A stretch of DNA of 64,000 nt from Anolis carolinensis (Eukaryota). Under the pieces are notes generated by a model. That model saw only the letters and a list, made by a program, of their open reading frames with translations. It ran no database searches and was not told the DNA's origin. Where the stretch lies: contig NW_026943824.1 of NCBI RefSeq assembly GCF_035594765.1, positions 1,126,050-1,190,049 of the forward strand. The letters run 5' to 3'. Position 1 is the first letter of the stretch. Every line of letters begins with the position of its first letter. Made by a program: the position numbers and the translations under genes. This document shows positions 1-64,000 of the stretch, piece by piece.

Positions 1-12800: not shown

Positions 12801-15800
12801 CATCCAGTCCAACCCCCTGCCAAGAAGCAGGAAATCGCATTCAAAGCACCCCCGACAGATGGCCATCCAGCCTCTGCTTAAAAGCCTCCAAGGAAGGAGC
12901 CTCCACCACAGCCCGGGGGAGAGAGTTCCACTGTCGAACAGCCCTCACAGTGAGGAAGTTCTTCCTGATGTTCAGGTGGAATCTCCTTTCCTGTAGTTTG
13001 AAGCCATTGTTCCGTGTCCTAGTCTGCAGGGCAGCAGAAAACAAGCCTGCTCCCTCCTCCCTATGACTTCCCTTCACGTATTTGTACATGGCTATCATGT
13101 CTCCTCTCAGCCTTCTCTTCTGCAGGCTAAACATGCCCAGCTCTTTAAGCCGCTCCTCATAGGGCTTGTTCTCCAGACCCTTAATCATTTTAGTCGCCCT
13201 CCTCTGGACGCTTTCCAGCTTGTCAACATCTCCCTTCAACTGTGGTGCCCAAAATTGGACACAGTATTCGAGTTGTGGTCTGACCAAGGCAGAATAGAGG
13301 GGGAGCAGGACTTCCCTGGATCTAGACGCTATTCCCCTATTGATGCAGGCCAGAATCCCGTTGGCTTTTTTAGCTGCTGCATCACATTGTTGGCTCATGT
13401 TTAACTTGTTGTCCACGAGGACTCCAAGGTCTTTTTCGCACACACTGCTGTCAAGCCAGGCGTCCCCCATTCTGTATCTTTGATTTCCATTTTTTCTGCC
13501 GAAATGAAGTATCTTGCATTTGTCCCTGTTGAACTTCATTTTGTTAGTTTCGGCCCATCTCTCTAGTTTGTCAAGATCATTTTGAATTCTGCTCCTGTCT
13601 TCTGGAGTGTTAGCTATCCCTCCCAGTTTTGTGTCGTCTGCAAACTTGATGATCGTGCCTTCTAACCCTTCGTCTAAGTCGTTAATAAAGATGTTGAACA
13701 GAACCGGGCCCAGGACGGAGCCCTGCGGCACTCCACTTGTCACTTCTTTCCATGATGAAGATGACGCATTGGTGAGCACCCTTTGGGTTCGTTCGCTTAG
13801 CCAATTGCAGATCCACCTAACCGTAGTTTTGTCTAGCCCACATTTTACTAGTTTATTTGCCAGAAGGTTGTGGGGGACTTTGTCGAAGGCCTTACTGAAA
13901 TCCAGGTAGGCTACATCCACAGCATTCCCTGTATCGACCCAACTCGTAACTCTATCGAAAAAAGAGATCAGATTAGTCTGGCATGACTTGTTTTTGGTAA
14001 ATCCGTGTTGACTATTAGCAATGACCGCATTTGTTTCTAAGTGTTCGCAGACCACTTCCTTGATGATCTTTTCCAGAATCTTGCCTGGTATCGATGTGAG
14101 GCTGACCGGACGGTAATTGTTTGGGTCGTTCTTTTTTCCCTTCTTGAAGATAGGGACCACATTCGCCCTCCTCCAATCTGCTGGGACTTCTCCCGTTCTC
14201 CAAGAACTCTCGAAGATAATTGCTAGTGGTTCTGAAATAACTTCCGCTAATTCCTTCAATACTCTTGGATGTAGCTGATCTGGCCCTGGGGACTTGAATT
14301 CGTTTAGAGAGGCCAGGTGTTCCTGGACAACTTGTTTCCCTATTTGGGGTTGGAGTTCCCCCAATCCTTCGCCCATTCCATGTTGCTGAGGTTGAAGATG
14401 GCTTTCTTTTTGTGAGAAGACCGAGGCAAAGAAGGCATTGAGCAGTTCTGCCTTTTCCCTGTCCCCTGTCGCCATCACCCCATCTTCTCCTTGCAGAGGC
14501 CCTATCGCCTCCTTTTTCTTCCTTTTTCTACCAACGTAAGCAAAAAAGCCTTTTTTGTTGTTTTTTATGTCCCTGGCAAGCCTGAGCTCATTTTGTGCTT
14601 TAGCCTTGCGAACCTTTTCCCTACAGGTGTTGGCTATACGTTTGAATTCTTCTTTGGTGATTTCTCCCCTTTTCCACTTCTTGTGCATGTCACTTTTGAG
14701 CTTTAGCTCAGTTAGAAGTTCTTTGGACATCCATTCTGGCTTCTTTGCACTTGTCTTATTTTTCTTCTTTGTTGGCACTGTTTGCATTTGCGCCTTGAGT
14801 ATTTCACTTTTGAAAAACTCCCATCCATCCTTAACTCCCTTGTTTTTTAATATCGGCGTCCATGGAATGCCGCTCAGTAATTCCTTCATTTTTTGGAAGT
14901 CAGCTCTCTTAAAGTCGAGAATGCGTGTTTGACTTGTCTTAGTTTCAGCATTCCTTTGTATTGCAAACTCCAGGAGCACATGGTCACTTGCCCCTAAGGA
15001 TCCAACCACTTCAACTGTATTGATCAGGTCTTCAACATTTGTTAAGATTAGATCAAGAGTTGCTGATCCTCTTGTTGCCTCTTCTACCTTCTGGACCATA
15101 AAGTTGTCTGCAAGGCAAGTGAGGAATTTGTTGGACTTTGTACTCTTGGATGAGTTTGTTTTCCAGCAGATATCGGAATAATTGAAATCGCCCATGACTA
15201 CTATATCTCTTCTTTGTGCCTGTTTGGTCAGCTGTTGACAGAAGGCTTCATCAAGTCCTTCATCCTGACTCGGAGGTCTGTAGTAGACACCCACAACAAG
15301 ATCTTTTTGAGTCCCGGTTCCCTTGATTCTTATCCAGATGCTTTCTAGCTGGTTTCCCAGATTACAGTCTTGCATTTCTTCTGCAACGTAACTGTTTTTG
15401 ACATATAAAGCTACTCCCCCTCCTCTCCTTTTTGTTCTATTTCTGTGAAAGAGGTTATAGCCCTCAATGGCTACATTCCAGTGATGGGAGTCATCCCACC
15501 AGGTTTCAGTGATGCCTATGACATCGTATGTGTGGTGCTGTGCTAAGAGTTGGAGTTCGTCTTGCTTATTTCCCATGCTCTGAGCGTTGGTGTAAAGACA
15601 TGTAAGCCCCTGTGACCTCCCCTTGAGCTGTTTATTTGGGATTATTGTGCTCTCCGTACTTGGTCCTTGCTGTGTTTGTGCAACCCTCCGTTTAGCCTTT
15701 TGGCGGTTCCCTGTGGTTGTGGGTAATACAGTGTTCGCCAGGCTGTTGTTCCCCTCCCCCAGTGGATCTAGTTTAAAGTGCGCCTGATGAGGTTTGTGAG

Positions 15801-18800
15801 TCTGTGTGCAAAAAGATGTTTTCCTGCTTGTGTGAGATGCACCCCATCACTTGCCAATAGGCCATCCTCCTGGAAGAGTAGACCATGGTCAAGGAAGCCA
15901 AAATGCTCCTCTTGGCACCATTTTCTGAGCCAGTTATTGACCTGTACTATTTTTCCGGCCCTTGTAGAGCCGTGTCCTACAACGGGGAGGAGGGATGAAA
16001 AGATCACATGTACATTATACAGTTTTAGCTTTGTTCCCAGAGCTCGAAAATCATTTGTGATCTTTTGAAAAGTATGCCTAGCGGTGTCATTGGTACCTAC
16101 ATGAATCAACATAAGGTGGGGAGGGTGATGGGGCTTTAGGAGCCTGCTGAGCCTCTGAGTGATATGGTGTATTTTTGCCCCCGGGAGGCAGCATGTTTCT
16201 CGAGCCATCCCATCCGGTCTGGAAATGATGGCTTCCGTTCCTCTAAGGAGGGAGTCACCTACTACCAAGACCTGTTTCCTTTGAGGATTGACCGGGTCCC
16301 TTTTGTGCAAGACAGTGTGTATGTCCCCTGAAGAGTGTTCCTGTTGAAGTGAATCATGCAGGTGTAAAGTGTTGTCCTCCTCCTCAACATCCCCAGTGCA
16401 TTCATCAATGACAATCCATTGAGATACATCCGAGAGCCCATTACTCTCCCAAGGATGTTCCTGTTGCTCCTGGTCTACGATTGGGGATGGAGCATTTGCA
16501 TGATTACATAAGTGTGAATGTGGTGATGCACTGTCCCCGTCCGGGCTATCCCCTGCGCATTGATCAAGGGTGGCCCACTGAGTGGTATCTAAGAAACTGT
16601 GGTCCTCCACAAGATGTGTTTCCTGATTGTATGTTAATGGTGTTAGAATTTCAAATCTGTTGTGTAAATGCAGCTGAGCAGAGGAGTTCTGCGGAGGCTG
16701 CCTGGTCCTGTGTCTCCTTCTATGGGTGACCTCCTTCCAAGCCTGAGGGTTGTCTACCTGTGAGTTGATCTCCCCATAAGGTTCCTGATCATGTTCATGG
16801 TGGTGTTGGTGTGATGCAGGCTGCAGATCTACAGCAGTGTGTTGTGCAGTGTCCAAGAAGAGCTCGAGTGCCTGAATGTCCTTAAGGGTCTTAATACGGT
16901 GCTCGAGCTGTTGGATCCTCTGCTCCATCAGAGTCATCTGTTTGCATTTGGAGCAGATGTAGTTGACTAGTTTTTGTGTGAAAAAGCAGAACATGCCACA
17001 GCTGGTGCATGTGGTGGCAAGTATTTGCTGTTGGTCCATCTCTTGGTGAGTGAAGTGACCGAGGAGGATTGTATGTGTTATGGGCAGAATGCTATCCCCT
17101 TCCTGTGTGTGTATTTTTAAAGTTGTTTTGTTTATTGTATATACTGTAAGAATGTGTTTTGCTGTAGTGGTGGGTGCACACTCTCAGGTTTTTAAGGAAA
17201 TATTAGACAGGCCTTACCTAAACCAAGGAGCAAGCTGCTTTCCTGCTTCCTCTCCTCACCTCTGCGTGAACTCTGGCTCAGAAAGCTTCAACAGGAAGCC
17301 AACACTTTCAATAACAATAGCCTTGCCTCACCTTCCAAACAATGGCAGAACAGCAAGCCTTAATTACAGCTAGCCCACACTCAAGAATCAGCCCAGACTC
17401 AGGTTTTTAAAGGTAAAAGAGTCCAACAAACACAGGTTTTTAAGGCTTTTAAGGCTGTCTAAGAAAAGAGTAGGCAATCTAAGAAAAGAGTGCACACTCT
17501 CAGGTTTTTAAGGAATTATTAGACAGGCCTTACCTAAACCAAGGAGCAAGCTGCTTTCCTGCTTCCTCTCCTCACCTCTGCGTGAACTCTGGCTCAGAAA
17601 GCTTCAACAGGAAGCCAACACTTTCAATAACAATAGCCTTGCCTCACCTTCCAAACAATGGCAGAACAGCAAGCCTTAATTACAGCTAGCCCACACTCAA
17701 GAATCAGCCCAGACTCAGGTTTTTAAAGGTAAAAGAGTCCAACAAACACAGGTTTTTAAGGCTTTTAAGGCTGTCTAAGAAAAGAGTAGGCAATCTAAGA
17801 AAAGAGTGCACACTCTCAGGTTTTTAAGGAATTATTAGACAGGCCTTACCTAAACCAAGGAGCAAGCTGCTTTCCTGCTTCCTCTCCTCACCTCTGCGTG
17901 AACTCTGGCTCAGAAAGCTTCAACAGGAAGCCAACACTTTCAATAACAATAGCCTTGCCTCACCTTCCAAACAATGGCAGAACAGCAAGCCTTAATTACA
18001 GCTAGCCCACACTCAAGAATCAGCCCAGACTCAGGTTTTTAAAGGTAAAAGAGTCCAACAAACACAGGTTTTTAAGGCTTTTAAGGCTGTCTAAGAAAAG
18101 AGTAGGCAATCTAAGAAAAGAGTGCACACTCTCAGGTTTTTAAGGAATTATTAGACAGGCCTTACCTAAACCAAGGAGCAAGCTGCTTTCCTGCTTCCTC
18201 TCCTCACCTCTGCGTGAACTCTGGCTCAGAAAGCTTCAACCGGAAGCCAACACTTTCAATAACAATAGCCTTGCCTCACCTTCCAAACAATGGCAGAACA
18301 GCAAGCCTTAGTTACAGCTAGCCCACACTCAAGAATCAGCCCAGACTCAGGTTTTTAAAGGTAAAAGAGTCCAACAAACACAGGTTTTTAAGGCTTTTAA
18401 GGCTGTCTAAGAAAAGAGTAGGCAATCTAAGAAAAGAGTGCACACTCTCAGGTTTTTAAGGAATTATTAGACAGGCCTTACCTAAACCAAGGAGCAAGCT
18501 GCTTTCCTGCTTCCTCTCCTCACCTCTGCGTGAACTCTGGCTCAGAAAGCTTCAACAGGAAGCCAACACTTTCAATAACAATAGCCTTGCCTCACCTTCC
18601 AAACAATGGCAGAACAGCAAGCCTTAATTACAGCTAGCCCACACTCAAGAATCAGCCCAGACTCAGGTTTTTAAAGGTAAAAGAGTCCAACAAACACAGG
18701 TTTTTAAGGCTTTTAAGGCTGTCTAAGAAAAGAGTAGGCAATCTAAGAAAAGAGTGCACACTCTCAGGTTTTTAAGGAATTATTAGACAGGCCTTACCTA

Positions 18801-20134
18801 AACCAAGGAGCAAGCTGCTTTCCTGCTTCCTCTCCTCACCTCTGCGTGAACTCTGGCTCAGAAAGCTTCAACAGGAAGCCAACACTTTCAATAACAATAG
18901 CCTTGCCTCACCTTCCAAACAATGGCAGAACAGCAAGCCTTAATTACAGCTAGCCCACACTCAAGAATCAGCCCAGACTCAGGTTTTTAAAGGTAAAAGA
19001 GTCCAACAAACACAGGTTTTTAAGGCTTTTAAGGCTGTCTAAGAAAAGAGTAGGCAATCTAAGAAAAGAGTGCACACTCTCAGGTTTTTAAGGAATTATT
19101 AGACAGGCCTTACCTAAACCAAGGAGCAAGCTGCTTTCCTGCTTCCTCTCCTCACCTCTGTGTGAACTCTGGCTCAGAAAGCTTCAACAGGAAGCCAACA
19201 CTTTCAATAACAATAGCCTTGCCTCACCTTCCAAACAATGGCAGAACAGCAAGCCTTAATTACAGCTAGCCCACACTCAAGAATCAGCCCAGACTCAGGT
19301 TTTTAAAGGTAAAAGAGTCCAACAAACACAGGTTTTTAAGGCTTTTAAGGCTGTCTAAGAAAAGAGTAGGCAATCTAAGAAAAGAGTGCACACTCTCAGG
19401 TTTTTAAGGAATTATTAGACAGGCCTTACCTAAACCAAGGAGCAAGCTGCTTTCCTGCTTCCTCTCCTCACCTCTGCGTGAACTCTGGCTCAGAAAGCTT
19501 CAACAGGAAGCCAACACTTTCAATAACAATAGCCTTGCCTCACCTTCCAAACAATGGCAGAACAGCAAGCCTTAATTACAGCTAGCCCACACTCAAGAAT
19601 CAGCCCAGACTCAGGTTTTTAAAGGTAAAAGAGTCCAACAAACACAGGTTTTTAAGGCTTTTAAGGCTGTCTAAGAAAAGAGTAGGCAATCTAAGAAAAG
19701 AGTGCACACTCTCAGGTTTTTAAGGAATTATTAGACAGGCCTTACCTAAACCAAGGAGCAAGCTGCTTTCCTGCTTCCTCTCCTCACCTCTGCGTGAACT
19801 CTGGCTCAGAAAGCTTTAGAGCTGCTTTAAAACTACTTAAAATGTATATTTGGGGTCCAAGCTGTTATCATTTAGTTGTCGCATAGAACCCATCAACTCC
19901 AGGAATTTAATGAATAACAACCTATTTCGCACATTTAACCTTTTTAACATTTCCTACATACAACCTTCTAGATTTCTTTTAATTGGTTTGAGAAAGTAAA
20001 CAAAAATTGTCTCAAACAACCCCTTTACGTTCAAGGTTGCCCTCTATATACAAGAACATCTCCAAAGGTAGGCGGCTTAAACTGACTGGTTTGTTTTGGT
20101 TCTAGAGCACGACCGCTGGAGGAAGTATCACTGA
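9877..20134 (+). CDS. ATP5MF: ATP synthase membrane subunit f, 89 aa; exons 9877-9892, 11736-11843, 12373-12489, 20106-20134
   Basis: GT-AG splicing gives [95 protein letters not shown] at 20250-20255. Synteny with CPSF4/PTCD1 fits. Confidence 0.95.
10117..10210. mobile_element. Short foldback MITE core (long perfect inverted repeat)
   Basis: CCCTCCAGGTGTTCTGGACTCCAACTCCCACAATTCCTAACAGC followed by its exact reverse complement. Relatives near 34701, 35336, 41590, 45565, 54480, 56505, 57897. Confidence 0.75.
10225..10745. mobile_element. Penelope-like element (PLE) terminal-repeat fragments in both orientations; continues 11428-11690
   Basis: CTGACGTTTCGCCTGCATCTGTGG...CATCCTCAGAGG (minus strand) and downstream sequence are shared with the GIY-YIG-linked copy at 38548-39820. 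Confidence 0.65.
11095..11398. mobile_element. Tc1/mariner-type MITE
   Basis: TIR CAGTAGAGTCTC(A/G)CTTA(T/G)CCAA flanked by TA. Further copies at 22601-22888, 36207-36529, 38712-39201, 51058-52372, 51568-51872, 55038-55345, 56415-56500. Confidence 0.85.
12841..15576 (-). CDS. CR1 ORF2: APE endonuclease + reverse transcriptase (911 aa from first ATG; frame is open from 15846)
   Basis: APE motifs GITETWW, YRPP, MGDFN, LDLIL, SDH; RT motifs [34 protein letters not shown]; CR1 C-terminus FKQRLD. No stops. Confidence 0.96.
15768..17039 (-). CDS. CR1 ORF1: N-terminal C4 zinc finger + coiled coil, C-terminal SGNH/GDSL esterase domain, 423 aa
   Basis: CTSC-x14-CSKC followed by heptad repeats; SGNH blocks [25 protein letters not shown]. 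Confidence 0.93.
17174..19816 (-). repeat. CR1 5'UTR tandem monomer array: 8 x 316 bp + 115 bp
   Basis: GTGCACACTCTCAGG recurs at 17174, 17490, 17806, 18122, 18438, 18754, 19070, 19386, 19702. Only a handful of substitutions. Confidence 0.96.
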
Positions 20135-21975
20135 ACCAGAAGGATGCATTTTGCCATTCTGAATTCTGATAGGAGACCCTCTCAGCTGGAGGCAGCTTGG
20201 CTCTTACATGTGGATTTCTGTTCTGGCATCAGTTATGTACCCCGAGACCAATAAAAATATATACCGTGAATGTGACTTGTGGAACTTATTTGAGTACTAT
20301 AAGAAGAGGATAATAAATTTTAGTTCATTGAATGGGAGACGATGGTTCAAATCTCTGCTTAGCCACAGAAACCCATTGGGTGGGATTCAGGAAGTCAAAC
20401 CCTCACCGAGAAAGGCAATGTTGTTGAAAAAACACTATATACCGGTAAGCCAGAAATCACTTTACAGTGCAGAAGGTGTGGATATTACTAGCAATGCATA
20501 GTATAGAACTGACAAAATAGTACAAATAGTGTGTTTAAAATTTAAGTATAGGCTAACTTCCATTCTGTTAATATATTCCTGAGGTAATGGTAGAAAATAA
20601 CATGAGGCACTTCTTTTAAAAAATATTTTAATTGATCCTGAATGTGTCATTCTGAAGCAGGGCTCCATTTATGTTCCTCCTGGGCACGTATTGCTTTCTG
20701 CCCTGTGCCTTCAAGTTAGATTTGATTTAAACAAACAGGCTGTTATTTTAGTTTAACAGACTATCACAAGTGAGCATAGGAAAGAAAGACGTAAAGAAAC
20801 AATCATGGCAGTTTTTTCAAGGGTTGAATTGTACAGCAAATTTCAGATGCCTTTGCTATTTTGTGTTAACAGAACTGTAAACATGGGAAGTCTGCAAACG
20901 TATTTGGCTCAGAAGGATAACCGTTCTAATAACTGGTCAATCCCTGCAGGAGATAAGAGTGCAAGCAAGTTCAAAAGGTGTTTTTAATCAGGAGCCAAGT
21001 CTCTGTAGCCCACGCCACAGAAAGGACATCCTTCTGACAGTATGCAAACTTTTCACACGTATTTTGGTCAAAATGGTGACCAGAGCTACCATTGCATATC
21101 TTCCACGTGCCACCTTAGCAGAGAAAAAGCGGTGCTGGGGAAAGGTAGTGGGACATATTTTCATTTACTTGTACCATAAGGGGTAAAAATTGCTCAGAAA
21201 GCAAAATAAAAAATTAAAGGCGGGGATTATATGCAGCCCTACGCAGTTTGTACAAAAATGACAACTGGAAAGGACCCAATTGCTACATGGATTCCTTCAC
21301 CCTTCCTATATTGGTAATGGCTTCTAAGGCTGGAATCAATTTGATTTTGGTTCTCACAGAACATTACCAATTGTCCTAAGTCTATACTTGCTTCTTCCAT
21401 GGGCACAGAAAGGCCTTCACAGGCTTCTTTGATCTTGACATAATTCAGAGGTAAGCCCTCTAACTTTTATCCAGTTGCAGTGAATCTCTTCTTCCCTCCA
21501 AAACATAAAAATGGACTGCTGCAGGTACGGTAGCTAAGTAAATTGTTTCCACCAGAAATCCTTGTACCAAACACCTTCCAAGTTGTGTAAGATGTGTTGT
21601 CTTGTGAATAAATGCATTGTATTTAGCAATTCAACCAAAACAAAAACAAAAATACGGCTTCCAGGCCAAACATACTGAAACAATAAGTGCCTGTTCCACA
21701 CACTGGATTTAGGGAGACACCTGTATTAGGTTTGTCTTCACCAATTTCTCCACAGTATTTGAACAAAGGCAAATACTACAGCTATTATTTGTCCTTAAAT
21801 AGCTGTATCTTCTTTCCTTAAGAGGTTAAACTATGACATACAAAAAGAAGGCGACCGATGAGTTGTTCACAGTTAACCACTCCTTTCGAGATAGGCATTA
21901 AGAAGTGAAATAGTTCCAAGAAAGTGTTATATACAATCTGGCTCCCGTATAAAAAGTGCTGTACAATGTCCTGGC

Positions 21976-24900
21976 TCATTGTCCACTAAGGAAAGCCAAA
22001 TGTCCTTTGGTACATCTGTTGGCATAATGTCCTTTTTCACCACACTGTTGGGAAAAAGAGGAAAAAAACACAAAATCAAAACACATTAAGTTATAATATT
22101 GGCTGAAATCTTCATCATAGGTTCCAAAACTGTACACAAAATATTCCTAAATGTTCACCAACTCCGCCACTACACAGGTCAGAGAAAGAATGAACATCTT
22201 ACATGAAAACACTAGTATGGTTTACTATGATCATGCCTAAGGACCTCTGAGTTTGGGGAATAGGATTCAAACCCTTCCATTCAACTCTTTCCCTTACGAC
22301 AAAAGCCACTGTCAACGTACCTTGTAACAGGTGACCTGCTCCAGCGGCCGAGGGCCTCTGTTTCCTATGCTATTGCTTTGAGACTGCATGACGCCAATGA
22401 CCTGAGGAGTCCGCTGTTGGTTGGGAGAAGAGTTCAGGCTTGTTAACTGGATGAGGGAGGACGACCTCTGCAATGGCGGGTTGTTGTTTGGCTGAGGAGG
22501 AAAAACAACCATGCACATCGTAATTGCTCATCAGAGAACCAGCTTCAAACCATCACATAGAAACACATTCCCTTACACTTTAATATACAATATCAAAATA
22601 CAGTAGAGTCTCACTTATCCAAACTAAACGGGCCGACAGAAGCTTGGATAAGCAAATATCTTGGATAATAAGGAGGGATTAAGGAGAAGCCTATTAAACA
22701 TCAAATTAGGTTATGATTTTACAAATTAAGCACCAAAACATCATGTTATACAACAAATTTGACAGAAAAAGTAGTTCAATAGGCAGTAATGTTATGTTGT
22801 AATTACTGTATTTACGACTTTAGCACCAAAATATCATGATATATTGAAAACATTGACTACAAAAATGGCTTGGATTATCCAGAGGCTTGCGGCTGGCATG
22901 ACTGCATGGAGCACCGTTATCTTCCCGCCAGAGCGGTACCTATTGATCTACTCACACTTGTATGTTTTCGAACTACTCAGTTGGCAGGAGCTGGGGCTAA
23001 CAGCAGGCGCTCATTCCGCTCCCGGAATTTGAACCTGGGACCTTTTGGTCCACAAGTTCAGCAGCTCAGTGCTTTAACACACTTGCCACCGAGGCTCCTG
23101 TAGATTAGTTAGATTAGTTAAATTAGCTAAATTAGCCTCCCCGCATAAATTGGTACCTACATTTCCTACTCGAGAGATGCAACTGTCTTTCAGGCTGCAT
23201 AGGTCAACAGCAAACTAGACTATTAATGGTCGGGACCCGGATTGGCTTTGAACTCATGACCTCTCGGTCAGTAGTGATGTATTGCAGTTTTCAAGCTATC
23301 CTATAGCTATGCATTTCGTTTTTATTTGCACATTCTCTCCAGCCACTTTTGCCCTCTATTAAGCCTGGAACGCGAAGACTGGGTTTCCCGTTGCCTCTCC
23401 ATCATGCCAGTGATATGAAGTATTAAAAGCAAAAGCTCTTATTCTAATATGTTCCTTTTGGCCAAGGATTTACAAATGCAGCATAAAGAATGATCTGGTC
23501 TTAAAATCCAAAATCGTATTTCAAAATGCACTGGTTCCTACTAGATGGGGCTGGAATATATCATTAAAAATTAAGCTGTCACATGTGCTGCACCCACTCT
23601 TAGCATGCATATCTTTCAATACAGAAGCAGCATCCTGATAAGCAAGGATACTTCAGGATGTAACCCACACAACAGCTAATGGAAATATCAGGAGTACACT
23701 GGTGTCCAGAAAAGAAATACTCTTAATTCAAAAAGAGAAATGACTTGTAATGATGGACCAACTTTACTTTGCAATGCCATCGCTGAAATCTCTGTATATT
23801 TTTGTTGCCTCAACTCATTGAAGCAACTATTCTGTAAGGAATGTGGCCATCTATTAGAGATTGGCTCAAGCTATTTCAATGAATCCACCATTTAAAGAAA
23901 AAAGAAATACAAGCTCAGACATTTTGAAGATAATTTAACATTTGGAGGAGGCAACTGAAAATCTACGTACCTTTTGCTGTGGTTGTGTTGGTGGAGGCAG
24001 TGGAGGTTGCTCTGTGGTTCCCATGGGAAGCTCAAATCGCGGGCTGTTTTTTAAAAGAAAAATTCATTACTAAACACACAAGCCACTGATTAAAATGTTA
24101 CTATTTACATTTAACTTGAAAGGTATACTTAGTCTGAAAAACTGAGAAATATTTTTCCATGTGTAATTTTGCTGTATGAGTAGAGAAACTGCACAATACT
24201 GAGGATATATTTCCTAGACATAGTTACTGCATAAAGTTTTATAGTACAAGGGTTAGAGAAGCAAGCAAGGCCTCTTGTTATCAAATAGTAGTTTTGGGGG
24301 ACTAGTCCAGTCCAAGAAGCAAAGCCCACTTGAAATGTATAACTAAGCCACACTGGAGAGTGGCTAGCCCTTGAAGCAAAAGCAAGAGGAGTATGTGCTA
24401 ACATAAGCATGAAATCAACACAGAGGCTTCTAAGATACATACTTGAATGGAGGAAAGTCCGTCACCCACCCTCTGACATTTATAAATGGACATAGGAGGA
24501 ACTTTAACAAGAACATGTATAGGCCAATGTGTGGCATAAGATATACTGTTGACGTTTAGACAGGAGATAATCCTGAAGTGTACTCACTGCATGAATTTGC
24601 AGGCAGGGCCCTCTGGACAAAAACCCACCAGGTAATTGACACAAATAACACGCCGTGTATGTCTGTGTCTGCAGAGTGGACCTGCAAGATACACAATTGC
24701 AAGAAATATATTTATTTACATTATTTATGTAAAGAGTGAGGAAGTGTTGGCTAGCACCAGCATGCTCCATAAAGCAGTGTCTTCTGATGTTTCTCATTTT
24801 CAGATACAAAAGAGAAAGTAACCGAAATGGATACAATGAAGATACTTTTAAGCAATCATACAGTGTATCAGAACCAACAATAACATCCCATATACATACC

Positions 24901-26303
24901 ATGTTTACAAAATCCTCGATCATACCAAGGACAATCTTTAATCTTAGACTCTGGATCGATGTGCAAGAACGGGCACTCCTTGTTGCTGCATTCCCCTGCA
25001 GTAGACAAGCACACGCTGTGCATCAGGAACGGCCCCGCAAAATAGTACAGAATTAGACATCATGTACATGCGTGTCCTTTACCATCTAAAAAATCATTGC
25101 TTTCCATCCCTATCCACTTAGAGGAGCAAAGCAGTTTATTTATCCTGGAAATTTAGACACCTTCAGACCAATTATGTTAAGAAATAGTCCCGATAAAAAC
25201 CTAAATTGGCCTTCAGATCTGATGGCAAGTTAGTGTAACACGAGACTACAATATCAACACTGTTTATAAAACTATTGTCTTGAATAAATTGCTGAGACTT
25301 TCAACATGGAGAACTTGGAATGCTTGAACACAGACTGCTCTTTATAAGTCAAGAATACCCAGCAAGAGTGTGGCACAGTCAAATGGAAGATCATTCTTAC
25401 CATATTTTGAGTAGAAGTAACACTCAGGCATCTTGGTCATGTCATATTCATGCAGAAATTCGCACTGGTCTCCCTTTTTGCACAGACCTCGTAGCCAGTG
25501 TTTGCAGACAACAGTCTTTTCCCCACTGATGTGTCGGAACGGACACATCCCTCCTAAGTGGAGAGAGGGAACAGTTTTAGCGTTCCTTCAGCTACTTTAT
25601 TTATTTTTATTTATTTACTGTATTTATATTCTGCCCTTCTTACCCCGAAAGGGACTCAGGGCGGATCACATTACACATATAAGGCAAACATTCAATGCCT
25701 TAACACAGAACAAAGACAGGGACAAACGCAGGCTCCGAGCTGGCCTCGAACTCATGACCTCTTGGTCAGAGTGATTTGTTGCAGCTGGCTGCTCACCAAC
25801 CTGCGCCACAGCCCGGGCTTTTGAAAAGAATAGGCCTTGTATGAACCAGGGCAAGGGATCACCATTAAATGCTCATGCTAGAATTAGATTATACCTTAAA
25901 GATAAATATAATTTGCTTATTTTCTTATAGTTCATGACATCAAAAGATTTTCAGGGTTCAGATAGCTGCAGGTGGTAAGTTTTCCTTCCACCAAATAAAC
26001 GTGATCTTCCCTTCTTATTTAGGATTGCAGAGACCACTACGAACTGAATGATCAGTCCATTTGCAAACTCTCAGGCCCTATCTGCACTAACCATTTAATA
26101 CAGTTCAAAGATAGCTTCAAACTGCTGCAGCACGACAGCAAACACCCACAAAAGCATGCGAAAGAAAGCCCTTAATGGTTAGTGCTCTTTGGTTTGTGTT
26201 ATCACCATCGAAGCCTCAAACTGGTCCCAGGATTTCCTATGAAATTATCTGCACAGCAAAACTATGTTCTTCAATACCAGTTTGAAACTGTATCAAAGTG
26301 TTG

Positions 26304-26339
<36 letters not shown>

Positions 26340-27872
26340 TATTCTTATATCCTGCCCCATCTCCCCAAGGGGGCTCGGGGTGGCTTACAAAGGGACAATG
26401 CCCAAACAATATAAAAATACAACAGTAAAAACAAATCCAAACATCAAGAAAAAGCATACAACAACAATTTAAAAACAAAACATGTTCAATGCCCTGGAGC
26501 GGTATAGTTGGATGTACCCGCAGTAACCTTCACTGAGATTCCATTTGTAAGACCATCTAATTAGCTTCTGGACTCCCCTTATATTCCATTTGAAAGCACC
26601 ACAAACAATGATTCAACAAGAATATAAATAATATTACCTATTGACAGTAAATAAGTTAACAGTACACAATCAGAAGGCTGATCCCGCTTCACCTTTTCCC
26701 TTCCTGCATAATATATCTATAGTTTTGGCTTACCTTTCCCACAGGCCGCCTTTAAGAAAAAATCACAGACAGCAGCTCCCGATTCTGTGGAGAAAGAGAT
26801 GCAGGATGAAAACCGCAATATCCCACACCTTTGCCACTTTCAGTTTCTCAATATACATAATGCTCCGCCTCAGAAATTTCCAAACACTTCATGTTGGAAA
26901 CCGCCCTGAGTCCCCTCAGGGAGACAGAGCAGGTTACAAATAAAATTATTATTATTGTTATTATTATTATTGGGTTGTTGTGCACTTTCTGGGCTGTCTG
27001 GCCATGTTCCAGAAGCATTCTCTCCTGATGTTTCTCCCACATCTATGGCAGGTATTCTCAGAGGTTGTGAGGTATAGAGAAACTAAGTGTTGTGGAAGGC
27101 TTTCATGGCCGGGATCACAGGGTTGTTGTAAGTTTTCTGGACTGTATGGCCATGTTCCAGAAGTATTCTCTCCTGACGTTTCGCCCACATCTATGGCAGG
27201 CATCCTCAGAGGTTGTTTCTCCATACCTCACAGCCCGGAAAACATACAACAACCATAAGCAAGGAAGGTTTATATATCTGTGGAAGTTCCTGTGTGTGTT
27301 TGGGGGGGGGACTTTCTCTGTTGGAGGCCAGTGTGAATGTTGGAATTAATCACCTTCATTAGCATTTAAATGGCCTTCCATGCTTTACCTCCTGGGCTAG
27401 GAGATTCCTTTGTTCAGAGTCGTTAGCTGCCCCTGACTGACTCCTGTCTGGAATTCTTCTGTTTTCAGAGTACTGCTCCTTATTTACTGTTCTGATTTTT
27501 TTTTCTCCAGAAGCATTCTTTCCTGACGTTTCACCCACATCTATGGCAGGCATCCTCAGAGGTTGGGAGGTGCATTCCTTACCACCTGAGGAGGCCTGCC
27601 ATAGATGTGGGCGAAACGTCAGGAGAGAATGCTTCTGGAACATGGCCAGACAGCCCGAAAAAGGCACAACAACCCAATTATTGTGATTTTGTTTTTGTTA
27701 TTACGAAGGCTTTTGAAGGCGTCTTGGCGCCGAGGCCTACCCTCCGCCCTCAGCCCTGCCCTCGCGTACTGTCCATCCCCGGGAAGGGGAGCGGCTGGGC
27801 GCCCAGCTGCTGCTCCACCGCGATCTCCAGCTCGAACTTGATGTGCTCCACGTTGGCGATGAGTTCCTGCAT
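21976..27872 (-). CDS. CPSF4: Cleavage and polyadenylation specificity factor 4 (CPSF30), 269 aa; exons 27872-27770, 26784-26734, 25553-25401, 24995-24900, 24681-24588, 24043-23971, 22491-22321, 22044-21976
   Basis: Starts [35 protein letters not shown]; five CCCH fingers (e.g. [20 protein letters not shown]); terminal zinc knuckle [14 protein letters not shown]. Exon lengths sum to 810 nt; all introns GT-AG. Confidence 0.97.
22889..23098 (-). mobile_element. Sauria-SINE-like fragment adjoining a truncated mariner MITE
   Basis: Matches the 5' two-thirds of the SINE at 48096-48426 (tRNA-like head with GGTTCAAATTC B box). Confidence 0.7.
26970..27676. mobile_element. Cluster of Penelope-like terminal repeats (direct and inverted) with minimal hammerhead motifs, CPSF4 intron 1
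   Basis: CCT-CTGAGGA-TGCCTGCCATAGATGTGGGC-GAAAC-GTC-AGG on minus at 27172-27212 and 27522-27562, degenerate at 27023-27063, and on plus at 27583-27623. Confidence 0.8.
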
Positions 27873-27879
27873 GGTGACG

Positions 27880-28230
27880 GGGATCCACGGAGGCCGAAGG
27901 AGCGAGCAAGGCCTCGCCGAGGCTTCCTTCAGGCAAAAAAAAAGAGGCCGGGAAGCTGCGCGCGCATCGCCCGCTCGCCCAATCCTAATGTTTGTTCTCC
28001 TTCAGCCAATGAGACAGGGTGATACAAAACCCTCGTCTCAATTTTGTATTTTCAGCCAATGAGACGAGGCGATACAAAACCCTCGGCTCAGTTTGTTTTC
28101 TCCTTCAGCCAATGAAACGAGGCCCCGCCCTCTGGGAAGGAAAGGATTGCGTCATTTTCGGGCGCCGTTTTGAAGAGAGAAGCGAGGAGATGCGGGAGAG
28201 GAGGCCACGCTTCTGATTGGCTGAAGGTGC
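27880..28230. promoter_or_regulatory. Bidirectional CPSF4/PTCD1 CpG promoter with five CCAAT boxes and a GC box
   Basis: CCAAT at 27979, 28006, 28056, 28109; ATTGG at 28216; CCCCGCCC at 28123. The two genes are head-to-head. Confidence 0.75.
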
Positions 28231-28520
28231 TGAATAATTAATAATATTATTACTGTATTGTTATTATTATTATTATTATTTATTAGCGACCCTTCTCACC
28301 CCAAAGGGGACTCAGGACAGTTTACAAGTATATATATATATATATATATATACACAATATATTATATTATATGACTATATTGCAATATTATTAGTAATAT
28401 TGCATGTAATATAAATATACAATTATAATAGTGAATTATAATTATTACATTGTATTACATCATAATATTATTAATATTACATGTATATACAATATATGGT
28501 AATATTAGTATAGTATAATA

Positions 28521-28569
<49 letters not shown>

Positions 28570-29493
28570 GGGTTGCTGTGGGTTCTCCGTGGGTTAGCCA
28601 TGTTCGAGTAGCATTCTCTCCTGACGTTTTTATGCTATATTTATTTTCCATTTTATGATTTATATGATTTTTACTTCAATTTTGATTTTTTTTAATTCAA
28701 CGTAATTTAATAATATCAACATTAAAATGATTTTAGAATTTAATTAATGAAATAAAATAAAAAGAATACGTCACGAAATTTTAAAAAATACTTGTGATTT
28801 TTAATCTGCATTTTTATGGGTGAATTTTTACCCAGCATCTTAACTGTGTGTATCTTGTTATGCATTATGGTAATTGTGTTGTCTTTTATCTTTCATTATT
28901 ACATTGTATATGTTTGGTTTGAGAGTTAAATAAATCCATTTGGGTTAAACATATATAAATGGGATACCTGCACTGCATTACACAGTGTTTGTTTATATTG
29001 TTACTATACGTAAGTCTAACGTTATTCATTGTATAAAAGATAGAGACGGAGTTACGGCCAATCACCAGGTTTATTTAAACCCGATCCAGATCAGAGACGG
29101 TTTCAAATTACATTCACTTACCTATACAGTTTTGAATATATAGATTGATGTTACAATCATAATATTAGCAATTGTATTGCAGTAGAAGTGTGTAATAGAA
29201 GTGAGTCTCCACGGGGAGATGGTGGCGGGGTATAAATAAAGTTTTATTATTATTATTATTATAACTGTAACATAACTTGCTTTGTGTTATATTATATATT
29301 ATACTTTTCCTTTTCTTGTTTTTGCTGTATATAATAGACATCTGTGCGTATAATTTTATCTATAACTATATCCCTCCCCAAAAAATGAGAATTTGATCAT
29401 GCATCTATTATTATTACTATTATAACGTAACATTTTGGATTTCAGACAATGGCCATGTAATCAAGGGACAAAGGGAAGAAAGGCCACGCCGCG

Positions 29494-32400
29494 ATGGCTG
29501 TGCAACTGGTATCCCGTCACTTCTTAGAAGTTTTCTGTCCTTGGATATCTACTCATTCCAGATTCTCTTCCATTTCAAAGAACTGTTTACTACTCAGGTT
29601 TCTGGGTCTACGAACTTTCAGCTCCTCTCCAGCACTTTACAAGTTACACAACAGGGACTTGGGAAAGGAACTGCCTTCCAGCTCCTCTGAAGCCATTCTT
29701 AAGCAGGAGCCTGATGATGATGATGATGATGAAGTCGGCTTTGGGACACTGTCCCATAAATTCTCTGGAAGGCGGTTTTTCCAGAAAGCAACACCAGAAC
29801 TCTACAACTTACAGCTCCAAGCGCAGGGAGAGGAGAAGGATGAGCCGCAACCGAAACCCCGCCATGGTCCCAGGAATACTCCGTATTGGTATTTCTTGCA
29901 ATGCAAGGCCCTGATAAAGGAGAATAAGGTCATTTCCTTACTAGTATATTTAATTAAAAGGATCAGGTGGGAGGGGAAAAGTTGCATGCCAGCCGCTTGG
30001 GAAAATTGCCCTTAACAGCCTAGATAAGCATGGATCTTTACCAGTGGTTCCCAAACTAATTCCCTATATGGTTTTATACTACAGTTTGTTTGTTTGTTTC
30101 CAGCATTTATATCCCACCCTTCTCACCCAAAAGGACTCAGGGTGGCTTACAACAATGGCAGCAATTCGATGCCTACACAAAATTGATATCAAACAATACA
30201 TAAGTCAATTAAAACTATTATTATTTATTTATTTACAGCATTTATATTCCGCCCTTCTCACCCCGAAGGAGGGCGGATCACATTACACATATAGGCAAAC
30301 ATTCAATGCCTTTTAACATAGAACAAAGACAAGACAAACACAGGCTCCGAGCGGGCCTCGAACTCATGACCTCCTGGTCAGAGTGATTCATTGCAGCTGG
30401 TTGCAGCTGGCTTGCTCTCCAGCCTGTGCCACAGCCCGGGCCTGTTATTAAATACAATACAAAATTACAATGTATAAATTTAAAAACATATGATCAGATC
30501 CATTTGTCCAAAAAACCTCAAGTTCCCAGAGGTCCCAGCTGGTCTGGGTGGTTTTCAGGAATTTGGAGAACTGAACCCCTAGGATCTATTTGTATCTGGC
30601 CATTAAAGCCTTAGATGTCTCTGACACCTCCTCACAATTGTTCCCTCTTCTCTGTAGTTGAAAGAAGCCCTGGGTCTGTTTGAGACACAGATGCTGAAGG
30701 AAGAGCGCGTCTTCCCAGAAGAGAGCAACTACACAGTGTTGATCGGCGGATGTGGCAGGGTTGGATATCTGAAGAAAGCCTTCAGGCTCTACAATGATGT
30801 AAATACCCAAGACCAGGTTTCTTTTTTCATTAAGGATCTCAGATCTGCTGTTGTGCAGAGTGTACTAATGTCACCAAGTTTGCAAAGAATTCATATACAC
30901 TGTAGAATTGGAACTGCAGTCTATGTAGATCACAGATAAATTGGTAGAGTATAATTATATTATCTGCATCCAGTTTTATGCTAGTTCCAGTTCTAAATAT
31001 GTATTCTTTACATGTGTAAAATTACGATGAAATGGATCGTAATGCAAAAATTCATATAACACTACAGATGGGAGTGATCTCAGTCTTTGTGGGAGAGTGC
31101 ATCTGGCATTAAAGTTTTCGTAGCATGATTGGGCTGTGCGTTATTGATTCACCTGCATTTCAACCAGATCTTCTAAAATGTTTCTAACCAACACTGTTAA
31201 AAAATGCAATGCTTCGTTTGAGTGTTTTCCATTTAACCTATTTGTTATTGCTTTGCTGGGCGGTAGATGAAAAAGCGAGGCTTGGAGCCCACCGATGCCA
31301 CGTACACTGCCCTGTTCAATGCCTGTGCGGAGTCGCCCTGGAAGGATACCGGCCTGCAAGCGGCCCTGAAGTTACGGCAGGAACTGCTGAGCAAAAACAT
31401 TGAGCTGAGTGTCATCACCTACCGTGCCCTCTTGAAAGCTTGCGCCTTCTGCTCAGATCTCCAGATGTGCTTCGAGATCCTGAAGGTAATGAGAAACTTT
31501 TGTTTGGGAAAGATTTGGGTTTCTTCACAGGTCTTCTTTGAATCGGTTTCTGCTTTATTGCCTTGGGTTCAGCCGTGGACAGCTGCCACCTTCCAGATGA
31601 TGTTTGACTGATGGGATCTGGAGTGTAACAACATGTGGAAGGTGGCTGCTGCTGATAGAATCTGTTCACAAAAATAGATTTTGCTCTGTCTGCAGGGTGT
31701 CTGTTCTCAGACTTTGCAGAAAGATGGGATAGAAATAAGGATGATGACAATAATAGTAATAATAATAATAATCCAGCATATCTATCTTGTTTGCTGTGAC
31801 ATAATAAAATAATAATAATAGATCCTGTTGAAATGATGGACTTCTAGTCCAACAATAACCAAAAGTAACTACACCTCAAGACCATGTTTGAGGACTTAAA
31901 AATGCGTAGATATAGCTAACATATATATCCCTGAGTTGACATCAGTAACAATATATGAAACGATATCCTGTATGACTCTTTTTACCCTCATTTATTTTGA
32001 CTTGGAAATGTTGTCCCTGGAGCATTTAAATTTGTTTAGAAATTGATTTTCCACAGATTTGTTGAAGCTAACTTTATCATTGTTAGTCCTTTCAGTGTAA
32101 AACAATGATGATGAAATTGCCCTTTTGTTATCCTTCCCCCTTTCAGGAGATGGTCCATAAAGGCCACCAGATTACCACAGAGACATTCAATTTCCTCCTC
32201 ATGGGATGCATAAAAGACAAAGAAAATGGGTTCCGGTATGCCTTGCAGGTCTGTTTACTGTCAATACGCATCCAGACGCACGTCCTGCACACCCCATTGT
32301 GCATCAGTCCCATTGTACTATACTATGTGGTCACTTAATAGCAGCTCTTTACTAGATACAGATGTTACAGAATTCTAATTCCCAGAGATGTGTATAATAA

Positions 32401-34600
32401 TAATAACAACAACAACTTTATTCTTGTATCCCGCCCCATCTCCTGAAGGAGCTCGGGGCAGCTCACCAAACCCAAAATACACCACAAAATACAACAACAA
32501 GGTACATTTAAAACATATAAACATAGGCCTATAAAATATACAATAAAACATACTAACAATAACCAATAACCTTCTAGGCGCAGTGAGCATATATCCACTT
32601 TTAAAGGCATAATTCCCTAACAGGATTCTGGCCAATGTTGCAGAAATCAACAGATCATCCAGTATTCAGCGTGAATTCCTTTAATCCTGCTCTATTTTTC
32701 CAAACAGGTCTGGCAGCAGATGAGAAAACTGAATCTTAAACCCGACAGCTACAGCTACAACTTGATGCTCAACGCTGCCAGAGAGTGCGGCCTTGGGGAT
32801 CCCGCAGCGGCTTCGGAATTGTTGCTCAGACCTTCGGGCGAAGGCTCTGCCATTCCACGGCTGGAGGCCGGTGGGAGGAAAAAGAGAAAGGGCCAGAGAG
32901 GAAAAACAGCAGACCCTGGACTTGGTACACAATTGGATGTAGAAAAACTGGAAAAATCCATCTTCCCAGAAGAGAGCAGGGAGGTGGAGGAGCAAAACAG
33001 TGCTGCAAGCAATGCTTGCATCAAGGCAGAGGCCAGAGGCGCTTCAAATCCAACAGATATGATAACGTTCAAGGAACCAATGTCATATGAAAATAGCTGT
33101 TTGTCTTCAAGCATGACAGAAGTAGGTGCTATGGATACATGCCACCTTCCCAACCTACTAGACTTGCAGATAGAAAATAAAAATGTGGTTTCCTTGGGAA
33201 CTGTGGCCACGGCTTCCGACAGGCTAGCTTTGATGGGGAACCTGGAGGGCTTCTTGCAGAAAATGAAGAGCGATGGAGTGGAGCCCAACATCAAGACATA
33301 CACGCTGCTGGCCGAAGTGGTCCAGCCCGGCAGCCCAGCGGAAGCTTCCTTACTGGCAGCGATGGAGAAGGAGGACAATGTGAAAGCTGACATAACTTTT
33401 TTTAACACCTTGATCAGGAAGAAGAGTAAAGCAGCAGATCTGGAAGGAGCAAAGGTAAGAGCCTGGCTGTGCAATGGAGGTTTGGATAGTGTGGGAACAG
33501 ATCTGCGGCGTTGGCAGGATTCGACTTTCTGAGGATCTCTAGTTTTATTTGAGATGAGAGCCTCTGGTGGCGCAGCGGGTTAAAACCGAGCTGCTGACTG
33601 AAAGGATCATAATAAAGTTTATTACTGTTGTTATTATTAATATTAAATAGATACAAGAGTCGGTCAACTTGTTTCATTAAAATAATGCAAAACCTGGCTC
33701 AGTACATCATTCCGGCATGGAATGTTTACAGCCCCATTCATCTGTCTTTTATATTATAGAGCTTAATGCCAATACTGCGGAAGAAAGGACTCTCGCCCAA
33801 TTTGCAGACCTTTTGTAACTTGGCCATAGCCTGCCGCAAGCAGAAGGATGGACTGCAGCTACTTTCAGATATGCAGGTACCAAATGAATGGGATTTGATG
33901 GCTTTTAGCTTCCATTTTATACATACTCTCAACCCAGCTTGGGACCAGAGCAGGGATTCATATGATCCAGTTCAAAGCAAATGTGAATTATCTAATTTGA
34001 TAATCTGGATTATATGGCTTTAGTTAGACATAAAGATGCCCTTTTGTCTCCTGGCTCTTTGCCTCCATACCTATAGAAGCAAATGTATCATTTCTTCAGA
34101 GACGTCTTTTACTTACTCTCTGGGGCTGTGTCTTTCAGCAATCTGGCCAAAACCCCAATGTACACATCTACAGTACTCTGATTAATGCCGCCGTGAAGAG
34201 ACTGGACTATGCCTACCTGATAGAGATCCTAAAAGATATGAGAAACACTCGAGTCCCTCCAAATGAAGTGGTCATACGTCAGCTGGAGTTCGCAGCCCAG
34301 TATCCGCCTCAATTTGATCGGGTAAGTTAACTTGTAGTGAGGTTATGTCTCGTGCACTGTTGCACTAATCCTGCACTCGGGAAGTATTTATTCTTGTTCT
34401 TTTTCCTCTTGCAGTATAAAACAAAGGACCCTTATCTGGAGAGAATTGATGGCTTTCGAGCCTACTACTTCCGCTGGCTAAAGTGGATGGAAGCAGAAGA
34501 AACTCCGCACCCTTGGGCAAAATTCAGAAATCCGAAGCAGCCGGAAAAGAAAGACGATTCTGACGATGCCCAAAAGCACAGGGGTGAAATGGGACAGTAG
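29494..34600 (+). CDS. PTCD1: Pentatricopeptide repeat domain protein 1 (mitochondrial), 709 aa; exons 29494-29928, 30658-30798, 31267-31485, 32147-32248, 32708-33454, 33760-33876, 34139-34321, 34415-34600
   Basis: [12 protein letters not shown]; PPR motifs [30 protein letters not shown]; C-terminal [12 protein letters not shown]...PHPW. Phase-0 GT-AG introns; total 2130 nt. Confidence 0.94.
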
Positions 34601-34932
34601 AATAAAAACAGCTGTTGATACTGTATTGCTGTTGTGTTATTTACAGAAATAACAACCAATTGCCAATGTTTGTGTAAGCAGGTAAAGATATGGCTCTAGA
34701 GCAGGCATGGGCAAATTTTGACCCTCTAGGTGTTTTGGACTTCAACTCCTACAATTCGTAACAGCCGGTACATTCCTAACATCGAACATTGATAATAAGA
34801 CTCATAGGGTGTTTCTAAATTATTCACGAATAAAGGTGTGCTTAATGAGTCCCTTCTGAAACTGATGGTATTAAGAATAACCACAACAGTATAAGAATTG
34901 TGCAACTCACTGGTTGGATAAGTGGACACGAC

Positions 34933-34948
34933 TTTATTTTAAAATAAA
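34933..34948. terminator. Back-to-back polyadenylation signals for BUD31 (-) and possibly PTCD1 (+)
   Basis: Perfect palindrome TTTATTTTAAAATAAA gives AATAAA on both strands between the converging genes. Confidence 0.55.
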
Positions 34949-35124
34949 ATGCATTCACGGGACATCAATACACACTACTTGCATTTACAATTCAGATTGT
35001 TGCAGCACAAAGTGCTGAGGAGATCAATTCAGAGCAAAATGGTTACAAAAGGAAGGGTCATCACGCTTTCGCACAGTTCCTGGTGTGGAGGCATTTGAAA
35101 GGCGGGACTCCTTCCACAACGGCC

Positions 35125-37155
35125 TCATCCAGAGCAGCCCCTGCAGCCGCAGTGAGTGCACTCAATTATCCGCCCCTGTGGAGTGAACCCAGAATGTTAA
35201 GTCACAATAGGTCCTGGGTAAACAAATAGTACAAGTCTTCCTTATTTATTTTTAAATTGACTTGGCAATGGCTAATCATGGAATCTCCTGATTGGATTCA
35301 CTGAATGGGACTACTAGTTGGATATGGGTCTGTGCCAGGCATGGGCAAACCTGGGTCCTCCAGGTGCTTTGGACTTCAACTCCCACCATTCCTAGCAGTC
35401 TCCAGCCCCTTCCTTCTGCCCCCTCCCCCTCAGCAACCCCAGGTCTTTATATGATGTGGTTTCAGTAACAGACTTATTTTCTGATTTGAAACAGAAATAA
35501 ACGTAAGTATCGTTATCAACCAGTTCCACATGGGCCTTTCACAGTTTGATTACCAGAATCCATATAATCTGGGAATGAGATTGCTGCCAGTTTGCATGAC
35601 TCAATAGAAAAAAATGTATGCAAAGCGGGACTTAATGCTAGAAATATTGCTACTTTGGGTGTATTTGAAAGATATTGTAATATTATAATAAATACTGTAA
35701 ATAAATAAATAAATAAATATGCTCTTACCACTTCCAGCTTGCCTTTGGGTACTCTGCAAATGCAGTTGGTCCCAAAGTTGGTATCTCTAGTTTGGATGCA
35801 GCGTAAGCAGCAGAGATTTTCATAACCTTGTTTCTTCCACTTGGCAATTAAGTTTTTGTCTGCATATCCTTCTCTGATGCAATACTCATACAATTCTATA
35901 CAGGACAGGGGTGAGAGAAAACAGAATTCAGTATATATCATTTTACCTAACACAAAGAGATAGGTAGGCGAATACTCATTTCCCTCCTTCTCAGATTAAG
36001 ACATATATATTTATTTATTACATTTATATCCCGCTCTTCTCACCCCGAAGGGGACTCAGAGCAGCTTACAAATAAAATAAACATACAATATATATTAGCA
36101 CAGCACAATATAAGCATTAAATTACTATATTGTACTATAGCATTATATGGTAATATTAGTAATATAACATTTAATATATAATTAATATTATATTGTATTA
36201 TTAGTACAGTAGAGTATCACTTATCCAAGCTAAACTGGCCAGCAGAACCTTGGATAAGTGAATATCTTGGATAATAAGGCGGGATTAAGGAAAAGCCTAT
36301 TAAACATCAAATTAGGTTATGATTTTACAAATTAAGCACCAAAACCTCATGTTATACAACAAATTTGACAGAAAAAGTAGTTCAATACGCAGGAATGTTA
36401 TGTTGTAATTATTGTATTTATGAATTTAGCAGTAAAATATCACAATATATTGCAAACATTGACTACAAAAATGGCTTGGATAATCCAGAGGCTTGGATAA
36501 GCGAGTCTTGGATAAGTGAGACTCTACTATATATTGTATTATTAGTAGTATAATATTGTATTCCATTATAATGTTATTATCAATATTATATGTATATACA
36601 ATATATTATATATTTATAAATTATAAATATATAAACATATGCACCAGCCATTTCAAATATATACACATTCCTTTCACTAAGAAATCAAAAGGACACTTGC
36701 ATCACCTCTACTGATGGCCTTCCTCTTGTAGAAGAGATCGAAAATGTAGCGTGTTTTCTGATGGTGAATTCTGAAGATGGGCCAGAGAGATTCCACTTTC
36801 CTCTTCCCTTCATGCGGTTCGGTTTCAGCTGAGTGGAAAAGAAGGAGCAGAAGGATGTTACTTTTCCAGTTCAGTCCAGTTGCTCATTACATCTTCATTA
36901 TGCCTTCTCACCATATACAAGGAAGAACTCTACAATAACCTGAACACTGTAGTAACAGGCAAATGTCAACTGGTATGTCCTTCTTACAGTAATATATTCT
37001 TGTAAGTAGAATGAATCGACAATGTTTCCAGCCATCAAAGTTCATACAAAAGTATGCTCACCTTCTCTCATTTTTTGATCCAGTTCATCTAAGGTTGGCT
37101 CAATTAATTCCCAACCATCTGGAGGAGGTTTTCTGCTTCTCTTCACTTTCGGCAT
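35125..37155 (-). CDS. BUD31: Spliceosomal protein BUD31 (G10), 144 aa; exons 37155-37062, 36828-36706, 35895-35729, 35175-35125
   Basis: [31 protein letters not shown]...[31 protein letters not shown]...[12 protein letters not shown]; 435 nt. Confidence 0.97.
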
Positions 37156-37234
37156 CTCCTTGGGATCTTAAAAAGGAAACAAAAATGGCAATAAAACAAA
37201 TGTCTCCATAAGCGATATGAAATACCAACCGCAC

Positions 37235-37765
37235 CATTCACACTTGCCTCAAGCAGACAAGAGTTCTTTCTATCTCCCACCCTGGACATCATTCCACTAG
37301 GATATAAACCTCACTCGCCTAGTTGGGAGGTGTTAGCTGGCCCTGATTGTTTCCTGCCTGGAGTCAGCCAGGCTTTGAAGCTGCAGGACTATTCAATGCT
37401 AATCAAGGTGGCCAATGGCAACATTCACACTTGCCTCCCACTCTGGACATCACTCCATAGGGATATAAACTTCACTCGCCTAGTTGGGAGGTGTTAGCTG
37501 GCCCTGATTGTTTCCTGCCTGGAATCAGCCAGGCTTTGAAGCTGCAGGGCTATTCAATGCTAATCAAGTTAGCCAATGGCAACATTCACACTTGCCTCCC
37601 ATCCTGGACATCATTCCACAGGGATATAAACCTCACTCGCCTAGTTGGGAGGTGTTAGCTGTCACTGACAGTTTCCTGCCTGGAATCAGCCAGGCTTTGA
37701 GGCTGCAGGGCTATTCAATGCTAATCAAGCTGGCCAACTGCACCATTCCCACTGCCCTAGCTTCC
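37235..37765. repeat. Three tandem 161-bp PLE-derived units in BUD31 intron 1
   Basis: CTGGACATC recurs at 37282, 37443, 37604. Shares TCAATGCTAATCAAG...CAACATTCACACTTG with the PLE fragments at 10600-10700 and 11440-11560. Confidence 0.8.
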
Positions 37766-37869
37766 AAAAGACCTCACAAAACAACACAATATACAGTGTA
37801 AGATCTTATTTAAAAGCATACAAACACTAAAAGAGAAATTAGGAACAATAAACAGGGAAAAGGTCTGAC

Positions 37870-38349
37870 CTGGGATTCAGCTCTTCCGCTTTTTCGGATG
37901 CCTCCGTCGACTCGCAGTGACGTCACGCAAACAGAGGGGGGCCTTCTCACACAGCGTCGCCTGTCCTCGTCGGTGCCTTTGGGAAATTGTTCTGGGGCGA
38001 GGAGACAGACACACGCGATATACATATTTATGTATGTATGTATGTATTTATGAATATGTATATTCCTGACTGTGTCCTTTAAAACACACGCATAAAAAAG
38101 TGTGGGGGGGGGGGGAAGAGTGGAGACACTTTTCCACATTTTTAATCAGGCAGTGTAGTAGACACCTCTGTCTGTGAGGGAAGGCTGAGGAGGGCGCCCT
38201 CGTGCCCAGCGGAGAGAAGAAGAAGAGGAGGCCCGGCTTCCGCTTCCGGGTGGCGCTCGAAGCCCAGGGAGTTGTGAGGGAAGGAAGGAAGGAAGGAAGG
38301 AAGGACTCGTTTCGCCGGAGCCGACGCCGCCATTATCGCCGTCCTCGCG
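37870..38349. promoter_or_regulatory. Bidirectional BUD31/PDAP1 promoter with CRE and tandem ETS sites
   Basis: TGACGTCA at 37918-37925; CTTCCGCTTCCGG at ~38237-38249. Likely BUD31 non-coding exon 1 donor CAG|GTCAGA at 37870. Confidence 0.65.
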
Positions 38350-38819
38350 ATGCCCAAAGGAGGTGAGTGAGCCCGGGAAGGGAGGGAAGGAGGGCCCGGA
38401 GGGGGAACCGAGGCCCCGGGCGAGGCCTGGCTTTGCGGCCTTGCTCCCTTCCCGGAGGAAACGGCGGCCTTTTCCCGGCCCCTCACGCAGGCCTCACCAT
38501 CCCAGCGCCAGAAATGGCAGTCGTGGAAGTAGGAATCTTCATGTGTTGCCTCGAAGGCTTTCCTGGCCGGAATCACTGGGTTGCTGTGAGTTTTCCAGGC
38601 TGTCTGGCTATGTCCCAGAAGCATTCTCTCCTGACGTTTCGCCCACATCTATAGTAGACCACCTCAGAGGTTGTGAGGTCTGTTGGAAACTAAGCAAGTG
38701 GGGTTTATATACAGTAGAGTCTCACTTATCCAAGCTAAACGGGCCGGCAGAACCTTGGATAAGCGAGTCTCTTGGATAATAAGGAGGGATTAAGGAAAAG
38801 CCTATTAAACATCAAATTA

Positions 38820-38862
<43 letters not shown>

Positions 38863-41800
38863 TTTATTTTTATACCCCGCCCCATCTCCCCGGAGGGACT
38901 CAGGGCTGCTTACATGGGGCCAAGCCCAGTCATCAACAATATTAGGTTATGATTTTACAAATTAAGGTTATGATTTTACAATATTAGGTTATGATTTTAC
39001 AAATTAAGCACCAAAACAGCATGTTATACAACAAATATGACAGAAAAAGTACTTCAATATGCAGTAATGCTATGTTGTAATTACTGTATTTACGAATTTA
39101 GCACCAAAATATCACAATATATTGAAAACATGGACTACAAAAATGGCTTGGATTATCCAGAGGCTTGGATAAGCGAGTCTTGGATAAGTGAGAATCTACT
39201 GTACTGGTAGCCAGATTTTGTTCATTTTCATGGTTTCTTCCTTTCTGTTGAAATTGTCCTCATGCTTGTGGATTTCAATGGCTTCTCTGTGTCGCCTGAC
39301 ATGGTGGTTGTGAGAGTGGTCCAGCATTTCCTGTGTTCTCCAATAATATTCTGTGTCCAGGTTGGTTCATCAGATGCTCTGCTATAGCTGACTTCCCTGG
39401 CTGAAGTAATTTGCAGTGCCTTTCATCTTCCTTGATTTGTGTCTGGACAGTGCTGCGGCGTTTGGCTGTTCCTCTGTAGACTTGTCCACAGCTGCATGGT
39501 ATATGGTAGACTCCTGCAGAGGTGAGAGAATCCCTCTTGTCCTCTGCTGGACATAGCATTTGTTGAATTTTTTGTGTGGGTCTGTAGATAGTTTGTAGGT
39601 TTACCATATTTACAACTGCCTGGAATGCAACCTCTTACGAGAGAGAATTCACTCCATCTGCAAAGAACTCGCAAACACAGACAAGGAACTGTTGCACCTC
39701 CATATCAACACCAGTCAAAAGATGAATACGCAGGATTGGGATAAAATAGACAACCTCACCTACAGAAAAATGGGGAGAGACATGGCTCTCCACACCAAAA
39801 GACAAAAACAAAAATTCTAGAAATTGTGTTTCTTCCGCTTCCCTATGCGGAATTAGTATTCTGCCTTTTTAAAGATAGATTCCAAGGACCCCGGTGCCCC
39901 ACAAATGCCAAACAAGAAAGCCAAGGTTGAGTCTCTTTTATTCGAAATGCTTAGGGCCAGAATTATTCTGTGTTTCATCATGCAGGGATGAGACAAAGCA
40001 TTACTTGCTAAACCAAGAGTGGACAAAAGTTGGAGGCTGACGAGGGACACACTACACTACACATAAATGTAGAAATATAAAACAAATGTTCTCAAAGGAG
40101 TAAAGAAAAGAGAAAGGTTTTCTTTAAAGAGAGAGCAAAATCGGGTGGAACAGAACCTGGATCAAGGGCTGAGAGAGTCCAAAGGGTGGTCAGAGAAGGT
40201 TCTTCCATAGGTTAACTTCAGAGTTGAACTGAGATGGTGAGATATTGAGCCCTATAAGCCCCGCATCTCCCCTCTTTCCTCTCCTCTCTACAACTAAAAT
40301 TGAATTCCACTCCCCTGTGGTTTTTTAACAATGGTCTTTAAGGGGATTGAGCTCTTTCCGGTCTCCTTGTAATTGTATGATTGAGCCGCTTCTTTCGGTT
40401 AGTTGCATCAGACAAAGCAAAGGCATCAAACAGCCACATAAGAGAAAGCTTCAGGAAGAGTTTCATTGCTGCCAAAAGAGATGAGGTTTTGGAACTGTGC
40501 CTGCCACGTGGGAAGCAGCTGAGTGCTTGCTTTACCCAAGCAGCGAAGCCTACGTTTTCCATATGTTACCTCACAAATATCAAAAGCTCTATGTCTAGAT
40601 GTATTTTAAGCTTTTATGAACATACCTGGCCACAGGACCTCTCTTCCACATCATCTCTTCACTCTTAATCTGATTCTAACTAGTTATAAATTGGGATTAT
40701 TTCCCATGAGCATTTGTCATTGTTGATCTTTGGTAATTGCAAGTGATTCTAAATTGTCTCTTTAAAACTCTGATCTGGGCTGTTTTAGGAAATAGCCTTT
40801 CTTTCTTTTTACGTTGCCTATCTGTTTCCTTGCTTGTCTTCTCTGTAATAGGATGTTTCATTTTGAACGTAAGAACTTTCTACTATGTATGTGGCCATTA
40901 TTTTATGCTACATACAGGTAGTCCCCAAGTTCAAAACAAAATAGATTCTGTAGGTTTGTTCTTAAGTTGAATTGGCAATTTTTTCTCGTCAAATGAGTTG
41001 ATAAGGTCTCCACATTCAACCTGGACTTGGAGTTCCCTCTTTTACATAGCTATTTAAAGGGAAATATGAAAGCAGTCATATTTAGCGTGCAGTCCACAGT
41101 CTACCAAAGGGTGTAACCAAAATTATCTCCTCCAATGGTAATGTTGAGCTTTGTCAGTAACATTATACAAGTGCAAGCATGCATGCATGCCAGAAATAGG
41201 CATGACAGCTACTGCTAGTAAATGTTGGTGGATAATTAATTCAATGAAAACTACCAGAATGGTCGAGAGTGAATAGACGATGGCTTTAGAAAGTTTACTT
41301 ACTATCCATGAAACTGCACTGACACTGTTGGATGTAGTGAATCTTTTTCTAAAAGTGATCCTGCCTGCCTGATATATGGATATTTCTTTCCTCTGTTTCT
41401 GTTTATACTGTGAATAAAGTGAACCCACATGATTAAAAGAAAGTTTCACCTGCACAACCAGTAAAACAATGTCATCAGAAGAAAGCAGGAAGTGAGCTTC
41501 CTCTTGCTAACCTGATTCTCTTCATATCCTGTCTACATATTTTAATATACGCAGTTCTGTCTTATTAAACAGCTGAGGGAGGAGGAAGTGGCCTGAGACT
41601 GTTAGGAATTGTGGGAGTTGAAGTCCAAAACACCTGGAAGATCCAAGATTGCCCATGCCTGGTCTAGACGCAGGCCTACAGTTATAAAAAAAAGTCTAGT
41701 CCTGAGCCCATTCTGTCAACAGCAAATGAAAATGAAAGCTCTTGCCAGTTTGTACTGATGTTACAAAGACAAGAGAAGAGGATGCAGCTAAGTGGAGGAG

Positions 41801-44800
41801 AGGGAGAAAGGCATCTGGATGCTTGGTGCGCTTCTAGCGAAAGCATAGGAGCATGATTGAGCTTGTCCCTTCTCAGTGGTGATGCTGGCTTGCTCTTATG
41901 AGTCTGGCAACCTGGTTGATTGCTTTCAGGACCAGGGAAGGAAGAGCGAGTGAGTCTGACTGCAGCTGTTTCTGCACCACACCCAGATTGGATGGCTTCC
42001 AGAGGGATACTGCCAGGATTTCTTTACCGCATGCTGGCTTTGCCTTGTGAGGCAGAGAGTTGGGTTCTGCTTCCCTGGATGTGCTGAAAAACGAAAGAGA
42101 GAGGAGCAAGGTCTACCCATGAAAGAGGAAGATACTCCTCTCCAGCCTTTTAGATATGCAAGGCAAGGATGGAGAACGTGCCACCTCCAAATGGTTCTCC
42201 CTTCATCCCTGGCTGTGAACTACAGTGGCAGGGGCTGATGGGTGTTGAGTCCAACACCATCTGGAAATCCACATGTTCCCTCACCCTCAGGATAAATATG
42301 GATGGATCCGGTGTTCTGTTTCTTGTGCTTTATCTGAAAGGCTTACTGGCAAAGGACAAAGGCAGCTGGATTTCTTTCCTCTTGTTTCTTTTAAGCATCT
42401 GAGATGCAGAGTTCTATGTCTTTTGGTTCAGAGATTTGTTTAACTGTGATAGGCTGGGTAGGCCTGTCTCCCTTGAATTTGCCTGCTCATTCTTAAAGCG
42501 ATTGCAATGCTAGTTAAAATCTGTGCCTAGAGCATTCTTTTTGAGATAGATCACTTCCTCTGTAGACAAAAAGTCTCAGTTGCAATCTCCAGCAAGGCTG
42601 AGAATGGCACTTCTTTCTGATGAGATTATGAAGCATGGACAACAGGATGACCTCGAAGAGAAATATTTCCAGTGTAGGGTCACTGAATATTTCTAATGTG
42701 ATTTTCCCATACAGTACATAGTGTTTAGGTCCTCACTGTGCCAGCAGAACAGCATCATCAAGCGTTCCTTGCTTGATAGATGGAGAGCGACAGCTGTTCA
42801 AAACATTGACTGATGCCCAAGGCGGTGGTTCTTTCTGATGCAAACCGTATTTGTGGTACTTTTGCCTGCTGAGTGCATGTAAACTCCTTAGCACTGTGAT
42901 GGGTCTCCATAAATGTAAAGAGTAAAATCTGAATATGTTTCTTTCATAATGCCTAAGTCTTTCTCAGGGGACCATCAGTTAGTTCAATACCTTTGCTTAC
43001 ATGACTTAAGGCAAAATTGTTGACAGCTGTTTGGAAAGGGTTACATTCTAGATCCCTGAAATAAAAGCTTTAGCTTTAGAAGGATTGATTCTCAACTCTT
43101 TCAAGTCACCTAGCATGAAAATGTGTCTCTGCGGGTATGTTAGACTACTCCAGTTCCTGTGAACTAGTAACCTTAATGGATATGCAAGGCTGGGGTGAGA
43201 ATGCGGTAGAGTTCCCTGGGACAAATTGAGAAATTTGGATAGGTAGCAACATTTGGGAAGGAAAGTTTACACACTCTTGTAGCTTTATGGTTGGCCCTAT
43301 AAGGGTCTGGCTTAGCTGGGTTCTCATAGCCCACTTTTGTGTTTGTCTAAATTGTTTCTGTCATTTCAGGTAGGAAAGGGGGCCACAAAGGCCGAGCACG
43401 GCAATACACAAGCCCGGAGGAGATCGATGCCCAACTCCAAGCAGAGAAACAGAAGGCCAAGGTAAGTGTCATCAAAAGTGGTCTTGTTTTTTAAGAGTTA
43501 ACAATATAATTGGATCATTCCAAAACCTCAATTTTATTTTCTTGGTGCTCCTACACCAATCAGAAAAAGGACTCCAGGCCAGGGTTACACATTGAACTTT
43601 GTTCCTCTGTACTGTCATCATGCTGATAGTGCTTCTTATATCACAGGAGGAAGAAGAGGAAGAGGAAGGAGGTGATGGGGCAACAGGTGAACCCAAAAAG
43701 AAGGAGAAATCGCTAGATTCAGATGAAAGCGAGGAGGAAGAAGATGAAGACTACCAGGTACTAAGGTTTTCCTTCTATTCCATGAATATTCAGTTCACAT
43801 TCTGCTCAATTGGGATTACTGGGTTTTTCAGGGCAAGGTCTTTCCAGCATGATGACATCCTCAATTTTGCTCAAACTGCCCTGTGCAGATCATGGCCATC
43901 ACCGCTAACACGTCCTCATTTGGCTTCTCCCATTTCAGCCAAAGCACAAAGGAGTGGAAGGCATGATAGACATAGAGAATCCTAATCGTGTTGCACAGAC
44001 AGCCAAAAAAGTAACTCAAATAGACATGGAGAGCCCCAGGGAATTGTCGCGGAGAGAGCGGTAAGAGGTTTCTGTTATTCTGGTATGGTGGCTCTCAAAT
44101 GGTGTCCTGTGGGGTGCTTTTGGGTGGACTGCCAAATCACAACACATGGTCCAGAGATAGTCCAGAGTTTTCCAGAGATAAAAGAGACATTTCCGGCCCC
44201 GCAGTGCAGCTTGTGGGCTGTCTTCCTATGCAATCCCCTATAGAGCGCCTCATGCTAACCAACCCTGCTGTAATACTTATTCACTAAGGTTTTCATGGCG
44301 ATCTTTTTCAGCCAATGATCCTTGGGCCTGGAGATCGCATTCATGCTTGCACATCAAATGTGACACCCCTGAGCTGTGGCTTTTTCCCACTCACATCAGA
44401 TAATGTAGCCCTCTTTTCATAAGAAAAGCCTTACTGAACAGAATATACTCCCATTTAGTCCAGCGCTTGCCTTGTTTTATGCAGTGATGAAGCATATACC
44501 TCAGGAAAGCCCACAATCCAAACTTCAAGTCAGCAAGCCTTTCCCTGGTGTTGCTCTGTACTCCTTCCATATTTTCCCCCTTTACTGATTCCCTTTCACT
44601 AAACAGGGAAGAAATCGAAAAACAGAAAGCGAAAGAGAGATACATGAAGATGCATCTCGCCGGTAAAACGGAACAGGCCAAGGCAGATCTCGCCCGATTA
44701 GCTATCATCCGGAAACAGAGGGAAGAGGCAGCGAAAAAGAAAGAGGAGGAACGGAAAGGTAAGACAGACATACGGGCACCCCAACTTAAATGCTTGGCTT

Positions 44801-45128
44801 GATTGAAAGGGGTATGGGTTTGGGATGCTGTTAAGGAACGTGAGAATCTGCCTTACCATATGCAAAATAATTCGTTTATGTATTGTTGACCCCAGCTTGC
44901 CTCCAGAACTGTGTCTTACACAGCCTTTGCTGGAGATGCCAAGGACTGAACCTTAAGTGTATTTTACTGTTTTTAAACAGGGGGTATTGTAATCTTGTGA
45001 TGTTACGTTGGCTGTTTATTGTTTATGTTTTGTTTCTGCACTTTTTATATTTTGCATGTTACACTTTTGAGTGCTCTGCGAGCTGCCCCAAGTCCCTCCG
45101 GGAGATGGTGGTGGGATACAAATAAAAA

Positions 45129-45163
<35 letters not shown>

Positions 45164-46034
45164 GAAACACAAGATGAGCCCACAGCAGACACTCTGCTGG
45201 CTGTTGTATTGGATCACACGTCGGACACTTCCCAAGTGTCTAGGACTGTGTGATGTATCGGCGAATAATGCATGCAGATCCCAGTAAGGTTGCCTTCTGC
45301 AGCTGACAGATGGAAAATTTGTCAGCGCCGATTGTGTTTAAGTGCAGGCCAAGATCTTTAGGCACTGCACCCAGTGTGCCGATCACCACTGGGACCACCT
45401 TGACTGGCTTGTGCCAGAGTCTTTGCAATTCGATCTTTTAAATCTTCATATCGTGTCAGCTTTTCCAATTGTTTCTCTTCAATCCTGCTGTCATCTGGGA
45501 TTATTATTATTATTATTATTATTATTATGTTTAGCCACAAACAAAATGCTCAGTGTGCTGAGCTTGAGGCCCTTTCCCGCTTAAGAGGCTGAGGGGGGAA
45601 AGGAAGGGGCCTGGGGCCAGGAATTGTGGGACTTGAAGTCCAAAACACCAAGAAGGCCGACGTTTGCCCATGCTTGCTGTAGCAGATTTTGTGTGCTGCT
45701 TGGTGAAAGATGTACTGACTCCCATGCCAAGATGTGGGATTATAAACATTCACTAAGCCAACAATTTTCAGTCCATTGTTTCTGGGTGTTCTTGGCAGCT
45801 AAGGCATTATTAGCTTTTCTGCAGAAGGTGCATCATTATCATCCCTGTTTCTCTCCTCCAGTTATTTGTGATACTTTCAGCTGTCCTGAAATTGTCTTTT
45901 CTGGCTAGTCCACAATGCACCTGCTTTCAGATCCTTTCTCCTTTCCCTCTCTCCTCCCGTTGTTTCCCTATAAAGCTAAAGACGACGCAACTTCGACAGG
46001 CAAAAGACTGCAGTCCCTGTCCCTGAACAAGTAA
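38350..46034 (+). CDS. PDAP1: PDGFA-associated protein 1 (HASPP28), 182 aa; exons 38350-38362, 43370-43461, 43647-43757, 43939-44060, 44607-44758, 45976-46034
   Basis: [34 protein letters not shown]...[14 protein letters not shown]...[33 protein letters not shown]...QSLSLNK*. AATAAA at 46773. Confidence 0.96.
38548..39825 (-). mobile_element. Degenerate Penelope-like retroelement with GIY-YIG endonuclease remnant, interrupted by a mariner MITE (38712-39201)
   Basis: ORF 39275-39607 reads [16 protein letters not shown]...RR...IKE..RHC...SAIAEHL. Terminal repeat with decayed hammerhead at 38548-38700. Confidence 0.85.
45164..45500 (-). mobile_element. 3' fragment of an R4/Dong-clade (restriction-like endonuclease) non-LTR retrotransposon inserted in (TAA)n
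   Basis: Frameshifted [22 protein letters not shown] / [15 protein letters not shown]...[20 protein letters not shown]; (TAA)n on both flanks. Confidence 0.75.
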
Positions 46035-47161
46035 GTGCCGGCCGCCGGAGAGGAGAGGGAGTTTGCAGGGACGGTGCCTGGCCAGCCCCCGCCGGGCGCT
46101 CTGCCGCATCCCACCCGGGGAGAGGCCGCACGGGAAGCGCACCGCAGCCGGGCGACGTCTCCACACTTTCAAAGAGACACTGACAGCAACACGTTTGTCT
46201 TCATCTGGGCACAGAATTCCATGGGGAGGTTTGGCGGGTGGGGTGGGGGGGGAGGCAGGGGGAGGAGGGCTGGGTTTGGGGAAATATTACATTATTTTTT
46301 TTTGGTGCAGAATCGCGAGCAACTGTTCCTGGTTGGACACCGTAAACACAGAACGGGTTTGCTGTGTTTAGATTGACGATCACATAATCAAGGGGGGGGG
46401 GGAGAGGTGGGAGGGTACGTTTCGGCTCGTCTGCAGGAAACTTAGGCAAACATATAGTTGGCAGTCTTGACAAATGTAAAACAACAGATACAAATCCAAA
46501 GTACTGGGGGCTGTTTGTGGAACAGGCACCTGCTGCACAGTGGCCCAAAACTATAGACGGAGCCTATGTGTCTATTTGGGTCTTTACTCCCACTTTACAT
46601 CCTCCCTTCACCTATTTTTTTTTAAGCCATCATTAATTGTGCTCCTTATCCTCCCAAAAAAAAAAAGGGATAGTGTCTTTTTAACAAAAACAAAACCAGA
46701 GAACTCTTTTCTTGATTGTGTGACATTGTTGGAAGAGATTCAAATTGGAAGCAAAACGTGTATATTTGGCTGAATAAAGTTTAAATTATCGTAAACGGTT
46801 CGGCTTGTGTTCTCTAACAAGGTGTCCGTCACGTCCTTGTCAGTGAAATGGTGGCTTTGCCTGCAGTTAAGATGCCTCTTCTTAGGAAAGTGTGGGGTTC
46901 ATATAAGTGTAAGAACTAATTATGACCAGCATTATTTGAGTCTTTTATTGAGCAAAGGCTTAACATACATTCTTTTTTCCTTCTTACGTTTCTGTGCTCC
47001 GCAAGGCACAGAAAACTGCAAAAGCTTGTAGCTGTTGGGATTATCTTTGTAGATCTGCGGCAAGGAAGGAGACGCCGTTGTTTAAGCTGAGAGCCGGAGT
47101 CTTCCTCGACTCAACACGGGGAGAAAAGCTGCTGCAATGGGCTTGGTTCCAGTTGTGGTCC

Positions 47162-58159
<10,998 letters not shown>

Positions 58160-58235
58160 GTCTTCTCAATCTGGAGAGAAAAAGGAGCAGAAAGCATGCT
58201 CTCATTCCCTGCCTTGACCTTCTTCTAAAGGCCAG

Positions 58236-58266
<31 letters not shown>

Positions 58267-58274
58267 TATCTTAT

Positions 58275-58499
58275 TATGACACAGCAAACAAGATAGATTT
58301 CCTGGATTTCATTTCACAAAATTACAAGTCGAACACTTCCCAAGTGTTGAGGACTCTGTGATGTATATTATTATTATTATTATTATTATTATTGACACGA
58401 TGACATTGTATGACACAGCAAACAAGATCGATATGCTGGATTTCATTTCACAAAATTACAAGTCGAACACTTCCCAAGTGTTGAGGACTCTGTGATGTA

Positions 58500-58542
<43 letters not shown>

Positions 58543-58773
58543 GACACAATGACATTGTATGACACAGCAAACAAGATAGACATGCTGGATTTCATATCAC
58601 AAAATCACAAGTCGAACACTTCCCAAGTGTCTAGGACTGTGTGATGTATATTATTATTATTATTATTGACACAATGACATTGTATGACACAGCAAACAAG
58701 ATAGAGATGCTGGATTTCATATCACAAAATCACAAGTCGAACACTTCCCAAGCGTCTAGGACTGTGTGATGTA

Positions 58774-58838
<65 letters not shown>

Positions 58839-58926
58839 GACACAGCAAACAAGATAGATTTCCTGGATTTCATTTCACAAAATTACAAGTCGAACACTTC
58901 CCAAGTGTCTAGGACTGTGTGATGTA

Positions 58927-58978
<52 letters not shown>

Positions 58979-59218
58979 GACACAATGACATTGTATGACA
59001 CAGCAAACAAGATAGATATGCTGGATTTCATTTCACAAAATTACAAGTCGAACACTTCCCAAGTGTTGAGGACTCTGTGATGTATATTATTATTATTATT
59101 ATTATTATTATTGACACAATGACATTGTATGACACAGCGAACAAGATAGATATGCTGGATTTCGTTTCACAAAATCACAAGTCGAACACTTCCCAAGTGT
59201 CCAGCACTGTGTGATGTA

Positions 59219-59258
<40 letters not shown>

Positions 59259-59388
59259 GACACAATGACATTGTATGACACAGCAAACAAGATAGATATG
59301 CTGGATTTCGTTTCACAAAATCACAAGTCAAACACTTCCCAAGTGTCCAGCACTGTGTGATGTATTTTCGGATGATGCGCGCAGATCC

Positions 59389-59390
<2 letters not shown>
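58275..59390 (-). repeat. Eight tandem copies of an R4/Dong-like 3' end separated by variable (TAA)n
   Basis: TGACACAGCAAACAAGATAGATATGCTGGATTTC...CACTTCCCAAGTGTCTAGGACTGTGTGATGTA x8. The last unit extends into coding GSARIIRKY. Confidence 0.85.
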
Positions 59391-59437
<47 letters not shown>

Positions 59438-59444
59438 TATTATA

Positions 59445-59535
59445 AAGGCTGGGTGGCCATCTGTTGGGGGTGCTTTGATTGCCTTTTTTCTGGATGGCAG
59501 AAGCAGGTTGGACCGGATGACCCCAGGGTTGCTCC

Positions 59536-59578
<43 letters not shown>

Positions 59579-59803
59579 TACAAAGGCTGGGTGGTTATCT
59601 GTTGGGGCTGCTTCGATTGTGCATTTCCTGGATGGCGGGAGTTTGGACTGGATGACCCCAGGGATGTGCCTATTAATACTATTATTAATTATTATTATTA
59701 ATTAAGGCTGGGTGGCCATCTATTGGGGGTGCTTTGATTGTGCCTTTCCTGCATGGCAGAAGGGGGTTGGACCGGATGACCCCAGGGTTGCCCCTATTAA
59801 TAC

Positions 59804-59846
<43 letters not shown>

Positions 59847-60067
59847 TACAAAGCTGGGTGGCCATCTGTTGGCAATGCTTTTATTGTGCTTTTCCTGGAT
59901 GGCAGAAGAGGGTTGGACTGGATGACCCCGGGGTTCTTCCTATTTATCTTATTAATTGTTATTATTATTATTCATTACAAAGGCTGGGTGGCCATCTGTT
60001 TCGATTGTGCTTTTCCTGGATGACAGGAGTTTGGACTGGATGACCCCAGGGTTGTGCCTATTAATAC

Positions 60068-60107
<40 letters not shown>

Positions 60108-60214
60108 TAAGGCTGGGTGGCCATTTGTTGAGGTTGCTTTGATTGTGCCTTTCCTGGGTGGCAGAAGGAGATTGGACCGGATGACTCCAGGGTTGCTCCT
60201 ATTAATACTACTAC

Positions 60215-60248
<34 letters not shown>

Positions 60249-60253
60249 TATTA
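59445..60253 (+). repeat. Six tandem diverged CR1-like 3' ends separated by (TTA)n
   Basis: AGGCTGGGTGGCCATCTGTTGGGG.TGCTTTGA...GGTTGGAC.GGATG resembles the end of CR1 ORF2 and 3'UTR (50707-50780). Confidence 0.75.
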
Positions 60254-60694
60254 CAAAGTTCCAAAATGGATCACAACTCCCAGCATTCTCTCCAATGGAG
60301 GGCTAACGAAGGGCTGCATATCCTCGGAGCCAAATCTCCGTCTCAATTAGAACAGTCATTACAAGGTTCTTTTCTAACCCAACTTCCATGCATTTAGCGG
60401 GTCATCTTTATTATCTTTGGTATAAACCCCACTAATGCAAACACATGATCAGAGTATGTCTTAATTAAGAGTTGGAACTGGCTGCGGGGAAATGCATGAA
60501 TGAAAGGAGCCCTTTGAGGCCGGATTTCTCGCCAAAGGTTATCTGTCAGTGGCGCTTTGTGTCTCCCCAAATCCAAGTTGGGAGACAGAAGAGTCATTAT
60601 AATATGTGCTTTTTTATGAAACGCATTTTAGTATCGTGATATATTTTGAGTAGGGGTGTGCAAAAAGGCTGAAATTATTACTACTGTTGTTGTC

Positions 60695-60890
60695 GTCAAA
60701 TCCGGGGAGCGGGGTGAGCTCCCACTGTTAGCCCCAGCTTCTGCCAATGTTCGAAAACATGTGAAGGTGAGTAGATCAATAGGTACAGCTTCAGCAGGAA
60801 GGCATCGGCGCTCAATACAGTCATGCCCGTGGCCACAGGACCTTGGAGGTGTCTATGGACAAGGCTGTAGAAATGGAGATGAGCACCAAT
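60695..60890 (+). mobile_element. Decayed Sauria-SINE fragment
   Basis: GTGAGTAGATCAATAGGTAC...GACCTTGGAGGTGTCTA...GAAATGGAGATGAGCACC matches 48096-48426. Confidence 0.7.
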
Positions 60891-60927
60891 AATAATAATA
60901 ATCATAATAATAATAATAACAACAACA

Positions 60928-61077
60928 AAATTACGATCTGCCAACTGCAAAAGGCCACCCTACTGAGATCTGCACACATCATCCGAAAATACATCACACA
61001 GTCCTAGACACTTGGGAAGTGTTCAACTTGTGATTTTGTGATACGAAATCCAGCATATCTATCTTGTTTGCTGTGTC

Positions 61078-61126
<49 letters not shown>

Positions 61127-61211
61127 ATCACACAGTCCTAGACACTTGGGAAGTGTTCAACTTGTGGTTTTGTGATATGAAATCCAGCATCTCTATCTTG
61201 TTTGCTGTGTC

Positions 61212-61254
<43 letters not shown>

Positions 61255-61345
61255 CGTCACACAGTCCTACACACCTGGGAAGTGTTCGACTTGTGATTTT
61301 GTGATACGAAATCCAGCATGTCTATCTTGTTTGCTGTGTCATAAT
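60928..61345 (+). mobile_element. R4/Dong-like 3' fragment with triplicated 3'UTR
   Basis: [23 protein letters not shown] followed by 3 copies of the 3'UTR, each ending in (TAA)n. Confidence 0.8.
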
Positions 61346-61705
61346 AAAATAAAATAATAATAATAATAATAACAACTTTATTTTTATACCCCGCCTCTAA
61401 CCCCCCAAACTCATATAAAACAATAAAAACAATAGCAATATAAAACACAACAATAGACAAAAGACATGCACAATTATAAAAAATTAACCATTAGCCAATA
61501 AAAATAAATGACAAAAATATAATAGAAACATGGATTAAAATGGAGAGGTTGTATCCCCAGAGTCTGATACGATAGACTCAACATCAAGGGAAAACCTTTA
61601 CCTTTAATAGTATTATTACTTCTGCTCACAGCTCAAGGCAAGGCTCAACTTGATTAGAATATACTTATCATTCTAATATTCCTATTATTATTATTATTTT
61701 ATTGT

Positions 61706-61792
61706 ATGATACAGCAAACAAGATAGATATGCTGGATTTCGTATCACAAAATCACAAGTCGAACACTTCCCAAGTGTCTAGGACTGTGTGAT

Positions 61793-61841
<49 letters not shown>

Positions 61842-61926
61842 GACACAGCAAACAAGATAGACATGCTGGATTTCGTATCACAAAATCACAAGTCGAACAC
61901 TTCCCAAGTGTCTAGGACTGTGTGAT

Positions 61927-61975
<49 letters not shown>

Positions 61976-62065
61976 GACACAGCAAACAAGATAGATATGC
62001 TGGATTTCGTATCACAAAATCACAAGTCGAACACTTCCCAAGTGTCTAGGACTGTGTGATGTATA

Positions 62066-62097
<32 letters not shown>

Positions 62098-62182
62098 GAC
62101 ACAGCAAACAAGATAGATATGCTGGATTTCGTATCACAAAATCACAAGTCGAACACTTCCCAAGTGTCTAGGACTGTGTGAT

Positions 62183-62213
<31 letters not shown>

Positions 62214-62298
62214 GACACAGCAAACAAGATAGATATGCTGGATTTCGCATCACAAAATCACAAGTCAAACACTTCCCAAGTGTCTAGAACTGTGTGAT

Positions 62299-62347
<49 letters not shown>

Positions 62348-62445
62348 GACACAGCAAACAAGATAGATATGCTGGATTTCGCATCACAAAATCACAAGTC
62401 GAGCACTTCCCAAGTGTCTAGGACTGTGTGATGTATTTTCGGATC
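61706..62445 (-). repeat. Six tandem copies of the R4/Dong-like 3' end
   Basis: Same unit as 58275-59390, at 61707, 61841, 61975, 62097, 62213, 62347. Confidence 0.85.
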
Positions 62446-64000
62446 TCCGAAAAGAATAATAATAATAATTATTATTATTATTATTATTATTATTACCCAT
62501 GGTTGACATGGTAATGTCTCTATCCTGACTCAGAGATAAATCTGTCTTTAGCCTTATATGGTGCTGTCCCATCGCTCTTGGTGAGCATTTCCTCTTCCTC
62601 TTCTATAGACATTTATGGCACCAGTTTGTTTGTTTTTTTGAGCAGAACAGTCTGAGGATGCCTGCCATAGATGTGGGTAAAACGTCAGGAGAGAATGCTT
62701 CTGGAACATGGCAGAGTGACAACAACCCAGTTTTGCGAAGCCTGGTTTAGAGATGTGGGTTGAAATGACAACAATATGAGAATAATAAGTGTATTCTAAT
62801 AGTGTGGAGCCTGGGATCCTTCCCGGATTGCTCAAGTGTTCTGATGCTTAAGCAGCACACAAACATATTTATTTGCACACCTTTGGAGCGAGCCGTGATC
62901 TCGCCCGGAAACCGAACGTTGTGGGTCTGGAGAAACTGAGTTGGACACGTCACCAATGTAGAAGGGAAAAAAAAGTGTTTCAAAGACACTCCCGAGAAAA
63001 CACCAAGCCTCACATTCCAAGCTTTGGAAAAAGTCCTGCCTTCGGTTTTACAAGCAACGGGAGGCTTTTGCTGGGCGTAGTTTTGGGAAAAAAGCAAGAG
63101 TAGGAAGTTTGCGGAATAGTTGCACATTTCAGAGAAAGCCAAGGAAGTTAGTGGAATGTTGCATATTCCAGTGTCATGACAGCTCGCACAGAAATAAATC
63201 CGGATGCCATAGACTTCTTTCTCCCCTTGGACCCAGCCCAACTCTAGGTGTATCTACACTGTGCAGTTAATGCAGTTTGGCACCACTTTAATGACTCAAT
63301 GCTATGGGATCCTGGGAGAGCTGAAGCAACAACAACTTTATTTTTATACCCCGCCTCCATCTCCCCGCGGGGACTCGGGGCGGCTAACATGGGGCCAAGC
63401 CCAAACTTCCACAATAAACAACTATTAAAAATGCATTCACTATAAAACATCATTAACGTTTAATAGCAATCCAGGAAAGACCCCAGGCTCCATGGGATTA
63501 GAATATACTTATCATTCTCATATTCCTATTGTCATTTCAAGCCCAGATCTCGTATTTCTATTGTTGTCAAAACAACAAATTAACCGCAATATAATGGTGA
63601 GCAAAACCACCGCCTAAGAACAAGATAATAAAAAGGCTGGGCAGTGGTGCAAAGGGCATGAATTAAAATCTAATGAGGTAGAGAAAAGTAATATAAAAAG
63701 GAGAATTTAAGATGAAATGAACAAGGAGTGGCCCAGAACCAGTAAGCCTTAGTTAATCCAATTACACAACCTGAGAAGTGTAATTAAGCAAGCAAGTCAC
63801 ACACTCTCAGCCTCAGAGGAAAGTCATGCCAAACCTTTTCCTTGACGGGAGTTATAGTTCACCTGTATCCAGAGAAACTGGGACCCCCACCGACAATGGA
63901 TCGGGACCACACGTGGCACGGAGATGCCCCATGATGAACTGAACATACTGCCGGGGTTTGGGGGAAACGAACTGGATTTTTGGGAGTAGTAGTTCACCTA

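Follow-up and report, generated by a model that had tools for sequence, protein, structure and literature searches.

How ORF2 is translated in bicistronic LINEs is an old question, which also concerns CR1, the retrotransposon that dominates in birds, crocodilians, turtles and many squamates. Efficient classical -1 frameshifting needs a downstream stem-loop or pseudoknot, beginning 5-9 nt past the heptamer, as a stimulator. The slip site between ORF1a and ORF1b of coronaviruses and arteriviruses is U_UUA_AAC, with G_UUA_AAC in equine arteritis virus. In the luteovirus BYDV and the dianthovirus RCNMV, a stop codon directly follows the shifty heptamer. The nsp2TF site of PRRSV is reportedly stimulated by a linear, protein-bound C-rich motif located about 10 nt downstream. 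Among non-LTR elements, a comprehensive 2016 review of recoding features HeT-A and TART only, and reviews of the accepted examples SART1 and L1 point to reinitiation.

The window analysed here, a stretch of 64,000 nt from Anolis carolinensis, contains a CR1 element, the ORF1-ORF2 junction of which carries exactly the coronavirus/arterivirus heptamer in matching phase, and in both cases the polymerase is encoded in the frame that follows. The lone CR1 variant (G_UUA_AAC, lineage L088) equals the arterivirus site. In contrast to the viral sites, which feature a pseudoknot 5-7 nt downstream, CR1 has no predicted stable structure but a G-run 10 nt on, its 0-frame stop adjoins the heptamer, and the host element is a vertebrate LINE rather than an RNA virus. 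The adjoining 0-frame stop is shared with BYDV and RCNMV; however, these viruses use an adjacent stem-loop, and BYDV also a long-distance 3' partner, whereas no partner of the CR1 G-run was found in the element. As at the PRRSV nsp2TF site, a conserved, unstructured homopurine/homopyrimidine motif occurs at about 10 nt instead of a pseudoknot, although the CR1 motif is G-rich, has no known binding protein and would accompany a -1 shift only. The proposed CR1 strategy resembles retroviral and LTR-retrotransposon gag-pol or gag-pro-pol expression, in that a nucleic-acid-associated first protein would be made in excess and the enzyme would be a C-terminal extension produced by occasional slippage at X_XXY_YYZ. 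CR1, however, is a non-LTR element without a protease, and we know of no route by which the fusion would be cleaved. In SART1 and L1, as would be the case in CR1, ORF2 is translated from a bicistronic LINE RNA by ribosomes that previously translated ORF1. Stop and start overlap in SART1, with an AUG, and a spacer separates the ORFs of L1, whereas CR1 has a conserved putative slip site of canonical type and no conserved start codon.

The CR1 element and its ORF1-ORF2 junction

The element is an intact, young CR1 LINE (Table 1). The features of the CR1 clade, namely an ORF1 esterase, APE and RT domains in ORF2 (Pfam) and a 3' octamer microsatellite instead of poly(A), are all present, and named relatives come from Anolis, turtles, birds and crocodilians. 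The ORF1 protein shares 96% identity with a protein cluster of A. carolinensis and matches PDB 4c1b, the esterase encoded by ORF1 of a zebrafish LINE; an exact look-up of the window ORF1 matched no record.

Table 1 Parts of the CR1 element in the window and of its ORF1-ORF2 junction.
Feature	Positions	Strand	Evidence or remark
Full-length CR1 LINE: 5' monomer array, ORF1, ORF2, 3'UTR, (ATTCTATG)n tail	12752..19816	-	
5'UTR: 316-bp monomers in tandem, mutually >99% identical	17174..19816	-	Self-BLAST matches offset by 316 bp
ORF1, 423 aa: N-terminal Cys motif and SGNH/GDSL esterase domain	15768..17039	-	PF13472, E 2.4e-11
Candidate slippery heptamer U_UUA_AAC in ORF1 phase (UUA in P site, AAC in A site)	15771..15777	-	
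ORF1 stop TAG, adjoining the heptamer; C+TA = Leu in -1 frame	15768..15770	-	
7-nt spacer; sequence varies, length near-constant among lineages	15761..15767	-	
Conserved G-run GGGGGAGGGG, candidate stimulator; 10 nt past heptamer, 7 nt past stop	15751..15760	-	
CTG in ORF2 frame; possible near-cognate start if ORF2 is reinitiated	15760..15762	-	
ORF2 frame (1001 sense codons and stop), in the -1 frame of ORF1; read from the heptamer on if ribosomes slip there	12841..15846	-	
First conserved endonuclease motif; upstream of first ATG	15577..15609	-	Common to all relatives
First in-frame ATG of ORF2 frame: conserved Met of S-M-G-N-K, within endonuclease domain	15574..15576	-	
Apurinic-type endonuclease domain	14980..15564	-	PF03372, E 1.7e-15, residues 95-289
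Reverse transcriptase domain	13492..14136	-	PF00078, E 1.7e-34, residues 571-785

ORF1 ends in ACT TTA AAC TAG on the minus strand, with T TTA AAC in the X_XXY_YYZ phase of the frame and the stop codon directly behind it. Re-reading of the sequence confirmed every detail of this arrangement as described in the first-pass annotation, which had also placed ORF2 in the -1 frame, open from 15846 and overlapping ORF1 by about 79 nt. The APE and RT domains are indeed encoded in the -1 frame, which follows a TGA at 15849-15847, remains open down to the stop at 12843-12841 and overlaps ORF1 by 79 nt. The accompanying claim, that no in-frame ATG precedes 15576 and that an endonuclease motif lies upstream of it, is borne out by both the frame and the Pfam match. 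No AUG is found before the catalytic YTNAQS motif, and the first ATG occurs just past the conserved endonuclease motif at 15609-15577. The Exo_endo_phos match begins at residue 95 and at profile position 17, which places the N-terminal part of the domain, with its catalytic Asn motif, ahead of this ATG.

We estimate that a phased heptamer would occur by chance within the 79-nt overlap of one element in roughly 5% of cases, and the single window copy is therefore weak evidence; retention of the heptamer across lineages, described below, is far beyond chance. The last four residues of ORF1, RTLN, fall outside the esterase region aligning to the solved structure, which fits a constraint at the RNA rather than at the protein level. 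Contigs from four studies, which say nothing on expression, stood in for other Anolis copies. No common variant, indel or recurrent junction was seen at 15730-15825 in these Anolis-family contigs, and none of the common variants listed for 15577-15767 (from the stop to the first ATG, inspected by hand) creates an ATG.

Conservation of heptamer, adjacent stop and G-run across tetrapod CR1

Conservation was assessed in sets of 12-15 lineages sharing <70-80% nucleotide identity, with two more added for the 13/13 counts (13 to 17 lineages overall). The penultimate Leu of ORF1 is encoded by TTA in 12/12 to 14/14 lineages and the last Asn by AAC in 12/12 to 15/15; codon use is fully scrambled at ten other conserved Leu columns (12-15 lineages). 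Both codons are found in 13/13 independent lineages, compared with backgrounds of 8% for TTA and 44% for AAC. T precedes the Leu codon in 12/13 lineages, compared with a background of 23%, and the residue at this position varies (Ala, Thr, Ser, Phe); L088 is the sole exception. The heptamer is kept beyond the amino-acid requirement, as expected at synonymous sites of a -1 frameshift signal. Lack of such conservation had been named in advance as grounds for abandoning the frameshift idea, and the counts for TTA, AAC and T went the other way.

In each of the 16 lineages compared, the ORF1 stop (TAG, TGA or TAA) adjoins the heptamer. The G-rich tract noticed earlier downstream of the junction is also conserved at near-fixed spacing: the GGGGG run lies about 10 nt past the heptamer (G occupies offsets 17-21 in 14-16 of 16 lineages) and persists in a different codon phase in L086 and L091. 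The heptamer motif is found in Zootoca, a poison frog, a penguin, Chrysemys, Pelodiscus, Alligator mississippiensis and Alligator sinensis, in a Gopherus lineage with just 29% ORF1 identity, and in about 65 metagenome-borne copies, which were retrieved by patterns located elsewhere in ORF1. The C-terminal residues LN are present in 88/139 ORF1-like proteins.

Between heptamer and endonuclease motif, the -1 frame runs open for 37-95 codons in 38 loci. An in-frame Met is wholly absent from this interval in the window, in the frog, in L088 and in one large bird-type subfamily; elsewhere, in-frame AUGs are sporadic, and whole lineages lack one before the catalytic motif. ORF2 of the window, in the -1 frame, is free of stops from the putative slip site onward and lacks a usable start codon. 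Bird-type copies carry a -1-frame stop 6 nt upstream of the heptamer, and the overlap consequently holds little besides the slip site. The third-position excess in the bird-type linker past the heptamer is weak (0.17/0.17/0.23 in a codon-position test); maintenance of the ORF was therefore used as coding evidence instead of this test.

A sea cucumber relative (L087), featuring an esterase and CCHC ORF1, no heptamer and ORF2 in frame 0, is not comparable and marks a limit of heptamer conservation. In one A. mississippiensis copy (L084), the endonuclease lies in frame 0, which could suggest readthrough. This reading was rejected because a second alligator copy (L090) has the endonuclease in the -1 frame, and the frame of L084 probably reflects a copy-specific indel.

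Probable frameshifting and other possible routes to ORF2

We favour, with a probability of roughly 0.7, the interpretation already put forward in the first-pass annotation, in which a programmed -1 frameshift at U_UUA_AAC would make an ORF1-ORF2 fusion of about 1399 aa. Synonymous conservation and an open -1 frame without AUG in several lineages argue for it. A fraction of the ribosomes translating ORF1 would slip back one base at the heptamer, which comprises the last two ORF1 sense codons, with tRNA-Leu re-pairing from UUA to UUU and tRNA-Asn from AAC to AAA. Slipped ribosomes would read CUA (Leu) over the ORF1 stop, enter the endonuclease/reverse-transcriptase frame and produce the fusion, while non-slipping ribosomes would terminate and release ORF1p. 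The expected outcome is a high ratio of ORF1p to ORF2, as for retroviral gag and gag-pol. The anatomy, the conservation of heptamer, stop and G-run across tetrapod CR1 lineages and the absence of an AUG were observed directly; slippage itself, its efficiency and any stimulation by the G-run are inferred.

Reinitiation coupled to termination, or AUG-independent initiation, would instead yield ORF2p as a separate protein. Some post-termination ribosomes, perhaps held by the G-run, would stay on the RNA and restart a few codons on in the -1 frame, at a near-cognate or arbitrary codon (here CUG, 15762-15760). Reviews accept this model for two-ORF LINEs, with SART1 and L1 as examples, and a stop codon always placed directly at the junction would also suit it. 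Three squamate lineages carry ATG (L002), GTG (L001) and CTG (the window) at one and the same place just before the G-run, and in-frame ATGs occur 5-8 nt past the stop in L014, L059, L022 and L002. The ORF overlap of rodent LINE-1 was reportedly once read as frameshifting and later ascribed to reinitiation, and human L1 ORF2 is said to be able to start without AUG. We also count against frameshifting that single-sequence folds revealed no stable downstream stimulator, that no stretch able to pair with the G-run turned up in the element, and that the linker past the heptamer shows just a weak third-position excess. Reinitiation, however, gives no reason for the synonymous fixation of TTA, AAC and the preceding T across lineages. 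Moreover, a near-cognate codon does not consistently precede the G-run (AAG, TGG, CAT, GAG or TCG stands there in other lineages), and entire lineages lack any AUG upstream of the catalytic motif. An AUG overlapping the stop or located a few nt from it, as in SART1 and caliciviruses, is found in a minority of lineages only and not in the window, where the CTG sits 6 nt past the stop (8 nt past its first base). We consider a separately initiated ORF2p, the main alternative, unlikely.

Far less probable still is that no recoding occurs, the heptamer being kept by a protein-level or RNA-binding constraint at the end of ORF1 and ORF2 being expressed from the internal Met (15576), by splicing or from an internal promoter. 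The C-terminal ...RRALN is conserved as protein too, and TTTAAA resembles a TATA-like box, but a start at 15576 would remove YTNAQS with the catalytic Asn, and synonymous codons are fixed at these three junction codons only. The contigs from four studies, with no recurrent junction or indel at the site, and the 38 loci with a -1 frame open from the heptamer onward likewise speak against it. Transcriptional slippage was ruled out on sequence, because the runs are only T3 and A3.

No statement on frameshifting in CR1 was found in the searchable literature, although an earlier remark in Haas 1997, Kajikawa 1997, Kapitonov and Jurka 2003 or Novick 2009 is possible. If the frameshift is real, a major LINE clade uses a retrovirus-like gag-pol strategy, and the CR1 reverse transcriptase acts as an esterase-bearing ORF1-ORF2 fusion. 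In that case, the endonuclease is cut short in ORF2 models that start from the first AUG, which also bears on how many CR1 copies are counted as "intact".

The G-run and downstream RNA structure

Inspection by eye had previously yielded no convincing fold, and computed folds agree. Single-sequence folds of the 80-120 nt past the heptamer revealed no consistent or significant structure among 14 lineages; the z-score was -0.2 for the window and close to 0 for most lineages. A search of Rfam returned no match, and no C-rich partner for the G-run was found on the sense strand of the element. The linker is too divergent among lineages for covariation analysis.

It is conceivable, although doubtful, that the linear GGGGG(A)GGGG motif, placed at a fixed distance of about 10 nt from U_UUA_AAC, is a new kind of eukaryotic frameshift stimulator. 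Such a motif might act without a pseudoknot, by binding either a host protein that recognizes G-tracts or the element's own zinc-finger ORF1p, by pairing with rRNA or by forming a G-quadruplex, and the module would have been kept since before the frog-amniote split. If ORF1p were the factor recognizing the G-run, ORF2 synthesis would be coupled to the ORF1p already made. Heptamer, stop, 7 nt and G-run together form a short, directly testable cassette, with which frameshifting that lacks an evident pseudoknot could be studied in vertebrate cells. In the single-sequence folds, the G-run was paired in only two lineages, L004 (z -4.7) and L086 (z -1.7).

Organization of the CR1 element and its ORF1/ORF2 junction

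The minus-strand element at 12752-19816 features ORF1, ORF2, an array of 316-bp monomers and a (ATTCTATG)n 3' end, located downstream of ORF2 at about 12752, and is therefore a full-length CR1 LINE, apparently intact. The window sequence contains no N. ORF1 encodes an SGNH/GDSL esterase domain preceded by an N-terminal Cys motif, and shares 96% identity with a cluster comprising 71 Anolis carolinensis proteins. The tandem monomers of the 5'UTR are reminiscent of mouse L1 monomer promoters.

Features of the CR1 element (window coordinates)
Feature	Position	Strand	Description
5'UTR monomer array	17174-19816	minus	about eight tandem 316-bp monomers, >99% identical to one another
ORF1	15768-17039	minus	423 aa; last codons ...CGC ACT TTA AAC TAG
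Heptamer T TTA AAC	15777-15771	minus	X_XXY_YYZ in ORF1 phase, stop immediately 3'
G-run	15760-15751	minus	GGGGGAGGGG
ORF2 frame	15846 to 12841	minus	one base back relative to ORF1; open, 1001 codons

The ORF2 frame encodes an apurinic-type endonuclease (PF03372, E 1.7e-15), with the Pfam match starting no earlier than profile position 17, as well as a reverse transcriptase (PF00078, E 1.7e-34). The first ATG of this frame, at 15576, corresponds to the Met of S-M-G-N-K and lies 3' of the first conserved endonuclease motif, so that initiation at this codon would yield a protein without the N-terminal catalytic motif. The main points of the first-pass annotation, which had proposed a -1 frameshift between the two ORFs, are all recovered: a phased heptamer directly before the ORF1 stop, a -1 ORF2 frame open from 15846, a truncated endonuclease upon AUG initiation and a G-rich tract downstream.

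Contigs from four runs of four studies, which may be RNA or DNA and so have no bearing on expression, were aligned over 15300-16300. Within 15730-15825, they revealed no variant at a frequency of at least 10%, no indel and no recurrent junction. Common variants within the codons of YTNAQS, the endonuclease motif carrying the catalytic Asn, leave the ORF2-frame residues unchanged. A check by hand of the common variants listed for the linker, from the stop to the first ATG, showed none that creates an ATG.

Sequence constraint at the heptamer and the G-run

Related junctions were obtained by exact-protein look-up from Zootoca vivipara (L001), a metagenome contig (L002), Dendrobates (L083), Alligator mississippiensis (L084), penguin (L085), Chrysemys (L086), sea cucumber (L087), an ENA contig (L088), Pelodiscus (L089), Alligator sinensis (L090) and a very divergent Gopherus (L091). 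A single metagenome scan, using search patterns placed mid-esterase and away from its end, provided 80 further loci. These come mostly from one sample, clearly DNA of a vertebrate host, and have junctions like that of the penguin element. Of roughly 75 junctions that could be read, about 65 have GCT TTA AAC, stop, 7 nt, GGGGGAAGGGG. Many of the compared copies are old and decayed, and all were compared as they stand. Among 139 ORF1-like proteins, 88 terminate in ...LN, and the others are mostly gene models that are chimeric or truncated. In the sea cucumber relative, ORF1 has a different architecture and the heptamer is absent. As far as sampled, the heptamer module is a feature of tetrapod CR1s, not of all esterase-bearing LINEs.

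Lineages were grouped by nucleotide identity in the ORF1 C-terminal domain into sets of <80% (15 lineages) and <70% (12 lineages). The penultimate Leu of ORF1 is TTA in 14/14 and 12/12 cases, respectively; for AAC at the last Asn, the counts are 15/15 and 12/12. In the same sets, ten other conserved Leu columns feature four to five different codons apiece, and codon choice is equally scrambled at conserved columns of Gly, Ala, Pro, Arg and Asn. The lineages are not independent in the strict sense; saturation is evidenced by the scrambling at all other synonymous sites. A background derived from the same sequences was used for 13 lineages of <70% identity, including L091. Here, TTA (13/13) compares with 8% of Leu codons, AAC (13/13) with 44% of Asn codons, and a T preceding the Leu codon (12/13) with 23% at fourfold sites. 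This T is retained although the residue that it belongs to varies (Ala, Thr, Ser or Phe). The single exception reads G_UUA_AAC, the working slip site of equine arteritis virus. Conservation beyond codon constraint, the test named in the first-pass annotation, holds for the heptamer, which is therefore selected as RNA, in the phase required for tandem slippage.

The zebrafish LINE ORF1 esterase structure (PDB 4c1b) aligns through residue 165 of the 169-residue domain. The final four ORF1 residues, RTLN, are outside the aligned fold, consistent with a constraint that goes beyond protein structure. In Gopherus flavomarginatus (L091:2385-2440), the very divergent esterase ORF1 ends CAG TTT TTA AAC TAG, and a second slippery pattern, U_UUU_UUA, overlaps U_UUA_AAC; no endonuclease was found within 600 nt in this copy.

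The layout across 16 lineages is RGG GCT TTA AAC, TRR, 7 variable nucleotides, GGGGG, A/T, (A)GGGG, with the G-run starting 10 nt past the heptamer (range 8-12). The Gly codon within the G-run is GGG in 16/16 lineages, versus a 31% background. The G-run is retained in the Chrysemys and Gopherus copies despite a different codon phase, which points to a role at the RNA level.

Over the 80-120 nt after the heptamer, single-sequence folds do not exceed shuffled sequences in stability, in the window (z -0.2 and -0.85) as in most lineages. The first-pass annotation had found no convincing pseudoknot by eye. The G-run forms a hairpin 5' arm only in metagenome locus L004 (z -4.7) and in L086 (z -1.7), and only L004 has a clearly stable structure after the heptamer. 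In L004 (about 2000-2100, contig Ga0065711_1002904), which represents a CR1 subfamily, the G-run GGGAUGGG is matched perfectly over 8 bp by CCCAUCCC, about 25 nt 3', and a second strong hairpin follows (z -4.7). The sense strand of the element carries no C-rich complement of the G-run, and Rfam yields no match.

Routes to ORF2 translation

Judging from these comparisons, we consider it probable (about 0.7) that CR1 ORF2 is made by -1 frameshifting at U_UUA_AAC. Ribosomes would undergo tandem -1 slippage on the heptamer at the end of ORF1, decode C-UA(G) as Leu and proceed into ORF2, yielding a 1399-aa ORF1-ORF2 fusion. Known frameshift sites provide precedents for all three conserved features: the heptamer, a stop right after it and an element about 10 nt downstream. 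Since LINEs require only very small amounts of ORF2 product, weak stimulation of the site could suffice.

The -1 frame is stop-free from the heptamer to the Y-T-N-A motif in 38 loci, over 37 to 95 codons, and in-frame Met residues are sporadic in this stretch. Four loci have one 5-8 nt past the ORF1 stop, and one bird-type subfamily has one at codon 22; none is present between the heptamer and Y-T-N-A in the window, the frog, L088 (the G_UUA_AAC lineage) or the other large bird-type subfamily. Bird-type copies feature a -1-frame stop 6 nt 5' of the heptamer, and their ORF overlap has little content besides the slip site. The endonuclease is in frame 0 in the A. mississippiensis copy, probably because of a copy-specific indel, and in the -1 frame in a second alligator copy (L090).

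The main rival, a termination-coupled, AUG-independent restart just past the ORF1 stop, which we regard as unlikely, would suit both the invariant stop position and the ATG, GTG or CTG found at one shared place in three squamate lineages, but most other lineages lack a near-cognate codon there, and the fixed synonymous positions of the heptamer would be left unexplained. For SART1 and L1, reinitiation is the standard model, and LINE reviews assign their ORF2 to it. Routes other than frameshifting or restart appear very improbable. Among non-LTR elements, a 2016 recoding review names only HeT-A and TART. LINE reviews and recent CR1 surveys mention neither frameshifting nor ORF overlap in CR1; early CR1 papers are outside this scope and may hold an earlier remark.

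Other CR1-related sequences in the window

The same CR1 family is represented at 49908-50828 on the plus strand by a 3' fragment (about 0.9 kb, 93% identity to the full-length copy). Arrays at 55601-56333 and 59390-60258 have periods of 121-169 bp, in which a unit of roughly 100 nt precedes an (ATT)n/(TAT)n microsatellite. Similarity of the units to the last bases of CR1 ORF2 and the 3'UTR (GGTTGGACTGGATG... motif) is 74-81%, and the arrays resemble either a series of very short 3' fragments or a SINE or satellite that arose from the CR1 tail. The 1-6000 region contains no ORF of at least 180 aa. Its plus strand is strongly AT-skewed (-0.27 to -0.29), in a manner similar to the CR1 ORF2 region, and a decayed, A-rich minus-strand LINE may be present here.
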